64,000 nt of DNA from the IMG/VR virus record IMGVR_UViG_3300037042_006844, positions 1 to 64,000 of that record. One strand, 5' to 3'. Shown piece after piece: positions 1-64,000 of this stretch. The translations under genes were made by a program, and so were the position numbers. Under the pieces are notes generated by a model that saw only the letters and a list, made by a program, of their open reading frames with translations, was not told the DNA's origin and searched no databases. Each line of letters starts with the position of its first letter. Positions within the stretch are counted from its first letter, which is position 1.

Positions 1-130
1 CTGGATGAACACCATCCAACAAATAATCTATACACGTTTGCGACGAGTGAATTGTGTGTGTTTTGCTGCAATGCTTTCGCAGCGATTCATATTTTTCAAA
101 TTTGACACCACATTGTTTACATATATACAT
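1..130 (-). CDS. 5' part of a C2H2 Zn-finger protein, probably another free-standing homing-endonuclease-type gene (runs off the window)
   Basis: Not in the ORF track. Manual translation from ATG at 130 gives MYICKQCGVKFEKYESLRKHCSKTHTIHSSQTCIDYLLDGVHP, open to base 1. It has a CxxC...HxxxxH finger and resembles the HIFNNTHPLCECGCG region of the 13780-15768 protein. GGGGAG SD lies 7 nt upstream. Confidence 0.7.
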   Translation of the reverse strand, partial: MYICKQCGVKFEKYESLRKHCSKTHTIHSSQTCIDYLLDGVHP

Positions 131-162
131 AAAAAAACTCCCCATACAATAAGTATAGGGAG
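131..162 (-). terminator. Rho-independent terminator after the tail tube gene
   Basis: 10-bp stem (138-147 with 153-162, one G-U pair on the minus strand) followed by T7 on the minus strand. Confidence 0.75.
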
Positions 163-179
163 GATTTTTGAAAGTGCAA
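152..179 (-). promoter_or_regulatory. sigma70-like promoter for the Zn-finger gene, overlapping the terminator
   Basis: Minus strand TTGCAC (179-174), 16-nt spacer, TATACT (157-152). Confidence 0.5.
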
Positions 180-216
180 CCTGATTTATGCTTTCTGGAG
201 CAATCAGGTCGATGCG

Positions 217-708
217 TCAATATTGCAAAATTGCATAATCTGGCTGAACCGTGAGATTGATTTTCAATGCTTCACCGTCGTTGCTCCAATCGAGCGAATT
301 GAATGAGGCTTCAGTAATGAACGATCCTTTGAGTGTCCATTCTTCGACCTTGTCGCCGACAGGACCGAGAACATTGATGGTCAAATCTTTCTTGTAGAAA
401 TCTTGATAGCCATCACGACCCGTCACAGATTCGTGATGCAGACGAACCCATTCCATGACTGCTTGTGCGCCAGATGGAACGATTGGATCATAAAGCTCCA
501 TCGTGATGGTTCCCCAAATGCTCTTGCCTTTGTAGAACGTTCTGATGTTGATGTGGTCTAATTCTTTGGCGGCCTGAGTAATTTTTGGGCGGTCCGTCTT
601 TTTGATTATGAAGGACGGCACACCGTCACAATACAAAACAAATCTGTTCTGCACCTTTGGCTCAAACGCCGTGTAAAAAATTTCTGATGGATTTAATAGT
701 TCTGCCAT
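217..708 (-). CDS. gp19: Tail tube protein (T4 gp19-like)
   Basis: 163 aa; FEPKVQNRF, RPKIT, WGTITMELYD, W-x-L-x-G-x-F and final DYA motifs typical of T4-like tube proteins; AAGGA SD. Confidence 0.9.
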   Translation of the reverse strand: MAELLNPSEIFYTAFEPKVQNRFVLYCDGVPSFIIKKTDRPKITQAAKELDHINIRTFYKGKSIWGTITMELYDPIVPSGAQAVMEWVRLHHESVTGRDGYQDFYKKDLTINVLGPVGDKVEEWTLKGSFITEASFNSLDWSNDGEALKINLTVQPDYAILQY

Positions 709-733
709 AATATTTGTCCTTTATTGTCCTAGA

Positions 734-741
734 TATAAATA
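734..741 (-). promoter_or_regulatory. Representative copy of the recurrent sense-strand TATTTAT(A/T) box (putative late promoter)
   Basis: The same box occurs upstream of minus-strand genes at 1942, 2567, 6529, 9852, 10069, 11535, 13734, 18907, 20409, 22964, 30559, 36296, 42515, 44954, 46153 and 61725. It occurs in the opposite orientation before the plus-strand genes, at 11565 and 18948. Confidence 0.75.
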
Positions 742-770
742 TGAATGGAAATCAATATTTGTTGTTTTTT

Positions 771-1934
771 TTATATTTTGTTGATATCCGCATCAATCAA
801 ATTATTAATGGTCGAACGTAATTTGCTGATATATCCACTTGCTCGCAGCAGTTTGAACACCAAATTCTCAGTGCTATATTCACCACCCGTGCTTAAACCT
901 GTTTCGCGCATATTAAATAAACGCTTAACCATGTCTTTGAGAGAATCAACACGATTCGTTTTGATAACAGCGGCGATCTCATCAGTAAATTGTTTGTATT
1001 TCTTTTTGATGGCATCTTTGTCGATTTGCACATCTTCGTGTTTTGGCTGTTTGACCCATTCATTATTGAGAATACTATATACAGCTTGGCTTCGATTTAC
1101 ATCGGCAATGTCTTGGATGTATATTTCGACCGGATGCTCATTGATGTGAATATCGTGATGCTCGTTCCACTTGTTTTTATAGCCATCCACAAGCTTTTTT
1201 ACCAGTTCCTTGTTTGGATCGATCTTGCTGAAATCGATCAAAACATGCAAATCGATATCGCTTGTTGGAGTCCAATTATAACCAGCAGTGCTACCAAGAA
1301 ACAAAACATCCTCGATTGGCGCGGTAAGTTCTGTATCTTTGTAGAAAGTAGTGGCAGTTTTTAGCAGCATATCCAGCATTTCTGGCTTGAGAGTGTTTCC
1401 TTCCCAAATCTCTGGATTAAGAATACTGTTGTATAGTCTGAATTTTTCTTTTACACCCAAAATCTCTTTGAGCTTGTTAATGGTATCAGTGGCACTGGTA
1501 TGTAACAGCCCAATGCCCCCAGCGGCTTTGAATTCATCTATTACGTCCTGTCTGTCATCTATCATGATGGCATCGGGTCCGGCGAACTTAGCCTTATCTT
1601 CCCTGTGAGAAACTAAATTAGGTTTGAAAGTTATACCGTGCTTTTTCAACCATGCTGTTTTTCCGACATTGCTTTCTGGATTGGATGAGTGACTCAAAAT
1701 TTCAGTTGGTAGCTCTTTGACAAAATTGTAAAGAACTTTTCCATCCCTCATCCAAGGCGCATCAGCATAAAAAGCAGGGCTGTTTTTGTGAACAAGCTCA
1801 TAGGTTTGTTTTTTACCATGCTCGGCTTCATATGCTGCTGGAGACCTTCCATCACTGTAATGTTCAAACTGTTTCTCCCAGTCAACTATGACTCCATCCA
1901 TGTCAAGATAGATTTTATACTTACTGTGTATCAT
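771..1934 (-). CDS. HAD-family 5'(3')-nucleotidase-like domain fused to a pol-beta-superfamily nucleotidyltransferase
   Basis: N-terminal YLDMDGV (HAD motif I), K..W and MIDDR (motif IV); C-terminal LGSTAGYNW..SDIDLH (GS + DxD) and VEIYIQD. Confidence 0.8.
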   Translation of the reverse strand: MIHSKYKIYLDMDGVIVDWEKQFEHYSDGRSPAAYEAEHGKKQTYELVHKNSPAFYADAPWMRDGKVLYNFVKELPTEILSHSSNPESNVGKTAWLKKHGITFKPNLVSHREDKAKFAGPDAIMIDDRQDVIDEFKAAGGIGLLHTSATDTINKLKEILGVKEKFRLYNSILNPEIWEGNTLKPEMLDMLLKTATTFYKDTELTAPIEDVLFLGSTAGYNWTPTSDIDLHVLIDFSKIDPNKELVKKLVDGYKNKWNEHHDIHINEHPVEIYIQDIADVNRSQAVYSILNNEWVKQPKHEDVQIDKDAIKKKYKQFTDEIAAVIKTNRVDSLKDMVKRLFNMRETGLSTGGEYSTENLVFKLLRASGYISKLRSTINNLIDADINKI

Positions 1935-2046
1935 CTGTTATAATAAATATATGCTACCTGCTTATTCTTCTAAGCCTAAGCTTATATTAGCTTCTTTAGT
2001 TCTAGTATTCATATTCTAAATAATTAACTAACTGAGCACTTCAAGC

Positions 2047-2250
2047 TCAATGCTTATAGCTTATGCTTTCTATACCTGGTCTGTCAAGATATAAGAAGTC
2101 CAAACCCACTGTTAAGTCTAATTTTATTTTGCCAGACTGGTATTTATAACGAAACAAGTCAAGAAACTCACATATTTCTTGACTTTCCCTATTTTCAGTT
2201 AAGGGTTCGTAATATGTGTTATCAGAATACTGCTCAAACCTGATGTTCAC
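2047..2250 (-). CDS. Small hypothetical protein
   Basis: 67-aa ORF (GTG start) preceded by a TACTTATT variant of the late box 4 nt upstream. Confidence 0.5.
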   Translation of the reverse strand: MNIRFEQYSDNTYYEPLTENRESQEICEFLDLFRYKYQSGKIKLDLTVGLDFLYLDRPGIESISYKH

Positions 2251-2268
2251 ATATAATAAGTATGAAGC

Positions 2269-2562
2269 TTATTTTGTGGTCGGCTTAAAAGTTCCATCTT
2301 TCAGACTCAACACACCGTCACCATATTTCTGACTTAATTGCTGCAACAAAGTATTTTCTTCAGTTTGGACTTTTTTCCATTCGTCAAAAATCTTGGTTCG
2401 CTCACTAGCTAAATCAGCTTTTTGTTGTTCCATTTGTTGTTCCAATTCAACTTTGGCAAGTTCCAGCTGTCCAAGTTCAAAAATCTTTTGTTGATACTTG
2501 GCTTGAAGTTGCGCAATTGCTTGCATTTCTTGTTCCGTGAATTTTGTAACGTTTTCGTTCAT
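2269..2562 (-). CDS. Small coiled-coil protein, possibly a fibre assembly chaperone
   Basis: Q/E-rich heptads, C-terminal KYGDGVLSLKDGTF; lies next to fibre genes; late box 4 nt upstream. Confidence 0.6.
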   Translation of the reverse strand: MNENVTKFTEQEMQAIAQLQAKYQQKIFELGQLELAKVELEQQMEQQKADLASERTKIFDEWKKVQTEENTLLQQLSQKYGDGVLSLKDGTFKPTTK

Positions 2563-2599
2563 ATGATATAAATACCGCAGGTTGCCCCGATCCGCATTT

Positions 2600-4033
2600 T
2601 TATATTACAGTTTGTAGCTTGTCAACGTCTTTACGCTCTGCGTTGATCATGTAATAAAAATCAACTTTTGGTTGAGAAAATATTTTTTTGAAAAGGCTCG
2701 TTTTGCGGTCTACTCCAATGTATGCTTTGTTATTTTCTATTTTCTCAACATAGTAAACGTCTGGTGAACCTATTGGGGTGAGATGCACAGTGATTGAGGC
2801 TTCATCAACTAACCAAGACCAGTATTCAGGAAATTCTATGACCAATGTATTGTTCCGACCACGAACGAAAACTGCATGTTCTGGACCTTCCAAAGTCGCA
2901 TGGACCAATCGTTTTCCAGGCTGGTCTTGGTGCTGAATCACGAACGCTTTGGTAGTTGCTGCAAAACTGCCGTTGACTTCAAGATTGAACGCTGGTTGTG
3001 ATTCATTGATACCGACTCGACTGCCAGTGATATAAAATACAGTTGAGTTATCGAGTTTGCTGACAACTCTAAATGGTGCTGCGCTGCCACTGGCTAGAAT
3101 CTGTCCTTCAACGAGTAGATTTCTGCCAATAGTAACATCGTTCAGAACATCTAAATTGTTGTTGACCGTCGCATTTAACGTGGTAAGCTGGTCTTCAATG
3201 ACGGCAGTTCCAGCTAACAAAGAGCCAATGTCGGCACGGCTCGCGCTCAAACTGCCACTCAAAACAAGACCATCACTTTTATCAACCCAAACACCTTCAG
3301 CAGCATCGTAAACAAAAAACGAATTATCGTGAGGATGTTTGCTGCTACTAAAATTGCTGATTTCGTCGAGTGTTACTGGCTGACGCAGATCGACGTAAAT
3401 TTCACCAGTCGAGCTATTGACAGTGGTTACATAACCAATTTTAACCAAATCGATGGGAGGATGCGGACGAATGTTTGTGAATGACCCAGAAATTGTGGCA
3501 CTCAAATAAACAGTATCACCATCGGCATATCCAGTGTTTGTATTGAGACCGCCCAAATACCCAGATGTCAATACATAACCATCTGCACCTGGAGCAATGT
3601 TGTCGTTTGCAACGCCCAAAACATCGCTGGTAACTTCGCTGCCCAATTCATGAACCATTGCGACAGCTAAATCCACGACTACATATGAACTACCAGTGCT
3701 GCCAATAACCCTAACTACTTGACCTTTGTTGATGGTGACTCCGCTGCCATTTTTAACGATCACCAAAGAATTTTCAGCATTCGCTGAAAATGCGACCAAA
3801 TCGCTGTTTGTTGTGCCGTCGCGATACCAATATTTATACGATGTTCCGCCAACCACCAAACGCACTTCCATCGATTGATAGCGAATTTCTGCTGGAATAG
3901 CTATATTTGCCGCAACAACTGCGGCTGCAATGGTATCAACTGAGCCAGTATAAGGACCAGACCAGCTATCCACGGGCAGTGGATTAACTGGTTGAACTCC
4001 GTATACTAGTTGTAAACCTTGCGTTAATGGCAT
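2600..4033 (-). CDS. Tail fibre/spike-like protein with a C-terminal chaperone-like domain
   Basis: Beta-rich G/S/T/V sequence, VGINESQP repeat-type motif, C-terminal KAFVIQH...LVHATLEGPEHAVFVRG segment seen in fibre proteins of large phages. Confidence 0.65.
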   Translation of the reverse strand: MPLTQGLQLVYGVQPVNPLPVDSWSGPYTGSVDTIAAAVVAANIAIPAEIRYQSMEVRLVVGGTSYKYWYRDGTTNSDLVAFSANAENSLVIVKNGSGVTINKGQVVRVIGSTGSSYVVVDLAVAMVHELGSEVTSDVLGVANDNIAPGADGYVLTSGYLGGLNTNTGYADGDTVYLSATISGSFTNIRPHPPIDLVKIGYVTTVNSSTGEIYVDLRQPVTLDEISNFSSSKHPHDNSFFVYDAAEGVWVDKSDGLVLSGSLSASRADIGSLLAGTAVIEDQLTTLNATVNNNLDVLNDVTIGRNLLVEGQILASGSAAPFRVVSKLDNSTVFYITGSRVGINESQPAFNLEVNGSFAATTKAFVIQHQDQPGKRLVHATLEGPEHAVFVRGRNNTLVIEFPEYWSWLVDEASITVHLTPIGSPDVYYVEKIENNKAYIGVDRKTSLFKKIFSQPKVDFYYMINAERKDVDKLQTVI

Positions 4034-4046
4034 AATTCGTTATTTC

Positions 4047-6521
4047 TCACGCTCTGGTCGTTTGATGTCTGTGCGATGCGCTATATGGTAGAGCGTTTGT
4101 CAACGTATACACACGATACGATACAGCATTTCCGCCAGCATCATTCACGTTAAACGTTGACAATATATAATTAGCAGTAATGTTGGCGTTTAATGCGTCC
4201 AAATCCAATACTTGTGTAATAGCCAATGTTGCGGGCATTGCACTAGTGAAAATTGCATTTGTGGTTCCTGTGAGCAAATTATATGGATTGCTACCGTCTG
4301 TGAAAATTCTGGTGCCCAGTGCTCTTACTGCTGCGGAATTGAGTGGCGCAGTCGCAACTGGACCGTAGTATATCATATACAAAAACGTAATGGTTGTTGT
4401 GCTTCCAGTTGTTGTAGTAAATGCATCGACCACAACCACTCTATATCCAACGCTGGTTGTGCCAACTGAAGTTGGGGTATGAGATGTGGATGGTATTGTG
4501 GCAGATGCGCCCGAGATAGGAATCGCCGAAAGTCCTGGAACGTCGCTCCACGTTCCGCCGTTAATTTGAAACTGCACACTATAGCTACTTAGTGCCACAT
4601 TTGCGCTGTTTCGAGTAATCGTTCCACTCAAAGTTGTGGCGGTGTTTCCACGCTCACGCTTTGTGTTGGTTTCTGGGGATGCGATGGATGTTCCCACAAC
4701 CGATAGCGAAATTGATGGAGCAACATACGCAGCAGGAGTAATGTTTACAGTTGCTGTTGCAGTGCCGCCAACATTATCAGTCACAATATAACGATAGTTG
4801 AATGGTTGCGTGTTATATGCAGAGTCTACATAATTGTGCGTGTATGTAGTAATTCCAGTGTTAGTTGACAATACAACCCAAGAGCCAGCACCATTACGTC
4901 TCCATTCCAAACTTACGGTTGCTGCCGTAGTTCCTGGGGCATGAATAACATAACTAAAATTAAGAACGTTTGCTATTGCAGTTTGGTTAAACGCAATAGA
5001 TGTGGGAGAACTGAGATTGACTGTTGGATTAATTGGTTCAACTATCGCCAAAGCAATAACTTCTGCTGGAGTTTTTCCAGTTGCTGGAATGGTCTCACCG
5101 CTGGCATATTTACCAAACGTTTTTCCTCCCGACAGATACACAATCAAATCTGTTGTAAATATATTCGCACGGGTGGCAAAAGATGCACTATTAACAAATG
5201 AGGCTGTGTTGGCTATGTCTGCGTGCGATGCACTTCTAGCAAACGAAGCACTTTTAACGAAAGATGCGCTTCTTGCGAGTTCAACGAAAGACGCACTTTT
5301 TGCGAATGATGCTGTATTAGCAAGTGATGCGGTGTTGGCAATATTGGCAAACGAAGCAGATTTTGCCATGTTTGCGAAAGATGCACTACGAGCAACTGAA
5401 GCACTGCGTGCATACGACGCACTCCAAGCTATTTGCGCAAAAGAAGCACTTCTAGCAACTGACGCAGATTGTGCTGTTTGAGCAAAAGATGCCGAATTAG
5501 CCCACGATGCGGAGTTTGCAAATTTGGCTGTGCTCGCAGAACGTGCAAACGATGCACTTTTTGCCAGTGACGCACTTCTGGCAAATGACGCAGTTTTTGC
5601 TGTATCTGCAAAAGAAGCACTTTGTGCGTTCCAAGCAATTTGAGCAAAAGACGCGCTTCGTGCAACCGAAGCACTGTATGCAAACGATGCGCTTCTAGCA
5701 ACTGACGCAGATTGTGCTGTTTGAGCAAAAGATGCACTACGAGCAACCGAAGCACTATGAGCATATGATGCGCTCCATGCTGTTTGAGCAAAAGATGCAC
5801 TACGAGCAACCGAAGCACTATGAGCATATGATGCGCTGTTGGCGAATGATGCGCTTTTTGCCAGTGAGGCACTTTTTGCGAATGAAGCACTTGTAGCACT
5901 CCATGCTGTTTGAGCAAAAGATGCACTATGAGCATATGATGCGCTTCTAGCAATTTGAGCAAAAGATGCACTTCTAGTAAACGATGCCGATTCCGCTCTA
6001 CTTGCAAATGAAGCACTTTTTGCAACTGAAGCACTGTGAGCATACGACGAACTCCAAGCTATTTGAGCAAAAGATGCGCTTTTTGCAACTGAAGCACTGC
6101 GTGCCCATGAAGCCGTATTGGCGAACAATGCAAGGCTGGCAGATACAGCACTATGAGCAAACGAAGCCGTGTGCGCAACGGATGCTGTAATGGGATATGT
6201 GCTACCAGTGTGTAAAATCGTCCCACCGCCAGCTGCCCAGCTTGCGCTGTTCGCCCAACTGCTTGTAATGGGATATGTGCTGCCAGTATGCAGCTGCGAT
6301 CCGCCACCAGGAGCCCAGCTTGAGCTATGGGCAAAAGATGCACTATGGGCAACTGAAGCACTAATTGCGAATCCAACGTGCAACGAACTAGATGGGACCA
6401 TTATAGGGTCCAGATTTTCATCAAACACCAATACTGAAGCAGAGTGCGGTCTAATGATCTGTTCTACGAAAGAACTCGCACTTCGTCTACTTACAAGTAA
6501 GTCGTTATTTTGAAAAATCAT
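4047..6521 (-). CDS. Fibre-like structural protein with a long SASFA-type (X-Ala-Y)n repeat and C-terminal Ig/beta-rich domains
   Basis: 824 aa; ~340-aa repeat region; T/S/V-rich beta-sandwich-like C-terminus; late box 7 nt upstream. Confidence 0.7.
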   Translation of the reverse strand: MIFQNNDLLVSRRSASSFVEQIIRPHSASVLVFDENLDPIMVPSSSLHVGFAISASVAHSASFAHSSSWAPGGGSQLHTGSTYPITSSWANSASWAAGGGTILHTGSTYPITASVAHTASFAHSAVSASLALFANTASWARSASVAKSASFAQIAWSSSYAHSASVAKSASFASRAESASFTRSASFAQIARSASYAHSASFAQTAWSATSASFAKSASLAKSASFANSASYAHSASVARSASFAQTAWSASYAHSASVARSASFAQTAQSASVARSASFAYSASVARSASFAQIAWNAQSASFADTAKTASFARSASLAKSASFARSASTAKFANSASWANSASFAQTAQSASVARSASFAQIAWSASYARSASVARSASFANMAKSASFANIANTASLANTASFAKSASFVELARSASFVKSASFARSASHADIANTASFVNSASFATRANIFTTDLIVYLSGGKTFGKYASGETIPATGKTPAEVIALAIVEPINPTVNLSSPTSIAFNQTAIANVLNFSYVIHAPGTTAATVSLEWRRNGAGSWVVLSTNTGITTYTHNYVDSAYNTQPFNYRYIVTDNVGGTATATVNITPAAYVAPSISLSVVGTSIASPETNTKRERGNTATTLSGTITRNSANVALSSYSVQFQINGGTWSDVPGLSAIPISGASATIPSTSHTPTSVGTTSVGYRVVVVDAFTTTTGSTTTITFLYMIYYGPVATAPLNSAAVRALGTRIFTDGSNPYNLLTGTTNAIFTSAMPATLAITQVLDLDALNANITANYILSTFNVNDAGGNAVSYRVYTLTNALPYSASHRHQTTRA
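5165..6200 (-). repeat. Coding tandem repeat (3- and 6-aa units, Ala at nearly every third residue); includes a near-perfect 63-nt tandem duplication at about 5718-5837
   Basis: Read directly: HSASVA RSASFA QTA WSASYA units; DNA unit tgtttgagcaaaagatgcactacgagcaaccgaagcactatgagcatatgatgcgct starts at 5718 and at 5781. Confidence 0.9.
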
Positions 6522-6558
6522 ACTCTACAATAAATATGGAACACTCTGATTTCCCACA

Positions 6559-8034
6559 TTAAAATGTTTCGCCTGTTTCGCCGATGATAGCAATTGGAAC
6601 TCTATGCCAAGCATTGCTTGAATATATATAGAAATAACTTCCGTCATAACTAATCCACCCATCCTCTCCATAATCGGTCGATTGATATGGAACTTGATAA
6701 TAGAATTTGTCTGGAGACCGCTGAAAAATTCTGAATGCTGTATTAATCGGTCGAACTGAAGTGGTATAAATTGGTAGATCGTTACAATCGTAACCGCTGA
6801 TATACGCTCCTGCAATTGAATCGAAATCGAATTCTGGAATTGGTCGGCGCAACCATCCATACGGACTTCTATAAACGTAAATATAGCTTTCATCGTATGC
6901 GAGCCAGCCGTTTTCTCCATAGCTTGTGGTGGAAGCTGGTGCTGGCCGGAACATTGTCTTTACTATAATTGGAGGCACCGGCGGGGTCATAGAAGCAGGA
7001 AGCGATCTATTGGTGTTGATATACTCCACGCCCACATTTTTCAAATATCCATATGGACTTGAAGATGCTATAGCATTGTTTTTCACTATCGACATATCGT
7101 TTTCGCCAATAACATGATCCGTGACCATAATTTTTCTGACAGTAAACGTTTTGAATGTTGTGGATTTCACACCATCAATTGTCTCTGGGAGCAGATATGC
7201 ATTGGTGATCAAATTGAATGTTGTTTTGATATTTCTATCCTCACCATTGGCAATTTCCACCGTGTTGGTGTAATCGTCAATACGAGTTCTGAATCTAAAA
7301 TCATCCACACCCCAATAATCGTGTGTGGCAAAATTGATCTTTTCCAGTAATGCATTATTTTGATCAACGAAATCCGTCCATAATATGCACTCATACGTTA
7401 TAATAACGTGGTCGGGCATCGTCACGTTGAAAATTTGTTTGGTCGGTTTATTTTTGAATGGATTGCGTTCATTCAAAACGTCGAATTTGTCATACTTGTT
7501 TTTTTGATTAAATTTGGTTACGACTTGGTATGACAAATACCGATTGAACGTCATTAAATCTTTATTATTGCTGACGTTTGTGCGTTTAATCAACATTGCG
7601 GGCAGAAGGATTTTACCTTGATTGTCACGCAAATATCCGTCTCGTCTAACAGCATTCCAACGCTCTGGGCTTGCATACAAAACGGGAACCTTGACAAGCG
7701 AGCCATTGTCCATTACGCTTAAACCGACACGATCAGATAGATGCTTCATTATTGTCGTATCAATTTGAAGCAACGATACCGAAAAATTCTCGGTTCCATC
7801 TTGGTCACGACGAATGGCAAATTCTTTTTTATAGCCACCCTCCAAAGGTATTGGGCTGTTATCGTCATCCAACAATGGAATGCGGCGACCCGAGATAATC
7901 AAACCAGTATCGTCGGATTGCACATCTGGAGAACGTATGTCCGACAGGTTCGAATTCTTCTGCTTTGGATTTGGTGCGGGGTTGATCCCCAATCCATTCT
8001 GCTGTTTTGAAGTTGGATTACCTTGCCACGACAT
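6559..8034 (-). CDS. gp15: Tail sheath stabiliser/completion protein (gp15-like) with a C-terminal extension
   Basis: KVPVLYASPERW, LPAMLIKR, PDHVIITYECILWT...LEKI motifs match the gp15 pattern; gene order gp13-gp14-gp15. Confidence 0.75.
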   Translation of the reverse strand: MSWQGNPTSKQQNGLGINPAPNPKQKNSNLSDIRSPDVQSDDTGLIISGRRIPLLDDDNSPIPLEGGYKKEFAIRRDQDGTENFSVSLLQIDTTIMKHLSDRVGLSVMDNGSLVKVPVLYASPERWNAVRRDGYLRDNQGKILLPAMLIKRTNVSNNKDLMTFNRYLSYQVVTKFNQKNKYDKFDVLNERNPFKNKPTKQIFNVTMPDHVIITYECILWTDFVDQNNALLEKINFATHDYWGVDDFRFRTRIDDYTNTVEIANGEDRNIKTTFNLITNAYLLPETIDGVKSTTFKTFTVRKIMVTDHVIGENDMSIVKNNAIASSSPYGYLKNVGVEYINTNRSLPASMTPPVPPIIVKTMFRPAPASTTSYGENGWLAYDESYIYVYRSPYGWLRRPIPEFDFDSIAGAYISGYDCNDLPIYTTSVRPINTAFRIFQRSPDKFYYQVPYQSTDYGEDGWISYDGSYFYIYSSNAWHRVPIAIIGETGETF

Positions 8035-8037
8035 AGA

Positions 8038-8604
8038 TTATGACTGCCTTTCTACGACATTTAGTTTGCTCAATCTGCTATAATGAGTATTGCAAAGAAA
8101 ACTCCAAGATTTGTCGGGATGACCTCCCAAAAATTGCTCTTGAATAACATTGTCAATTTCGTAAAACCGCTCATTATAAAGCAGAATATCGCCGATTTCT
8201 GGGAAAAACCCAGTTCTGACACAATCACGCTCTCTGAATTTATAGACCACACTTTGATTACGATCAGGTCCAAACCCTTGATTATCATCACCAGATATGT
8301 CCTCACGTTGAATCAACGCGGTCATGTCGATACCAGAGTAAAAAGTCTTGCCAGTATCGCTTGAACTTTCTCCGTAAACATTGACAGAGGTTTCTGCCGC
8401 TGCAATTTTGAACAATTGCACAACACACTCAATGATATCTCCAAGCAGTTCTGCATTAACAGAGCCGAGCATGTTCATATCACGCTGCGAAAAGAACCTA
8501 CCGGGCGAATAGGTCGGACTATAAATACCCACGTCTTTACGTCCGTTCGTCCAGTATTGCGGAAAAAGGTTTTTCGGATACTGTTTTGTTACTGGTGCAG
8601 CCAT
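8038..8604 (-). CDS. gp14: Neck/head completion protein (gp14-like)
   Basis: FPEIGDILLYNERFYEIDNV motif; lies between the gp13-like and gp15-like genes. Confidence 0.7.
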   Translation of the reverse strand: MAAPVTKQYPKNLFPQYWTNGRKDVGIYSPTYSPGRFFSQRDMNMLGSVNAELLGDIIECVVQLFKIAAAETSVNVYGESSSDTGKTFYSGIDMTALIQREDISGDDNQGFGPDRNQSVVYKFRERDCVRTGFFPEIGDILLYNERFYEIDNVIQEQFLGGHPDKSWSFLCNTHYSRLSKLNVVERQS

Positions 8605-8608
8605 GTTT

Positions 8609-9847
8609 TCATCCTATATAAATGTGGAGTGGAACCTTGGACAACATTTTGTTCATTGCTTCAGATTCTTTGTCTTTATTTTCAAGCTGGTTCACGCGCA
8701 ATGTTTTCTCAAGCATATCTCGAAGTTTTTCAAGCAATGCGTCTTTTTCTTCCTTAGCTTCACTGCGCAGTTCGGCACCATCTAAAGTGACTTCGCCACC
8801 TGGAATTGGCACAGTGCTATATTTTTGCAAAATACGACCCAACGTTTCTTTACACAATGCCAAGAAATACTTTTTGATCCACTGTTTGCCAGGTTGATTG
8901 ATTTTACAATATTGGCAAAATTCATACGGAACATCACTAGGATCGCTCACAAACTGGTATCTCGATCCGCTAAGGAAGTTGGTAATATCCTTATCGCTTT
9001 CAACGTAATAATCGATCCAGATGTTCATATCGTGGTCTGGAATGGGAAAAATACGCAGCATGTTATTACCGAAAATTTCAAATCCAAAATGGCTTTTACG
9101 CACCAAATCGTTGAATTCGATGGCTTGGATACGCTCCAAATCTTCGAAAATTGGGGTCATCAAAAACTGGGTTGCTGGGCTATATCCACTGAAGCCCATT
9201 TCTTGGAGGACGTTTGAATAACTCATACCAGTCATACTGAATGGGTCATAAATACGTGCTACAGCAGGTGGTCGAAAATGAAATACTCGGCGAACTTCGA
9301 TACGAGAACTGCTCAAATGCTCGACATCTTGACCGATCAGTTTATTCAAATCGAACACTTGTTGGCTGCCTTTTGGACCGCCATAATTGCTATGCACGCT
9401 GGCAGTGACAGCAATACTAGTGCGTTTCATGGGGGTTTCTCCACCAACCAATGCTTCACTACCATACTGCTTGCTGAGTTGCACAACAAACGGAAGACCC
9501 GATCCTTTTACACCCATACCAGTGAGGTTTGGATATTGGTCTTGAGATATACCTTGCACATTTACCATGTTATTAACGATATTGAACTCGTTGATAACAC
9601 GATTGTATTCCAAAACCGACTCTTCAAAACATGCGTAGAAATTTACGTCGATCATTTCAATATCGACTATGGGATAACCCAAACGTTTTGCTGCCCACAT
9701 GGCACTCCCGCTGCAATCGGTTTCAAATGTAGACTCGACACCGCTACAGCTTTCGCCCAGATAATAGCCAAATGGCACCGAAGCCGAATTTACGGAACTG
9801 CCGCTTCCCGGCCATCTAACACGATCCTGATCAAGATTAGCACTCAT
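8609..9847 (-). CDS. gp13: Neck protein (gp13-like)
   Basis: C-terminal WIKKYFLALCKETLG...IPGGEVTLDGAELRSEAKEEKDAL parallels the T4 gp13 C-terminus. Confidence 0.85.
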   Translation of the reverse strand: MSANLDQDRVRWPGSGSSVNSASVPFGYYLGESCSGVESTFETDCSGSAMWAAKRLGYPIVDIEMIDVNFYACFEESVLEYNRVINEFNIVNNMVNVQGISQDQYPNLTGMGVKGSGLPFVVQLSKQYGSEALVGGETPMKRTSIAVTASVHSNYGGPKGSQQVFDLNKLIGQDVEHLSSSRIEVRRVFHFRPPAVARIYDPFSMTGMSYSNVLQEMGFSGYSPATQFLMTPIFEDLERIQAIEFNDLVRKSHFGFEIFGNNMLRIFPIPDHDMNIWIDYYVESDKDITNFLSGSRYQFVSDPSDVPYEFCQYCKINQPGKQWIKKYFLALCKETLGRILQKYSTVPIPGGEVTLDGAELRSEAKEEKDALLEKLRDMLEKTLRVNQLENKDKESEAMNKMLSKVPLHIYIG

Positions 9848-9887
9848 TAAATATAAATATCGCTATGTTCGATATTAGTGCCAATTT

Positions 9888-10049
9888 CTATTCTATTGTT
9901 GGGTCGTTTTCGTCCAAATAGATAGTCGCCAATATTTTATAATCGGAAACGGGAGCCGTTTTAGGCGCAGTCTCCCGACGCAATTTTTCTTCTTTGAGCT
10001 TTTTGGCTCGGAGGACTTTTTGTAGAGTGGTCTTTACTTTCTGATTCAT
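9888..10049 (-). CDS. Small basic hypothetical protein (likely start MNQKV at 10049)
   Basis: ATG at 10049 lies 19 nt below a TATTTATA box. Confidence 0.45.
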   Translation of the reverse strand: MNQKVKTTLQKVLRAKKLKEEKLRRETAPKTAPVSDYKILATIYLDENDPTIE

Positions 10050-10103
10050 AAACGATGCGTTCTTCGGGTATAAATATACCCCGTGCAACAAGAACACGCC
10101 GAA

Positions 10104-11117
10104 TTATACAGTTTTCAGAAACTCGTCGGTATCCCTGCGCAGTTCATCTTCTGGAACACTGTCAATTTTGTCTCCGTATTTTTGAGTCCAGAACAACTTG
10201 ATTTTACCAAGCATTGGTCCTGGCTTAATTTGGGGAAAGTTCTTCATGATCCAATCGCCCCCATATTGGCTTTTGGCTGGAGCGAAGGCTTCTATTTCAG
10301 CCTGCTTTTTCACCATGTCGGCGTATTTGTCTGGAAATTGTGTTTTGATGTAATGATCGGCATCGGGCTGAGTTCTATGCTTTTTGAGAGCTATTAACTT
10401 GGCTTTTATCTCTTGAGCAGTTGGGCGACCCGCACGCATACGTTTGCGGTCACTGTTGTTCAAACCAACGCCTTCAAAATAGCTACTGTCGAAAAGATCG
10501 GTATAGCTGATAAAGTTAACGATGTCGTCGATAGTTTTGATATCATCGAATTTGCCCAAAATTGGGGTATACCCCAGCATTTTGAGTCCGTCCCTAAGAT
10601 TTTTGGTCAAAAGGATATAGTGATACTGCCCCTTTTTATCTTCATAGATTTTGAAGAATCCATCGGTGCCATACTTGAAATGTAATCTGCGAGAAAACAC
10701 GCCCAAAATACCACTAAAATCGTTATAACTCAAATAGTCGTATTGGGCATCATAATCGTCCGCACCAGCATACAAAAAGTCTACGTGAACGGTTTTGCCA
10801 GGAGCTGACTCGCTGCTATACAACACACTATAGATATTGCCATTTTTACTGTAGTCTTTGATCAGCGGTCCCAAGTAAGTAAATAATGCATTTTTGACGT
10901 TCGGATTTCCGCTGACAACGATATCGATATCGCCATGATCGGCTTTGGCGGGCAGTGCTTTGCTCAACTTAAACTTGTCAAACCTATCACCAAGCCTATG
11001 TTTCAGTTCATCGAAAATAGTGTTCATCTCGGTGGTAGATACCCGTTGAGCACGACTCCCAAACAGCTTTCCACCCTCTTTTATCAGCCCCGTTAATATG
11101 TTGCCCAGTTTAATCAT
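10104..11117 (-). CDS. Pol-beta-superfamily nucleotidyltransferase-like protein (likely start MIKLGN at 11117)
   Basis: KADHGDIDIVV (DxD) and VHVDF (third acidic residue); C-terminal IKPGPMLGKI resembles the tail of CCA/polyA-type enzymes. Confidence 0.6.
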   Translation of the reverse strand: MIKLGNILTGLIKEGGKLFGSRAQRVSTTEMNTIFDELKHRLGDRFDKFKLSKALPAKADHGDIDIVVSGNPNVKNALFTYLGPLIKDYSKNGNIYSVLYSSESAPGKTVHVDFLYAGADDYDAQYDYLSYNDFSGILGVFSRRLHFKYGTDGFFKIYEDKKGQYHYILLTKNLRDGLKMLGYTPILGKFDDIKTIDDIVNFISYTDLFDSSYFEGVGLNNSDRKRMRAGRPTAQEIKAKLIALKKHRTQPDADHYIKTQFPDKYADMVKKQAEIEAFAPAKSQYGGDWIMKNFPQIKPGPMLGKIKLFWTQKYGDKIDSVPEDELRRDTDEFLKTV

Positions 11118-11511
11118 ACTGGTTCTTTCATAAAGAATTTCCAAAATTCAACATCCACCGTTTTGATATCGGGATCGATATGTTGAGCAGTTTCGATGAT
11201 AATTTTGCTTTGTGGGCATCTATCATGCAGCTTCACATACACCGAATTATTATCAAACTTATATTGAAATATATATATGGATAAATTCTACATTCCATCG
11301 GTCTTCTGTCATATATTCCACATCTGTCATTGACCAAAAACTTGCAATTCCCGTCGACTCCCCTTTTTATTCTATAAATCACACCATTTTTTGTGTCCAA
11401 ATCATCCACATCAAATTTCGATATTTCATGTGGCAATAAAATGGGAGCGTTCACATCCACGTTCTTTCCACAACATTTTTCTGTGCAAATTCCACAATTC
11501 AGCGTTATCAT
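11114..11511 (-). pseudogene. YkgJ-like (Fe-S/Zn cysteine-cluster) gene interrupted by a 2-nt frameshift in an (AT)5 run
   Basis: CxxCxxxCC...CxFL...CxIYxxRPxECRxYP signature. Removing one AT at 11269-11278 gives a 131-aa ORF with a DRCP motif that ends at an ATGA overlap with the next gene. Confidence 0.7.
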
Positions 11512-11576
11512 AGGTTTCCAACTCCGCCCTATAACATAAATAGGTTTTGGCTATAAAAAAACGATATTTATAATGT

Positions 11577-12530
11577 ATGAAGAAGTCATTTACAACTCTG
11601 GTTCTACTATTGTTTTTGTCTGGATGCGGCACAATCATTCCCGATAACCAAAATGGTAGTCAAAAAAAGATCGCCAACAAAACTGAAGCGGTCACTGATG
11701 CCAAAAGCAAAATTGCCGCAAACACCGAAGAAAAATTGATACAAGTATCAGGACTAAGCTACGGAGTTGGCTACAGTCTCGATCACGTTCCGTTGACCAA
11801 CAAGATCAATGAAATTGAAACAGCCAAAGAGTTGAACAGCAGAATCGTCAGCATTGCTGGTTCTCCAGATTTGGATGAAATGAACCGAATCAAACAAACT
11901 GTAGACCTTTTGAACAGCGAAGTCAAGAAAGAAAGGGACAAAGGAGCCAAACTTTTGACAGACAAAGATCAGGAGATCATGATTGTTCAAAAAGAAAAAG
12001 AAGCCCTTAAAGCCAACTTGGAACGTAAAGTTGAAGACTTGACCAAGGCTGCAAAGAAGCAAGCCGAAGAATCTGATAGCAACAAAGTGGTGATTGAAAA
12101 CGTCAATAAATGGTTTGGATTGGGTGCCGTTTTCTATGGTCTCAAACGATTTGTCACTACTTGTATTGTGGGCATTTTGGTGTTTGGTGTTGCATTTTTG
12201 GTGCTGCGCCTTCTTGCCGCAACAAATCCAATCGCCGCAAGCATTTTCTCGGTGTTCAACATCATTGGTGCTGGAGTGATTCACACGGTGCGTGGTATAG
12301 CACCAAAAGCATTGAATTTTAGTGGGTTTTCATCCACAAACGAAGTTCAAAAATACAAAAACACTTTGGCTAAATTGGTGGACAACATTGAAGAAGTTCA
12401 GATTAAAAACACTGCCCCAGATGCAACCATCTCACTAAAAGATTTGCTTGATCATTTTGACAAAGAATTGGATCAAGCTGATAAAGATGTGATTACAGAA
12501 CTCAAAACTGAATTGCGATGGAAAAAATAA
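11577..12530 (+). CDS. Lipoprotein with coiled coil and C-proximal transmembrane helices (spanin-like or membrane protein)
   Basis: MKK + hydrophobic core + LSG|C lipobox; K/E-rich coiled coil; hydrophobic CIVGILVFGVAFLVLRLL and IAASIFSVFNIIGAGVI segments; TATTTATA 4 nt upstream. Confidence 0.7.
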   Translation: MKKSFTTLVLLLFLSGCGTIIPDNQNGSQKKIANKTEAVTDAKSKIAANTEEKLIQVSGLSYGVGYSLDHVPLTNKINEIETAKELNSRIVSIAGSPDLDEMNRIKQTVDLLNSEVKKERDKGAKLLTDKDQEIMIVQKEKEALKANLERKVEDLTKAAKKQAEESDSNKVVIENVNKWFGLGAVFYGLKRFVTTCIVGILVFGVAFLVLRLLAATNPIAASIFSVFNIIGAGVIHTVRGIAPKALNFSGFSSTNEVQKYKNTLAKLVDNIEEVQIKNTAPDATISLKDLLDHFDKELDQADKDVITELKTELRWKK

Positions 12531-12535
12531 AAAGA

Positions 12536-12564
12536 TTGACGTTCACACAACTCTGTGCTAATAT
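12536..12564 (+). promoter_or_regulatory. sigma70-type promoter (extended -10) of the Mom-like gene
   Basis: TTGACG (12536-41), 17-nt spacer, TGc-TAATAT (12559-64); ATG follows 6 nt later. Confidence 0.7.
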
Positions 12565-12570
12565 AAAAAC

Positions 12571-13344
12571 ATGGCAGAGTCCTATTGCGACACATCACTA
12601 ATTTATTTGGAGCCAATCAGCAAACCGATTGCCCGCAGCATGATCGAAAAAAACCACTATAGTCACAAGTGGTCTTGCTGCACCGTGGCTTACGGGGTTT
12701 TCTACAAAGAATACATCGAAAGCACATTTTTCGGTGGTTATCAGAGTAAACTAATCGGAGTATTGGTTTATGGAAATGCAGTGGGAAGATGCGCCAGCAA
12801 AAGCATCAGTCCTCTATTAGCCAACGATAATGTATTTGAACTCACCCGCTTGTGGGTCGCAGATGGCTATGGAAAAAACATAGAAAGTTATTGTATAGCT
12901 GAAAGCTTTCGGTTGTTAAACAAAGAATATCCCAAAATCAAATGCATATTGACCTATGCTGATAGCGAAGAAGGTCATCGTGGCATCATCTATCAAGCAT
13001 CTGGATTTATTTATCAAGGGGACAATTACGTCGATATTGCAATTATGCCGAACTACAGTGTAAGTTTGGACGGTCCTCCGAGCTACAAATGGATTCATAG
13101 TCGCAGTGTGTATAACCGATGGAAATCACACAATGTTGACAAGCTGAAAGAACGAATCGGCAAAACGTTTTGGCGCAAACGTGAAAGCGGAAAGCATCGC
13201 TATGTCAAATTCATTTGTGGCAAAATTGAAAACAAACGACTCAGAAAATCTTTGAAACACAAAGAATTGCCGTATCCAAAAGGTGCGATTTTCAAAGAAG
13301 TTGTCACTGAACACGTTGTGGACAGTTCACAGTCTTTCTTCTAA
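12571..13344 (+). CDS. Mom-like (GNAT-fold) DNA adenine modification protein
   Basis: KNHYSH, LIGVLVYG, FELTRLW, ILTYADSEEGHRGIIYQASGF, and K.RY motifs characteristic of phage Mom-like proteins. Confidence 0.8.
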   Translation: MAESYCDTSLIYLEPISKPIARSMIEKNHYSHKWSCCTVAYGVFYKEYIESTFFGGYQSKLIGVLVYGNAVGRCASKSISPLLANDNVFELTRLWVADGYGKNIESYCIAESFRLLNKEYPKIKCILTYADSEEGHRGIIYQASGFIYQGDNYVDIAIMPNYSVSLDGPPSYKWIHSRSVYNRWKSHNVDKLKERIGKTFWRKRESGKHRYVKFICGKIENKRLRKSLKHKELPYPKGAIFKEVVTEHVVDSSQSFF

Positions 13345-13350
13345 AACCGT

Positions 13351-13728
13351 TTAATTTTTGTAAAACTTCAATGTTTTTACCACTTTATCCAGACCCAAAT
13401 TTTTGAAGTTCAAATCGTCTTTCTTTTTACCCTGAAAGCTTTCGTGGTGGATGCTTACATCAAACCTTTTCATATCTTTGTCAAGAGGAATCACTGTAGC
13501 AGAATAATATGACACGGTGTTACTGTTTGGCAATACCAGAAACATTCCGAATCCTTTATCATATTTTTTAGTCCACGCATCTTTTCCAGACTCGAAATAT
13601 TTTGTCTCAGACACGTTGACCCCTCTTACATCATCTTGTGATCGGCGCAGTTTGGAAATTATTGTTTGAATAAGAGTGGGTTCATCGATCACTTCTTTGA
13701 TCAGTTGTATCAATTCTGTTTTTGTCAT
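13351..13728 (-). CDS. Hypothetical protein
   Basis: 125-aa ORF with the late box 5 nt upstream; N-terminus ELIQLIKE. Confidence 0.6.
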   Translation of the reverse strand: MTKTELIQLIKEVIDEPTLIQTIISKLRRSQDDVRGVNVSETKYFESGKDAWTKKYDKGFGMFLVLPNSNTVSYYSATVIPLDKDMKRFDVSIHHESFQGKKKDDLNFKNLGLDKVVKTLKFYKN

Positions 13729-13742
13729 ATATTAATAAATAG

Positions 13743-13764
13743 AAAAACCCCAGCTGGGGTTTTT
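13743..13764. terminator. Perfect 22-bp palindrome (terminator-like), a near copy of the capsid terminator
   Basis: AAAAACCCCAGCTGGGGTTTTT read directly. Confidence 0.7.
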
Positions 13765-13779
13765 TCGTCATGTAGTTGA

Positions 13780-15768
13780 TTAAATTTCAACAATGGCCTC
13801 TCGTTTATTTGCAGAATTTTTATCAAAATGACTTGTGTTTGATACTATATACGAGTTTATATTGGTCCAATTCAGCCGTTCGCTTAATTCGCTGGACACA
13901 TTAATGTAACATTTCTTACCCGAATATTTTTCAATTGCGGCGATGAACGTATTTTTCCAATCATTAAACGATCCGTGCGCAGTGCTGTTGCTGTAAATCT
14001 CAAGATCGTAATACGGAATGCTAGTAAAAATCAAATCAAACCGACGATCTGTTGAAAACTCCTCAAATTTACAATTGTGAATTTCTACATTGGTTAAATT
14101 TGCATTTTTAATAAAAGTCTGCAATTCACCGAATGTTTCAACGTTTGGTTCACATCCGATATACGTGCCATTTGGATATTTACTCTTAAATCCCAATAAT
14201 CTGCCGCCAAATCCACAACACGGGTCCAATACCACAGGCGAGGCCGTGTCCCCCAAATATTTGTGATATATTGCGGCTGCTAATAGCGGCTTAAAAAATG
14301 AAACGGTTATTCTTCTGGCAGACAAACCCTGTATCAATTGGTGTAAACTAAAATCAAATATTTCGCCACTATTATTACAACCGATTCTGTATTTTATAAC
14401 ATCGTGCATGATAGATTCGTCCTCCCACGCAGTTTTCGGCGCAACGTTACCTTTATAACTCGCTCCCCAGTAAGAATGGAAATGATGCTTCAAATAATTA
14501 TTGCCGATTGAATAAATATTGTTTGAAAATTCATTGGATTGCGCATTGTAAATCGATGTATAATCATATTCTCTAATTTTGCGCATAACCAATTCTATGC
14601 TCTCATATAACGGGGGATATGGAAATTCCGGTTGGAAATTGCGAATGAATTTTTTAAGCAACCACAAAAATGACTCAACGTAAGGTTGACCTTTGTCGAT
14701 AATGCAATTTGAAAAATATTCTTTATTTATTACCACATCGTCATATCCTAATACCAAATGGTTAATTTTATTATAACATGCTATATTTTTGATCAAATCG
14801 GTCTCACTGCGCGAGTTCGTTATGAGTGCAGACAAATCACTTTCGCGAATTCTATAAATATTATCGATGGTATTATTTTTTTGGCGATCCGATATAACAC
14901 TAGATAGCAGCTTAAAATTCAAATTTTCAATATTTGTTGGATGCCAATATTCGCCATCGATTTCAATGCACATATTGTGATCCTGTAAATAAAAATCAAC
15001 AGACGCGGACCTATCACCACAATCAACTACGTATGGATGTTTATATTTAATATTAAGAGAATTTAATAATGATTCAAAACATAGTTCTGGTTCTGTATCA
15101 ATAGTATTTATGGCACATTTTCTATTAACTGCACTATCCGACATTTTTTTGACAGCAGTTCGTTTATGCGTTTTACCATACATCGGATTATTGATTCCTA
15201 TTGAATTGTGCCCGGTAATATAATCGATTCTATATGGGTAGTAGTTTAACAACTTAACCGTTTTACCACACCCACATTCACACAGTGGGTGTGTATTATT
15301 AAATATGTGTTGTTTGACATAGGTCGGTTTGTCCAATTTGTGTATTTTTTTAATGTGCCAGCCCAGCAAATTACCGGAAGCAAATTGTTCTCCACAGATC
15401 ACACACGAATGTTTATTTTCTGTAGACATTAACCTATTTTTATATTCAATATTTTTAAGTTTGGATGAGCGATATTCACCACAGCGAATAACATAATCAT
15501 CTGGCGATATGCTATGTGTGTCCCTCAGATGAACAAAAAATCCAACCGAAGAATACTTGTTATTGCACAATTTACACTCAATTTTATTGACAGACCTAAT
15601 ATGCGTTTTACTTTTTTGTTTTCTAAACTCGCCGTATTTACATGCGTATTTATCGGATGTCAGTGCATGTTTCCATTTCAAATGACTTGAAAAGCTGTAT
15701 AATGAAATTTTTTCGCCGCAAATATCACAAGATTTCAACGACGGTTTATTAACAATAGCGCGACTCAT
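13780..15768 (-). CDS. Zn-finger/NUMOD3/DUF559-like endonuclease fused to a C-terminal SAM-dependent DNA amino-methyltransferase (likely start MSRAIV at 15768)
   Basis: Three CxxC..H..H fingers, CECGCG, GINNPMYGKTH (NUMOD3-like), TEPE...VDFY...IEIDGEYWH nuclease core, VLDPCCGFGGRLLG (motif I), GCEPN, DLIFTSIPYYDLEIY (motif IV-like). Confidence 0.8.
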   Translation of the reverse strand: MSRAIVNKPSLKSCDICGEKISLYSFSSHLKWKHALTSDKYACKYGEFRKQKSKTHIRSVNKIECKLCNNKYSSVGFFVHLRDTHSISPDDYVIRCGEYRSSKLKNIEYKNRLMSTENKHSCVICGEQFASGNLLGWHIKKIHKLDKPTYVKQHIFNNTHPLCECGCGKTVKLLNYYPYRIDYITGHNSIGINNPMYGKTHKRTAVKKMSDSAVNRKCAINTIDTEPELCFESLLNSLNIKYKHPYVVDCGDRSASVDFYLQDHNMCIEIDGEYWHPTNIENLNFKLLSSVISDRQKNNTIDNIYRIRESDLSALITNSRSETDLIKNIACYNKINHLVLGYDDVVINKEYFSNCIIDKGQPYVESFLWLLKKFIRNFQPEFPYPPLYESIELVMRKIREYDYTSIYNAQSNEFSNNIYSIGNNYLKHHFHSYWGASYKGNVAPKTAWEDESIMHDVIKYRIGCNNSGEIFDFSLHQLIQGLSARRITVSFFKPLLAAAIYHKYLGDTASPVVLDPCCGFGGRLLGFKSKYPNGTYIGCEPNVETFGELQTFIKNANLTNVEIHNCKFEEFSTDRRFDLIFTSIPYYDLEIYSNSTAHGSFNDWKNTFIAAIEKYSGKKCYINVSSELSERLNWTNINSYIVSNTSHFDKNSANKREAIVEI

Positions 15769-15775
15769 GTGTATA

Positions 15776-15804
15776 ACTATACACGATACGCTAAGAAAAT
15801 GCAA
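15776..15804 (-). promoter_or_regulatory. sigma70-like promoter of the endonuclease-methyltransferase gene
   Basis: TTGCAT (15804-15799), 17-nt spacer, TATAGT (15781-15776); ATG follows 7 nt later. Confidence 0.6.
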
Positions 15805-15831
15805 TGTTTTTTGCGTATCCTTTCACTATAC

Positions 15832-15869
15832 AAAAAAAAAAGAAAACCCCAGCGAAAGCTGGGGTTTTC
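15832..15869 (-). terminator. Rho-independent terminator after the major capsid gene
   Basis: Perfect 12-bp stem (15842-53 with 15858-69), 4-nt loop, T10 tract on the minus strand. Confidence 0.9.
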
Positions 15870-15894
15870 GTGTTATTCTAATTCGCTAGATCAA

Positions 15895-17634
15895 TTATAC
15901 TTGATCAAGGTCGGCAACCAGAACTTTTCCATAAAATTCGGGTCTGACTACCTTCTTAGCGTAGCGGGTCATCACACCACGGCGTGGCGTGAAATTCACT
16001 GGATCATAGACCAGTGGAGTTTGGATAAGCGGAATGTATGGGGCATACACTGCGCCGGTTTCGAGGAAGTTATTTCCACGGAAACCAATCAAGATGACGT
16101 TATCGGTCATATATGGGTTCTTGTAGACTTGGAAGCGACTTGCGAAGCTACCAACTCGGGCAACGCCCATTGCGAACTTGGCTTGATCACCATCGGTGTT
16201 GACCACATATCCTGGGATACTTTCTAGAATAGTTGCCACATCTGGAGAACAAACGAGGAAGTTAGCACCACCACGGAGAGTCAATTTGTGGATCGTGTTG
16301 GATACCTTTTGAATCTTGTTGCCAAGAGTCTGGAACCAAGTTGATTTCACATATGCTGTGCGGTTAGCGGCTGTGTTCTGATTACGTGTGAATGAAGCAA
16401 CGTTGGTCGTTGCGTTCACAGTCTTGGTGAACTCAGTTCCGATTGCAGCACTCCATGCTTCGGTGGTGACACCGGTCACGGATTCGTTTAACATGTCGAG
16501 GATTTCGAGGTCGATTTCCATTGACACATATTCGCTCAACAGTGCAGTAAGTTCTGCTTCTGCATCGATGCTGTGGTAAGCATTCAAATCTTGAGCAAGT
16601 TCTGGAGTCCAGATTGCTTTCAATTTGCGGGTCTTAGCCACGATAGGTTCGCTCTTGAGGTCAAGGTTGACTTCAGGAATACCAAGGTCAGTTCCAATTG
16701 CTTGGGTTGCGGTTGCGGCAGCTTTACCAGAACCTTCACCGGCAGTTTTACCATCTTCGAAATCACCACGCAAATTGTCCGTGGGTTGAATTGTATAAAT
16801 CAATCTTGGAGTTGCTGCCGGGTATATTGTGGCAGATGATTGGCTGACGAACATGTTAATTTGATAGTATGGGTTTGCCAAGCTACCAGTATTAACTGCT
16901 GTTGCATAAGTGTTCAACACAGTGTATGCTGTGTTGTTTGCTTGTGTAAGGCCGAATGAACGAACTGCGTTCAAATCAACATTCCAAAGATATCCGTTTG
17001 CAGCAACGGTTCCAGTTTGGGTGTTGTCATCAAGATTCAATGTTACCTTGAAAATACCTTTAACTTTACTAGTAGATGCAACAACTGATGAGCTAAATGC
17101 GGTATCAAATTGGAGATCGTTCCAACTTGCAGATGCAATTGTAGCTGATGTGCATGTAGAACTGGTCACAAATCTCTCTGAGTATGCATAACGACCTTGA
17201 CCGTAAAGACCGTTAACTGCTGAGTCGGTTGAACCGAGCTTCTTTTGAGTTCCACCGAACAAGCTTTCGCCGCTGGTGTGACCCAATTGGTTGTTGCCAT
17301 ACTTGAAGTCCAAGTAGAAAATCAGACCGCTTGGGAGATTCATCGGTTGAACACTGACGAATTCTTTAGCAGCGATTTCTGCGAACACACGGCGAACGAG
17401 TGGGAGAGCTACGCCAGCCCATTGTTCACTGTTTGCGCTTGTTCCGGTTGAGGTTGCTTCGTCAAGCAATTGTTTTGCTTGATTTTCCAAGAGGATCGAC
17501 ATGTGCGCCTTTTCGGTGCCACGGGTGCCTTCGAGAAGACCCGTTCGTTCCCACTTGGTTTGTAGACCACGGGTTTCAGCCATCAGCTTCGCCTGTGGAT
17601 TCATGTTTCCTGTCAATAGACTTTTTACATCCAT
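15895..17634 (-). CDS. gp23: Major capsid protein (gp23-like)
   Basis: LPLVRR, VQPMNLPSGLIFYL, AKTRKLKAIWTPELAQDLNAYHSIDAEAEL, YAPYIPL, GVMTRYA hallmark motifs. Confidence 0.97.
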   Translation of the reverse strand: MDVKSLLTGNMNPQAKLMAETRGLQTKWERTGLLEGTRGTEKAHMSILLENQAKQLLDEATSTGTSANSEQWAGVALPLVRRVFAEIAAKEFVSVQPMNLPSGLIFYLDFKYGNNQLGHTSGESLFGGTQKKLGSTDSAVNGLYGQGRYAYSERFVTSSTCTSATIASASWNDLQFDTAFSSSVVASTSKVKGIFKVTLNLDDNTQTGTVAANGYLWNVDLNAVRSFGLTQANNTAYTVLNTYATAVNTGSLANPYYQINMFVSQSSATIYPAATPRLIYTIQPTDNLRGDFEDGKTAGEGSGKAAATATQAIGTDLGIPEVNLDLKSEPIVAKTRKLKAIWTPELAQDLNAYHSIDAEAELTALLSEYVSMEIDLEILDMLNESVTGVTTEAWSAAIGTEFTKTVNATTNVASFTRNQNTAANRTAYVKSTWFQTLGNKIQKVSNTIHKLTLRGGANFLVCSPDVATILESIPGYVVNTDGDQAKFAMGVARVGSFASRFQVYKNPYMTDNVILIGFRGNNFLETGAVYAPYIPLIQTPLVYDPVNFTPRRGVMTRYAKKVVRPEFYGKVLVADLDQV

Positions 17635-17683
17635 AATATTATTTTCCTATCTTTTTGTTGGTTTGTTTTTACTCGCAAACAAT

Positions 17684-18811
17684 TTACTTCGTGATTCCTG
17701 CGAGCAATTGGAATCTTGAAGCCATCGCATCGGCTTGAGTTGCCACAATCATGGACTCAGGTCTGGTGGATGATACTGGTTTGCTTGCCAAACCTTCGGT
17801 GATAGTTGTTACGGTCGCATTAGATTTCTTTTTCGCAACCGATCCACCGGCATTATTTGATTCGGCTAAAACTGTATAAGCAAGCTTGATTTCACGCAAT
17901 GTTTTGGTGAGATCAAACGTGTTGATGACCCTCAACTTTTGAGCTTCGGTCAAATTCTTGTTTTTGAAAAGCTTGTTGGTATAAAGCAATTTTGCGTTGA
18001 GCAAATTGCTTTCTTCCAAAACGGTCTTAACATACTTGAGACCTTCATTGGCTTCAGAAAGACGTGCTTTCAATACTTCGTTCTCTTCGTTCAGAGCAAT
18101 CAATGCTTCAACCATTTCCTCATTGCTGATATCGCAATCTTCGGTTGGTGAAGGAACTTGTCCAGCTGCTGGAGCCGCTGGAGCCGCTGGGGCAACTGGG
18201 AGTCCAGTGTTAGGATCAATTTGCCCTGCTGCTGGAACTGGCGGCACAACTGGTGCTGGTGCTGCTCCTGGAACGCCATCTTCTTCAAGCTCGGCGAGAA
18301 GTTCGTCGAGGCTAAACTCTTCATCAGCGGGAACGTCGTCGAGGCTAAACTCTTCATCAGCGGGAACGTCGTCGTCGGATACTACAGGTTCGTCGCCCAT
18401 TTGTGCGCCACAACCGTCATCACCACATTCAGTGGTTGGGGTTTCGAGTTCGGCGAGAATCTCGTCAAGCTCTTCACTGGTGATTTCCATGCTCTCTTCC
18501 ATAGTTGCATCAAACTCTTGTTTGCCTGCTGGAGTGCTGTTTTTTGTTGCTGAAGCGGATGGTTTCACAGGATGTTGTTTTGAAGCAACGTTGCCTTTTT
18601 CGCCACCGATTTTTGAAGTAGAAAGTTTTTCTTCAATTTTCTCTCCGTCATCAGCATCTTGCTGCTCTTCTGAATCTTCCTTGAGTTTTTCTGCGAACAT
18701 GTTTTTCATGCTCTTTGCGAAATTTTCCTCAAGAAAAGTTTTTGCGTTCGCAATTGCAGTTTCACGAACTGCTTTTGCGTCGGCGATGCTCTCTTTTAAT
18801 AGATCGCTCAT
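17684..18811 (-). CDS. gp22: Prohead core scaffold protein (gp22-like)
   Basis: Acidic coiled-coil protein immediately upstream of the capsid gene; LLNAKLLY motif. Confidence 0.8.
   Translation of the reverse strand: MSDLLKESIADAKAVRETAIANAKTFLEENFAKSMKNMFAEKLKEDSEEQQDADDGEKIEEKLSTSKIGGEKGNVASKQHPVKPSASATKNSTPAGKQEFDATMEESMEITSEELDEILAELETPTTECGDDGCGAQMGDEPVVSDDDVPADEEFSLDDVPADEEFSLDELLAELEEDGVPGAAPAPVVPPVPAAGQIDPNTGLPVAPAAPAAPAAGQVPSPTEDCDISNEEMVEALIALNEENEVLKARLSEANEGLKYVKTVLEESNLLNAKLLYTNKLFKNKNLTEAQKLRVINTFDLTKTLREIKLAYTVLAESNNAGGSVAKKKSNATVTTITEGLASKPVSSTRPESMIVATQADAMASRFQLLAGITK
18303..18374. repeat. Perfect 33-nt tandem duplication inside the scaffold gene (DDVPADEEFSL x2)
   Basis: Unit tcgtcgaggctaaactcttcatcagcgggaacg starts at 18303 and 18336. 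Confidence 0.95.
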
Positions 18812-18960
18812 AATATAGTGTCCTTTTCTAGTTTTGTTGTGAAGTTATTGAAGAACTCCAAAGAAGATTTATCTGCACTGACATCAAAGACATTGATGTA
18901 TTTGATAATAAATATCGTATAAAAAAGGAAAATCGCAAAAATCTTTCTATTTATAGATAT

Positions 18961-19509
18961 ATGCTAGCACGCTCAGATAAACAACCACGATATTTCCAAT
19001 TCGAAAGAATGATCAAAAAAGGAGATGTATCACCCAATGATTACATCAAAATTCGCGAAATTGTTCAACGTTTGCGAGAAGAAGAAAGCTCGGCTGAATA
19101 TAGCATCAGTAAGATGCGAGAGGTCGAGGGAAAAACTTTTGATCAACTACTGAACGAAAACACAGGAGTTCGTTTTAACAAGCAAGAACTACTTGCTTTT
19201 CAATCAAAGCAAAAAGGGTTCGGTGGATTTGGCAAAGTAAATTTTACTCACAAGCAAGACCGAAACGAAATCGCTGCTGAAATAAGCAGCAACGAATCCA
19301 ACAAAACCTACGTTTTCAAAAAACTCGCAAACAACGAAAGCAAAGGCATGTTCAACTATGCATGTTTTATCGAAGTGCGTGGTGCCACTGAGGAAAAAAG
19401 CAAACCAAAAATTGTTTATACACTCAGCACAATTTTCAGCAACAATGACGATCAAAACACCAAAGTCCTAACAGACTTCATCAACCGAATCAACAACTAT
19501 GGACTATAA
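18961..19509 (+). CDS. Hypothetical protein
   Basis: 182-aa ORF with TATTTATA 5 nt upstream; stop overlaps the next start. Confidence 0.7.
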   Translation: MLARSDKQPRYFQFERMIKKGDVSPNDYIKIREIVQRLREEESSAEYSISKMREVEGKTFDQLLNENTGVRFNKQELLAFQSKQKGFGGFGKVNFTHKQDRNEIAAEISSNESNKTYVFKKLANNESKGMFNYACFIEVRGATEEKSKPKIVYTLSTIFSNNDDQNTKVLTDFINRINNYGL

Positions 19510-19870
19510 ATCATTACATTCTCAGCAAGTAAAATTGGGAAATTTTCTCAATCGATCATCGGGCAGTGATGTTGAAGAAGCCACCAAATTCAAACTGATT
19601 GAAATCGACCATCCAAACGGTTGGAGTTTCAGCGAAATCGATCAACTTGGAGATATGGGATTCAAAATTGACAACGATACGGATATGGTATCTGAAATCG
19701 AAGTTCCCACGATGGAGATGGCAGAAGAAAAAGTCCCCATCCGAGTTTATAAAACCGATGACGGATATGTTCTAGAAACTCACCGTCACTATGTTTTTGA
19801 GAGTTTCGAAAAAATGATTGATTTCATCGACTCAGTTCCGTCAGACCCCAAAATGAAAGGGCTGAAATAA
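19499..19870 (+). CDS. Hypothetical acidic protein
   Basis: 123-aa ORF overlapping the previous gene and followed by a terminator. Confidence 0.7.
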   Translation: MDYKSLHSQQVKLGNFLNRSSGSDVEEATKFKLIEIDHPNGWSFSEIDQLGDMGFKIDNDTDMVSEIEVPTMEMAEEKVPIRVYKTDDGYVLETHRHYVFESFEKMIDFIDSVPSDPKMKGLK

Positions 19871-19888
19871 CGCCCCACTATATAAAGC

Positions 19889-19914
19889 AAAAAACCGCCG
19901 AATGGCGGTTTTTT
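19889..19914. terminator. Bidirectional terminator between convergent genes
   Basis: AAAAAACCGCC-gaat-GGCGGTTTTTT. Confidence 0.9.
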
Positions 19915-19933
19915 CGTTTGTCGATCCAATGAT

Positions 19934-20404
19934 TTACTTTGGAGAATTTTGCGGCTTTTGATTGCTTTGTGGCTGTTGCGGTTGAGCAACTTGTGAGGTT
20001 GGTTGTGCCAGACCTTGTTGCATTTCAACTGGGTCAGCGATTTCAAAATAACGTTCCAACTTCAAACCAATTTCTTCATACAGCATTTCGAGTTGTTGTT
20101 CAACACCTTTGATTTTGTGTGCTTCTTCATACAACTTTGAAGCCATTTTCTTGACTTCTTTCATATCCCGCTCCACCATTTTTGCTTCCATCCACTCACG
20201 GCATTCTTTGAGTGCATAACGTTCGGCTAAATTGACGGCATCCATGATTTTGTTTGCAGTCTCGTAAACACACTCTGCCTTCAAGTTTTTGCGATATTCG
20301 TTGTAAGCCTTGATGGTTTCACGAAGTCTGACTTTCTCCTCTTTTGACAAAGGAGCATATGCTGTCTCGGTTGCATTTTCTACTAGATGTTTTAACTTGA
20401 TCAT
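19934..20404 (-). CDS. Head-module coiled-coil protein
   Basis: 156 aa, MIKLKHLVE leader, late box 4 nt upstream, adjacent to the protease gene. Confidence 0.65.
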   Translation of the reverse strand: MIKLKHLVENATETAYAPLSKEEKVRLRETIKAYNEYRKNLKAECVYETANKIMDAVNLAERYALKECREWMEAKMVERDMKEVKKMASKLYEEAHKIKGVEQQLEMLYEEIGLKLERYFEIADPVEMQQGLAQPTSQVAQPQQPQSNQKPQNSPK

Positions 20405-20425
20405 ATGCTATAAATAGGGTATAAA

Positions 20426-21028
20426 TTATAATTCCGAGATGATATCGTGAATGATTCTTTCAATATCACCATAAGGATTGACAATTTGATTTGGATTGAC
20501 ACTCTCGGCGAGTTTGTTCTGCGGATACATGAATGCACCTTGTGTGCTTGGATTGCTAACGAAATCAAATGCAATTAAATCAAAATCGTCTTGCACGACA
20601 TCGGCTCCCTCACGCATATCCTTTTTAACACTACCCAAACCACGGCTGCTGATTCCCAGCAAAATGCCTGCTTTGAGCAAATCTTTAAGAATGTTGCCGC
20701 TTGGTGTGGGAAGAATTTCAACTGTCCCAACCAAATCATCGCCGTCCCAACCCATATCCACAATATTGTGGCTAACGTTTTTTAGGTTAACAACGCTGCT
20801 TTCTGGATGATCCAGTTCGCCCATTGCCCTACGTTGTTTCACAAAGTTATCCAAATATTTTGCAGCTTCACGCTCTAAAATACCTTTTGGGTAAACTCTA
20901 CCGTTTTGGTTTTTTGCATCGGCACGTTGTAGTGTGCCTGTGACAAGCATTTTGCCATCGGTCAAAGATTCGTTCAACGAAGACCTTTTGAACTCAAATG
21001 GTAATACATCAATTAATACTGTTTTCAT
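20426..21028 (-). CDS. gp21: Prohead protease (gp21-like)
   Basis: KNQNGRVYP, GELDHP, VSH, GISSRGLGS and DFVSNPS motifs. Confidence 0.95.
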   Translation of the reverse strand: MKTVLIDVLPFEFKRSSLNESLTDGKMLVTGTLQRADAKNQNGRVYPKGILEREAAKYLDNFVKQRRAMGELDHPESSVVNLKNVSHNIVDMGWDGDDLVGTVEILPTPSGNILKDLLKAGILLGISSRGLGSVKKDMREGADVVQDDFDLIAFDFVSNPSTQGAFMYPQNKLAESVNPNQIVNPYGDIERIIHDIISEL

Positions 21029-21031
21029 GTG

Positions 21032-22099
21032 TTAAGCTGTTGGTGGCGGTTGAGTTCCAGTTTTATCTGCTGGTTTTTCTTCGCCGACTGGAGCCGCTGG
21101 TTCTTTGCTCGTCACTGTATTGTTGGGACTCGACGAAGACTGTTTGGCTGGATCGACCAATGCTTGCGATTTGGCGATTTGATATCGATCTTTTGGTTTT
21201 GTTTCAGCGGGACCAAGAATTTTGACCTTGAATCCTGGCTTGATAAAGAACTTTGCGGTCTTTTGTTTACTTTCCTCGCGCCCGAGAATGATGATCACAT
21301 AGCGATCATAATAATAATCGATGTTCACGCCAGTCACGTTAATTGTATAATCAGTCTCAGGCTGTTTGAAACCTTTGCTCGCACGGACCACAATTTTTTT
21401 ATTGAGAATTTGATCCTGAATCTTTTTTTGCAGATTCGTTTTCAACTCTTCAGTGCTATCTTTCAGCTTGGTGTCAAACTGAGTAAAATCTGGTTGGAGG
21501 TTATATGCTTGCACTTGCACGTTTGGTGCAGCGGGTTGTTGCTGCTGCGGTTGTGCAGTTTGCGCTGGTGCTTGCGGAGCCGCCGGTTGTTGAGCGGGAA
21601 CTTCACCCGCTTCGGTTCGTAAACGATATCGTAAACCGTTGATCCCTTCAACTACTTTGATGCCCTTTTTGTAAAAATGATTCTCTGTAAACGGCAAGCG
21701 ACCTTGTTTATATCCGTCAAGACCAGGATCCATTTCTGGATCGCCATGTTGAGGAAGCCCGTTTTTATCAGCCCAAACATCGACTGGTTCAATATTTTGT
21801 GCTGGAGTCACATAAGCTGGCTCACTATACATTTGGTTTTCCAATGACAAATCGGTATTCCGATTCACCGGTTTTGCGAGCTTATATCCAAGCTGTGTAG
21901 CTGCTTTAACGTTTCCGGGACCACGGCGGCTAAATGCAAACGGTGACATCACACCGCCAACTGCACTGCTGGTAGTAGCTTCATCTATCCCATTAATTGC
22001 AGCATCAATACGCTCTTTAAGGTCAGGAGCAATATTCTCAGCATTGACCTCCAAATAGCGTTGCAGCTTTGCTTTTTTTAACTCAGTTTTCATTGGCAA
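21032..22099 (-). CDS. Hypothetical head-module protein
   Basis: 355-aa ORF coupled to its neighbours; EATTSSAVGG..PFAF segment; P/A/Q linker. Confidence 0.65.
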   Translation of the reverse strand: MPMKTELKKAKLQRYLEVNAENIAPDLKERIDAAINGIDEATTSSAVGGVMSPFAFSRRGPGNVKAATQLGYKLAKPVNRNTDLSLENQMYSEPAYVTPAQNIEPVDVWADKNGLPQHGDPEMDPGLDGYKQGRLPFTENHFYKKGIKVVEGINGLRYRLRTEAGEVPAQQPAAPQAPAQTAQPQQQQPAAPNVQVQAYNLQPDFTQFDTKLKDSTEELKTNLQKKIQDQILNKKIVVRASKGFKQPETDYTINVTGVNIDYYYDRYVIIILGREESKQKTAKFFIKPGFKVKILGPAETKPKDRYQIAKSQALVDPAKQSSSSPNNTVTSKEPAAPVGEEKPADKTGTQPPPTA

Positions 22100-22949
22100 A
22101 TTTGTTCACTGCTTCAATCAATTCGTATGCACTCAACAAACTGGTCAACTGATTTTCTCTCACAACGCCAACGACAGTTTTATTAGAAAGTTGAGCAATA
22201 GTCTCATTGAGCTTAATTTTGATCACATCGCTTTTGACCAAAATAGCACGTTCTTTCAACACATCAGCCACACGCTTGTATTCTTTATTGACAAATTCCG
22301 TGAATTTATTGGTATTGGACACATTCGTGATATACTCTTTGAGCAGAGTTTTTTGTGATGGAAGTAATGTGGAGTATTTCTTATTGAAATTTTCGATCAA
22401 AAATTTATAAGCGAGCAGTTTCACTTCGGCTGGTTGTGAACTATACATGTCAAGTGGCTGATCATCCGTTTTTTTCTCTCGGATTAAATTCTCGACAACA
22501 AACTCTCGGGCTTCAAGCAAATCGGCAACATCGAATTGAGATTCGCCGTCGGTCTGATTTTCAAACAGTTTGTAGACACTGGCATACAATTTGTAATTGG
22601 GGATTTTGTTTTTCAAAAAATCGTCAATATCAAACTGAGCTTTAATCTCTTTAATGAGATTGTATTTTTGGGTGTTCAAATCCCGCTCATCCAATTTTGA
22701 ACGAGTTTGAAGAACAACGTTAAGGAGTCTTTCGGCTGATTCAGAGTTTTTTGATGCCTGATTGACAACGAAATTATAGAGTTGAAACTCTTTCCCTAGC
22801 GATGTGCTTTCATTGAAGTATTTGAACATCAAATTCTTCGTGAATGACTCGTCCCGCCCAGCCAAAATATCGGCTGTAATTTGGCGGGTAAGTAGCTCAA
22901 ATAATACTCCGCTGTTCTTGAACTTCGAATGTTTAGCTTTCTTACGCAT
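22083..22949 (-). CDS. Hypothetical head-module protein (between portal and protease)
   Basis: 288-aa ORF with the late box upstream. Confidence 0.7.
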   Translation of the reverse strand: MRKKAKHSKFKNSGVLFELLTRQITADILAGRDESFTKNLMFKYFNESTSLGKEFQLYNFVVNQASKNSESAERLLNVVLQTRSKLDERDLNTQKYNLIKEIKAQFDIDDFLKNKIPNYKLYASVYKLFENQTDGESQFDVADLLEAREFVVENLIREKKTDDQPLDMYSSQPAEVKLLAYKFLIENFNKKYSTLLPSQKTLLKEYITNVSNTNKFTEFVNKEYKRVADVLKERAILVKSDVIKIKLNETIAQLSNKTVVGVVRENQLTSLLSAYELIEAVNKFANEN

Positions 22950-23003
22950 ATAGTTCTATTAAATATAAATATGTATCACTTTACAAAATCATCGCGAATT
23001 GTG

Positions 23004-26000
23004 CTATTCCTTGATATTTGTTTCATCCATAAACGATTTTTCTTGTCCTTCTCGCAAAATTTCTTTTTGCCCGTCTACAGATTTTAACGCCGTTGCTAAT
23101 GATTCCATACTTTCCAACGACAACGGGGATTTTTTTCGGTATTTGTGTGCAGGACGCAAATCGCTACGAGAGTTGATTTCCAACGTTCCGAGTGGGTCTT
23201 CGCCAAACGGATAATCTCTAGCTTTTTTTCTACCAGTCTGATCGCGCTCTGTGAGTTTTGGTGCTTCTCCTCCAGCTGGTGCAGCACTAGCATCGGCACC
23301 GCCAGCTGCTTCTCCACCAGCACCAGCTTCTCCACCAGCCTCATCGCCACCTGGTGAGCCGCCCCCGCCTCCGCCGCTTTCATCACCGCCACCTTCCCCG
23401 CCAGCTTCACCATCACCTTTGGCTTTGAGAAACTCCAATGCGGGATCGTTACCTTCTTCTTCGATTTGTTTGAATCGATACATACCTTTCGCATCGTCCA
23501 CAAGCTCTTTTTGTAGCACAATCATGTCTTGATCGCTCATACCAAAAACATTATCATATATCCACTTCTTGCTGAATAGTTTTTGTTCCTGCATGTCTTT
23601 GGACACTTCGACTTTGCTTTTCCAAACGTCGATTTTTTCTTTTTCAAAAATCGTGGATGGGTTCGTCAGTTCCAAAGTGAAATCGACCAATGCTTCATCA
23701 CGGTATCCTTGACTATACAAATGCACCACCGCAATTTTGTTCAATTCGCTCACAATGATGCGTTGAACACGTTGAATGGTTCTGGCAAAACGAATATCTT
23801 CGGCGGCGAGCGTTGCTTTACCAGACAGTGCTTCGTCATATCCCAAAAATGCTTTGGGGATTTTGAGTGCCGCCATCATTTTGTTGCGCAGATATTCAAT
23901 ATCGTCAGTTCCTGTCCATTCAAGGCCTGGCAAATTCTCAATATTGGTTCCGCTATCGCCACCACGAACTGGAAGGAAAAAATCTTCAACCATGTTTTGT
24001 AGGTTGAAACGCAGATTGTAATCACCCGTGTTTTGATCCAAATATGGAGTCTTTTTCATTTGTTGAATAAGACGTTCCATATGGTTATCAACCTCATTTG
24101 GAGGAATATTACCAATGTCCACTTTGAAAATGCGTTTTTCGGGTGCTCGCATGATACGATGGATCAACATAGCGTCTTCCATCAAGCTCAACTGTTTCCA
24201 AACTCGTCGAGCACCTTCCAACATCGAATTATGAACGACTATTCCATTTGCTACAAAATTTGAATTTTCCGATTCAACTTGAATGTCATAAGTTGGTTGT
24301 ATCCCAATTGATTCTATAGATTTAATAGGGTCCAGAATAACACTATCACATCCAATATGAGAATATTTATGTAATTGCGTCTTTTTTAATCCATCCAAAT
24401 AGAAATATATGTAATATGACTTGGTTCTGTTACATGTTGTCCCACATATTATAGTTTCACCATCAAATCCTCGCTCTTTAACATTTGAACACTTAAATCC
24501 TAAACGAGATATCATACACTTGACATCTTCCACTAAAGTCTTATTATTTAATTCTAATGAATATCGATTTGAATTCCATTTATCCGTAAAAATAGACCCA
24601 TCTGCATCCACAAGTCCATTAATAAATGATAACTGCAACGATTCCGATAGTTGAAATACCCAGTATGGGATTCTTTTCGTGGTCGCTTTTCCTTTGAATC
24701 CGTTAATATACAAAAATTCAGCCAACATCTTAGATCCAACAACAGATTGGTCTCCGCTATTTTCGCCTCCTTCTATCAGTCTCGATTGTTTGTTTGCAAA
24801 CTTTTCAAGTAGTGTTGTGTATTTATCATTCAATTCCAAGTTTACACCCCTCGCAAAACACACAGTATCCATTGCTTTGTTCAACCATCCATCACCAAAC
24901 ATGAACCCAAAAAATTCCATGAAATCGTTGGTAGGGTTAACAGGCAACGAGGTTATATCCGATTTCCATCCGTTATGGTTTGATGTGGTAATAAAATCTG
25001 TGCTAAGTTTTATGTCTGCTCTGGATGACATCGATTTATTGTTAAGAACCAATAAGTCTGTTATTGCCAAATCCCCGGCATTTTTATATACAAATACATC
25101 ATCAGAATATACCAAAATAGGATGTGTATCTGTGCATTCGATTGAATTGTGTTGGGTGCTTATTTTATAAGTATGTTTGTCCCCAGAAGCAATCGAATTA
25201 AGAACTGTCGATAATTCATATGTTCTACTTTCTACATTATAAGTCCATACTTTATCACCCACCGCAATTTCGTTTATGCGTTTCGCACCAAATTCCATGT
25301 CCACATATGAGTTTTTTGCCAAACATTTTCCATATGGCAGAAAATTACTGTCATTTAGCAAACGGAAATGCGCCATTTGATAATTCTCAAGGTCTTCAAT
25401 TTTATTGCCGTATGGAAGATTGACTTGGAATTTGGTAAAGTTTTTGTTGGTCAAATGAGAGTTCTCAACGCGGGTGACATAGTATGAACTAAGCGGCTCC
25501 ACCATGTAAACGCCGTATTCTGGACTGATGTGCATTCTCAAATAGAAATCGCCATATTTAGCCAAACTGCGGGTCCAACTCCAAAGATTGAACTCGATAT
25601 TGAGGATGTCATAAAACAAATTGTTTAGAACGCTTTTGATGTCATCATTGCTGCTACGAACCGTGATCACCTCTCCAAGCTCATTGCGAGTGGTGCATTC
25701 GTCGGCATAAATGTCCAGAGCGGATGCCAAAATCGGGTCCATATCCATAGTATTTCCACAGATTACACTATCAGTTGCAAAGTTATGATATTCCTCCACC
25801 GTAACATCATAGACATCCGTTTCACCTATCATTTCAATAGATACTATTTTATGGTTTAATGTAGTTTCTACTTCCTGCTTGAAAGATTTCCAATCATGCC
25901 CCTCTTTTTTGAGACGATTTTGTAGAGTTGAATGATCGCAATGAATATGATCAATGAACTCCCATAAATTTATTTTTGAGTTTTCTTTATAAAACTCCAA

Positions 26001-26804
26001 TGCTTTCTCTTTGACATTGGAAAATGTTATATCTCCACGATATTTTGGATTGTGTTCTCCTGTTTGATTTCTATTAACAAATACTTCTTTGAGAGTTTTT
26101 GATCGTTGTTCATTCGATTCATCGGAATGTTGTTTTCCATAAAACTGTGTAGCAATAAGTTTGTGTTCAGACACCCATCCGTGAGAATAATTATAAATAC
26201 TCCGATACCCAAGTTTATTGGTGTGTTGATAAAACGGCATTACTGAATCTCCAACCCGAAGTTCATATAACATTTTATACGATCCATCTCTCATCATAAA
26301 TGGATGTTTCAAACTTCCAATGACAAATTTGCCATCATCAAACGTCACTTTATATCCTTGGCGGGTTCCTTTTTTCTTACGAGGATGATACGCCTTTCCC
26401 AATTTAATACTATCTGTTTTGTGGTCATAGCTAAACACATAGAATCTTTCTTGGGGTTTATCTTTGTATCGTTCCGTCAATTCTGCTATTGTTGGGTATG
26501 TTCCATCTGGCAATGGGATAATCGTATCCGGTCCAACACAATCATAATCGCGAAACAACTCAACACGACTACTTTGATAACTGAGATTGAAATCTCGGGT
26601 ATACTGATTATATGCAGTTGTGCGAAGACGATTGAACCTATCACGCAGCGAACTACGATCCGCTGCATAAAAAATTTCGTCGGTGTCGATGACTTTGAGC
26701 TTTTTACCACCGATATTGCGAACAATAATATCGTTGCTAAACAGTCGTTTTAACTTAGCGTATAGCGATCTGTTTTTTAGCTCTTGAAATGATTTTTCAT
26801 CCAT
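23004..26804 (-). CDS. gp20: Portal protein (gp20-like) with two inteins
   Basis: After removing inteins: DYD-TMDMDPILASALDIYADE, LPYGK-SMLEGARRVWKQLSLMEDAMLIHRIMRAPEKRIFKVDIGN, EDFFLPVRG. Confidence 0.95.
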   Translation of the reverse strand: MDEKSFQELKNRSLYAKLKRLFSNDIIVRNIGGKKLKVIDTDEIFYAADRSSLRDRFNRLRTTAYNQYTRDFNLSYQSSRVELFRDYDCVGPDTIIPLPDGTYPTIAELTERYKDKPQERFYVFSYDHKTDSIKLGKAYHPRKKKGTRQGYKVTFDDGKFVIGSLKHPFMMRDGSYKMLYELRVGDSVMPFYQHTNKLGYRSIYNYSHGWVSEHKLIATQFYGKQHSDESNEQRSKTLKEVFVNRNQTGEHNPKYRGDITFSNVKEKALEFYKENSKINLWEFIDHIHCDHSTLQNRLKKEGHDWKSFKQEVETTLNHKIVSIEMIGETDVYDVTVEEYHNFATDSVICGNTMDMDPILASALDIYADECTTRNELGEVITVRSSNDDIKSVLNNLFYDILNIEFNLWSWTRSLAKYGDFYLRMHISPEYGVYMVEPLSSYYVTRVENSHLTNKNFTKFQVNLPYGNKIEDLENYQMAHFRLLNDSNFLPYGKCLAKNSYVDMEFGAKRINEIAVGDKVWTYNVESRTYELSTVLNSIASGDKHTYKISTQHNSIECTDTHPILVYSDDVFVYKNAGDLAITDLLVLNNKSMSSRADIKLSTDFITTSNHNGWKSDITSLPVNPTNDFMEFFGFMFGDGWLNKAMDTVCFARGVNLELNDKYTTLLEKFANKQSRLIEGGENSGDQSVVGSKMLAEFLYINGFKGKATTKRIPYWVFQLSESLQLSFINGLVDADGSIFTDKWNSNRYSLELNNKTLVEDVKCMISRLGFKCSNVKERGFDGETIICGTTCNRTKSYYIYFYLDGLKKTQLHKYSHIGCDSVILDPIKSIESIGIQPTYDIQVESENSNFVANGIVVHNSMLEGARRVWKQLSLMEDAMLIHRIMRAPEKRIFKVDIGNIPPNEVDNHMERLIQQMKKTPYLDQNTGDYNLRFNLQNMVEDFFLPVRGGDSGTNIENLPGLEWTGTDDIEYLRNKMMAALKIPKAFLGYDEALSGKATLAAEDIRFARTIQRVQRIIVSELNKIAVVHLYSQGYRDEALVDFTLELTNPSTIFEKEKIDVWKSKVEVSKDMQEQKLFSKKWIYDNVFGMSDQDMIVLQKELVDDAKGMYRFKQIEEEGNDPALEFLKAKGDGEAGGEGGGDESGGGGGGSPGGDEAGGEAGAGGEAAGGADASAAPAGGEAPKLTERDQTGRKKARDYPFGEDPLGTLEINSRSDLRPAHKYRKKSPLSLESMESLATALKSVDGQKEILREGQEKSFMDETNIKE
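24228..25325 (-). mobile_element. Intein with LAGLIDADG homing endonuclease (366 aa) in portal
   Basis: Starts CLAKNS, ends VVHN followed by Ser; FFGFMFGDG and FINGLVDADGS motifs. Confidence 0.92.
25752..26540 (-). mobile_element. Intein (263 aa) in the portal N-terminus with an eroded endonuclease region
   Basis: Starts CVGPDT, block B SLKHPF, ends YHNFATDSVICGN followed by Thr; internal SEHKLIA, NQTGEHNPKY and HTH-like segments. Confidence 0.9.
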
Positions 26805-26828
26805 AATGTGCTATCTTATATATAAGTA

Positions 26829-28037
26829 TTATAACAACCAAGTTAGTGACTCTTTTTTGCCAGTATGCGCTGCGCCGGTGTCGAATTTCCAAGTTTCTTG
26901 AGGAGATTGGATGATTTTGGTCTGACTTGCGGGTCCTGGAGTAGTGTTTACCACCTTTTTAATGCCACTCAGCATGGTGCGTGTGTATAGCATTTGCTCG
27001 GTTCGTATTTTTAATGCGGTGTCTCGCACCCAAAGACCAATACCCAACGACATCACAAGATCGTCGTTATAGCCTTTCATTGCTTCAGCTTTAGCACCGT
27101 TCCAAATAAACACATTAAGCTCTTCGTAAAGACGGACACTACGAATTACAATTTGTTGTTCACGGAAAAACGCCTCCATTTTGTTGATAATGAGTTGGCG
27201 GTTGATGTTTGTCGTTGTGAATCCGGGAACTGCTTTTTTCTCAGTATTATTGAGTTTATTGCTATAAGTTCGCTCTATATCGACAACTTTTAGATCAGAT
27301 GAACTGTAAAAAAGATTTTGGTATTCTCTGTCTATAATTTGCTGCAACGATGCCCAACCAATGTTATTGTTTTCAACGACCAACAAAGCATTGTTATATT
27401 CAGTTGCCACTGTTACCAACAAATTTCCAAAATCTTTGGTTGTAATCTGCCCTTTATATTCCGCAACTTGCTCCAAAGTTTCAACGTCAAATACATGAAA
27501 CGCGCTAAAATCCGCTCCGTCGCCGCGAGCGCAGTCGGCAGATATCATATAGTTTTTGCTGTAATCAGGACGTTCCCATATCCACAAATCCTGTGTGGCA
27601 CCACGTTTTTCAATGGGGTCTTTGATATAAGTTTTTTTGTAAAACTCCAAGACATCGACTGAGACGACTTGATTTCCAGATGTGCTGAAATCACAATTAT
27701 GCGATACAATTCCATCTACATTGAATATATTGCCGTTGCCGACATTTACAATATCATATAAATCGATTGCGGCATCGACTTTCGTAATGGATATAACTTC
27801 GATATCCGCGCCATCAACTCCTGTTATTTTTGAGCCAATTTTTATATCGCACGAACGAATTTCTATTGAATTAAAAATAAAAGGATGATTATCAGAACAC
27901 TTTATCGTCTTGCCATTACTCAAAAATATGACATAATGACAATCTTTTTTTAGCTTTCTAATACCCAAAAAATTTTGATATCCAGAAGGAGTGAGAATCT
28001 GGAATCTTGTGTTAAGCTTAACGTCAGGGATGTTCAT
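26829..28037 (-). CDS. gp17: Terminase large subunit C-terminal (nuclease) half with an N-terminal split-intein C-fragment
   Basis: IntC ending IVSHN followed by CDFSTSG; ISADCARGDGADFS, VVENNNIG, YNDDLVMS RNase-H-like terminase motifs. Confidence 0.92.
   Translation of the reverse strand: MNIPDVKLNTRFQILTPSGYQNFLGIRKLKKDCHYVIFLSNGKTIKCSDNHPFIFNSIEIRSCDIKIGSKITGVDGADIEVISITKVDAAIDLYDIVNVGNGNIFNVDGIVSHNCDFSTSGNQVVSVDVLEFYKKTYIKDPIEKRGATQDLWIWERPDYSKNYMISADCARGDGADFSAFHVFDVETLEQVAEYKGQITTKDFGNLLVTVATEYNNALLVVENNNIGWASLQQIIDREYQNLFYSSSDLKVVDIERTYSNKLNNTEKKAVPGFTTTNINRQLIINKMEAFFREQQIVIRSVRLYEELNVFIWNGAKAEAMKGYNDDLVMSLGIGLWVRDTALKIRTEQMLYTRTMLSGIKKVVNTTPGPASQTKIIQSPQETWKFDTGAAHTGKKESLTWLL
27696..28037 (-). 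mobile_element. Split intein C-fragment (114 aa)
   Basis: MNIPDVKLNTRFQILTPSG...CSDNHPF (block B)...LYDIVN (block F)...VSHN (block G). Confidence 0.88.
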
Positions 28038-28048
28038 AATGTATATGA

Positions 28049-28882
28049 TCAAATTAGATGAGAATATAAATTTTCTAATGAAATCTCATATTCGATACCA
28101 GTATTTTTATCTAGTATTTTAACTGTCGAATCCCCCCATAGACAATCGCATTCTTGAGCCGCCCCTTTTATGCCAGACAATTCGGTCTGTTGATCGCGCC
28201 ATGTTTGATCACGATCTGGATGCAAATTCCAAGGCAGACGAATGGTATTGAACTTGTTTTCACCGGCTTCGGCTGCCACCCACGTTTTATGGAAAAAATT
28301 ACCAACACCGTTTGGCGTTGATAATATGATCGCACGACCGCCGGTTGAAAGAGTGTATTGTGATGACAGCCAAATTTCTTCGATGTTGTCAATAAACGCG
28401 GCTTCGTCAATAATCAGCACAGAGAGTGCTGCTGAACGACCTGCGGTTCCCGCACTGGAAACAGCTTTGATTTGCGACCCGTTTTTGAGACGCAAGCTCA
28501 AACGGTTATCTTCCACGCACTGAACTTTCAACCACGCCGGAAGATTGTCATTTGCGAAACGAACTTTTGTGACAATTTCTTTGGCAGTTTCCTGAGTAAT
28601 GCTGATGATTAGAATATTTTTGTCGGTAAAAAACGTCATCAACCACAAACTATATGCTGCCGTTAGAGTGGAAATACCCATCTGACGACTTTTGAGAATG
28701 ATGTTGAGACTGTTTTCTACCAAATCTGTAAGAGCCTCTTCCTGAAATGGATACAAATCAAAATTACAGGTGCCGCGCACTGGATGTTGGATTTTCACAT
28801 ACTTCTTCATGAAGTATATGGGGTCTTCCAAACATCGTTTATACTCGGCTTTTATTAGCTCTCTGTAATTTTGCTGACTCAT
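28049..28882 (-). CDS. gp17: Terminase large subunit N-terminal (ATPase) half ending in a short split-intein N-fragment
   Basis: LYPFQ, LKSRQMGIS (Walker A), LIIDEAAF (Walker B), STPNG; then QECD followed by CLWGDST. Confidence 0.93.
   Translation of the reverse strand: MSQQNYRELIKAEYKRCLEDPIYFMKKYVKIQHPVRGTCNFDLYPFQEEALTDLVENSLNIILKSRQMGISTLTAAYSLWLMTFFTDKNILIISITQETAKEIVTKVRFANDNLPAWLKVQCVEDNRLSLRLKNGSQIKAVSSAGTAGRSAALSVLIIDEAAFIDNIEEIWLSSQYTLSTGGRAIILSTPNGVGNFFHKTWVAAEAGENKFNTIRLPWNLHPDRDQTWRDQQTELSGIKGAAQECDCLWGDSTVKILDKNTGIEYEISLENLYSHLI
28052..28144 (-). mobile_element. Split intein N-fragment (31 aa)
   Basis: CLWGDSTVKILDKNTGIEYEISLENLYSHLI-stop; block A only. Confidence 0.88.
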
Positions 28883-29489
28883 AATTCCCTTCTAATTCCG
28901 CAATGAACCCGTCAAGTTCTGCCAACCGAGCATTGATAATGGCGAGGTCTCTAGAGACATCTTCCTGGATTTTGCCCAAATCCGCACTGGTTTCCCACTT
29001 TTCAATAGTGCCATCTTCGTTGATAAATTCCAATGGCTTTCCTGTATGATCAACGCACCATTTCAACGTCTCGTCAAATTTCTTTTTGTATTCGCCCAAA
29101 ACACTGCGCTCGTTGCGAAGATCGCGGGCTTTATCAAAAAAGTCCCACGTTCCTTCCAGCTTCATTTGCGTTTCATTTTTTATAAAACAATCGTAACAAA
29201 ACTGAGTTTTTGGCCAAACTCGATCATCAAGATAATTTCCCCATCGAACATCGCAATTACAACCTTTGCAACGTTTTTCGATAATGATCGATTTTTTTGG
29301 AACTCGGCGTTTTTTACCGTCTTTCAAAACCCACTTTTTTCCACTGCTATCCTCCCATTCTTCACCCTCTTTACGAGTTGAATCATTGAGACTTTCAGTA
29401 TAACCAATTTGTATAAACGGACGACTACCATCTATATAGTCTTTGACAATAGCAAGATTACTTTTACCTTGAGCTTTCTTCATAACCAA
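28839..29489 (-). CDS. Hypothetical protein upstream of terminase, with a CxxC..CxxC motif
   Basis: CKGC...CYDC; overlaps the terminase start. Confidence 0.65.
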   Translation of the reverse strand: MVMKKAQGKSNLAIVKDYIDGSRPFIQIGYTESLNDSTRKEGEEWEDSSGKKWVLKDGKKRRVPKKSIIIEKRCKGCNCDVRWGNYLDDRVWPKTQFCYDCFIKNETQMKLEGTWDFFDKARDLRNERSVLGEYKKKFDETLKWCVDHTGKPLEFINEDGTIEKWETSADLGKIQEDVSRDLAIINARLAELDGFIAELEGNYESAKLQRANKSRV

Positions 29490-29501
29490 TATGTATTTGT
29501 T

Positions 29502-30554
29502 TTATTTACCAAAACCACTTTGTAGACCTTTAATGATGAACCCCCCAGTTATTTTATATGGTTTGCTATGAATGCTTGGATCGCGCACCACAATGCCTTC
29601 ATGCTTCTCCAAATCCCCAATTTCACTGGTGGCATTTTTAAGGATTTCATCGCCCAATTTGACCGTTGCGATGTAAACGATTGTATCATTAATGATCTTT
29701 TTGATATCTTCACCTTGAAAATCGGCACTGATATTTTTGCTGTCTGAAGCTTTGACAAACTGCTCACGGGTAATCAATGGAGTTTGAATGCTAATACCTT
29801 TCAGCCAATCTTTGAGAGATTTGGTAACGGGATTGCCGTCTGGATATAACGTAACTTTTTCACCCAATGGTCTGGTTAGATTTGGATTGGATTTGAACGT
29901 TGTGCCAATGCTGCCCAAAACTTTGAATCCGTATTTTTTAGCGACCGCATTCAATTTGTTGATGTAACTTTGCATTGCATCGTGGTCATAGTTGATTTCG
30001 GTTGCCACACGGCTTTTTACTTGCCCATCCTTGCCAATATTTTTTGGTTTGATTTCTTTCAATCCGTGAATTGCCAGAAAATTTCCGATGTCGCCATACC
30101 CAACTACATTGGTTTGCCCTTCCACATATTCGATGTTCAACAAAATGTTAGGATTGTCGAGCATTCCCAATTTTTTCAATTCCGATTTGGTGCTGGGAAT
30201 TGCTGCGTCGAATATATTAAGCACTTTGGCACCAATTTTAACGAATCCGTGTTCTTGACCAGAGGCGGGATCAGTGGGCCAGCGTTTCGCCAAATCGTCG
30301 GGTCGCATTCCTTGAATATCGAACGGTTTGGCACTACCACGGTCCATAACGAATTGTCCTTTTGACAAACGAATACTGGCGTTTACACCGTCAATTTTGA
30401 CACTTCCTGCGCCTTTTTTAAGTGTTTCAATGGTTTTGACAAATACGTCCACCAATTGTTTTCCGTTGGCGGCAAAATCGAACGGGTGGTCCATATGCCC
30501 TCCCGCGCCGCCTTCGGTCAATACTTCATAGAGTAGATTATTTAACTTGATCAT
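29502..30554 (-). CDS. Ligase-like (covalent nucleotidyltransferase superfamily) protein
   Basis: VKIDGVN (motif I KxDG), LNIEYV (III), EGIVVR (IV), YKITG (V); N-terminal EGGAGGHMDHP. Confidence 0.6.
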   Translation of the reverse strand: MIKLNNLLYEVLTEGGAGGHMDHPFDFAANGKQLVDVFVKTIETLKKGAGSVKIDGVNASIRLSKGQFVMDRGSAKPFDIQGMRPDDLAKRWPTDPASGQEHGFVKIGAKVLNIFDAAIPSTKSELKKLGMLDNPNILLNIEYVEGQTNVVGYGDIGNFLAIHGLKEIKPKNIGKDGQVKSRVATEINYDHDAMQSYINKLNAVAKKYGFKVLGSIGTTFKSNPNLTRPLGEKVTLYPDGNPVTKSLKDWLKGISIQTPLITREQFVKASDSKNISADFQGEDIKKIINDTIVYIATVKLGDEILKNATSEIGDLEKHEGIVVRDPSIHSKPYKITGGFIIKGLQSGFGK

Positions 30555-30577
30555 TAACTATAAATATATGACGAAAC

Positions 30578-30606
30578 AAAAAAACCCCGCCTTTTTAGTG
30601 GCGGGG
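30578..30606 (-). terminator. Terminator after the endonuclease-GNAT gene
   Basis: CCCCGCC-8 nt-GGCGGGG stem with a T-tract on the minus strand. Confidence 0.8.
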
Positions 30607-30634
30607 CTGTTTAGGCTATCTCAGTGTTGTCAAT

Positions 30635-32143
30635 TCACATAGGTCGAGTCCACTCAAACTTAAAATGCCCGCAATCCCATATTCTGTCATATCCATTTAT
30701 TTGCATATTTTTCCATTCGCTCAAATTTGTGTCAAATTGTTTGAGTTTTTTATTGAGCTTATGCTTTTGAAAGTGCGATCTGCCAATTGGAACACAATTA
30801 TTTGTATGGAAATAATGATACCCAGCTGGTGTATGTGACACAAATCTCATGCCTATATTTTTATACACGGACCCAGTAAATAATCTTTTATCGGAGTATG
30901 TTACTACTGAATTAACATCGTAATTTTTTACAAAGTGCGCAAACAATTTAGATGCACCACCCACAATATGCGTATTGAGAGTATTGCAATAACGAGATAA
31001 TTCATATTGATATTTTTTATCGTATCTAGACTTGACAAACGTCATAATGGACAATAGAACGTCATCTTTATACAACCCGATTCTTATTGAAGATGTGTCA
31101 TCCCCCTGAATATGATTTTTGATTAAAAACTCCGTTTTATCAACGTTTGAAACTTCTTTAATTACGCATTTCCGAGCATGAAATTTCTCAGATTTTTTAA
31201 TTTTATTTAGCAATATACTTTTGACGATATCTTGTTTGCATTTCCACTCCCAATCCCAAATGTGCATCAATTCAATATTTTTTTCCGCACATCTATTTGT
31301 TTTCGACAAATGGTATTTTTTATTCTTTTTACCAGCCAACTCGCCATGCCAATATATGCCGTCGCATTCTATAGCCATATTTAACTGCGGCAGTAAAATA
31401 TCGATCTCCTCTCCGCCCAATATTGTTCTATCGTGTGGCTTTGTAACAACGTTATATTCATGCAAAAAACTCAAAATTTCTGTTTCTATGGAAGACGCGA
31501 ATCTGTTGTGTGGATTGCAATTCAAGCATCGAGGAATGTTCCCAGAATACAGATTATCTTCAAAATTATTGCCGCATTTACAACAAGTAAATTTGTATAG
31601 GGTATCATAAGAAGAACCGGCGTATTGTTCGCGGGTAAATAACGGGGTAACGATATTATGCAGCCTGCCCCCATCAAATATATCCGCCACGGTCTCGCTC
31701 GCAATTCTGGCGCGATGTTTTTCTTTAACAGCGTCCAATTGAGAAACGTTTGTAATATTATTATCGACTAAATATTGTTTATATTTTTTTGATTCGAATC
31801 CAATTTGCTTTGATTCGAGTCGTTTCTGTGTGCTTTTGAGTGTATTCGGAGATACATTCATGCCATATTTTTCATTATTCGTTTTTAGCATTTTATCGCG
31901 ATTATTGAAATGCTCGTCACCATATTTTTCCAATTTCGTGCGTTTTGCTTTTTCTAAATTGTTGTAATTTTCATCGCCGTATTTTTCTTTCAACGTAGAT
32001 TTCATGTTCAAAACCATTTTATCATACGCCCCATTTTCTCGTTTTTGGCGTATTTTGTCTTTGACATGTGGTAATTGCGATGGATGATACACACCATATT
32101 TTTTGAAAAAAGCGTCTCTTATTTTTTTACCTCGTTCGGTCAT
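30635..32143 (-). CDS. Hef-like free-standing endonuclease (DUF559-like core) fused to a C-terminal Mom-like GNAT domain (ATG at 32143)
   Basis: KYG repeats, CCKCG..CLNC Zn ribbon, SSIETE...EIDILLP...IECDGIYWHG nuclease core; NHIQG, ELSRY, VVTYSD, GSVYKNIGM; AAGGAG SD. Confidence 0.8.
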   Translation of the reverse strand: MTERGKKIRDAFFKKYGVYHPSQLPHVKDKIRQKRENGAYDKMVLNMKSTLKEKYGDENYNNLEKAKRTKLEKYGDEHFNNRDKMLKTNNEKYGMNVSPNTLKSTQKRLESKQIGFESKKYKQYLVDNNITNVSQLDAVKEKHRARIASETVADIFDGGRLHNIVTPLFTREQYAGSSYDTLYKFTCCKCGNNFEDNLYSGNIPRCLNCNPHNRFASSIETEILSFLHEYNVVTKPHDRTILGGEEIDILLPQLNMAIECDGIYWHGELAGKKNKKYHLSKTNRCAEKNIELMHIWDWEWKCKQDIVKSILLNKIKKSEKFHARKCVIKEVSNVDKTEFLIKNHIQGDDTSSIRIGLYKDDVLLSIMTFVKSRYDKKYQYELSRYCNTLNTHIVGGASKLFAHFVKNYDVNSVVTYSDKRLFTGSVYKNIGMRFVSHTPAGYHYFHTNNCVPIGRSHFQKHKLNKKLKQFDTNLSEWKNMQINGYDRIWDCGHFKFEWTRPM

Positions 32144-32170
32144 ATACAATACTCCTTATCTAATAGATAC

Positions 32171-32198
32171 ATATTAACACACATGTCAAAAATGTCAA
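32171..32198 (-). promoter_or_regulatory. sigma70-type promoter of the endonuclease-GNAT gene
   Basis: TTGACA (32198-93), 16-nt spacer, TGt-TAATAT (32176-71); a second TTGACA lies at 32189-84. Confidence 0.65.
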
Positions 32199-32208
32199 AA
32201 ATATAAAC

Positions 32209-32238
32209 AAAAAAGGAGAGCAATTTCTTGCTCTCCTT
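32209..32238 (-). terminator. Terminator after the tail sheath gene
   Basis: 11-bp stem AAGGAGAGCAA/TTGCTCTCCTT with a T-tract on the minus strand. Confidence 0.9.
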
Positions 32239-32257
32239 GTGAATGAGGTTTTATTAG

Positions 32258-35200
32258 TTATGCGCTAAAAGTTGCGCCAGTAGGCATAATGTTGAAATCA
32301 AGCATGATGAATTCAGCAGTTCTGGTTGGCTGGATATAAATCTGACCATAGAGGATATTTCTATCGATCAAATCAGGTGTGTTGTTTTCAGCATCCATTT
32401 TAACTTGGAATGCGTAAACACCGTTGCGCTGTTGGACACTCTCCAAGTATGGGTTAACAATTGCCAAGAAACGGTTGCGAGTTGCAGCAACGTTTTGTTC
32501 GAAAACAAGGTAGTTGCTTGAGCTTGCAATGAATTTCTTGAGGTTGATCAACAGACGGCGAACATTCACACGATCCGTTGCGCTTGGTGCGAGTTGGAGG
32601 GTTTTTTGACCCCACACCACGATGCCTTGGCCTGGGAATGCCACGATTGGGTTGACACGATTTTCATACAATTGATCACGTTCTTGGTGATTCAAGCGGT
32701 CAAGGACTTGCACTGCTTGAGGGATACCACCACGATTCAAACCTGCTGGAGCATACCATTCGGCGGCAGCGTTGTCGTTTGCTGCATAGATGCTTGGCAG
32801 AACCACAGAAGGTGGAACGCTGATGATTTTGTTCATGTTGGTGTCAAGAATCTTGACCCAAGGATAGTAGGTTGCGACATAGTTACTGTCGATTGTTGCA
32901 ACGCTGTTAATTGCTGCTTCAATCAAACCTACGCTTTGGTTGCTTGCTGGGAACACCACGTTGTCCATGATGTAGAAACAATCACCACGGGCTTCACACA
33001 TAGTGATGGTTAAGTTGGTAACATAGCTGTGTTGTTCACAGAAGATACCTGGGAGCACAATCAAGTTGATATCCCATTCATCAGAATTACTGAGGGCAGC
33101 GATACATTGTTTGTATGCAATGCTACCAGGACTCTTGATGGTTGTGCAATCCATACCTTGGGTGTTACCAGCGGTAATGTCGCTTCCGACGTTGATCGGA
33201 ATTGCAGGCCATTGACCGTCGAAACCACCTTGGAAACCAACCACGAATTTACGCAATCTCACGTAAATAGGCTCGTTAACTGGATCGTAGACACTTGGAA
33301 TACTACCACTCAACTCTGGGGCGAGCAGCGAACCTGTGCTTGCTGCGACACCTTGAGCATAATACTTAGCATCTGCATAGCCCCAAACCTTGGCTTCAAG
33401 ATCAAAGTCGATGTTGTCACCATTTTGATCGTTGCCGCCATAGTATGGAAGTGGCTTGAACCATTGCTGGGTATCAGTTGCAACACCAACTCCAAATGAA
33501 GAGGTTGGATAGAGATGTGCGATTTCATCACTTGCTTCTGGAACTTCTCCGAACACCGTTCCAGATGGATATTTACCTGGTGCCAGACCGTAGATACTTG
33601 CTTTGCTGTAACGGACTGACGGCAACAAATTGCTCAAAGTTCCGTCGATAGGAGCATAATATCCTTCGAATCCATAAGGAATAACGCTTTCTGCGTAAGG
33701 CATGTCAGTCATTTCGATTCTGACATACTTACTCAAATTAACGTAAGTTCCGTATTCCACAATTTTACCTGCAAAGGTAATATATGCATAACGATCACCG
33801 ATACGACGAGCCACAAAGTTTGCGCTGTCTGGATCAAGGTTCAAGTTTTGGAAGATTTCCAAATACTTAGGACGTTTATCGGTATCACTGTATGCACGAA
33901 CTGCAAGAGTGAATGTGCCCCAGGCGCTTCCTGGAACAGTTCCAGCCAACTTGACGTTGCTGATTTCAATCTTGAATTTTCTGTTTGCCAAATTGCCATC
34001 GCTCAGAGTATGAACTTTGAACAATTTGAATTTGGTTGCGGTTGCGCTTTCATCTGCACTACCTTTGAATGGCGCAATTTGTTGTGAATAAATCCAAGGA
34101 GTTTTTGCATTGGTGATTGCAAATTGTGAGTCTCCGCTATTTGGATCATATGAATATTGGTCAACAAACTTCATGGACTCACCAACGCTGAATCCGGTTG
34201 TTGGTGCTGTTGCGACCTGAATTCTCCAACCACCACCTTCATCTGCTGGACGGGTTTTTTCCGCCAAGAAACGTTTGATGCTGTCTTCGAATAGCACGTA
34301 GTTGTATGCTGCTTCGATTTTTTGACCGGCAACTTGTTTTGCTGGATTACCAACTGTTGGGTCCATACCAAACACGTCTTTGATGTAGTTATTTGCGTTT
34401 TCTTCCATCGAGAAATCGTAATAACCGTATGTTCCAGAAGAAACATTGCCATCTGGATCTGAGAAGTTATAGCGAAGTGCCAATTGATATTGGTTTTCGT
34501 TTGGATTGACTTGTCCTTTGTATGGATACACAGAACTTGTCAATTGAGCAACCGTTGAATCTCCGAATCCGGAAACCGCATAGTTGCTGTCAAACTCGGT
34601 TGAGCCATTTTGGGTATTTGCCAACACGCTCAACACCATGTTTTTGCGGGTGCTTGGATTTGGATTACATGGGTCAGAACCACCATTTGCAACCGAGACG
34701 AACGTTCCATTGAATGGACCATATTCGCCACTGACGATGCCGAGGAATCTCAATGCTGCACCGCAAGTAGCTGCACTGCGAACAGTTGCAAAACTTGCGC
34801 TGTGAACAACCAATGCAGTAGTTGCATCAAACGTGTCCTTATCATAGTCCAAAGTGATTTGATCAAAAGGAGTGGTGGTATTCAACATCGAAGAACTCAA
34901 ACGAAATGCCGTTTCAGTGCTTTCGTTGATTGCTGTTGATATTTGAATGGCTTCTGTGGTTTGCAAGCCTTGAGCACTCGATGTTAGATAGAAATAGCCA
35001 ACTGCGCCAGATGGAAGTGACCCTCCAGTAAACGGACGGACCAACTTGCCACTTGCAACTGTGCCGAGGCTAACTTGTTTGCCAGCATAAATTAAGCTAC
35101 CGCTGAGAGTGCCAGTGCCGTTATAATTTGCTGGATAATTGCTGGTCAATGCTGTTGAACCGAAACGAGCATTGATGCTGCCGCTCAAAATCAGTTCTGA

Positions 35201-36244
35201 AGTATCATTTGATACAATTGCGTCAAACTGATTTTTTGGAGCAGTCGATTTTTTGCTGTAAGTATATCCTTTCAACTTGGTTGTTGAAGCAACGTTGCCT
35301 GCCACAAATACGAATGGCCAATTGATTTCGCCGTTCACTTGATTGATTGATGCAGTCAAATACGAACCAGAATTTGCTGGAAATGTTTTGGTTCCGCCCG
35401 GGACGCCGGACCATGTTCCGTGTATCGCGCTATTGATGATATAATCAGTCTGTAGAAGAGTGCTGCCGCTCATATAAACGCTGCCAGTAGGAATGAATCT
35501 GTTGACATCGAACCATGCCATAACATAATCAGAAGAGCCATTGTGTCTGGCTACTTTTTTGCCAGCACTCACCACAGATGCGCTGAAAGCTGCATATGCA
35601 TTTAGTGTGGCAATATTAACCAATTGTCGATTTTTATATGCATCTCCGAGAGATGAACTCAACGATGCGATATCTGGCAAATAAGAATATGATCCAAGGA
35701 AGCTGGTAATTTGAGCTTTCGTGGTGAGACTAACACTTGCACTAAGACCAACGATACCAGTTGGGATACCTACAACAGTGCTTCCGCTGACTTTCCAAGC
35801 TGAAGCAGAGTGAGTGTATTGAATATTGGCGGTTAAATCGTCGCTATTCAAATACATGAATGAAGCGGTTGTTAAAGCACCAACGTCTGCTGATCGGTCC
35901 CAATAACCTGGTTCAGCATACACGACCAAAGGATTTTTTTGCCAGTAACCAGTCAAACCGCCGACACGAACAATCGTGACGATACCTTGTTGAACAAGAT
36001 ATTCTTTGGCAGTATATGGTCCATAATAAACACCGTCAGCAAGCCCGTATCTTTGTTCGAGCGTTGCTACGTCAGTGATAATATTTGGAAAAAATGCAGG
36101 TCCGTCAGCAAATGGAGCGACGATTGCACCTCCGATGTTGGCTACCCCTTGAGCTAGCCCCGATAAGTCATTCTCACGGGTAAATACCCCTGGACTGACG
36201 ATTGATTGTTCTGGACTCCAGCGTCCACCTTCTTGTATTGGCAT
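32258..36244 (-). CDS. gp18: Tail sheath protein (gp18-like), unusually long
   Basis: N-terminal SPGVFTRENDLS; C-terminal WYAPAGLNRG, NRVNPIVAFPGQGIVVWGQKTL, RVNVRRL, FEQN, PTRTAEFI. Confidence 0.95.
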   Translation of the reverse strand: MPIQEGGRWSPEQSIVSPGVFTRENDLSGLAQGVANIGGAIVAPFADGPAFFPNIITDVATLEQRYGLADGVYYGPYTAKEYLVQQGIVTIVRVGGLTGYWQKNPLVVYAEPGYWDRSADVGALTTASFMYLNSDDLTANIQYTHSASAWKVSGSTVVGIPTGIVGLSASVSLTTKAQITSFLGSYSYLPDIASLSSSLGDAYKNRQLVNIATLNAYAAFSASVVSAGKKVARHNGSSDYVMAWFDVNRFIPTGSVYMSGSTLLQTDYIINSAIHGTWSGVPGGTKTFPANSGSYLTASINQVNGEINWPFVFVAGNVASTTKLKGYTYSKKSTAPKNQFDAIVSNDTSELILSGSINARFGSTALTSNYPANYNGTGTLSGSLIYAGKQVSLGTVASGKLVRPFTGGSLPSGAVGYFYLTSSAQGLQTTEAIQISTAINESTETAFRLSSSMLNTTTPFDQITLDYDKDTFDATTALVVHSASFATVRSAATCGAALRFLGIVSGEYGPFNGTFVSVANGGSDPCNPNPSTRKNMVLSVLANTQNGSTEFDSNYAVSGFGDSTVAQLTSSVYPYKGQVNPNENQYQLALRYNFSDPDGNVSSGTYGYYDFSMEENANNYIKDVFGMDPTVGNPAKQVAGQKIEAAYNYVLFEDSIKRFLAEKTRPADEGGGWRIQVATAPTTGFSVGESMKFVDQYSYDPNSGDSQFAITNAKTPWIYSQQIAPFKGSADESATATKFKLFKVHTLSDGNLANRKFKIEISNVKLAGTVPGSAWGTFTLAVRAYSDTDKRPKYLEIFQNLNLDPDSANFVARRIGDRYAYITFAGKIVEYGTYVNLSKYVRIEMTDMPYAESVIPYGFEGYYAPIDGTLSNLLPSVRYSKASIYGLAPGKYPSGTVFGEVPEASDEIAHLYPTSSFGVGVATDTQQWFKPLPYYGGNDQNGDNIDFDLEAKVWGYADAKYYAQGVAASTGSLLAPELSGSIPSVYDPVNEPIYVRLRKFVVGFQGGFDGQWPAIPINVGSDITAGNTQGMDCTTIKSPGSIAYKQCIAALSNSDEWDINLIVLPGIFCEQHSYVTNLTITMCEARGDCFYIMDNVVFPASNQSVGLIEAAINSVATIDSNYVATYYPWVKILDTNMNKIISVPPSVVLPSIYAANDNAAAEWYAPAGLNRGGIPQAVQVLDRLNHQERDQLYENRVNPIVAFPGQGIVVWGQKTLQLAPSATDRVNVRRLLINLKKFIASSSNYLVFEQNVAATRNRFLAIVNPYLESVQQRNGVYAFQVKMDAENNTPDLIDRNILYGQIYIQPTRTAEFIMLDFNIMPTGATFSA

Positions 36245-36353
36245 AATTTATGTTCCTTTCAAAGTTAACGCTAACTTTCGAAGTTATGTTTACTTTATAA
36301 ATATTGCCAAAAAAGTTGAAGCTCTAACTATTTATGTCAACTTCTCGTTTTTC

Positions 36354-39300
36354 TTACCGAAAGCTTATCTTGCTATACCCATTTTCTTTTTTGATTTCGA
36401 GATGCATATCAACCATATCTCGCATTTGATCCAAATGGCTGATAATCCAAATGAAATCGAATTGGTGTTTCAAATACGTGAACAGAGCACCCATCTGCCC
36501 CAAATGGTCGCTATCAGCACAACCAAATCCCTCGTCGATGCAAATGATATTGGGTCTCGGAAGATTGCTGATATTGATAAGAGCAACACGAATAGCCAGT
36601 CCACTGATGAATTTCTCCATTCCACTTCCCATTTCCAATGCCCAGCGGCGATCTTCATACACAATATTACTCATGATGTTTTTACCATCGGTTTGCAAAG
36701 TAACAGTGAACTCCACAATCTGATGCAAAATGTTGTTAACCTCTTTTTCAATCTCTGGCAAAGTTTTTGTAATTACTTCGTAGGGAATGCCATCTCGACT
36801 TATTACAGAAGTATACAGTTTATACGTTTCATAGGTCGATTCCAACTCTTTTACTTTTTTCAATTGATCTGTGGTGTTTTTATACTGAAGCTCCAGCTTT
36901 CCTTTTTCAGTGGATGCTTTGAACAGATCATTATTGGTGTTTTTGATGTCGGATTCGACGCGTTTTACCGAGTTTTTACAGTCAGTAATTTCAGCAAGCA
37001 GTTTGTTATTGTTCTCGATAATATCCTTATTTTTGTAAAATATGTCGATATTATCCGTGACCAATTTGAGCTTGTTTTGTAGATCATTTAGAGCGTTTTC
37101 CAATTTCAAAATGGTATTATTGAACGATGACCGAGCCTTTTCCAGCGTGGTTTTTTCAGTGTTGGATCGTTGACATTCTTTGTAGCGAACCTCAATGTCA
37201 CCATGTTTTTCAACTTTTTGTTTTATGCCGTTGTAAAGAGTCACAATTGCTGTGGCACGGTTTCGTTCATTATCCAAATCTTGTTTGGTTGCAATTGCAT
37301 CTTTAACAAACACATTGTTGACGCAGTATGAACAGTCAGGATCGTATTTATGTTCCTCAAGCTTTTTGAGTTTGTCCATCTTACTACGAATCACCAATTT
37401 GAGCTTTTCGATGTCGGATGAGGTTTTGCTTTCTTCGGCTTTATCAATTTTGTATTGCTCATACTCGACATCGATATTTTCACACGTTGCGAGTGAACCG
37501 CTCAATTCAGCTATGCGACGTTCCACATTGGCGAGTTCGGCTTTTTGATCAGAAATGTCGTTTTGAGTAGTTGCGATCTTTTTGTCGAATTCGATTTTGT
37601 CGGATTCCAGCACAGTAATATCGTGAGCAAAAGAATCAGCTTTGGTAATGTTATTGCTCAGTTCAAGCAATTTACCATTCCACTCTTCTTTTTTAATTTC
37701 CAGATCAGCCATCTGTTTATTTGAATCAACAATTTTTGCAGTGTTGATCTCGATGCTGCCAGAGATGTGTTCCAGTTCTTCGACGAGCTGGTCTTTGCTA
37801 ATGTTTTTCAACAGTGTATTTGTATCTCTGAAATTGTCATTTGCAATGTTATACAACTGATCGAATACTGTTAATCCCATGAATTGGCACAGCAAATCTT
37901 TACGTTCAGTCTGCCCAAGGTCTACAAACGATCCTGCTTTGCTGTTCTGAACACTCAAAACCGTGAGAATAAAATCCTCATATGTTCCAACATAATCGCG
38001 AATAATGTCGTTGGTGCTGCGCCGGGCTTCTCCATTCAATGGAATTTCGTTACCATTCTCGATTTTGTAAAATTTGACCTCTACCTTAACGTTGCCCTTT
38101 TTATCAGCTGCCCCTTTGCGTTCAATAAAATAATCAACACCGCTCACTTCAAAATTGAACTTACAACTGAAGCTCATCTTTTGAGTGTTCATTACATTAA
38201 CGGCTTTGTAGCCTTTGCTGAACTTATCAAACACACAAAATGCCAACGCATCCATGATGCTGCTCTTGCCACTGGCATTCGGAGCAAACAAACCTATCGT
38301 GCCTTTCAACTGAGTGAAATCAATGAAATTATCCTCACCATAACTGAACATATTGTCAAACTCAAAAGTTTTGGGTTTCCAACGAATGTTTTTTGGCGTT
38401 TTGTCTTTTGGAATTTGTGTGTTGATCGTTTTGTTGAGTTGTTTGACTTTCTCAATCAACTCGGGGTCCACTTTCTTCGCAAGCAGATTGTCCTCAATCA
38501 ATGTGTTTTGGTAGTCTGCGTCAAAAATGCTATGAATATCTAGCACTTGACCGATCTTGGATGCTTGCGTATCATACTCATCAATTCTGATAAACGTTGA
38601 TTCCAAAATCTCGCATTTGGTTTTGATGGTATTAATAACCTCTTTAACTTGAGATGGAATTGTTTCAAAACACTTGGTGCGAATACGAGCTTTTTTGGGA
38701 ATGTTACTGATATCTGTGAGCAGTTCACCCTTGCTGATTTCGACGGTATAAAACCCATAGTCATTTGAAAGTTCGTAATGTTTGAACAGTCGGCGTTTCA
38801 AATCCCATGCCAAAAATCCGTGACCTTTGAGTTCTTCACCGTGATTTTGTTGGATCATTGAACCGGCATAAACAATTACTGGCTTGCCTTCGCCGTCATC
38901 ATACTCTTGCAATACTTGATGTTTATGTATGTCGCCCAACATTACTATATGATGCCCATCAAATAGATCGTTTGTGATGGCGCGATTGCTGACAGTATAG
39001 CCAACATCCGTAATGGCGTTGTTTACTGGACCGTGAAACAGAGCAATATGGTGATCAGTTTCCAATCGATATTTGGCTGGAATATTGTCATACTTGATGT
39101 ATTTGTCTGGAGCGTCAAACACACTGAAATGGTTGAACAGTATGTTTTCGTATCGAAATATGTCGGTGGGTTTGAGATAATAAAGATTCGGATGATTCAG
39201 AGCATCCACGATTGGAGTCAAACAATCCAAACGATTTTTATTGGAAAGCATACAATTTCCGCATATACTAATCAGCCCGTTTCTACGAGTCAAAACATTA

Positions 39301-40517
39301 GTATTGGGCACAGACACACAATATACATTTCCATCATATCTAACTTTTCGAATTTCTTTAATAGACGTGTTATTCACCGTATCAGTCAAATTAATATGCC
39401 CAGAATACTGTTGTTTGGAGTTTTCATAATTGCCAAATATAATTCTATCAGATTTTGTTGATGATGCTCCAATTAACCTGGCGATTGTATATAATATATC
39501 AATACTTTCTTTTGATATTGATGTAAAATACCAATAATTTTTACCATTTTTAGACAAACTCCCATCGCCATGTAAATAGCCGTCCATAAAACTTTTCAAT
39601 TCGGAATTTGTATGTGAAAAAATAGATGGCGGTATTTCTTTTTTATTATTGAAAAATTTACATATGTCTTTTGCCAAACTTTCATAAACAACAATGAAAA
39701 CTGATCCATCTTTTTGAGGTCTGGTTTTTGTTGTATAGTTTAATTTTTTTAATATATTCTCTAAATAAGTTATTTCCCGTTCACATTTGAGATGGAATTG
39801 AACTCGGCATCCATCAAATTTATTTTCATCGGTGTTATTTACATGGTCTCTTAAAACAAAAGTTCCTTCTGCGAAAGAGAATCCCAGCAACTTAAAAAAT
39901 GGGCTTTCTGCGTAATTATTAACAATGCCATTAATTGGAATTAATCCCGTAAGAGGAACATCTTTTGCTTCTTTTTTATAAAATTTATCGGTTTGAGTGT
40001 GATAATACAACATCTGATGTGTCGGAGTAACTAATATATCTGTTTTCTTACCAAGAAAATTATACATGGCTCCGTCGGATCGTTTGATTATTGTTTCACT
40101 TGGGGATTGAAATTCAATTTCCTTTGTATCAACATTGAATGTGGCGATTTTATCCATGCTTTTATTTTCAACATATTTTTTAATGTTGACCCATCCGGAT
40201 TGAGTCAATAGTTCATGATCTTCACTATAACAATCGTGATTGCCAGCAATGAGAATGGTGGGCATTCTATCTGCACACCCTTTCAGAAAATCCCCACCTA
40301 TTTTTACGCACTCTGGACTCAGATCGCTTTTGTTGTGAAACACGTCGCCAGTGATCACACAAATTCCAGCTGCATTTTTACTCAGCCTATCTAGAGCCAA
40401 ATAAAACCGATCAAAAACAGTTGTGTATTCGTCGTGCCGTTTGGTCAATCGGATGTGAATATCCGATACTTGCATTACGATGTCTATTTTTTTGTCTGTA
40501 TTTTTTAGCACTATCAT
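36354..40517 (-). CDS. Fused Mre11/SbcD nuclease-Rad50/SbcC ATPase (gp47-gp46 fusion) with an intein
   Basis: SDIH, GDVFH, GNHD, FHG, GDIH phosphoesterase motifs; APNASGKSS Walker A, CSYC hook, GSGMEK signature, ICIDEGFG Walker B, ISH. Confidence 0.92.
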   Translation of the reverse strand: MIVLKNTDKKIDIVMQVSDIHIRLTKRHDEYTTVFDRFYLALDRLSKNAAGICVITGDVFHNKSDLSPECVKIGGDFLKGCADRMPTILIAGNHDCYSEDHELLTQSGWVNIKKYVENKSMDKIATFNVDTKEIEFQSPSETIIKRSDGAMYNFLGKKTDILVTPTHQMLYYHTQTDKFYKKEAKDVPLTGLIPINGIVNNYAESPFFKLLGFSFAEGTFVLRDHVNNTDENKFDGCRVQFHLKCEREITYLENILKKLNYTTKTRPQKDGSVFIVVYESLAKDICKFFNNKKEIPPSIFSHTNSELKSFMDGYLHGDGSLSKNGKNYWYFTSISKESIDILYTIARLIGASSTKSDRIIFGNYENSKQQYSGHINLTDTVNNTSIKEIRKVRYDGNVYCVSVPNTNVLTRRNGLISICGNCMLSNKNRLDCLTPIVDALNHPNLYYLKPTDIFRYENILFNHFSVFDAPDKYIKYDNIPAKYRLETDHHIALFHGPVNNAITDVGYTVSNRAITNDLFDGHHIVMLGDIHKHQVLQEYDDGEGKPVIVYAGSMIQQNHGEELKGHGFLAWDLKRRLFKHYELSNDYGFYTVEISKGELLTDISNIPKKARIRTKCFETIPSQVKEVINTIKTKCEILESTFIRIDEYDTQASKIGQVLDIHSIFDADYQNTLIEDNLLAKKVDPELIEKVKQLNKTINTQIPKDKTPKNIRWKPKTFEFDNMFSYGEDNFIDFTQLKGTIGLFAPNASGKSSIMDALAFCVFDKFSKGYKAVNVMNTQKMSFSCKFNFEVSGVDYFIERKGAADKKGNVKVEVKFYKIENGNEIPLNGEARRSTNDIIRDYVGTYEDFILTVLSVQNSKAGSFVDLGQTERKDLLCQFMGLTVFDQLYNIANDNFRDTNTLLKNISKDQLVEELEHISGSIEINTAKIVDSNKQMADLEIKKEEWNGKLLELSNNITKADSFAHDITVLESDKIEFDKKIATTQNDISDQKAELANVERRIAELSGSLATCENIDVEYEQYKIDKAEESKTSSDIEKLKLVIRSKMDKLKKLEEHKYDPDCSYCVNNVFVKDAIATKQDLDNERNRATAIVTLYNGIKQKVEKHGDIEVRYKECQRSNTEKTTLEKARSSFNNTILKLENALNDLQNKLKLVTDNIDIFYKNKDIIENNNKLLAEITDCKNSVKRVESDIKNTNNDLFKASTEKGKLELQYKNTTDQLKKVKELESTYETYKLYTSVISRDGIPYEVITKTLPEIEKEVNNILHQIVEFTVTLQTDGKNIMSNIVYEDRRWALEMGSGMEKFISGLAIRVALINISNLPRPNIICIDEGFGCADSDHLGQMGALFTYLKHQFDFIWIISHLDQMRDMVDMHLEIKKENGYSKISFR
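39255..40232 (-). mobile_element. Intein with LAGLIDADG endonuclease (326 aa) inserted right after GNHD of the Mre11 domain
   Basis: Starts CYSEDH, VTPTHQM block B, LLGFSFAEG and FMDGYLHGDG motifs, ends ISICGN followed by Cys. Confidence 0.9.
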
Positions 40518-41428
40518 AGTTTATGTCTTATTTTCAATCTGAACAAATTGCTCTCATCCATCTTAACACTAGCATCGATATTTTGCCAAGTTTTGACATG
40601 CCCAATCTCATTCGGGTCTTTTCCATCCAACAAAACCAGATGGGCATCGATGCCATTTTGGATCAAAAATTCGCAAATATCAAAGCTACTTTTGATGGCA
40701 TCATTATCCAAAAGCACGTTAACTCTTGGTGGTTTTTGCTGCATCAATTTGATTTTAAGTTTGCTGGAAAGGGATTTTCCAAACAAAGGAATTGCGTTAT
40801 ATTTGACAGAAAACGCATCAAAAACCCCTTCAACCAACGTAATCGGTTTGCTGAAATCGGTCAGCATTTCAAAGCCAATAATGTTTTTGGATGCCTCGCA
40901 CAACCGATATTTCATCTTGCTTTGATAAAAATCACGACCGCAATAAAAATTCAATTCTCCCGTTGCAGAGTAGGATGGAACCACAATTCGATTCGCAAAT
41001 TTACCTTCGCAACAGTATCCTATGTTGTATCGGAGAATGTCGTAAACACTCAAACCCCGTTTGAAACAATAACTCAACGCATGTTTATGGCACACATCTG
41101 CTGCGGATTTATACAAAGGTTTGAACTCTTGAGGAAGGCGTAGTTTTTCAACTTCGTGTATTTCGGATGGTTTCGGAGCCCTGATTTTACAAAGAGTCTG
41201 GTAAAATTCACCAGGAGCTCTGATTTTGTTCAAAAGGCTTTTGAAGCTTTTTCCACTGAAATTGCACACCCAACAATGATAATAACCATTGGTTGTATTA
41301 ACGTTTAATTTGCGTTTATAATGGTTGCAATTCGGACAAAAAAACATAACCTCCTCGCCACCCTTTTGGATGTAAGGTTTATGCTTAAAAAGCCGAGTCA
41401 ATGTTTCTATAACGGAGGTGTCTACCAT
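40514..41428 (-). CDS. DNA primase-like protein (Zn finger + TOPRIM); likely start MVDTS at 41428
   Basis: CPNC..H..CWVC, LVEGVFDA, LLDND; TGcTATACT extended -10 lies 7 nt upstream of the ATG. Confidence 0.85.
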   Translation of the reverse strand: MVDTSVIETLTRLFKHKPYIQKGGEEVMFFCPNCNHYKRKLNVNTTNGYYHCWVCNFSGKSFKSLLNKIRAPGEFYQTLCKIRAPKPSEIHEVEKLRLPQEFKPLYKSAADVCHKHALSYCFKRGLSVYDILRYNIGYCCEGKFANRIVVPSYSATGELNFYCGRDFYQSKMKYRLCEASKNIIGFEMLTDFSKPITLVEGVFDAFSVKYNAIPLFGKSLSSKLKIKLMQQKPPRVNVLLDNDAIKSSFDICEFLIQNGIDAHLVLLDGKDPNEIGHVKTWQNIDASVKMDESNLFRLKIRHKL

Positions 41429-41472
41429 ACGCCTGAGTATAGCATACACCAAACTGTCTAAGACGCAACTTT

Positions 41473-41985
41473 TTATTTTTCGTCATACATGGCGGCAACC
41501 ACGGCATCATACATATCACCATTGCGCTCATCCCAGTTGCCCTTTTTATTGGATACGGTGAAATTGATAATATCGGGCATCATCAGTTCCAATTGTGCTT
41601 TGACAAATGCTTTCGGTTTGATACCTTTGATTCTACACTTACCAAACAAATGCTTGCGCATTGTGGTCACACTTAAAAGATTGACCTTCTTTTTGAAATG
41701 CTCCTCCATGATGTAGGCAAACACCGCATTGTGCCTTGCCAGTGTTATAATAACCTGCTGTGAAGTAAATCCACCAGCGAAGCCACTAAGAGCGGCTTCT
41801 AAATTGATGCATGAAATCTGCTTGGTGAGCGGGTTTTTTTCCAATTCGGATATGACATGAAACGTTTTTTCCCTGGTCGTATCGAATTTTTTGGTGTCAA
41901 CAAAGCCAGCAGAGAGGATTTTTTTATCCTCTCTGAATGCCCAGCCCGTGACCGACGTTGAAGAATCTAGTCCTAGTGTAACCAT
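41473..41985 (-). CDS. RuvC-like Holliday junction resolvase
   Basis: LGLDSS, INLE, DMYDAVV acidic catalytic pattern. Confidence 0.8.
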   Translation of the reverse strand: MVTLGLDSSTSVTGWAFREDKKILSAGFVDTKKFDTTREKTFHVISELEKNPLTKQISCINLEAALSGFAGGFTSQQVIITLARHNAVFAYIMEEHFKKKVNLLSVTTMRKHLFGKCRIKGIKPKAFVKAQLELMMPDIINFTVSNKKGNWDERNGDMYDAVVAAMYDEK

Positions 41986-42005
41986 TACCTAATACATAGT
42001 AATGA

Positions 42006-42494
42006 TCAGCGAGTAAACTTAGCGTTACTGTATCTGTCGCTATTAAAGCCCTTTAGATACAGTGATAACTGCTTTGATTTATTTCCAATTGCGTCTTTGA
42101 ATTGGGTCTGACCGATTGGAGTTTTGAGTTTGAAACCTTGATCAACAGTATACATCGCGTCTTGCACCGCACCCTGACCGTTCCAATTCACAGAAATTTT
42201 ATTAACACCATCTGTTCGAATACCACCGTTTGTGGTGTCGCTATAGTTGAGTGCTGTTTGATTGAAATTCTCAGTTCCGTTGTTGGCGTGGAGTTTGAAC
42301 CCTTTTGTGGCAGTGTATTTAGTATCAAACGTGCTGGTTCCTACAGATAGTTCATTTGAACCGTCACCCGTTTTGACGTTTTTTTGAACTGGTTGGTATG
42401 CACCACCAGCAGCTTGACCGGACAAATACCTATCTGCCAAGCTTTTGTTGGAAGATTCACGATCAATTGTTTTGCTATCTGATAAAGTTGCCAT
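42006..42494 (-). CDS. Hypothetical (probably structural) protein
   Basis: 162 aa; late box and AAGGA SD upstream. Confidence 0.65.
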   Translation of the reverse strand: MATLSDSKTIDRESSNKSLADRYLSGQAAGGAYQPVQKNVKTGDGSNELSVGTSTFDTKYTATKGFKLHANNGTENFNQTALNYSDTTNGGIRTDGVNKISVNWNGQGAVQDAMYTVDQGFKLKTPIGQTQFKDAIGNKSKQLSLYLKGFNSDRYSNAKFTR

Positions 42495-42525
42495 ATATTT
42501 CTAATGTTCCTTATAATAAATAGGT

Positions 42526-44949
42526 TTATGTGTCCCATTTCACCACAATATTGATGGGAATCTGACCGTTATTTTTAATCGGATTTGCGATCTTTCCAAT
42601 AGCGACCAAATCAGCCCCCGCATACAAACCTACTTGGGTGATGTATGGTGCTAGATATGATCCTGTAGGATCGACGGAAGCACTGTAATGATAAGAGAAA
42701 AATTCTGATTTAATCTTATTGCCAAATCCCTTCCCAGTTCTAGCATCCAAAAATTTAATGATGTCGTCATAATTTTTACGCTTTGCGGTTGGTGAAACGT
42801 ATTGTTTGTAGTTTTCGATTTGAAGATTTTGTATGTAGTAGTTCCAAATCAAAAATGCATCGGCATAATCCACAACACCATCGTTGTTGGCATCAAAATT
42901 TTTCGTGGACATTGCGCAACGCAATTCTGGAGTCAAACGGTCGGCGGTATAGTCATTCATAGACGACGCAAAATAAGAAAACATACTTTGCTGCACATCT
43001 CCCTCGACCAACACATCCCACCAAGATTCTTTGCGCGGTGCCGTCAATCTATAGTTGATATAGCGAAGGATGATGTCTAGGTTGCTGAAATCAAATGTCG
43101 CTTGATTAATGATGCCGTAATCAAACAATGACCCAGTAACAGCCGTTGGGTTTGTGGATACATTGAACTCTCCTGGTTCGACCGTGCAGATATACTGCTT
43201 TTCATTCAAACCGACTTGACTTTGATAAGTTCCATATATATAGTCGATAAGAGGATTTATTGGATCTTTGAGAAAGTCGCTCAATATACTACCAGTGTTG
43301 TTCACAATGATGCGGTTGTTATTGTAAAATACGTTGCCGATCACAGCGTCTTTTTGCAAATCCGCAAAGTTATAAATGAACGATTTTCCGCACACATCAT
43401 ACATTGCGGGTTGATCCAAAACATAAATAATACCACCCGTGCCACCGTTGATATCATCACCAGAACAATCACAGATAGCATCTTCCATTTTGAATTCCAC
43501 AATATTTTCTGGAACCGAAAACGAGCAATCTAAATCTCCACTACCACTTTGTTCAGCCAGCATTGCTGTGGCAAGATACATATCATCGTTCAATGGAGCG
43601 GGAGACCCTATAACCAGGTTTTCATTGCTTACTGCCACAGATGCTCCAAACGCACTAAAGCATTCGCCCACACGCTTTCTATAAGCAATTGGCGCAGTTG
43701 TTGCCAATGTTAAAATCGACGACCCAGAACACGCATTTGGAATCCATTTATACAACAATGCTTGACCGTTGAAAGTGCTGGCACCAAAATCGTTGTTTTC
43801 GAAATTTGTGTCGAACGTATCAACCGAAGATGACAAATAAATGCTTGAAAATGGAAAATAGGGTTTTGGAGAGCCAACCAGCACATATTGGTTGGTCATA
43901 TCGACACTATATCCAAGCATGTTGTCTTTGAATGTGGTAGCATCCCCATACAATTTTTTGTTGAGAATATATTCGGTTGAGCCAGTTGAATGATAGTAAA
44001 AATAAAACGCTCCACGCTGCCTAACGGTTGATGATCCACTATATTCCAAATATACCAAATCGTTTGGAGCACCAACAACGAGACCTTGGTTAGACAATGC
44101 CACAGAATACCCATATCGAGATGCGGATTGTGCAAGTGGATAAAATTCAACATCTGGAACAGATTCGAGTTTCAGCCAATTTGACGCAGTATTTTGTGAC
44201 AACGTTTGAACCAGCCCCCAATTATCAGTGGAACCATCTCTCTGATAAATATACACTCTGCTGTGAGTCGTCGATAGCGTTCCGACTGCAATACGATTTT
44301 CACTGGTTTTATCGATGGCGACCGCAGAGCCAAAAAATTTTTGTCCAGCATCTCCACTTGTTAATGTCGTTTGAAGATCATAGTCGTCGGATAGAGTATT
44401 GTATTTATAAACATAAACAGCACCCCGTCCGCTGCTTGCACTTGGCGCACTTATCGCCAAATAATTATCTGAAATACCCACAGATTTTCCAAACCAATCA
44501 GCGGGATTGCCATCAATTGTGCAGAATGGATCGGTTGGTAATATGAAATCGGTATCGTCCGTATCGGCACAAGCAGAAGAATTGCTGTTGTCATACATAC
44601 GATACACGTCTACAGCAGCGGACCAATCATAATAAGTTGGACCGGTGCTATTATAGATTTTGCGATCCCAATCACCAATCCCCATATATTTATCGCATAA
44701 AGATACCGAATCTCCATATCTACTTTGCAGCAACGTGTGTGACGGAGGAGTGGACGGGCGATAGTTTCTAACAAACGAATAATTTGTATCGAATTGATTT
44801 CTATGATATACAGCTACTTCTCCAATTCTGGCAAAACTCTCACTACAGTTGTAAAGTTTTGAGTTTGGATTACCAACTGCGACATACGTTCCGTTGGTCG
44901 CAACTTGATATCCGAAATTCTCGTTATAGATGTTCAGGAGTGTTGACAT
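42526..44949 (-). CDS. Baseplate/fibre-associated protein with FG-GAP-like beta-propeller repeats
   Basis: Repeats WFGKSVGIS, FFGSAVAID, RYGYSVALS, FGASVAVS; DANNDGVVDYAD Ca-binding loop; C-terminal YITQVGLY...LVAIGKI. Confidence 0.7.
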   Translation of the reverse strand: MSTLLNIYNENFGYQVATNGTYVAVGNPNSKLYNCSESFARIGEVAVYHRNQFDTNYSFVRNYRPSTPPSHTLLQSRYGDSVSLCDKYMGIGDWDRKIYNSTGPTYYDWSAAVDVYRMYDNSNSSACADTDDTDFILPTDPFCTIDGNPADWFGKSVGISDNYLAISAPSASSGRGAVYVYKYNTLSDDYDLQTTLTSGDAGQKFFGSAVAIDKTSENRIAVGTLSTTHSRVYIYQRDGSTDNWGLVQTLSQNTASNWLKLESVPDVEFYPLAQSASRYGYSVALSNQGLVVGAPNDLVYLEYSGSSTVRQRGAFYFYYHSTGSTEYILNKKLYGDATTFKDNMLGYSVDMTNQYVLVGSPKPYFPFSSIYLSSSVDTFDTNFENNDFGASTFNGQALLYKWIPNACSGSSILTLATTAPIAYRKRVGECFSAFGASVAVSNENLVIGSPAPLNDDMYLATAMLAEQSGSGDLDCSFSVPENIVEFKMEDAICDCSGDDINGGTGGIIYVLDQPAMYDVCGKSFIYNFADLQKDAVIGNVFYNNNRIIVNNTGSILSDFLKDPINPLIDYIYGTYQSQVGLNEKQYICTVEPGEFNVSTNPTAVTGSLFDYGIINQATFDFSNLDIILRYINYRLTAPRKESWWDVLVEGDVQQSMFSYFASSMNDYTADRLTPELRCAMSTKNFDANNDGVVDYADAFLIWNYYIQNLQIENYKQYVSPTAKRKNYDDIIKFLDARTGKGFGNKIKSEFFSYHYSASVDPTGSYLAPYITQVGLYAGADLVAIGKIANPIKNNGQIPINIVVKWDT

Positions 44950-45016
44950 TTCCTATAAATATTGAGCAAAAACAAAATTCACTGGAAGTTTCAATATAAT
45001 AAACCCGGTTATTTGT

Positions 45017-46147
45017 TTATGCTGGGCAGCCTACTTTAACAACCCAGTAAGTGTCTGGCAATGGAGAGTATATACGTAATGTTGCGGTTGGTGTAGTAGT
45101 ATTTTTAACAAATTGCGCAGTTCCATCTCCAGGTCCCGAACAAATTGCGCCATAAAATCCATATGCCGCCAACTCAGGAATAGGAGCTCCTGGTAGCAAT
45201 GCGCTGCTTCTCCAACCAGTCATAACGACAGTAACTCCCTCATAAATAATTTCAAACATATCTGGAACAGCATATGCTGAATACGTCATAGTAACAACCC
45301 CAGTGGCAGATCCAAGAGTTATTTCATAATCGTAATAGTATGGGGCTGCTGCTGAAAATCCATATGCAAAAAGAGTGTTGCAAGAAACTGGACCGGGCGG
45401 TGCCACCGTTGGCGGCACTGGACCAGGCGGAACTGGTTCTATTGGGCAGCACGGACCCACAATGGAGGGATTTGCCAAATATGATCCCAACCCGCAGACG
45501 CTTACTGGAACAGCCAGATCATCCGAATCAGAAATCAATCCATATTTGTTGATAAAAAATGACCCAGATAGTCTAAGATTATAATTACCATCATCGACGA
45601 TGTCGCCCGGAATATCGCCACTTTGGTTGTTGATAACCAATGTATTTGGGCGAATTTTATCGCCAGTTTGATCAACCCGCAAATTCAATGCTGAAAAATC
45701 GTTGGTAAGATGTAAAGATGCCCCATCCGTGTCATATCCATCGAAACCAAAAATATTGTAAGCGTTGTTGTAGTTGTTGTAATACATTTTTTGGACTGTA
45801 TTAAACACTTGGCGTTGGTAGGTGCCGTCTAAATTCATTGGGTTGGACACGGCATTATACTGAGCACTACCGCTTGGATAAAACACCGAGCTAGAATGAA
45901 CATATTTACCAATTTGAAAATCGATGGGGTCGAGAAATTGGCTGACGGCTAAAAACCCGCTCACCGGCTCTCTGGCACAACTACCAGAAACGTTGTTGTT
46001 GCACGAAGCAATAGGAGTAACGAGCGGAAATAGATCATCGCCTTCGTTGGCAAGAATCAGATCATTCAAAACACTATTGAGTGTCTGCTCCTTGGCAATC
46101 GTAAACGACGTTACAATTATGTCTTGATTTCTAAAGAATTTGATCAT
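45017..46147 (-). CDS. Baseplate-region structural protein with a Pro-rich linker
   Basis: 376 aa; PIEPVPPGPVPPTVAPPGP linker followed by a beta-rich domain; late box 5 nt upstream. Confidence 0.6.
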   Translation of the reverse strand: MIKFFRNQDIIVTSFTIAKEQTLNSVLNDLILANEGDDLFPLVTPIASCNNNVSGSCAREPVSGFLAVSQFLDPIDFQIGKYVHSSSVFYPSGSAQYNAVSNPMNLDGTYQRQVFNTVQKMYYNNYNNAYNIFGFDGYDTDGASLHLTNDFSALNLRVDQTGDKIRPNTLVINNQSGDIPGDIVDDGNYNLRLSGSFFINKYGLISDSDDLAVPVSVCGLGSYLANPSIVGPCCPIEPVPPGPVPPTVAPPGPVSCNTLFAYGFSAAAPYYYDYEITLGSATGVVTMTYSAYAVPDMFEIIYEGVTVVMTGWRSSALLPGAPIPELAAYGFYGAICSGPGDGTAQFVKNTTTPTATLRIYSPLPDTYWVVKVGCPA

Positions 46148-46169
46148 CCCTATATAAATAGGATGTGTC

Positions 46170-47285
46170 TTAGAAATCGATGCGGACTTTTATTAGCAAC
46201 TCACTATCAAAGCTTTTTTGAACTGGGCGACTAACTTTGCCAATTGCCAACAACTCATTGTTGGAATCATACAAGCCAACGCTCGTAATATAGGTTCTTG
46301 GGTTGTTGATCAAATCTTGGTAAATGATCGTTCCTTTTGTCTTACCATCGGTTCCATCAGACACAAATGTTGGATTATTGCTATAATTATACTCTTTGTT
46401 TTTGACACGGACGAAATAATTGGTGCTGGGAACAAACTCACTTTTACGAACCGCCATAGGCTTTGTGCTGGTTTTCAATCTGTAAAAGAAATATCGGCTC
46501 CAAACTCTCCAGTGACTTTGGAAAGCCGTCGAGAAATCGTTGCTGGTTCTGGCGGTAGTGATTTCGTTGCCGGTTGATGATATACCAACACGTTTTTCCA
46601 GATTGATAGCATTGAAAATGACCACGCCATTTGAAGGGTAGGACAAGCCAATACCTTCATAAACTGGACTACCGGTTTTCAAATATGGAGTAGGAACTCC
46701 ACTGCGGACTGACCCAGAAATCAAATTGTAAACACTCTGCTGTTTGTTGACCACAGATGAATCGTCAATATATGAGAACTGACCGTGGGTTCCCATGAAA
46801 TTGATTTGGACTTGACCAGGATCAATTTGGTCTTTCATTTTGTCAGCAGAGAAATTCACCACGAAAATTGCTTCGCTGTCTTGTGACGTAGAAGCACTGC
46901 CAGACGCAAAAGAAAACAAGTTATCACCTGGTTGCAGCAACACATTTCTGTATTGAGAATAAATGACTTTGGTTTCGTTTGTCAAAACTTCATCTGATGC
47001 TTGAATGATTGCGCCAGTAGTGCTGTCGTATTGGGAGCTACCAGAATTGACATAATCACCATACGCAACTGAAAAATATTGGTCGCCGCCAGCATACACG
47101 TTAACATAGTATTGACCGTTACGAACGTCCCACTGAGTGCTACCAATCATTGTGTTGGCTTGAGCGGACGATGTTGAAAAGAGCGATTGGCTCAAATACA
47201 AACTCCCCGTTCCGAATAGACCAGAAGATACCTGGTTTATTCGACCCACTACGATGTCGTCTGATGTAAATTGGCTAAAAATCAT
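46170..47285 (-). CDS. Baseplate/fibre attachment protein
   Basis: C-terminal YITSVGLYDSNNELLAIGKVSRP, reminiscent of the P2 gpH-type fibre-root domain. Confidence 0.6.
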   Translation of the reverse strand: MIFSQFTSDDIVVGRINQVSSGLFGTGSLYLSQSLFSTSSAQANTMIGSTQWDVRNGQYYVNVYAGGDQYFSVAYGDYVNSGSSQYDSTTGAIIQASDEVLTNETKVIYSQYRNVLLQPGDNLFSFASGSASTSQDSEAIFVVNFSADKMKDQIDPGQVQINFMGTHGQFSYIDDSSVVNKQQSVYNLISGSVRSGVPTPYLKTGSPVYEGIGLSYPSNGVVIFNAINLEKRVGISSTGNEITTARTSNDFSTAFQSHWRVWSRYFFYRLKTSTKPMAVRKSEFVPSTNYFVRVKNKEYNYSNNPTFVSDGTDGKTKGTIIYQDLINNPRTYITSVGLYDSNNELLAIGKVSRPVQKSFDSELLIKVRIDF

Positions 47286-47293
47286 ATGTTATC

Positions 47294-47935
47294 TTAGGTT
47301 GTTGTAGGAACTTTCACCGTGACAGTGATCGACGTATTACCACCGCTTTCATTACCGATGAGAGTAATGTTGGTTGTAGTTGTCAGTGCCAAAGAGGCGT
47401 TTGGAACAAATCTAAATTTATTGCCCACAACCACTTGAGATGTTTGTGAGGTCAAATCGCCAGCAAATGAAGGAACCGTGGCTGTGGTCGAATTCAAACT
47501 GTTCGTTTCCGTCACAATCAATGTGCCAACGTTTTTGTTCGAAAGGATTGCTGTATAGCCCAAAGTGACGTTGTAAGTAGGATTGGTGCTTGGGCTGATA
47601 GAAATATCACCAGTATAATCACGATCAACAGTAATAACGCTTTGCGCTACACTGATCGTAGGAACTGCGGTCACACCTTCGTTCAAACTGACCAGTTTAT
47701 ACTTCATCAATTGCGATTCATTCGTGATCGGTTCCATTACTGGAGTATTGCGAATGGCAATGTCGTAATACGCACTACCAAGTGGATGCGTTGGGTTAAA
47801 CTGAGTGTAGTCGATTTCATCGTCTGCCAACGCAAACGCTGTGATGTTCAGACCGCCAGTTTTTGCGAGAATTTCACGACCTTTTCTCGTCAAACCGGCG
47901 TTAATCGTAATTACATTGTTGTCAAGATATGCCAT
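47294..47935 (-). CDS. Baseplate/fibre attachment protein
   Basis: LTRKGREILAK...ITAFALADDE, reminiscent of the N-terminus of gpH-type fibre roots. Confidence 0.6.
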   Translation of the reverse strand: MAYLDNNVITINAGLTRKGREILAKTGGLNITAFALADDEIDYTQFNPTHPLGSAYYDIAIRNTPVMEPITNESQLMKYKLVSLNEGVTAVPTISVAQSVITVDRDYTGDISISPSTNPTYNVTLGYTAILSNKNVGTLIVTETNSLNSTTATVPSFAGDLTSQTSQVVVGNKFRFVPNASLALTTTTNITLIGNESGGNTSITVTVKVPTTT

Positions 47936-47981
47936 ATACAAATAATTATCAAGCTAATTCGGTTTTTTACCAAAATAGATA

Positions 47982-50900
47982 CTATAAGTTCATAATATAC
48001 ATATTCAGGCTGGCACTATTTTCCATAGATGCGGTAAGCGGAACCGCAACAAATAGACTGTTCGGACTATCAATTGAACCAGTCGTTGTGCCATATATAG
48101 GAAAATTGCTGCTACTAACGTTCAAACTCAAAAACCCTGGGATTGTAATGACCGGTTCTGAACCATTTGTAACGCCACTTCTGTTGATGGTGGTTGTAGA
48201 ATCATTTTTCCCTTTGATGTAAGTATAGAAAGTGACTTTCGATTTTGCGGAAAGTTTTACACCACTTTTGATAGAATAGTTCGATGCACTAACCGCTTGA
48301 TAGCTGTATCGGGAACCTGGCATTACGAGCTTGCTCAAATGTCGTGGTGAATAACCACTGTTCATGTTTCCATAATAACGGTTTGTAAAGCCACTGGACC
48401 CCGTGATTGAACCCGATCCAATCGATTCAACTCGATCAAAGCTTGCCGTAAATCCAACAATTTTACCGTTGTTATCGGCAAATTGGTAATAATCATTGTC
48501 CGAGACGTTGTAGGTATTCCGAACGTTGAACCCATTCTGGTTGACAAAAACATTCTTGCCGTATCTAGCAAAAATGAAATCGCGATCATCGATAGTATCG
48601 GGAATTTCAAACCGTGAATAATTATAAGTATTATGGTCGGTATCTATACCAGTGATGGAACCGATGGCGACGTTCATCGCACTGCCAGTTGTGTATGACC
48701 CCGATAAATGTGCCGCGTTATCGAACCCAAAACTTGCGGTCGAAAATCCACCCACGTTATAAGTGATGTCTTTATAATTGAATTTTTTTCTTTCAAGAAC
48801 AGACGGCTCAATCAGCAATCCGCGTTTAAGGGCAGCGCGGTTTGGAACAACTTTACTGATATAGTCAAACACACTGAAATCGATATAGAATCTGTATGTG
48901 GTATAGAATTCTTGCGGATAAATGTATTTCTCGTTTGTTGCCGCAAAATCAGCAAGACGTTGTTGTAATGCTGGATAGTTTTGGCTAGTCAGATATTTTG
49001 GATCGCCAATCACATCAGTTACGCCCTCTTTACCAATGAAATTTTCAATTGAATTTTCCAAATACGTAAATGGACTGATATAGTAACCAATCACGTTACT
49101 ATCGCTACCAACAATGTCATTTGTCTTTGTGCTGTAATCGTATGGCACCAAATTTGATGTTGCGAACTCATCAATTTTGTTGATCTTAACGTTGTTTTTG
49201 TAATTTGGACCGAAATTATTGGCGTTGATTGCCTGCTTCATGACCAGTCGTTCAAACTGATATGGGAAATTCGAAACGACTGCGGGTGTGCATTCTGGAT
49301 ACGACTGAACAATGGATTCGCCCGTGAAATTATATGCTCGGAATGCATTGGCGTTTGGACTGCCAATCACATGATATCGAACATTTTGATTCGGAACCCA
49401 CACATAATCAACCGAAGATGTGTGCGACCACAAATCAACGGGCGTGTCGAAACTCCACAGATACAGCAAATTGTCATAAATCAAAGCTTTATCTGGCGAA
49501 GAAATACTATCGATATTATAGCTATGTTCATTGAAATCCTCATCGGCAAGTGGGGCGATCATCACCTTCACCTTATCAATATTTCCTTTGAACGACACAT
49601 CGGACTCGTAGTTGCCGATATAGAAACTACCCGACGAAAAATATTGGTTCTGGGAATAGGTAATGACTTTTGTTGCTGAGTCATGAAAATTGTTCAAAGA
49701 CCCTTCATACTGATTCACCGCAAGTTTGTATGATTTTGGCACATATTTCTCCGCACTCGATGCGGTGAATGATGCGGTGATGTTGTAATAGTTATGTCCA
49801 CTTCGTATAAACGAATGGATTGAAGACAGATTTTCGACCACTGGCAGCGCGTCATATTCGTAGCCGTCTGCGACATCCCGCGATACCATGAATGTAAAAA
49901 GATTGCCATTCAAAAAGGGCAACTCTTTAGTTTTCAAACTGGATGTGAAATTGGATTCCAACGGATGGAAATCAAAAATCAAAATACCAGATTCGGTCTG
50001 GCGTGTTTTTTTGATATAAACTCTCCAATCAACATGGTCGTTACGCATTTTGGTAACAATCGGTATTTGATCGTCGGCAAAATAGTTTGTGCTGGCAAAT
50101 CGAAATGCCGTTTCAAACGTATTGAATCCTGTGAACACTTCGTTGATGTTGCGAGAAGATGTGAGATGATAATCACCCGCCACAGAAGCAGTTATCGTAT
50201 ATTGTGGCTGCGACTCATATTTGTATTCGCTGCCAGTATGATTGAACGTGACGTATTTGTCACTGTCAAATTTAGCCAAATAAACAATGCTATCAAAATC
50301 AAAATAGTTGATCCGATTGACAGTGACATCCGTGCTGCCATATTCACGCAATTGAACCAGTCCGGTTGGAATGCCAAACAGTGATGTGATCAACTCCAAT
50401 GAGTTAGCAGTTCCTTTGGTTTTGTAAATATATGGTAGATTGTTCGCAAATCGGTTGAGAAGTCGTTTGCCATAGTCAAAATACGAGCTTGACAATGATC
50501 CGCTATATTGAGTCTGGTCAAACAGATACTGTGTTACGTCGCTGTTTTGTAGTTTGAAATTATCAGTATTCCAACTGAATGAGTTGAGCAATTCGTCCAA
50601 GAAATTTTTTGGATAGTCACTCGCTTCTGATGCGCCTAGAGGATATGTCTTTGGAAACTTTTTGACATACACCAAAATGTTGTCAAAGAAATGCCCCACC
50701 ATAGAGGTGAATTTCAAATAATCGGTGTAGTCACCATCTTCTTGAATATATGCAGGAAGTTGATTGATTAAACTGTCAACATTGTTTTTATCATATTCAA
50801 TACCATCGAGCACTTTCTCGTCGAGGCTCGACGTATAGAAAAACAAATACGATTCGTATTCATCAAATGAATTCAGCAATGCGATTTGATCTTGCTCCAA

Positions 50901-52469
50901 ACGGTTACGCTCCTCGGCGTATGAAGCACTAATGACCAGATTTGCGGTGTCCGCTCTCAAAGCAATTGCCGCTTTTTGTGAGTTCTTTTTGTTGAACTCG
51001 GATATTTTGTTCTTGGCGATTTTCGTTCGCAACTCAGCAGAACTATACACGACGAAGTTCTCAAAGCTGTTGTAGTCGATCAAAAGATCATTGATTTTTT
51101 GCTTGAGGCTTGCCTTTGCGGAAGTTAAAGTATCAACAGAGTGCTCTCCGTATTTATCGTTTGTAGGGTTTGCCGCGTCAACCGAAACGCTGAAATTCAC
51201 TCCGTTCAGATAAATTTTACGGCTTACTGGCTCAACAAACAAATTCGTTTTGAAATAGACTGGGGCAATCGAAATATTGCTGATCCAGCATGTTGTTCGC
51301 ACATCATATTCCAAAGGAAGCGGCTGATCCAATTTTATCTGAACATTGACTCTACCATCAGTCGGGTTCAAATAGTTTGTGTGGGTCAAAATCTTGACCA
51401 ACATACCGCCATCAAAATTCAACGCATTTTTGTAATAACCGAAATATCTGTTGGCATACCCGTCCAACATTGATGTCGTTTGAACAGCCAACCAATCTGT
51501 GTAAATGATTTTGACAAACAAATCCAGAATGGTTTGAAGCTGGACGGAATTGATGCTGGTTTTCTGCAAAATGCGATCCTGCGACACTTTCGTAACAATG
51601 GTTTTGAATGCGAGCAGAATATCACTTTCACTAAATTCTGTTGAATTGTATGTGTAAGTGAAGTTTTTAAGTTGGTCATCGATACCAGTAAACTTGACCG
51701 ATTGTTGAATCATTTGATCATCGGCTTTGGACAAATTTTGAATTTTGTCATAGCCAACGTAAGTATCAATGATAAACTGTTGCAATTGGGCTTCAGATTT
51801 CAATCCCAGACTTTGGGCGATTTGTATGTAATTGTAGTTTGGCGCATTGGCAACGAACGTCTGCGAAATAGGATTGCTATCAATAATCCGATCCACCATC
51901 GAAGAAATTTGCAGAAACAAATATTTTTTGTCTGCGAACGCACTGGCTTTTGTTGCGTCTAAAGCTGCGACTGGCGATAAGGTGGGGTTGAACGCAAACG
52001 ATAACCGAATTTCAGTTCGACTTGGACTGATTTCTTTGATCACCAAACGGTTTTTATTGTTACCAGCGACATTCCTAATAAAATTGTAAAGAATGTAATA
52101 CAGCCCAGGTGCAATTTGGGTTTGTTTTAAGACATTTTGAGTGTTCAACAAAAGTTCGTTATTGAACTTCGAAAAGTTTGTGAACGGTTTGGCAAAATTG
52201 TAGTATGACATCGTATTATTGATGTCAACATATGAGCCTTGTATCACAGAATATGACACAGTTGGAACAATGCGATTGAAAAATATACCCTCTTGTGAGC
52301 TATTGTAAAGAGAAAACTCGATCAGATCGTTGTCGGATGTTCCAAAAAATTGCTCTTTATTTACAAATTTTTGTTCATAAAGTGTTTGCAAATTTACAGG
52401 AAGGTATGAACCACTAGCTATGCCAGTAGTCAACGTCGTCTCATCAATTGATAGGTAACTGTATGGCAT
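47982..52469 (-). CDS. Large baseplate wedge-like protein
   Basis: 1495 aa in the baseplate cluster; YIYKTKGTANSLELITSLFG resembles the gp7/gpI-type KGT motif. Confidence 0.6.
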   Translation of the reverse strand: MPYSYLSIDETTLTTGIASGSYLPVNLQTLYEQKFVNKEQFFGTSDNDLIEFSLYNSSQEGIFFNRIVPTVSYSVIQGSYVDINNTMSYYNFAKPFTNFSKFNNELLLNTQNVLKQTQIAPGLYYILYNFIRNVAGNNKNRLVIKEISPSRTEIRLSFAFNPTLSPVAALDATKASAFADKKYLFLQISSMVDRIIDSNPISQTFVANAPNYNYIQIAQSLGLKSEAQLQQFIIDTYVGYDKIQNLSKADDQMIQQSVKFTGIDDQLKNFTYTYNSTEFSESDILLAFKTIVTKVSQDRILQKTSINSVQLQTILDLFVKIIYTDWLAVQTTSMLDGYANRYFGYYKNALNFDGGMLVKILTHTNYLNPTDGRVNVQIKLDQPLPLEYDVRTTCWISNISIAPVYFKTNLFVEPVSRKIYLNGVNFSVSVDAANPTNDKYGEHSVDTLTSAKASLKQKINDLLIDYNSFENFVVYSSAELRTKIAKNKISEFNKKNSQKAAIALRADTANLVISASYAEERNRLEQDQIALLNSFDEYESYLFFYTSSLDEKVLDGIEYDKNNVDSLINQLPAYIQEDGDYTDYLKFTSMVGHFFDNILVYVKKFPKTYPLGASEASDYPKNFLDELLNSFSWNTDNFKLQNSDVTQYLFDQTQYSGSLSSSYFDYGKRLLNRFANNLPYIYKTKGTANSLELITSLFGIPTGLVQLREYGSTDVTVNRINYFDFDSIVYLAKFDSDKYVTFNHTGSEYKYESQPQYTITASVAGDYHLTSSRNINEVFTGFNTFETAFRFASTNYFADDQIPIVTKMRNDHVDWRVYIKKTRQTESGILIFDFHPLESNFTSSLKTKELPFLNGNLFTFMVSRDVADGYEYDALPVVENLSSIHSFIRSGHNYYNITASFTASSAEKYVPKSYKLAVNQYEGSLNNFHDSATKVITYSQNQYFSSGSFYIGNYESDVSFKGNIDKVKVMIAPLADEDFNEHSYNIDSISSPDKALIYDNLLYLWSFDTPVDLWSHTSSVDYVWVPNQNVRYHVIGSPNANAFRAYNFTGESIVQSYPECTPAVVSNFPYQFERLVMKQAINANNFGPNYKNNVKINKIDEFATSNLVPYDYSTKTNDIVGSDSNVIGYYISPFTYLENSIENFIGKEGVTDVIGDPKYLTSQNYPALQQRLADFAATNEKYIYPQEFYTTYRFYIDFSVFDYISKVVPNRAALKRGLLIEPSVLERKKFNYKDITYNVGGFSTASFGFDNAAHLSGSYTTGSAMNVAIGSITGIDTDHNTYNYSRFEIPDTIDDRDFIFARYGKNVFVNQNGFNVRNTYNVSDNDYYQFADNNGKIVGFTASFDRVESIGSGSITGSSGFTNRYYGNMNSGYSPRHLSKLVMPGSRYSYQAVSASNYSIKSGVKLSAKSKVTFYTYIKGKNDSTTTINRSGVTNGSEPVITIPGFLSLNVSSSNFPIYGTTTGSIDSPNSLFVAVPLTASMENSASLNMYIMNL

Positions 52470-52473
52470 ATTG

Positions 52474-52947
52474 TTATGTTAATGGTAGGAACGGAAAATC
52501 ATCGCTAAAATCAGATGGCACATTTCCTTGTCCCAAACTGATCCTCAAATTGATAATTTCGGTTTTCATCGCAGCAATGACTTGCTTATCGTCATTGTTT
52601 TCATATTTCTCAACCAAATTGTTGACCGTTTCGTTGAGAATACGGTTTTCTGCCAATTGCACATTGTATTGTTGCAGCAGAGTAGCCATATCTTGAGTTT
52701 GTTGCTGTTGAGGATTTTGCAGTTCACTAAACTCAACACTATTCGTGTCAAGAATTTTGTTGGTGTTGTATTCCAACGTTTTGAGCAGAATATTGCTGTA
52801 ATAATACTTCCCATCGGAAGTTTTATCGTTGTTGAAAATAAGTTGGAAGTTTCCGAACGGATCAATATTGTTCGAAAACACACCTGTATCTCTAAAGGTT
52901 TGTAGGTCACTGAGACCAACCCCATACTCTACAACTATGTCAGCCAT
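52474..52947 (-). CDS. Hypothetical baseplate-region protein
   Basis: 157-aa ORF coupled to its neighbours; coiled-coil C-terminus. Confidence 0.6.
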   Translation of the reverse strand: MADIVVEYGVGLSDLQTFRDTGVFSNNIDPFGNFQLIFNNDKTSDGKYYYSNILLKTLEYNTNKILDTNSVEFSELQNPQQQQTQDMATLLQQYNVQLAENRILNETVNNLVEKYENNDDKQVIAAMKTEIINLRISLGQGNVPSDFSDDFPFLPLT

Positions 52948-52948
52948 A

Positions 52949-54814
52949 TTATCTTATAATTTTGAACACCTTGGCAGTATCGACAATATCGACCGTGCCA
53001 TCTGGATACTCTGCCTTTATAAATATCTTGAAATACCGTTCTTGAGGCAATCCAGTGGTATCAAACTTAAAATAATTTCCCTTGGTGGGGTCGCAGCTTA
53101 GTTTAGAGTATTCGTCAAAATCAATCAAAACCTCCTCGGACTCCGCATCTTTGATCATAAAATACGATGAGCTAGGCAAATATTTTGGAGTAATCATCGA
53201 AGGCTGTTGATATGCCTTTTGGAAGTTTTTAAGCGGGTATCGATCTCTAGCAAATACGAACACTTTTGGCAAACTGCCAGCTTTGTATGTGCCTTTGAGT
53301 TGCTGCAAGGTGATTAAATTCTCAGTGGAACCCGTCACTGGAGACAAGCTGCCAGTGTTAAGAACCGAATCGTCCCATGCCACATCCATATATGGCGAAT
53401 AAATAGTGTTGGTTTCTTTACTGAAAAATTGCAACAAACCATTAGTTTTACCCACAGGCGGCACAGAGGTTTCCAGTGATGTTGCCAGAATAATTCCGTT
53501 GTTTGGAACACATCCACACAACCATGCTCTCACAATACGAGTTACGTCCATTGTGATATCGCCCTGTTGCCCCAAAGTATAGGATTGACTACAAACCAGC
53601 CCAGACCCACTCAATGCGGGAAAAGCCGATGAACTACAAATCCAATGAGGCTTATCAGTATATGAAGCCGGAACGATGTAATACCATGTCCCTCCACCAT
53701 TTTGAAAACTTGCGGTTCCATACGAAGCGGTTCTCAAATAATCAACTTGTTGGTAACTGCTGGTCATAGGAGTGACCCATTGACCACTACCAGAGTAATT
53801 TCGAAAATCCCAACTTGCTCCCATTGTAGTGCCACCATCTGCCCATCTTCCATCGCCGTTATACCAACTTTGGCTAATCGGATATGCGTAGATGGTATAG
53901 TCCAGCGGCAGATTGCGCTGACCACAAGCCGTCATGTTCAAACTGAATTTGATGTTGGAGCTTGATAATTGATTTTTTGCGATGGACTGACTGACGTTAG
54001 TCAAATCAAATTGAACCATTGTTCTGGAAAAATCGGGCTTCAATAAAAACTGCGCCGTGTCAGGTGGTGTAACTGACCCAGAATATTCTCCCTTGAAATA
54101 ACCCTCAAAATTTGTCAAATCGATATAATAATAACGACTCGAAGTTACAGTGCTAACATATCCAGAAAAATTTGTTCCGTAAACACTACCAGAAAAGGTG
54201 CCGTTTTCTACACACAATGGACCCGTTCCAGTGCAACTAGTTCCGACAACAACACCGTTGAAATTGTGAAAACTGCCACTACCGACCAAAGAACTGGTAA
54301 GCGGCGTGACAGTATATGCCGATCCATTAACAACTAAGCTGTCAAACGTGCTTCCGATATTCAAAGCACCATTGAAACTACCCGTGGTCAACAATCCATC
54401 AACATAGGTGTTTGACGCAAACGAATAGCTGCCACTGAACGAGCCAGAAGCAACTGCGGCAGTTCCAGAAAAATACAAAGCGGTTTTTGGATCGGTGGTG
54501 ACATTGGATATGCGCCCAGTGAACGCTGCAATGGCAATTATGTTGTCAACAATCGAATTGGCAATCGGAAAGCTGCGCCAGGCACTGCCAGAGTAAACGT
54601 AGATGTAGCTTTCATCGTAAGCCAGCCATCCTTCATTGCCGTATGAATTACTGTTTTGAGGTGGTGTGTGCCAAAGAGGATTTGTATACACCAGTTTATT
54701 GCCGTTGTTGGATGCGTAAACTTCAAGAATCTCGTCAATTCCGAAATTTTTGGTTCGATACGCCGCTGAATTATTTAGGTAGGTATCTTGAGATGGATAG
54801 ATGAAAGTATGCAT
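52949..54814 (-). CDS. Baseplate-region structural protein (likely start MHTFIY at 54814)
   Basis: SRTMVQFDL..., DITMDVTRIV, NNGIIL, FFSKE motifs of a DNRLRE-like beta domain. Confidence 0.6.
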   Translation of the reverse strand: MHTFIYPSQDTYLNNSAAYRTKNFGIDEILEVYASNNGNKLVYTNPLWHTPPQNSNSYGNEGWLAYDESYIYVYSGSAWRSFPIANSIVDNIIAIAAFTGRISNVTTDPKTALYFSGTAAVASGSFSGSYSFASNTYVDGLLTTGSFNGALNIGSTFDSLVVNGSAYTVTPLTSSLVGSGSFHNFNGVVVGTSCTGTGPLCVENGTFSGSVYGTNFSGYVSTVTSSRYYYIDLTNFEGYFKGEYSGSVTPPDTAQFLLKPDFSRTMVQFDLTNVSQSIAKNQLSSSNIKFSLNMTACGQRNLPLDYTIYAYPISQSWYNGDGRWADGGTTMGASWDFRNYSGSGQWVTPMTSSYQQVDYLRTASYGTASFQNGGGTWYYIVPASYTDKPHWICSSSAFPALSGSGLVCSQSYTLGQQGDITMDVTRIVRAWLCGCVPNNGIILATSLETSVPPVGKTNGLLQFFSKETNTIYSPYMDVAWDDSVLNTGSLSPVTGSTENLITLQQLKGTYKAGSLPKVFVFARDRYPLKNFQKAYQQPSMITPKYLPSSSYFMIKDAESEEVLIDFDEYSKLSCDPTKGNYFKFDTTGLPQERYFKIFIKAEYPDGTVDIVDTAKVFKIIR

Positions 54815-54815
54815 A

Positions 54816-56807
54816 TTATACCACGAGTCCTTTAATATCAGTCGTTGGGAATTTGACCTCAAAAATCGATGGGTCTTTCGATGGATACACAATGTTGTTT
54901 TGTGTGGCTATATCGATGTTATAAGCAATCGGGGAATAATCACCATCGTCAATGGTCAAATTCTTCACAGTAATATTAATTACCGATTGAACTCCTTCAT
55001 TTTTCATGATTTCGAACATCAACTGGCTAAGATTAATTGGTTGGTTGAAGCCCCAACTATCAATTGCGAAAAATTCTTGAACTGAAGCAATACATGTGTT
55101 GAGCACATCGCGCTTATTGAAACCAGCGAACACAGTGATTTGGAAATCAATACCAATGTTGATGATATATCCGTCGATCACGTTGAATTTATCAGTCAAA
55201 ATTTTGTATTGGCTCAGATAGTTTTTAAGGTTCAACAACGTAGCTGCGTTGATCTGAGACAAATGTTTGTTGATATCATAACCAAGCAAATACAAATTGT
55301 TGGTGAACGGATTGTTGCTTTCCAAAAACTTTCGACGGTCCAAAGGATTGAGCGGATTCAAATTGAGGGTCTCATTTTGTGCTGCCGAACCACTAATAAC
55401 GCCACTAATCAATCCAGTATATGATACTTGGCGTGTAGAATTTGACTGAACAAATGCTTTTGCAACGCTGCCAAACTGAGGACTCATCGAATAAACTCGC
55501 AGCAAAATATCTTCTTCTGTGATGATACGGTTTTGCGATGAAAAATTGGCAATGGCGTTTTGGCGGATTTCATCGTCCGTTTCTGGTCCGGCACCTCCTG
55601 TTGCAGCGATTGGGTTGTTGACCCGCAAACTGTTTTTAATGTTGTTTAACAGAGTAATCTGGCTGTCAGTTAGACCACTGGTGTCATTGAGATAATCAAC
55701 GGCTCCAATCGTGGTAATTTCGCCAGAATTGATGTTGGACACAAGACCACCACCCACAATGTAGTTAATCGTCAACACCGTGTTGGATGGTGATACTCCG
55801 TAGCTGTTGCTCTTCAAAACGTTGGTTCCATCCAAACTAATGTTCAGATTTCCAAGGTTCGACATTCCCACACCCACGTTTGTTGGGTTAGGAACAATCA
55901 CGGTGTTGTCAAAGTTTTCTATATTGGCACCAAACTGCAAATAGGTGTTGTTGTTTTCATCTATAAACGTTGTGAAACGTTTCTCCGTTCGCAGATATTT
56001 AAGCAGTTTTGGAGTTTCAGATTGATATTTGGACAGCGTTTGGTTGTTCAACGGAACATTGTCAACGGCGAGGGGCAGCGTTTCTTGCGCCAAATAATTG
56101 ACCTCGTAGTAGTTGTTATTGTTGCTGTCAACAACGCTAACAATTTTCAAAATGTTGGATGAGTCCAGTTTTATTTGCAAAAATGGCGTTGCGGCACCCA
56201 CACTAATTTGGGTCGATGCCAACCGCCCCGAAAATGCTTTAGTGGTTTTTTTGATCAAATAAAACTGAGGTGCTCCCGTTTCATCACGACTATAAACGCT
56301 AATTTCCCGTGGTGAAAATGCCGTGTTTTGGCTAAAATCTACGCTGTCATCAATCAAAAACGGCACGTTGGAAACACTATTGAATGACGTATATGGTTTC
56401 AGAATCAAACAATAGTTTTCATCTGGAACATACTCACCGTCCATTGTCCCCACCCGCTTCGATGGAAGCAATTGAAACAATTCCAGATTTGTTGTGGCTG
56501 CCGATGCTACTTTTGGTTTGTATCCAAGGTATGCCGCTTGGTTGATTATGTTTCTGCGGTCAGTGGCGAACTGAATGAAACTTTCTTTGAATTGTTGATC
56601 GGTATAATATGAAAGAATATCACCAACATATGCGGCTTGCTCGATGAAGATTTGCCCTGGAGAACTTTCACTAAAATCCCTATAATTTTGAGGATAGTAT
56701 TGTTTAGTGAAGTCGATCAGTTGTTGCTTCAAAGACGCAAAATCACGGCTGACGTATATAACGTCTTTTGTGTTCGCCCGGAACGTCTTATTAGTTATTT
56801 GTGCCAT
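54816..56807 (-). CDS. gp6: Baseplate wedge subunit (gp6-like)
   Basis: RDFASLKQQL...YRDFSESSPG...LSYY, LGYKP, ATGGAGPET..EIR, QNRIIT..D motifs. Confidence 0.9.
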   Translation of the reverse strand: MAQITNKTFRANTKDVIYVSRDFASLKQQLIDFTKQYYPQNYRDFSESSPGQIFIEQAAYVGDILSYYTDQQFKESFIQFATDRRNIINQAAYLGYKPKVASAATTNLELFQLLPSKRVGTMDGEYVPDENYCLILKPYTSFNSVSNVPFLIDDSVDFSQNTAFSPREISVYSRDETGAPQFYLIKKTTKAFSGRLASTQISVGAATPFLQIKLDSSNILKIVSVVDSNNNNYYEVNYLAQETLPLAVDNVPLNNQTLSKYQSETPKLLKYLRTEKRFTTFIDENNNTYLQFGANIENFDNTVIVPNPTNVGVGMSNLGNLNISLDGTNVLKSNSYGVSPSNTVLTINYIVGGGLVSNINSGEITTIGAVDYLNDTSGLTDSQITLLNNIKNSLRVNNPIAATGGAGPETDDEIRQNAIANFSSQNRIITEEDILLRVYSMSPQFGSVAKAFVQSNSTRQVSYTGLISGVISGSAAQNETLNLNPLNPLDRRKFLESNNPFTNNLYLLGYDINKHLSQINAATLLNLKNYLSQYKILTDKFNVIDGYIINIGIDFQITVFAGFNKRDVLNTCIASVQEFFAIDSWGFNQPINLSQLMFEIMKNEGVQSVINITVKNLTIDDGDYSPIAYNIDIATQNNIVYPSKDPSIFEVKFPTTDIKGLVV

Positions 56808-57208
56808 TAAATTCTGTTGGTCGTGACTTCGACATTGGTTGTAGCCGTCGTCTTGTTATACGTAAATACCACACTTATAAATATCTTGTTCTTATCAGTA
56901 TTCTCAGGTTGGTTTGTCGCTATTTTAACTTTTACGTCATTAATAAGAACTCCTGCTAAAAATCGGTCAATATCTCGCTGAACGCAATCGACAATGATAC
57001 TTTTGTTCACTTCCAGATCAGTTTGCTGAAACAATAATCTATACAAACTTGACCCAAATTCGTTGTTAAAACGCCTTTCGCCTGGCTGGGTGAGCAAAAG
57101 ATTCCGAATATTGTCGGCTACTTGGTCAACAGTAGCCGTATTGGTCGCAAAGTATCCCTCCTTGCCCAATTGAATCGGTAAACTCAGTCCAAGTGCTTGT
57201 GTAGCCAT
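56807..57208 (-). CDS. gp25: Baseplate wedge/sheath initiator (gp25-like)
   Basis: NIRNLLLTQPGERRFNNEFGSSLYRLLF. Confidence 0.92.
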   Translation of the reverse strand: MATQALGLSLPIQLGKEGYFATNTATVDQVADNIRNLLLTQPGERRFNNEFGSSLYRLLFQQTDLEVNKSIIVDCVQRDIDRFLAGVLINDVKVKIATNQPENTDKNKIFISVVFTYNKTTATTNVEVTTNRI

Positions 57209-57211
57209 ATG

Positions 57212-57697
57212 TTAGGGTCTCTTTTTGTCGGCAACTTTTTTATCTATTGCCTTCATGAGCGAACGAAAATCGCGATTTATTACTGCGGCGACATTTTTTA
57301 CTGGCTCAGGAGCGGTTTCTGGAACAACCACGGGCATCGCAGTTTCGTTGATCAGTTCACTGGTGCTGCTACCACCAAAACCACCCATCATACTCGCCAT
57401 GCTGCCTTCTTGGGGAATGCCACCAGTGGTTTCATTCAAAATCGCATTCAATGCTGGGTTGTTGGTATAATTCACCCTCTTTTTTGGTCTTTGTGGAACA
57501 GACGGCAATTCTTCCGTTTCGACGGTTTCGTCCGAATCGGTTTCGTCCGAATCGGACGATGTCGGACGATTGGAGGGTCGATGTGCTTTTCCAGAAAAAA
57601 CCTCTGATAAATAACTGCGCACCTCTTGTCTCATGATGGGCTGCATTTCGGCTCTCACCATTTTAGCGATAATCTTTCTTAGTTGTTCGGCATTCAT
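57212..57697 (-). CDS. Hypothetical protein
   Basis: 161-aa ORF; includes a 15-nt tandem repeat near 57524-57555. Confidence 0.65.
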   Translation of the reverse strand: MNAEQLRKIIAKMVRAEMQPIMRQEVRSYLSEVFSGKAHRPSNRPTSSDSDETDSDETVETEELPSVPQRPKKRVNYTNNPALNAILNETTGGIPQEGSMASMMGGFGGSSTSELINETAMPVVVPETAPEPVKNVAAVINRDFRSLMKAIDKKVADKKRP

Positions 57698-57767
57698 AGT
57701 ATCTCTATTATATATAATTATTGGCGTTTGGCAGAATTCTTCAATTTTAATATAGTGGTTCTGGGTT

Positions 57768-59645
57768 TTACCAAGTTGGATGGTCTGGCCAATAGTCAGC
57801 GGGGTCTGGCGGGCGGAGATTTTTCCGGTCTTCCTGTATTTGTTTTCTCGCTTCTTTTTTCGATTTCAATTTCACTTTTTTAACGCGGGGCGTATTTGCT
57901 GGCTTTGGAACTTTTGGCTTTGGCATATCTTTTTTGACCGATGCCAATTTTGCAGCTGCCCCACCAAGAACGGCACCTCCTGCTGCACCAATCAATGCTC
58001 CTTTTCCTCCTCCGGCCAAAGCACCAATTCCAGCACCCAAACCACCACCCACCAATCCACCCGTTGCTACTTTTGCCAATGTGCTCGGCGAAGAAATTCC
58101 AGCATTTGGATTGAGAGAACTGACCGAATCGATATTTCCACCCGCCAGTTTAGTTATAGCGGCATCTGCGTTGCTAAAATTAGCCGGTGGAGCTATACTT
58201 GGCAAATTTGGAAAATTCGGTTTTGGAATATATGGAGTGACACTTTTCAGTTTATCTACAGCCGCCAGTTGCTCCGTCGAGCCAATATCTCCCGTGATTG
58301 GATCAACAATTTTGGTATTTCCAGCAATGGTTTCGGGCTTGAATTTATCTGGGCTCCAATTATCACCCAATCCATCCTTAACAAACGCAGGGGTCTCAAT
58401 TTTTGGAACTTCAGGGATAGCCTTTTTGAGAGCAGAGTCCGTTTGTAACTTCGAGACAACATCGCTTCCAGACGCTTTTATTGAACTCGTAGCAGAAGAT
58501 ACCGTGCTCGAAACCGAATCTACTGTGCCAGAAATACTGGTTCCCGCCGCATCTTGAACAGTAGATATTGAAGAATTTACTGCACTGGTAGTGGTAGTAA
58601 CACTATCTTGCCCTGGAGTTGTGAATACGGTTTGACCAGCACCGTTTGGTAATGCTGCCAATTGATCCTGTGTCATTCTCGATCTAGGATCACTTGATGA
58701 AAAAGCGGTTCGAATGGTCGAGCCTCCACCCGATACAGTATTAGTTTCAGTGACGGTGGCAGTGGTTTCCACAGTCGATTTTGAAACAACGTCCGATCCC
58801 GCCGCTTTCAGTTTATCGAGCGGATCTAACGGCTTATCGAGCGGATCTAACGGTTTCAAAAAATCTTTTGAGTCCAATTTAACATTTGGGTCAAGACTTT
58901 TCGCAGCTTGTGACGGAAGTTTTATATTTGGATTATCCACCGTAGGCGGTCTGTTCAAAGTTCCAAAAATAGTTTGTGTTGGTGGCCCTGGTAATGCTGG
59001 ACCCGGGTCTGGTAAAAAACATGTGGGAATTTTGGTTTTATCCAACTTTCCACTTTTTACGTCGTCCTCAACACTCTGCCGAAGGCTTTTTAACTCAGAA
59101 ACGAGTTCGACTTCATATTTGTCTGCACCATCAACGTTGCCTTGAAGCAAAAGTCTTTCATATGCAGCCACATTGTCTACGAGGGTGGGTAAATAATTGA
59201 GCGATTTGGATTTTGACAATGCGAGTAAGCATCCCCAATGATTGGCATATACCCGGTTGAATATTGGACGGGCATTGATATTAACAATGATATTCTGTTT
59301 GTTAGTATTCGGTCCAGCATACCCAACCATCGCGGGCGGCAGATTATTTTGATCAGGAACATCTGGCAACAATTTTTGAGCATTGAGAAATTTATACAAT
59401 GCTTTATAACTCCATCCACCGGTGGTATGGCCGATTGAATAGCCATCGTTCCCATGACGAACGCCATCAGTCCCGATTCGACCTTGTTCATAAAATGCAG
59501 ATTTCTCCATTTCGGCGAACAGAGTGACAGGTTCCTCAAACGCATATATAATCATTGCATTGCCATCAAGTTGACGACCCGATGACCAATTATTACCAGA
59601 TGCTGGTTGCAAGAATCCCAAAATATCTACTAAATTGTCTGCCAT
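57768..59645 (-). CDS. Baseplate-hub-region protein with low-complexity stalk and glycine zipper
   Basis: S/T-rich and P/K-rich segments, KPLDPLD x2 (21-nt repeat at 58813-58853), GGLVGGGLGAGIGALAGGGKGALIGAAGGAVLGG. Confidence 0.6.
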   Translation of the reverse strand: MADNLVDILGFLQPASGNNWSSGRQLDGNAMIIYAFEEPVTLFAEMEKSAFYEQGRIGTDGVRHGNDGYSIGHTTGGWSYKALYKFLNAQKLLPDVPDQNNLPPAMVGYAGPNTNKQNIIVNINARPIFNRVYANHWGCLLALSKSKSLNYLPTLVDNVAAYERLLLQGNVDGADKYEVELVSELKSLRQSVEDDVKSGKLDKTKIPTCFLPDPGPALPGPPTQTIFGTLNRPPTVDNPNIKLPSQAAKSLDPNVKLDSKDFLKPLDPLDKPLDPLDKLKAAGSDVVSKSTVETTATVTETNTVSGGGSTIRTAFSSSDPRSRMTQDQLAALPNGAGQTVFTTPGQDSVTTTTSAVNSSISTVQDAAGTSISGTVDSVSSTVSSATSSIKASGSDVVSKLQTDSALKKAIPEVPKIETPAFVKDGLGDNWSPDKFKPETIAGNTKIVDPITGDIGSTEQLAAVDKLKSVTPYIPKPNFPNLPSIAPPANFSNADAAITKLAGGNIDSVSSLNPNAGISSPSTLAKVATGGLVGGGLGAGIGALAGGGKGALIGAAGGAVLGGAAAKLASVKKDMPKPKVPKPANTPRVKKVKLKSKKEARKQIQEDRKNLRPPDPADYWPDHPTW

Positions 59646-59650
59646 AATAT

Positions 59651-61369
59651 TTATGTTGTGAATTCGAATTCGATTTGAACTGGACCTTCACGTCGATTGC
59701 GTCCTTTGAAATCTCCGAGAACACCAGCACCAGAAACAGTATTGATAATAACTGGGTCTGCGCACTCGCCCCCACTACCAGTTGGTTTGACACCATCGGC
59801 TCCTGGGGCATAGCCGCCGCCCGTTACGTAAACGCGTCTACTCAACGTTTTATGTAAATTATCACGCAACAATTTAAGTTTGATTTGCTGAACTGAAATT
59901 TGTGTTTGGTCTTGCACCGCATCTTTTGTGTTTACATCGGTAATTTGTCCAGCATCCTCGTGACCGTGCGGATGAGGATGGACGTGATGATACCAATGAA
60001 CGTGGTCTAGGAGCCAATTGCAAAGATCATATAGCCAATCGACCGTGGTTTGCCCCAACAATGCTGGTTCGTTTGTCTCACCATACTGACCTAAAAATAT
60101 TTGCGGTGCGTTGATGCAAGCGATACGATTGGTTGTGAGCACAATTTGATCGTTGGCATCCACCGTATACTCGGCATCTGTGGCTACACCATAGCGGCGT
60201 TTGCTGAAATGCAACGATTCCCCAAAACGACTGCTTAACACAATTCTGTCAGAATTGATAATCGTTTGCTCACCATTCAACACTGGCATTTGGAAACTGG
60301 TTGCCCCAGGAGGATTATATTGAACCTGTTCTTCAGTTCCATCACTCTGTTTGGTTATACCAAACATGCTTTTATAAACAGTCGTTGTCCATCTACTTAC
60401 AATCGGACCACTATTAATTTCTATCGTGGTTCCATCATTGTTGATATCTTCTTCAATTTGACCGCCATAATTTTTCTCACGGGGAGTGACCACGGGGATT
60501 GGAGGAAGTTTTGGGTGCAATTGCTGTGGCTTATCCAACGCAATATTTCTTTGCCGATTGCGAATGATAAGTCTCGGGTTGCCATAACCACCGTTCACAG
60601 AGTCTCTGAACAAGTTTGCATTCAATGCATACGATGGATTGCTGGACCTATCGTTTTGGCGACTGTCGTTGTAAGCCGTAAAACGAATGCTTTGACCAAA
60701 TCGGCTTTCTAATACAGTATCTCCTTCAAACTTTCGAACGCTACGAATAAACGGATTGAGAAGAAAATAGTCCCCAAGGAATCCAGTTTTTGTGATCGTT
60801 TTGAAAAATGGATGTGATAGATAGCTTTGTCGCAGTGGGTCTGGATTTGGCACCGATGGAATTGCACTGGAATTATTGTTGCTCAGTGCCTGCTCAGTGA
60901 CATAATCCGCATTGGTTCCAGTAAAATTAAATCTGTTAAACGGTTTGGTGTAGTAATAGTTTCCCGCCAATTTCAACACCATCACTTGTTCATTCAACAA
61001 TGGGTATTGTGTAACGGTATTATCCAATGGCATTGCCCAAGGCAGTTTATCCAATGGAGTTTTCTTTTCCAGTTCCAGGATGCGAATCTTGACTCGTCCG
61101 ATATAGCTGTAATCAATATCTTTGCTGTTGGGAACTTCATTTTTGTAATTGACTGGAATTTGCTGCGGGTTGACAGTTATTGGACCTTTCGAACGAAGGC
61201 TGTCTGGGTTTTTACTAAAAAACGGATGTTGATCATTGAGAATAACATCCACCACAACCGCAAGTTGGAAATTTGAGTTTTCGCCCGTCAAATTATCTGA
61301 GCCAGAACTTCTGCCAGATGGATTCTGAACTTGTAGGTATTTTGAAATGTTTGTTGATGAATCGCTCAT
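59651..61369 (-). CDS. gp5: Baseplate central spike/hub (gp5-like, no lysozyme domain)
   Basis: IGRVKIRI, YPLLNEQV (OB fold), FEGDTVLESRFGQSIRF, LNGEQTIINSDRIV beta-helix, His-rich tip. Confidence 0.75.
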   Translation of the reverse strand: MSDSSTNISKYLQVQNPSGRSSGSDNLTGENSNFQLAVVVDVILNDQHPFFSKNPDSLRSKGPITVNPQQIPVNYKNEVPNSKDIDYSYIGRVKIRILELEKKTPLDKLPWAMPLDNTVTQYPLLNEQVMVLKLAGNYYYTKPFNRFNFTGTNADYVTEQALSNNNSSAIPSVPNPDPLRQSYLSHPFFKTITKTGFLGDYFLLNPFIRSVRKFEGDTVLESRFGQSIRFTAYNDSRQNDRSSNPSYALNANLFRDSVNGGYGNPRLIIRNRQRNIALDKPQQLHPKLPPIPVVTPREKNYGGQIEEDINNDGTTIEINSGPIVSRWTTTVYKSMFGITKQSDGTEEQVQYNPPGATSFQMPVLNGEQTIINSDRIVLSSRFGESLHFSKRRYGVATDAEYTVDANDQIVLTTNRIACINAPQIFLGQYGETNEPALLGQTTVDWLYDLCNWLLDHVHWYHHVHPHPHGHEDAGQITDVNTKDAVQDQTQISVQQIKLKLLRDNLHKTLSRRVYVTGGGYAPGADGVKPTGSGGECADPVIINTVSGAGVLGDFKGRNRREGPVQIEFEFTT

Positions 61370-61380
61370 ACGGAGTTGTA

Positions 61381-61719
61381 TTAGCTTTTTGAGATGGAGA
61401 TCACGTTTTCCATCAATTGTTTGCGATCTTCGTCACTCAGAAGCATCGCTCCTCCCTCACCAGACGCATCTCCTTTGGAAACCAGTTTTTGAACGATGGC
61501 TGCAAGTTTAACGAGTTGCTCGTCGTTTTTCACGCCGACATCGTAATAATCTTTGATGAGAGGAACAATAATGACCGCGTCATTGACTGTTTTGATCAAC
61601 GTCCGCAATTCAGAAATAAGGATATCAATTTGATCTTTTTTGCTCTCCGAATTCTTAACGATATCTTTGCATAAGCCAGAAAAGTTCTTACCTTTATAAA
61701 TTTCAAAGTTTGTATCCAT
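61381..61719 (-). CDS. Hypothetical protein (helical)
   Basis: 112 aa; late box 5 nt upstream. Confidence 0.65.
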   Translation of the reverse strand: MDTNFEIYKGKNFSGLCKDIVKNSESKKDQIDILISELRTLIKTVNDAVIIVPLIKDYYDVGVKNDEQLVKLAAIVQKLVSKGDASGEGGAMLLSDEDRKQLMENVISISKS

Positions 61720-61789
61720 ATGTCAATAAATAGAAAAAACCAACCATTTTCACGATTGGTTTTGATTTTATAGTTCAAACACGACTGGG

Positions 61790-62773
61790 TCAGTGAATCG
61801 TGCCTTTGTTGGTGTAGTTACGGGCGACCAAGTTTTGATAGCATTTCATTTTGTTCAAAACCTTTGTGATCTGTTGGGTTTTGCAATTGCTAATTTCGCG
61901 TATGTAGAGATACAACGTCTTTTTGTTGAAATTTTCGATACGTTCACAATTGCGGAACAATTCGATCACAGCATACGCAATGTTCAAATCCTTCGCCTTG
62001 CCGAAAATTTTGGCTACGTTTTTTTCCCAATAATCAATGAGCAATTTCATAAATTCTTGGGTTTGAACTTTGCGATGATGATCGTCTTCGGTTTGAAGGC
62101 AAACGGTATCTTCACTGGGCATTTCGCTGATTTCAACGTGCTGGTTGAACCGTTTGTAATTATTGTTGTTGTGGAAAATCAAATAGTTTTTGGCTACAAT
62201 GCTGAAATAGCTGAAAGCCTTTCCCTTTTCGGGGGCATATTTGTTCATATTTGCCACAAGATGGGCGACCGTTTCACGTTGAATTTCGAGCGGGCCTGAA
62301 TCGAAATATGTGAATTTGAACGTATTATAAATGTTCTCTACCAGCTTTTCAAAACTGAATTTGATTCGCTCGTTGTAGATGTTGTTGCGGATGTCCCAAT
62401 CCGGTTGGGCATTATATTCAACAACAGCTTCTTGGGTAGCTTTGCTAAAATAGATTTTTTCTTTCTTATTTCTACCCCGACGACGAGGACGTTTCCCTTC
62501 ATCATCGTAGGGTTCTGAAGCCACTTCAACGTTAATGGCAGAGGGGTCTTGTTTTACAGACTCTATCACTTCAACATCGCTGTCACGTTGAACACTGATG
62601 TTGAGAGGTGCTGTTGATTTTACCAGTTTTGGTTTTTTAACCTTTACCTTATAGACTACAGTAGTTTTTCTCTTCTTGTCTTTAGGTGGTGTAGACAAAA
62701 GTTTAGCACTCTTCGATTTGGAAGATGGTTTCCTTTTATCCTTGTTTTTCATCTGCGGCAATACTGTCGTCAT
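61790..62773 (-). CDS. Phage RNA polymerase sigma factor (gp55-like late sigma candidate)
   Basis: KIYFSK..EAVVEYN, KLVENI, KYAPEKGKAFSYFSIVAKNYL (sigma region 2-like); basic N-terminal extension. Confidence 0.7.
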   Translation of the reverse strand: MTTVLPQMKNKDKRKPSSKSKSAKLLSTPPKDKKRKTTVVYKVKVKKPKLVKSTAPLNISVQRDSDVEVIESVKQDPSAINVEVASEPYDDEGKRPRRRGRNKKEKIYFSKATQEAVVEYNAQPDWDIRNNIYNERIKFSFEKLVENIYNTFKFTYFDSGPLEIQRETVAHLVANMNKYAPEKGKAFSYFSIVAKNYLIFHNNNNYKRFNQHVEISEMPSEDTVCLQTEDDHHRKVQTQEFMKLLIDYWEKNVAKIFGKAKDLNIAYAVIELFRNCERIENFNKKTLYLYIREISNCKTQQITKVLNKMKCYQNLVARNYTNKGTIH

Positions 62774-63206
62774 TGGAATTTATCCTTTTGTTATATTCAG
62801 TGATGATAGCTAGCATGTCTTGAAAAAGAAACCCAACTTCATCATCTTTCTCAAACATACCACGTTCATCGATAGATTTCAACTGATTATATACGTTTTT
62901 AGTAAGTTTTCCGAAATCAGTGACCCATTTTACGAGTTCCGTATTCATTTTTTCGGATTCTTCCAGGTTATTTTGAATCGTATCCAGTCGATCCAATGAC
63001 GTTTTCAATGAAATATGCAGAAATGCCGCGACACCCGTGCTCAAAATCTGTGTGAGATCATTTTGTGCTCGATCAACCATTTCTGCTTGATATACTTTTT
63101 CTAGAGCCTTTTTAAGAGCAGCGTTGGTTTTGCGGAGTGACAAATATAGGTAGGTGCTAAATCCGATAGCTAGCACTACGAGTGTAACAAGTATAGTTGT
63201 AATCAT
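62736..63206 (-). CDS. Membrane-anchored coiled-coil protein
   Basis: N-terminal TM helix, coiled coil, FEKDDEVG..F motif. Confidence 0.65.
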   Translation of the reverse strand: MITTILVTLVVLAIGFSTYLYLSLRKTNAALKKALEKVYQAEMVDRAQNDLTQILSTGVAAFLHISLKTSLDRLDTIQNNLEESEKMNTELVKWVTDFGKLTKNVYNQLKSIDERGMFEKDDEVGFLFQDMLAIITEYNKRINSNDDSIAADEKQG

Positions 63207-63214
63207 AATAGGAA

Positions 63215-63352
63215 TTATAGGTCGTCGCCAGAGTCATCAGTTTCTACGAACTCGTTGATGAATTCAATAGCATCCTCAATTAAGGACCAATCGTTGCTTT
63301 GGTTTGATTCAAGAAGGATACGACGCAGTTCTAAAAGTTCTTGGTTATTCAT
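63215..63352 (-). CDS. Small acidic hypothetical protein (45 aa)
   Basis: Not in the track; MNNQELLELRRILLESNQSNDWSLIEDAIEFINEFVETDDSGDDL fills the gap between genes. Confidence 0.5.
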   Translation of the reverse strand: MNNQELLELRRILLESNQSNDWSLIEDAIEFINEFVETDDSGDDL

Positions 63353-63412
63353 GGGTCTAATACAGTAATATATAGTTTCCAGAATGAAAAACCAATTTTT
63401 ATTTTAGAGTTT

Positions 63413-64000
63413 TTAGAAACTAAACATTCCTCTAACCCCAGTTCCTTTACCTTTAGTATGTTTGATAACTTGCTTTTCAACGGGCACCTCTACAATTTTT
63501 TCGACCTCTCGCACAACGTCAACAGGCACCTCCACAATTTTTTCCACCTCTTTTATAACCTCGACTGGCTTTTCGACTTCGACGATTTTTTCCACTTCTC
63601 TGATTGTTTCGTGGATTTGTGGCTCATTATATTCATGTAACGCCGCTTCCGACTTCTCACTTATGTTGTATGCCAGCAACAACACAATTGCCAATGGATC
63701 AAACACCGTGATCAACACTACAATGAACCATTTGACTATCGTTCGGATGTTTGTGTTAAACTCTTCTGCCACGAATTTGAACGTGGTGATGTCTTTTTTC
63801 TGGCTGTTGTCAATTTTCAGCTTGAAAACGTCATCGTCAATTTTACTGGATTTATCGCCAGCTTCTTTTAGTTTGGCATTCTCGGTTTCAATTTGTTTAT
63901 TTAGATCAGTGATTTGATCGTTGATCTGATTCTGAATATTTTGCATTTGAATCGGATTACGAGCGATCAATGCGTTGGTAAGAGTCTCACTTAATCTGGA
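63413..64000 (-). CDS. 3' part of a membrane/coiled-coil protein with EVEKIVEVP repeats (5' end outside the window)
   Basis: Frame stays open to base 64000; WFIVVLITVFDPLAIVLLLAYN TM segment; VEKIVEV repeats. Confidence 0.7.
   Translation of the reverse strand, partial: SRLSETLTNALIARNPIQMQNIQNQINDQITDLNKQIETENAKLKEAGDKSSKIDDDVFKLKIDNSQKKDITTFKFVAEEFNTNIRTIVKWFIVVLITVFDPLAIVLLLAYNISEKSEAALHEYNEPQIHETIREVEKIVEVEKPVEVIKEVEKIVEVPVDVVREVEKIVEVPVEKQVIKHTKGKGTGVRGMFSF

What the first reader, a model, noticed from the sequence alone, without database searches (positions are those of the whole stretch)
13780..15768. Homing-endonuclease-like nuclease fused to a DNA amino-methyltransferase, behind the major capsid gene
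Seen: one ORF carries three C2H2 fingers, CECGCG, a NUMOD3-like motif and a DUF559/Vsr-like core (IEIDGEYWH), then a complete SAM-dependent MTase (DPCCGFGG motif I, TSIPY motif IV-like). Known: Zn-finger/NUMOD plus DUF559-type cores are typical of free-standing phage homing endonucleases, which normally lack a protective partner, whereas nuclease-MTase fusions are typical of type IIG restriction-modification enzymes. Inference: this may be a self-protecting selfish cassette that marks its own genome and cuts unmodified co-infecting phage or host DNA, a hybrid of homing and R-M logic.
Basis: partly seen in the sequence, partly recalled or inferred. Interest (0 to 1): 0.82.

Follow-up and report, generated by a model that had tools for sequence, protein, structure and literature searches.

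The report
Mobile nuclease-methylase cassette behind capsid gene
A 2.5-kb selfish DNA cassette sits just behind the capsid gene of a large uncultured phage; its single protein joins a homing-type DNA-cutting enzyme to a DNA-methylating enzyme, and this little-studied pairing recurs in many phages and may let a selfish nuclease mark its own genome as "self".

Summary
Window 13780-15768 (-) is one intact 662-aa ORF. It holds three C2H2 zinc fingers, a CxCGC/NUMOD3 segment, a Vsr-like nuclease core whose closest solved relative is the homing endonuclease I-Bth0305I, a 170-aa helical domain, and a Rossmann methyltransferase (DPCCGFGG, FTSIPY). Nuclease and methylase residues are invariant or nearly so in 94 homologues, and dN/dS is 0.08-0.23 for both halves.

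The gene is not a core gene. It lies in a 2,489-bp insertion (13347-15835) between the gp23-type capsid gene and a convergent Mom-like gene. The closest relatives have capsid and Mom genes back-to-back, an empty site. Only 1 of 74 capsid-sampled relatives with enough downstream sequence carries it. In about 40 phages that do, it always lies directly behind the capsid gene. Cassette and capsid phylogenies disagree: L024/L025 cassettes are 85-91% identical, their capsids 68%.

So it is a mobile, free-standing homing-endonuclease gene that always carries a methylase. The same methylase module also occurs with HNH, GIY-YIG and LAGLIDADG endonuclease modules. Verdict: new variant of a known kind.

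The parts
13347..15835 (-). Whole inserted cassette relative to the empty site of the closest relatives: promoter-like leader, fusion gene, second hairpin, ORF125
   Evidence: blastn junctions of the window against L087: homology ends at window 15836 and resumes at 13346. Empty-site alignments; gene-order tables.
13780..15768 (-). Fusion ORF, 662 aa: homing-type nuclease plus DNA amino-methyltransferase
15304..15735 (-). Three C2H2 (Ros/MucR-like) zinc-finger units, aa 12-155; presumed DNA-binding array. The number of units varies from 0 to 4 among homologues.
   Evidence: (finger 1 absent in 40/94 homologues, finger 2 in 20/94)
15124..15291 (-). CxCGC zinc-ribbon-like segment and NUMOD3-like motif, aa 160-215
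   Evidence: NUMOD3 at 191-210; C163 in 94/94
14764..15114 (-). Vsr-like / EDxHD-type nuclease domain, aa 219-335; E228, D258, E269, D271, H276
   Evidence: searches (3r3p_A I-Bth0305I E 3.3e-6; Vsr 1cw0 E 0.0087; residues kept in 93-94 of 94)
14254..14763 (-). Conserved helical domain of the methylase module, aa 336-505; also present in stand-alone relatives
13783..14253 (-). Rossmann catalytic domain, aa 506-662: motif I DPCCGFGG, E540, N565, motif IV FTSIPY. No target-recognition domain follows motif IV.
15842..15869 (-). Resident intrinsic-terminator hairpin after the capsid gene (12-bp stem plus T10). It is also present at empty sites, and the cassette starts in its T-run.
15769..15835 (-). 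Cassette leader with a promoter-like TTGCAT-N17-TATAGT ending 7 nt before the ATG. Partly conserved in the L011 cassette.
   Evidence: read; not among the scan hits, so tentative
13743..13764 (-). Second hairpin with the same stem (AAACCCCAGC/GCTGGGGTTT) directly after the fusion stop
   Evidence: the exact 10-mer occurs only at these two hairpins in 64 kb
13351..13728 (-). ORF125, an orphan ORF inside the insertion. It is absent from the filled relatives L011 and L024.

Best explanation
Shown: the locus is a roughly 2.5-kb mobile cassette that has invaded the short spacer between the major capsid gene and a convergent Mom-like gene. Its one large gene encodes a free-standing homing-endonuclease-type protein, with zinc fingers and NUMOD3 for long-site DNA binding and a Vsr-like/EDxHD-type catalytic core, fused in frame to an autonomous S-x-P-Y amino-methyltransferase module. 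Both halves are under purifying selection. The cassette is patchily distributed, always sits directly behind gp23-type capsid genes, and has moved between phage lineages.

Inferred mechanism: in a mixed infection, the DNA-binding array recognises a conserved sequence at or near the 3' end of the capsid gene in cassette-free genomes. The Vsr-like domain cuts there. Recombinational repair from a cassette-bearing genome then copies the cassette in (intron-less homing). The fused methylase methylates the carrier's DNA at or near the nuclease target. Parental-strand methylation then marks carrier genomes as self, while unmethylated incoming or co-infecting genomes are cut. This would be restriction-modification logic applied to a homing site. 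It would explain why this methylase clade is so often joined to endonucleases of several unrelated families.

The mobile-homing-cassette part deserves about 0.85 confidence. The self-marking role of the methylase deserves about 0.4. The overall figure reflects the weaker link.
For: Nuclease identity: a profile of 30 homologues hits I-Bth0305I (3r3p) at E 3.3e-6 and Vsr. The domain order, DNA-binding modules then a Vsr-like core, is the same as in I-Bth0305I (PMC3239194). E228, D271 and H276 are kept in 94/94 homologues, D258 and E269 in 93/94.

Methylase identity: D515, E540, S583 and P585 are kept in 94/94, Y586 in 93/94. Distant members of the same module pass Pfam N6_N4_Mtase. PADLOC mad2 scores E 9.5e-12. 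The whole two-domain fold matches giant-virus proteins annotated as DNA methylases, TM 0.56-0.68.

Mobility:
- Empty sites (capsid and Mom genes back-to-back) occur in L086, L087, L088, L090-92 and L110.
- Insertion junctions are precise.
- L024 (filled) and L110 (empty) share 91-99% capsid DNA identity in most windows and 94.7% in Mom.
- The L024 cassette is 85%/91% identical to that of L025, whose capsid protein is only 68% identical. L024 and L011 capsids are 87% identical but their cassettes only 57%/25%.
- Synonymous divergence (dS) between L024 and L025 is 0.57-0.78 in the cassette and 1.46 in the capsid gene.
- In 30 of 33 filled loci the gene starts 59-373 bp after the capsid stop. Downstream neighbours vary.
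- Only 1 of 74 evaluable capsid-sampled loci is filled.
- Candidate decayed or split copies exist in L046, L019 and L042, on single metagenomic contigs.

Selection: dN/dS is 0.08-0.23 for the nuclease half and 0.09-0.12 for the methylase half.

For the self-marking idea:
- The methylase module is joined to or adjacent to Vsr-like, HNH+NUMOD4, HNH-repeat, GIY-YIG+NUMOD1 and LAGLIDADG modules, including operon-like split forms (L166, L167).
- No target-recognition domain follows motif IV.
- I-Bth0305I tolerates most single substitutions in its site, so immunity by point mutation is hard for this nuclease family.
- No fixed filled-versus-empty difference was found in the last 24 capsid codons.
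Against: No activity of either half has been measured, and neither the nuclease nor the methylase target is known. The methylase module exists as a stand-alone protein in other phages and giant viruses, so it does not need a nuclease partner. N- and C-halves have been shuffled: their pairwise identities are uncorrelated, L016 and L027 are 62% identical in the C-half against 23% in the N-half, and N-type is not clustered on the methylase tree. That fits poorly with tightly co-adapted specificities. The insertion itself may split the target, in which case methylation is not needed for immunity. Endonuclease genes without a methylase occupy the same spot in some phages (L001, L006, L042). The fourth residue of the EDxHD motif aligns to N284, not Asp (alignment). 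The window protein itself does not reach any Pfam methylase threshold.
Confidence: 0.45

Rival explanations
1. Cargo model. The endonuclease half drives homing exactly as above, but the methylase is an independent orphan DNA methylase with its own short motif. It protects phage DNA from host restriction enzymes. The fusion simply guarantees that a useful gene and a selfish driver travel and persist together. Immunity to the nuclease comes from disruption of the target by the insertion or from sequence differences.
For: Stand-alone homologues of the module sit among nucleotide-metabolism genes in Vibrio phages and occur in giant viruses. The N- and C-halves recombine independently. Phage orphan methylases are known to be sporadic and to be invaded by homing elements (PMC9957025). 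Insertion points lie right at the capsid stop codon or right after the resident hairpin, so the insertion could split a target. Both halves are under purifying selection.
Against: This model does not explain why this methylase clade in particular is mostly found joined to endonuclease modules of several families. Most of the best 150 representatives carry extra N- or C-terminal regions of 250-500 aa. It does not explain why no target-recognition domain follows motif IV. No host restriction context is known.
Confidence: 0.33
2. Single-chain restriction-modification weapon without homing. The enzyme degrades unmethylated host or competitor DNA genome-wide, like a type IIG enzyme, while the phage's own DNA is methylated. 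Its patchy distribution reflects ordinary gene gain and loss at a recombination hotspot.
For: Nuclease and methylase lie in one polypeptide. The methylase half matches an R-M-like defence methylase, mad2. Intron endonucleases are known to serve in phage-phage competition (title and abstract of PMC11620839).
Against: The nuclease module is of homing type, with long-site DNA-binding arrays. The strict site fidelity behind one gene, with variable downstream neighbours, argues for a site-specific drive. No type IIG or type I methylase structure appears among the fold matches, and no C-terminal target-recognition domain is present.
Confidence: 0.08
3. Domesticated, vertically inherited late gene of this phage clade, for example a DNA-processing or regulatory enzyme tied to head assembly, and no longer mobile.
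For: It has a constant position behind the capsid gene. Capsid and methylase-half identities correlate (Pearson 0.68, Mantel p 0.0005). Purifying selection is strong.
Against: The closest relatives have empty sites, and 73 of 74 sampled relatives lack the gene. Cassette and capsid similarities are discordant. Candidate decayed copies exist. Terminator hairpins insulate the gene from capsid transcription.
Confidence: 0.04
4. The methyltransferase acts on RNA or protein (for example rRNA or tRNA m2G/m6A, or glutamine methylation) rather than on DNA.
For: The nearest solved structures carrying an (N/D)PP(F/Y) motif are RNA enzymes, METTL5 and Trm11, at TM about 0.38. There are weak Pfam and NCBIfam hits to RNA methylase families and PrmC.
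Against: All these matches are generic Rossmann similarities. Distant members of the same module pass the DNA methylase family PF01555, and one also matches PF02384. The module is fused to DNA-binding and DNA-cutting domains, and it matches mad2.
Confidence: 0.05

Closest known systems
I-Bth0305I and the EDxHD (Vsr-like) homing endonuclease family, including phage Hef (PMC3239194)
   Same: It is the best solved-structure match of the nuclease core. The bipartite order is the same: NUMOD-type DNA-binding region, then a Vsr-like catalytic domain. The Glu, Asp and His equivalents and the extra acidic residue (E269) are conserved. It is phage-borne and mobile.
   Different: I-Bth0305I is intron-encoded and has no methylase. 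Here the gene is free-standing, carries C2H2 fingers, and continues into a 327-aa methylase module. The last Asp of the motif is not clearly conserved.
Free-standing homing endonuclease genes of T4-like phages (Seg/Mob type) and HEG islands next to essential genes (PMC10055350)
   Same: An intergenic insertion next to a highly conserved essential gene, with patchy distribution among relatives. Capsid neighbourhoods are a frequent location: 31% of T5orf172 HEG neighbourhoods contain a predicted capsid gene.
   Different: Those genes encode GIY-YIG, HNH or T5orf172 nucleases without any methylase. The Seg/Mob comparison rests on my own knowledge, not on a test here.
Type IIG / IIC restriction-modification fusion enzymes (for example the MmeI family; own knowledge)
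   Same: An N-terminal nuclease, a helical region and an amino-methyltransferase in one chain; possible self/non-self logic through methylation.
   Different: There is no C-terminal target-recognition domain. The nuclease is Vsr-like with homing-type DNA-binding arrays. There is no structural or Pfam match to N6_Mtase for the window protein. It is phage-borne and site-specifically mobile.
Actinophage orphan methylases carrying an intein and a second LAGLIDADG endonuclease domain (PMC9957025)
   Same: A phage DNA methylase physically joined to a homing-endonuclease domain. Its authors also weighed a selfish insertion against a restriction-modification fusion.
   Different: There the endonuclease is an insertion inside a resident methylase gene, and no transfer between lineages was shown. 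Here the whole endonuclease-methylase gene is the mobile unit at a capsid-flanking site, and the methylase family and nuclease fold are different.
GIY-YIG nuclease / N-methyltransferase fusions and operons in Lactobacillales (PMC1564403)
   Same: A recurrent nuclease-methylase association interpreted as restriction-modification-like. The same paper suggested viewing homing endonucleases as a kind of R-M system.
   Different: They are cellular Slx1-like GIY-YIG proteins with a COG4123 methylase, not phage homing cassettes.

Membership tests
EDxHD / Vsr-like homing endonucleases | Sequence similarity of the catalytic domain to I-Bth0305I and Vsr | tested here: met
   Profile against PDB: 3r3p_A E 3.3e-6, 1cw0_A E 0.0087. 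Pfam Vsr scores 21.3 bits, below its 27-bit cutoff, for the window protein; some homologues reach the cutoff.
EDxHD / Vsr-like homing endonucleases | Conserved Glu (E170), Asp (D196) and His (H213) equivalents | tested here: met
   E228 94/94, D258 93/94, H276 94/94, aligned to the I-Bth0305I positions.
EDxHD / Vsr-like homing endonucleases | Final Asp of the motif (D222 in I-Bth0305I, D97 in Vsr) | tested here: inconclusive
   The HMM alignment puts N284 at that position. The nearby D294 is not invariant.
EDxHD / Vsr-like homing endonucleases | N-terminal NUMOD-type DNA-binding region preceding the nuclease | tested here: met
   NUMOD3 at aa 191-210 is sub-threshold in the window protein (17.5 bits against a 20.4-bit cutoff) and above threshold in homologue P0097 (24 bits).
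Free-standing homing endonuclease gene (mobile element) | Presence/absence polymorphism with precise boundaries among otherwise collinear relatives | tested here: met
   Empty sites in L086-L088, L090-92 and L110; junctions at window 15836 and 13346; L024 against L110.
Free-standing homing endonuclease gene (mobile element) | Same insertion locus in different genomes | tested here: met
   The gene lies directly downstream of the gp23-type capsid gene in every locus holding both genes.
Free-standing homing endonuclease gene (mobile element) | Element phylogeny discordant with flanking genes (horizontal spread) | tested here: met
   L024/L025 cassettes are 85-91% identical against 68% for their capsids. 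L024/L011 capsids are 87% identical against 57%/25% for their cassettes. dS values agree.
Free-standing homing endonuclease gene (mobile element) | Site-specific cleavage of the empty allele and super-Mendelian inheritance | not testable with these tools
   Requires biochemistry and phage crosses.
DNA N6-adenine / N4-cytosine amino-methyltransferases | SAM-binding motif I and catalytic motif IV, (S/N/D)-P-P-(Y/F) | tested here: met
   DPCCGFGG is present. Motif IV is S-I-P-Y, with Ile in place of the first Pro: S583 94/94, I584 92/94, P585 94/94, Y586 93/94. The stand-alone relative has the canonical TSPPY.
DNA N6-adenine / N4-cytosine amino-methyltransferases | Passes the curated family model (Pfam PF01555 N6_N4_Mtase or PF02384 N6_Mtase) | tested here: not met
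   The window protein has no PF01555 or PF02384 hit at E<=1. More distant members of the same module do pass PF01555: P0262 37.1 bits, P0292 41.5 bits, P0316 71.8 bits. Motif order here is I then IV, not the permuted order of PF01555.
DNA N6-adenine / N4-cytosine amino-methyltransferases | DNA is the substrate; the modified base is known | not testable with these tools
   Only indirect evidence: fusion to DNA-binding and nuclease domains, the mad2 match and the annotations of relatives.
Type IIG restriction-modification enzymes | Nuclease and methylase in one polypeptide | tested here: met
Type IIG restriction-modification enzymes | A target-recognition domain shared by both activities (C-terminal to the methylase), gamma-class N6_Mtase domain | tested here: not met
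   Only about 75 residues (strands 5-7) follow motif IV. There is no PF02384 hit. No type IIG or HsdM structure appears in the top 50 fold matches.

The most novel reading that the evidence does not exclude
Endonuclease-methylase fusions form a widespread, unrecognised class of 'self-marking' homing elements. The methylase epigenetically immunises the carrier genome at a target that cannot be changed by mutation, here the invariant 3' end of the capsid gene. The same enzyme can then both drive its own spread and act as a weapon against unmethylated co-infecting phages. On this reading the solution arose several times, with Vsr-like, HNH, GIY-YIG and LAGLIDADG nucleases, and would be a living intermediate between homing endonucleases and restriction-modification systems.
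Probability: 0.3. Interest if true: 0.85.

Novelty: new variant of a known kind. Interest (0 to 1): 0.62.

Why it matters
Homing endonucleases and restriction-modification systems are usually treated as two separate kinds of selfish nuclease. One gets immunity by inserting into its own target. The other gets it by methylation. A mobile, site-specific homing gene that always carries a methylase, together with the same methylase joined to at least four other endonuclease families, makes the long-standing idea of an evolutionary bridge between the two directly testable (it was raised in PMC1564403). The work also defines a natural pair of filled and empty alleles (L024 and L110), which gives candidate substrate sequences for cleavage and methylation assays. 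In practical terms, it annotates a family of more than 250 'hypothetical proteins' in large environmental phages. It also points to a compact Zn-finger/Vsr-like nuclease and an uncharacterised viral DNA methylase fold with no close solved structure.

Tried and rejected
1. Conserved core gene of the capsid module. This was my first reading, because the gene was always behind gp23. I rejected it when capsid-based sampling showed 73 of 74 evaluable relatives empty and the nearest relatives with capsid and Mom genes back-to-back.

2. Long co-conversion tract in the capsid gene between L024 and L025, suggested by one 2.8-kb blastn HSP. Sliding windows show that the identity step lies at the capsid stop codon, not inside the gene.

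3. Assigning the methylase to a characterised structural family. A sequence profile against PDB gave no methylase hit. Foldseek against PDB gave only generic Rossmann enzymes, TM 0.3-0.39.

4. Searching for an immunity polymorphism. I compared the last 24 capsid codons in 23 filled and 68 empty alleles and found no fixed difference. The best hit was one Phe codon position, p 5e-5, uncorrected for phylogeny. Within the Mom clade, filled alleles have GAA and empty ones GAG at the PEF Glu codon (3 against 4 lineages). This does not hold in the wider sample, so it stays a lead only.

5. N-type against methylase tree. The tree backbone is weak and my N-type label (a regex) is crude, so one search is only suggestive of module shuffling.

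6. Paralogues in the window: none.

7. ORF125: no family, no homologue in any fetched locus, no atlas lead.

I rebuilt the alignment without it.

10. Literature: no paper in the searchable library describes DUF7487 or this fusion.
Full report
**1. What is in the sequence**

The minus strand of the window carries one uninterrupted ORF from 15804 (TTG) or 15768 (ATG) to the stop at 13780. Homologues start with the same M-(K/S)-R...NKP, so the ATG and a 662-aa product are the best reading.

Pfam hits are individually below threshold but line up as expected: zinc fingers, NUMOD3 at 191-210, Vsr at 219-279, and a methyltransferase at 513-583. The gene upstream (15895-17634, minus) is a gp23-type major head protein (phrog_138, E 2.5e-71). 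The window is the first 64 kb of a 303,564-bp IMG/VR contig.

**2. The two halves**

A profile of 30 homologues finds the catalytic domain of the homing endonuclease I-Bth0305I (3r3p) as its best solved relative, at E 3.3e-6, followed by Vsr. That enzyme defines the EDxHD family and has the same layout, with NUMOD-type DNA-binding repeats followed by a Vsr-like nuclease (PMC3239194).

In 94 homologues, E228, D271 and H276 are invariant, and D258 and E269 are kept in 93. The last Asp of the motif is not clearly matched. The number of N-terminal fingers varies from 0 to 4.

The C-terminal 327 residues fold confidently (pLDDT 92, pTM 0.89) into a helical domain plus a minimal Rossmann domain. Nothing resembling a target-recognition domain follows motif IV.

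No solved structure is close. Sequence searches of PDB find no methylase, and Foldseek finds only generic class I enzymes. Several lines still link this half to DNA methylases:
- Predicted viral structures with the same two-domain fold are annotated as DNA methylases (TM 0.56-0.68).
- A stand-alone Vibrio-phage relative has the canonical TSPPY motif and sits among nucleotide-metabolism genes.
- More distant members of the module pass Pfam N6_N4_Mtase.
- The defence-system methylase model mad2 matches at E 9.5e-12.

DNA methylation is therefore the likely activity, but it is inferred. The base and the motif are unknown.

**3. Family and location**

More than 250 full-length homologues exist, nearly all from metagenomes and none named. 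Only one full-length copy turned up in 185,579 species genomes, on a short contig binned into a metagenome-assembled genome (MAG).

In every locus fetched through the fusion protein that also holds a gp23-type capsid gene, the fusion lies just downstream on the same strand. In 30 of 33 non-redundant loci the gap is 59-373 bp. In three loci one extra endonuclease-like gene intervenes. Downstream neighbours differ: Mom, a g11577-like gene, GP88, gp13, AAA, beta-helix. The capsid gene is the only constant partner.

**4. It is an insertion, not a core gene**

I fetched 80 loci through the capsid protein instead (capsid identity 50-85%). Only one carries the fusion. Among loci with at least 1.5 kb downstream of the capsid gene, 73 are empty.

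The closest relatives (L086 and L087, capsid 84% identical; also L088, L090-92, L110) are collinear with the window on both sides. In them the capsid gene is followed, after about 65 bp holding one terminator hairpin, by the convergent Mom-like gene.

Relative to L087, the window has 2,489 extra bases (13347-15835): a promoter-like leader, the fusion gene, a second copy of the hairpin stem, and the orphan ORF125. Two other members of this clade, L011 and L024, are filled with the fusion gene alone.

**5. It has moved**

- L024 (filled) and L110 (empty) share 91-99% capsid DNA identity in most 150-nt windows and 94.7% in Mom.
- L024 switches from L110-like to L025-like sequence within a few bases of the capsid stop codon.
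- The L024 cassette is 85% (methylase half) and 91% (nuclease half) identical in protein to that of L025, whose capsid protein is only 68% identical.
- Conversely, L024 and L011 capsids are 87% identical but their cassettes only 57% and 25%. L012 and L016 show the same pattern.
- Synonymous divergence between L024 and L025 is 0.57-0.78 in the cassette against 1.46 in the capsid gene.
- Two insertion points are seen in the same spacer: after the hairpin (window, L011) and at the stop codon (L024, L025).
- Candidate decayed or split copies exist. L046 appears nuclease-less with the methylase reading frame interrupted. L019 looks N-terminally cut. L042 has fingers and a DUF559-like piece but no methylase. 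Each rests on a single metagenomic contig, so sequencing or assembly error cannot be excluded.

Together these are the standard signatures of a free-standing homing endonuclease gene. Homing endonuclease genes are known to cluster next to essential genes, including capsid genes (PMC10055350).

**6. Both halves are kept working**

dN/dS is 0.08-0.23 for the nuclease half and 0.09-0.12 for the methylase half, similar to the capsid gene. The two halves are nevertheless shuffled relative to each other. Their pairwise identities are uncorrelated. L016 and L027 share 62% in the methylase half but 23% in the N-half. N-type is not clustered on the methylase tree, though that tree is weak.

**7. A wider pattern**

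The methylase module has 4,275 representatives at E<=0.001. Most of the best 150 carry 250-500 extra residues. Where I looked, the extra regions were endonuclease modules:
- NUMOD4 plus HNH at the C-terminus.
- Homing-endonuclease-associated repeats or DUF7487 (the Pfam name that overlaps the Vsr-like module) at the N-terminus.
- LAGLIDADG and DUF723 fusions, according to the ESM Atlas.
- A GIY-YIG/NUMOD1 gene overlapping the methylase gene, again directly behind a gp23 gene (L167).
- A Vsr-like gene overlapping a methylase-only gene (L166).

The searchable literature has related observations, but I found no description of this family. The related cases are a LAGLIDADG domain inside actinophage methylases (PMC9957025) and GIY-YIG-methylase fusions in bacteria (PMC1564403).

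**8. How it most likely works**

Shown: the domain identities, conservation, insertion, site fidelity and horizontal spread.

Inferred: the finger/NUMOD3 array binds a long site at or near the conserved capsid 3' end of empty genomes, the Vsr-like domain cuts, and repair from a filled genome copies the cassette.

For the methylase, two readings are close.

Self-marking (about 0.4). Methylation at the nuclease target protects carrier DNA in the way restriction-modification systems do. This reading explains several things:
- the repeated endonuclease-methylase linkage, including operon-like split forms;
- the lack of a target-recognition domain in the methylase half;
- how a nuclease family that tolerates single substitutions in its site could spare its own intact target.

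The lack of any fixed filled-versus-empty difference in the last 24 capsid codons is compatible with it, but that evidence is weak.

Cargo (about 0.33). The methylase is an orphan anti-restriction enzyme riding a homing driver. This fits its autonomy, the shuffling of the halves, and the possibility that the insertion itself splits the target.

A non-homing restriction-like weapon, a domesticated core gene and a non-DNA substrate are all less likely, for the reasons given under the rival explanations.

**9. Verdict**

Its reading as a selfish cassette combining a homing-type nuclease with a DNA methylase is supported and is now backed by comparative evidence. The self-protection mechanism remains a hypothesis. 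I file the finding as a new variant of a known kind: a free-standing Vsr-like homing endonuclease gene with an obligate fused methylase.

Noticed in passing
window 12571-13344 (+): A Mom-like DNA modification gene (Pfam Mom E 1.5e-43; phrog_1384) lies convergent to the capsid gene. It is resident, not part of the cassette: it is present at the same place in the empty-site relatives at 73-83% identity. This suggests that this phage clade modifies adenines in its DNA.
   Followed up: partly
window 15842-15869 and 13743-13764: The fusion gene is bracketed by two hairpins with the same stem (AAACCCCAGC/GCTGGGGTTT). The exact 10-mer occurs nowhere else in the 64 kb. Empty sites have one such hairpin. 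In L024 the resident hairpin lies downstream of the cassette instead, and its loop is the reverse complement of the loop in L110 (TTTC against GAAA).
   Followed up: partly
window 13351-13728 (-): ORF125 lies inside the insertion, after the second hairpin. It has no family, no homologue in any of about 200 fetched loci, and no atlas lead. It may be a second, independent insertion or a non-coding remnant.
   Followed up: partly
L001 6148-7860 (LR756508.1, 484-kb uncultured phage): Between the capsid gene and the fusion homologue sits another 570-aa gene with multiple zinc fingers and a Vsr/DUF559-like core, but no methylase. Other loci have an Endonuclease_7 gene or a small DUF7487 gene in the same slot. 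The capsid 3' flank is a hotspot for several endonuclease genes.
   Followed up: partly
L167 3812-6257; L166 3383-5844: Split versions occur. In L167 a GIY-YIG/NUMOD1 endonuclease gene overlaps by 14 nt a 418-aa methylase-module gene directly behind a gp23 gene. In L166 a 486-aa Vsr-like gene overlaps by 4 nt a 334-aa methylase-only gene, in a contig with three more DUF7487 genes within 5 kb.
   Followed up: partly
capsid 3' end, window about 15925-15950; L011, L024 against L086-L088, L110: In three matched filled/empty comparisons within the Mom clade, synonymous differences cluster in the codons for K-K-V-V-R-P-E-F, about 40-55 nt before the capsid stop. Filled alleles have GAA for Glu and empty ones GAG. 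This does not hold in the wider sample. It may be an immunity or co-conversion patch, or chance.
   Followed up: partly
window 14001-16000: The cassette is AT-richer (GC 0.35) than the adjacent capsid and scaffold genes (0.44-0.46), which fits a different origin.
   Followed up: no
window 10104-11144 (-) and 11233-11511 (-): A 346-aa protein has a weak PHROG 'DNA polymerase' match (phrog_24943, E 4e-11; possibly a nucleotidyltransferase). A Cys-rich 92-aa ORF lies between the Mom side and the next conserved gene. Neither was examined further.
   Followed up: no
L004 (Microcystis phage Mel-JY01) and L007: A ribosomal protein S21 gene lies just upstream of the capsid module in relatives of this phage group.
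   Followed up: no

What the first reader, a model, noticed from the sequence alone, without database searches (positions are those of the whole stretch)
30635..32143. Second nuclease-modifier fusion: DUF559-like endonuclease plus Mom-like acetyltransferase fold, behind the sheath gene
Seen: a Zn ribbon and IECDGIYWHG nuclease core are followed by a domain that aligns by eye with the stand-alone Mom-like protein at 12571 (NH, ELSRY vs ELTRL, VVTYSD vs ILTYAD, GSVYKNIGM vs GIIYQASGF). Known: Mu Mom modifies adenines and blocks restriction, and Hef-like phage proteins are usually annotated only as endonucleases. Inference: the same nuclease chassis is paired here with two chemically different DNA-modifying domains, suggesting a general 'cut plus mark' architecture with swappable modifier modules.
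Basis: partly seen in the sequence, partly recalled or inferred. Interest (0 to 1): 0.75.

Follow-up and report, generated by a model that had tools for sequence, protein, structure and literature searches.

The report
Hef-type homing endonuclease with Mom-like domain

Summary
Observation confirmed. Window 30635..32143 (-) encodes a 502-aa protein with three parts: N-terminal helical repeats (DUF7487), a 4-Cys zinc ribbon plus a Vsr-like nuclease, and a 181-aa C-terminal GNAT domain.

- **Mom link:** pairwise BLASTP to the window's stand-alone Mom finds nothing. The Pfam Mom model hits 31 of 64 family members. The AlphaFold model (pLDDT 95) has Mu Mom (8BV8) as top Foldseek hit.
- **Mom active site:** the counterparts of Mu Mom H58, R111, D149, R151 and Y159 are 91-100% conserved over 266 diverse homologues. 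The S124 counterpart is 79% conserved.
- **Nuclease:** its closest structure is I-Bth0305I, the EDxHD homing endonuclease prototype.
- **Mobility:** the gene is a self-contained cassette (promoter-like site, RBS, terminator-like hairpins). It is present in only 6 of 44 closely related loci that hold both flanking genes, with a clean 1.56-kb insertion.
- **Interpretation partly supported:** nuclease and Mom-like domain are a fixed pair (145 of 146 representatives), not swappable. The methyltransferase fusion's nuclease is only a distant relative.
- **Prior knowledge:** REase-Mom fusions in jumbo phages were described in 2021, and Hef-type enzymes were placed in the Vsr-like homing family in 2011.

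Verdict: a new member of a known kind. The function of the Mom-like domain is untested.

The parts
30635..32143 (-). Whole gene (502 codons plus stop): Hef-type homing endonuclease with a C-terminal Mom-like domain
   Evidence: ORF list and translation P0001. phrog_3339 'homing endonuclease' 1.8e-103 and phrog_559 3.8e-98 over nearly the full length. 2603 homologues at E<=1e-3 among 8000 scored candidates.
31619..32143 (-). N-terminal region, residues 1-175: helical repeats with a recurring KYG-x-EN(Y/F)NN motif (DUF7487); presumed DNA-binding arm
   Evidence: Pfam DUF7487 E 9.8e-6, 26.1 bits against a cut-off of 27. The model shows eight helices between residues 3 and 156. This region varies from 0 to 750 aa among homologues. 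The DNA-binding role is inferred, not tested.
31517..31597 (-). Four-cysteine zinc ribbon, residues 183-209 (CxxC ... CxxC)
   Evidence: C187, C190, C206 and C209 are invariant in alignment A2. Weak Pfam Zn_ribbon_8 match.
31181..31492 (-). Vsr-like (EDxHD-type) PD-(D/E)XK nuclease domain, residues 218-321; D248, E259, D261, H266 and probably D298 are the active-site candidates
   Evidence: Foldseek top PDB hit is 3r3p, the I-Bth0305I catalytic domain (TM by target 0.77, rmsd 2.7), followed by Vsr 1cw0. The A2 profile against PDB gives 3r3p at E 0.006, with D248 and H266 falling on the two alanine columns of that chain; the paper names the mutants D196A and H213A. Weak Pfam MTES_1575 E 0.003. 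E246, D248, E259, H266 are invariant.
30638..31180 (-). Mom-like GNAT domain, residues 322-502, with a conserved helical insertion (about residues 447-484) between the last two core strands
   Evidence: AlphaFold2 model pLDDT 95.4. Foldseek top hit 8bv8 Mu Mom, E 5.7e-7, then generic GNATs. VIA-align Z 13.7 to 8bv8, within a field of GNATs at Z 13-14. hhalign to the Mom family 95%, E about 1e-8. Pfam Mom hits 31 of 64 family members. H344 100%, R384 99%, S398 79%, D418 92%, R420 91%, Y427 100% over 266 domains. Insertion residues R455, K460, L463, E476, N479, M480 are 96-99% conserved.
32171..32198 (-). Sigma-70-like promoter of the cassette (TTGACA, 16 nt, TG-n-TAATAT)
   Evidence: 10 of 12 consensus matches with an extended -10 TG. 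The same sequence block opens the cassette in L078 and L061. This is a consensus match only; function not shown.
32152..32157 (-). Ribosome-binding site AAGGAG, 8 nt before the ATG at 32143
   Evidence: Read directly from the sequence. Conserved in L078 and L061.
32213..32238 (-). Terminator-like hairpin after the sheath gene; marks the left edge of the cassette
   Evidence: 11-bp stem plus T run. In relatives the cassette starts right after the equivalent hairpin.
30583..30608 (-). Terminator-like hairpin downstream of the gene's stop codon
   Evidence: 9-bp stem with 7 G-C pairs plus T run.
12571..13344 (+). Comparator, not part of the element: the stand-alone Mom homologue of the same phage
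   Evidence: Pfam Mom 1.5e-43 and phrog_1384 1.9e-44. Matches PDB 8bv8 at E 5.4e-13.

Best explanation
This is a free-standing, self-contained homing-endonuclease cassette of the Hef type in a roughly 300-kb phage. It sits between the tail-sheath gene and the next conserved gene.

Shown here:
- The protein is built of a variable N-terminal helical-repeat arm, a zinc ribbon, a Vsr-like (EDxHD-family) nuclease with its active-site residues present, and a Mom-family GNAT domain directly abutting the nuclease.
- The nuclease/Mom-like pair is a fixed two-domain unit across the sampled family.
- The gene is present or absent as a clean 1.56-kb cassette among near-identical relatives.

Inferred:
- In mixed infections the nuclease cuts cassette-less relatives near this locus, and recombinational repair copies the cassette in. 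It also excludes the competitor's nearby markers.
- The Mom-like domain is not a passenger. Its pocket residues (counterparts of Mu Mom H58, R111, D149, R151, Y159) and its helical insertion are under strong constraint.
- It most likely binds the target duplex, flips an adenine and transfers an acyl or aminoacyl group to N6 at or near the cleavage site. That would set which DNA copies can be cut (immunity of the carrier, or control of re-cleavage).
- The donor, aminoacyl-tRNA as in Mu Mom or acyl-CoA, cannot be told from sequence.

My confidence is about 0.9 for the identity (mobile Hef-type endonuclease plus Mom-family domain) and about 0.4 for catalytic adenine modification. The figure below is for the whole statement.
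For: Domains:
- phrog_3339 and phrog_559 full-length matches.
- Nuclease model closest to I-Bth0305I (3r3p), then Vsr. Catalytic columns align in the profile match, and E246, D248, E259, H266 are invariant.
- Taylor et al. 2011 place 'Hef type' phage endonucleases in this Vsr-like family (PMC3239194). U5 Hef cleaves nrdB (PMC2988022).

Mom link:
- hhalign 95%, E about 1e-8. Pfam Mom hits 31 of 64 members, best 2.6e-7. Foldseek top hit 8bv8.
- Mu key residues come from Silva et al. 2026 (PMC13219725). They were mapped through, and are conserved 91-100% (S398 79%) over 266 domains.
- The helical insertion lies at the same topological place as Mom's essential HTH-like insertion and is strongly conserved.

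Fixed pairing: 145 of 146 representatives.

Mobility:
- Of 44 related loci that hold both flanking genes, only 6 carry the gene.
- Exact cassette indels: L078 3927-5490 against 8 nt in L046, and L061 3530-5094 against 8 nt in L057, with flanks 91-97% identical.
- The cassette has its own promoter-like site, RBS and flanking terminator-like hairpins.
- The same intergenic spot holds other endonuclease-like genes in relatives.
- Up to 12 copies per Campylobacter phage genome.
Against: - No activity of any kind was measured; cleavage site and modification are inferences.
- This protein alone does not reach the Pfam Mom model. The Y59 counterpart is I/L, and the S124 counterpart is only 79% conserved.
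- By pure structural score Mom is no closer than many acetyltransferases: Z 13.7 against up to 14.0.
- A modification made in trans in a mixed infection would protect donor and recipient DNA alike. Immunity by modification is therefore not an obvious way to tell the two genomes apart.
- From memory, not checked here: Sandegren et al. 2005 reported that Hef cuts its own phage's DNA as well as the recipient's. I also know of no report of momylated adenine in phages that carry many Hef-like genes.
- Vsr-like endonucleases without any Mom domain occupy the same hot spot (L029, L048), so the nuclease type can work without it.
Confidence: 0.5

Rival explanations
1. The Mom-like domain is a catalytically silent, exapted module. 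It supplies DNA binding (groove contacts through the helical insertion, perhaps base flipping) and/or positions the nuclease, but transfers nothing. The protein is simply a three-part homing endonuclease.
For: - The protein alone misses the Pfam Mom model.
- The Y59 counterpart is replaced and the S124 counterpart varies (G, N, E in 21%).
- The tight nuclease-GNAT junction, with a linker of about 1 residue, suggests one structural unit.
- Related homing endonucleases use separate DNA-binding modules (PMC3239194).
- The most conserved stretch outside the core is the putative DNA-binding insertion.
Against: The counterparts of Mom's essential R111, D149, R151 and of H58 and Y159 are kept at 91-100% over 266 domains. 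Those domains are only about 40-75% identical to this one. The glycine-rich loop before helix 3 is also kept (G395 98%). Binding-only descendants of enzymes usually lose such residues.
Confidence: 0.28
2. 2021: a single-chain restriction-modification-like weapon. The Mom-like domain marks the phage's own adenines genome-wide, and the nuclease destroys unmarked host or superinfecting DNA. It would be one of several 'cut plus mark' fusions built on a common nuclease.
For: - Iyer et al. 2021 propose exactly this for jumbo-phage REase-Mom fusions (PMC7824862).
- The catalytic residues are conserved.
- The same genome has a Vsr-like nuclease fused to a SAM methyltransferase domain and a stand-alone Mom.
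Against: - The gene is absent from most close relatives and comes and goes as a precise cassette.
- The family reaches 10-12 paralogues per 130-kb genome, which fits selfish site-specific elements better than a genome-wide system.
- The founding member, Hef, is a site-specific endonuclease acting next to its own gene (PMC2988022).
- The modifier is not swappable within the family.
- The two nucleases in this genome are only distant relatives.
Confidence: 0.17
3. The Mom resemblance is chance or generic GNAT similarity, and the domain belongs to another acetyltransferase family with a non-DNA substrate.
For: - BLASTP finds nothing.
- VIA-align ranks ten ordinary acetyltransferases marginally above Mom.
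- The only PDB hit of the sequence profile is glyphosate N-acetyltransferase at E 1.1.
Against: - Among Pfam families only Mom is hit recurrently: 31 of 64 members, against 5 or fewer for any other family.
- hhalign gives 95% in the expected register.
- Foldseek ranks Mom first.
- The domain has an extra helical insertion at the place Silva et al. 2026 describe as atypical for GNATs in Mom.
- It is fused to a DNA nuclease in 145 of 146 cases.
Confidence: 0.03

Closest known systems
Hef / 'Hef-like' free-standing homing endonucleases of T4-related and other large phages (prototype: phage U5 Hef; annotated copies in Acj9, LIMEstone F-LimIII/VII/VIII/X, Campylobacter CP8/CP220 groups, RaK2)
   Same: The nuclease plus C-terminal domain aligns with these genes at 31-49% identity, and they share PHROG families. 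Lifestyle matches too: free-standing genes between conserved phage genes, and many copies per genome (PMC3296691).
   Different: The N-terminal arm differs in length and content. I could not obtain the U5 Hef sequence or paper. The link to the biochemically tested prototype therefore rests on database annotation and on Taylor et al. 2011.
I-Bth0305I and the EDxHD (Vsr-like) homing endonuclease family, PDB 3R3P
   Same: It is the closest solved structure to the nuclease domain. Catalytic columns align. Both have an N-terminal DNA-binding region followed by the nuclease.
   Different: I-Bth0305I is intron-encoded, ends with the nuclease domain and has no GNAT domain. Its N-terminus carries NUMOD motifs, not DUF7487 repeats or a zinc ribbon.
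Phage Mu Mom (PDB 8BV8), a tRNA-dependent adenine-N6 modifying GNAT
   Same: GNAT core plus a helical insertion before the last strand. The counterparts of H58, R111, S124, D149, R151 and Y159 are present.
   Different: Mom is a stand-alone protein of about 230 aa that forms a dimer. Here the domain is 181 aa, fused to a nuclease, with about 11-13% identity to Mom. The Y59 counterpart is I/L, and it carries a glycine-rich VIGGASK loop that Mu Mom lacks. Donor substrate, target and activity are unknown.
REase-Mom fusions of jumbo phages described by Iyer, Anantharaman, Krishnan, Burroughs and Aravind 2021 (Viruses 13:63)
   Same: The same architecture (REase-fold endoDNase plus Mom-family GNAT) in the same kind of genome. 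The paper credits PA5oct with five momylating enzymes. Separately, the Pseudomonas jumbo phage MIJ3 has five matching places here.
   Different: That paper reads them as restriction-modification-like conflict systems. The evidence here (cassette polymorphism, copy number, Hef precedent) points to homing elements. I could not check their supplementary lists.

Membership tests
Mom family (Pfam PF25680) within the GNAT superfamily | GNAT fold | tested here: met
   Model pLDDT 95.4. 75 PDB matches at E<=1e-3; all 50 listed rows are GNAT-type acetyltransferases or Mom. Z 13-14 by VIA-align.
Mom family (Pfam PF25680) within the GNAT superfamily | This protein scores above the curated Pfam Mom threshold (27.1 bits) | tested here: not met
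   No Mom hit for the whole protein or for residues 320-502, even at E<=10.
Mom family (Pfam PF25680) within the GNAT superfamily | Family-level homology to Mom (profile-profile, or transitive through family members) | tested here: met
   hhalign 95.3-95.6% probability, E 6e-9 to 1e-8. Pfam Mom matches 31 of 64 members, best E 2.6e-7.
Mom family (Pfam PF25680) within the GNAT superfamily | Residues needed for Mu Mom activity (H58, Y59, R111, S124, D149, R151, Y159) | tested here: met
   Six of seven have counterparts: H344 100%, R384 99%, S398 79%, D418 92%, R420 91%, Y427 100%. Y59 corresponds to I/L. The S398 assignment rests on spacing (R+14 here, R+13 in Mu) and on helix-3 position, not on a residue-level superposition.
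Mom family (Pfam PF25680) within the GNAT superfamily | Helical (HTH-like) insertion between the last core strands, essential in Mu Mom | tested here: inconclusive
   Three short helices (134-137, 139-145, 155-161 of the domain) lie between the strand at 120-125 and the strands at 164-169 and 172-178, and they are strongly conserved. Residue-level equivalence to Mom residues 175-209 was not established; hhalign confidence is low there.
Mom family (Pfam PF25680) within the GNAT superfamily | Transfers glycine from Gly-tRNA to adenine N6 in duplex DNA | not testable with these tools
   Needs biochemistry; see decisive next steps.
EDxHD / Vsr-like homing endonucleases (including Hef type) | Vsr-like nuclease fold | tested here: met
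   3r3p TM by target 0.77, rmsd 2.7; Vsr 1cw0 third.
EDxHD / Vsr-like homing endonucleases (including Hef type) | Conserved catalytic acidic and histidine residues | tested here: met
   In the HMMER alignment, D248 and H266 fall on the alanine columns of the 3r3p chain and D261 on its N. The paper identifies these as D196A, H213A and N208. E246, D248, E259 and H266 are invariant in 40 sequences.
EDxHD / Vsr-like homing endonucleases (including Hef type) | Mobile: present or absent at a fixed site among otherwise collinear genomes | tested here: met
   6 of 44 related loci with both flanking genes carry it. The 1,564-1,565-nt cassette replaces 8 nt, with flanks 91-97% identical.
EDxHD / Vsr-like homing endonucleases (including Hef type) | Site-specific cleavage close to its own locus, and homing in mixed infection | not testable with these tools
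Restriction-modification-like fusion (reading of Iyer et al. 2021) | Modification protects the carrier's DNA from the fused nuclease | not testable with these tools
   Needs modification mapping and cleavage assays on modified against unmodified DNA.

The most novel reading that the evidence does not exclude
The Mom-like domain is an active, site-directed adenine-N6 acyl or aminoacyl transferase built into a homing endonuclease. The selfish element would then write a chemical mark on its own target site, giving epigenetic immunity or a cut-once switch. If so, tens of thousands of 'Hef-like' genes would encode a so far unseen class of rare, site-specific DNA hypermodification, possibly tRNA-dependent.
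Probability: 0.3. Interest if true: 0.75.

Novelty: new member of a known kind. Interest (0 to 1): 0.38.

Why it matters
The gene itself is ordinary: one more Hef-type homing endonuclease in an uncultured jumbo phage. Three separate strands of literature connect here.
- Hef-like enzymes are known as homing endonucleases (2005, 2011).
- REase-Mom fusions are known as predicted conflict systems (2021).
- Mom is now known as a tRNA-dependent adenine modifier with defined catalytic residues (2026).

The residues shown to matter in Mu Mom are almost invariant in the endonuclease-fused domain. The family has at least 19,576 clusters at 50% identity. A direct experiment on any cultured homologue (Acinetobacter, Campylobacter or Klebsiella phages) could show whether homing endonucleases chemically mark DNA. 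That would change how target immunity of free-standing homing genes is understood.

Tried and rejected
- Pairwise BLASTP of residues 320-502 against the stand-alone Mom: nothing. Superseded by profile methods.
- Pfam, NCBIfam and PDB sequence searches with the single protein: no informative hit for the C-terminal domain. The C-terminal profile against PDB sequences gave only glyphosate acetyltransferase at E 1.1.
- AlphaFold DB Swiss-Prot fold search: generic acetyltransferases only; Mu Mom is not among the 30 listed rows.
- megablast of the region against GenBank phages: no match.
- Homodimer prediction of the Mom-like domain: no verdict, score 0.03. This is not evidence either way.
- The Sandegren et al. 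2005 paper (Hef) and Iyer et al. 2009 are not held. The supplements of Iyer et al. 2021 are not held.
- tRNA scan of the window, to look for a phage tRNA-Gly: none.
- Considered and rejected: that the two 'nuclease-modifier' proteins of this genome share one recent nuclease chassis. They match only at superfamily level.
- Considered and rejected: the TTG at 32149 as start. AAGGAG is spaced for the ATG at 32143.
Full report
**What is there.** The finding's coordinates hold one ORF on the minus strand, 30635..32143. It gives a 502-aa protein, P0001. AAGGAG lies 8 nt before the ATG at 32143.

The gene is flanked by signals of its own:
- A terminator-like hairpin at 32238-32213 follows the stop of the upstream 1328-aa gene.
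- A sigma-70-like promoter lies at 32198-32171 (10 of 12 matches, with an extended -10 TG).
- A second hairpin at 30608-30583 follows the gene's stop.

The upstream gene is a tail sheath (phrog_23, 2.3e-63). The window belongs to a 303,564-base IMG/VR virus record estimated 89% complete, so this is a jumbo phage.

**Domain anatomy.** PHROGs matches the whole protein to 'homing endonuclease' families: phrog_3339 at 1.8e-103 and phrog_559 at 3.8e-98. Pfam gives only weak hits: DUF7487 for residues 1-175, and MTES_1575, PvuRts1I-like and a zinc ribbon for residues 170-330. It gives nothing for residues 320-502.

In 40 homologues C187, C190, C206 and C209 are invariant, which makes a CxxC...CxxC zinc ribbon. 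E246, D248, E259, H266 and E268 are invariant as well.

An AlphaFold2 model of residues 1-325 (pLDDT 90.8) has as its best PDB match the catalytic domain of the homing endonuclease I-Bth0305I (3r3p). The TM-score by target is 0.77 and the rmsd 2.7. Vsr (1cw0) follows.

The sequence profile also finds 3r3p, at E 0.006. In that alignment D248 and H266 fall on the two alanine columns of the chain and D261 on its N. The paper names these D196A, H213A and N208. More precisely, it is the Vsr-like EDxHD homing-endonuclease fold with the catalytic residues present.

**The C-terminal domain and Mom.** The stand-alone protein at 12571..13344 is a clear Mom homologue: Pfam Mom 1.5e-43 and PDB 8bv8 at E 5.4e-13. 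Pairwise BLASTP between it and residues 320-502 finds nothing, so the by-eye alignment needed testing.

| Test | Result |
|---|---|
| hhalign, 266 more diverse domains | 95.3-95.6%, E 6e-9 to 1e-8 |
| Pfam Mom model on 64 family members | hits 31, best E 2.6e-7; no other family hits more than 5 |
| AlphaFold2 model of residues 322-502 | pLDDT 95.4, GNAT topology plus three extra short helices before the last strands |
| Foldseek against PDB | Mu Mom 8bv8 first (E 5.7e-7), then generic acetyltransferases |
| VIA-align against PDB | Mom Z 13.7, inside a field of GNATs at Z 13-14 |

The fold says GNAT. The sequence profiles say Mom.

**Are the Mom active-site residues kept?** Silva et al. 2026 (PMC13219725) show that Mu Mom uses Gly-tRNA(Gly). 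R111, S124 and R151 are essential, and alanine at D149 greatly reduced activity in earlier work they cite. H58, Y59, W48, Y159 and W181 are also important, and so is an HTH-like insertion (residues 175-209).

I mapped these residues through the Mu/P0002 alignment and the hhalign register. Over 266 domains the counterparts are conserved as follows:

| Mu Mom residue | Counterpart here | Conservation |
|---|---|---|
| H58 | H344 | 100% |
| Y59 | I/L | replaced |
| R111 | R384 | 99% |
| S124 | S398 | 79% |
| D149 | D418 | 92% |
| R151 | R420 | 91% |
| Y159 | Y427 | 100% |

The S398/S124 pairing rests on spacing and helix position, not on a residue-level superposition. The inserted helices are among the most conserved parts: R455, K460, L463, E476, N479 and M480 are at 96-99%.

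The loop before helix 3 reads VIGGASK (G395 98%). This is closer to the classical GNAT phosphate-binding loop than Mu Mom's sequence is. The acyl donor therefore cannot be inferred.

**Lifestyle: a mobile cassette.** I fetched 79 IMG/VR loci that encode the downstream 350-aa gene. Among the 44 that also contain the sheath gene's end, only six carry this gene: L009, L056, L060, L061, L062 and L078.

Near-isogenic pairs show exact insertions:
- L078 3927-5490 replaces 8 nt of L046.
- L061 3530-5094 replaces 8 nt of L057.
- The flanks are 91-97% identical.

The inserted block begins right after the sheath terminator with the same promoter/RBS block as in the window. It ends a few bases after the stop codon.

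The same intergenic spot holds other endonuclease-like genes in other relatives. One is a 247-aa Vsr-like protein without a Mom domain (L029, L048). Another is a 284-aa ORF that I read by eye as HNH-like and did not test (L061).

In GenBank phages the C-terminal domain occurs in 367 records at 884 places, up to 12 per Campylobacter phage genome. It is annotated 'Hef', 'Hef-like homing endonuclease' or 'homing endonuclease', and twice 'putative nuclease/acetyltransferase protein'. All of this is the signature of a free-standing homing endonuclease gene.

**Is the modifier swappable?** Among the 146 best cluster representatives carrying this C-terminal domain, 145 have the nuclease immediately upstream, with a median linker of 1 residue. 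The exception is a 181-aa protein that consists of the domain alone. The region before the nuclease ranges from 0 to 750 aa.

This sample is the best-scoring 150 of 19,576 clusters, so it leans towards close relatives.

The methyltransferase fusion at 13780..15804 (P0389) has a Vsr-type nuclease as well (Pfam Vsr 2.5e-4). It matches this one only distantly: E 2.5e-3 by sequence and 5.4e-6 by profile. A third paralogue, without a Mom domain, lies at about 283.8 kb of the genome.

The 'one chassis, swappable modifiers' idea therefore holds only at superfamily level. Within this family the nuclease and the Mom-like domain are an obligate pair, and the N-terminal arm is what varies.

**What is already known.**
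- Taylor et al. 2011 placed Hef-type phage endonucleases in the Vsr-like EDxHD family.
- Edgell et al. 2010 summarise that U5 Hef cleaves nrdB.
- Adriaenssens et al. 2012 list four free-standing Hef-like genes in LIMEstone1.
- Iyer et al. [quoted passage not shown] They read them as restriction-modification-like systems and credit PA5oct with five momylating enzymes. Separately, the Pseudomonas jumbo phage MIJ3 shows five matching places here.
- The 2026 Mom paper does not mention fusions.

The finding is a correct rediscovery. The one addition is that the residues now known to be essential in Mu Mom are kept in the endonuclease-fused branch.

**Most likely mechanism and rivals.**
- Best reading, confidence 0.5 for the whole statement. 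The gene is a homing cassette whose nuclease cuts cassette-less relatives near this locus, and the Mom-like domain takes part in handling the target. Identity as a mobile Hef-type endonuclease with a Mom-family domain is about 0.9. The domain most probably flips and acylates an adenine at or near the site, at about 0.4.
- Catalytically silent DNA-binding module, 0.28. It is favoured by the failure to reach the Pfam threshold and by the variable serine. It is disfavoured by the near-invariant pocket residues.
- Genome-wide restriction-modification-like weapon, 0.17. It is disfavoured by the cassette polymorphism, the copy numbers and the Hef precedent.
- Chance similarity, 0.03.

One conceptual difficulty for immunity by modification: a modifier acting in trans in a mixed infection would protect both genomes.

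From memory only, since the paper is not held: Sandegren et al. 2005 reported that Hef cuts its own phage's DNA too. That result would be compatible either with no protection or with protection that is lost on unmodified test DNA.

**Verdict.** This is a new member of a known kind, and the function of the Mom-like domain is still unknown and can be tested directly.

Noticed in passing
window 26829-28882 (-): The large terminase subunit is split over two ORFs that overlap by 4 nt (28049-28882 and 26829-28052). The first ends in a Cys-led stretch and the second contains '...VSHNC' before terminase sequence resumes. This looks like an intein, or an intein remnant with a frame break, inside the terminase gene. 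PHROG terminase hits lie on both ORFs.
   Followed up: no
window 13780-15804 (-): A 674-aa protein with several C2H2/BED-like zinc fingers, a NUMOD3-like motif, a Vsr-like nuclease (Pfam Vsr 2.5e-4) and a C-terminal SAM methyltransferase-like domain (Methyltransf_25 3.9e-5, below the cut-off; motifs GFGG and SIPYY). Its nuclease is only a distant relative of the one in the finding.
   Followed up: partly
window 12571-13344 (+): The stand-alone Mom homologue has E at the position of Mu Mom's essential R151 (YADSEEGHRG against FADERCGRAG). The endonuclease-fused domain keeps D-x-R there.
   Followed up: partly
G000 contig 1, 283802-284110 (-), outside the window (locus L003): A third Vsr-like nuclease paralogue (E 5.7e-5 by sequence, 1.6e-9 by profile) without a Mom-like domain. 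The match contains one in-frame TGA.
   Followed up: partly
relatives L005-L082, region between the sheath gene and the 350-aa gene: This intergenic site is a hot spot. Most relatives carry a conserved gene of about 255 aa, and often a 96-aa gene, that the window and L009 lack. Others add a 247-aa Vsr-like endonuclease (L029, L048), a 224-aa gene (L057), or a 284-aa ORF I read by eye as HNH-like, whose first ~20 residues repeat the start of the 350-aa gene (L061). L008 and L072 have about 2 kb of extra sequence with repetitive G/V-rich reading frames.
   Followed up: partly
window 29502-30554 (-) and 28839-29489 (-): The two conserved genes downstream of the cassette (350 aa and 216 aa) have no PHROG match at E<=1e-5. 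The 350-aa protein is nevertheless 63-83% identical across about 80 IMG/VR contigs.
   Followed up: no
window 1-64000: ARAGORN finds no tRNA or tmRNA gene in this 64-kb stretch of a jumbo phage.
   Followed up: no
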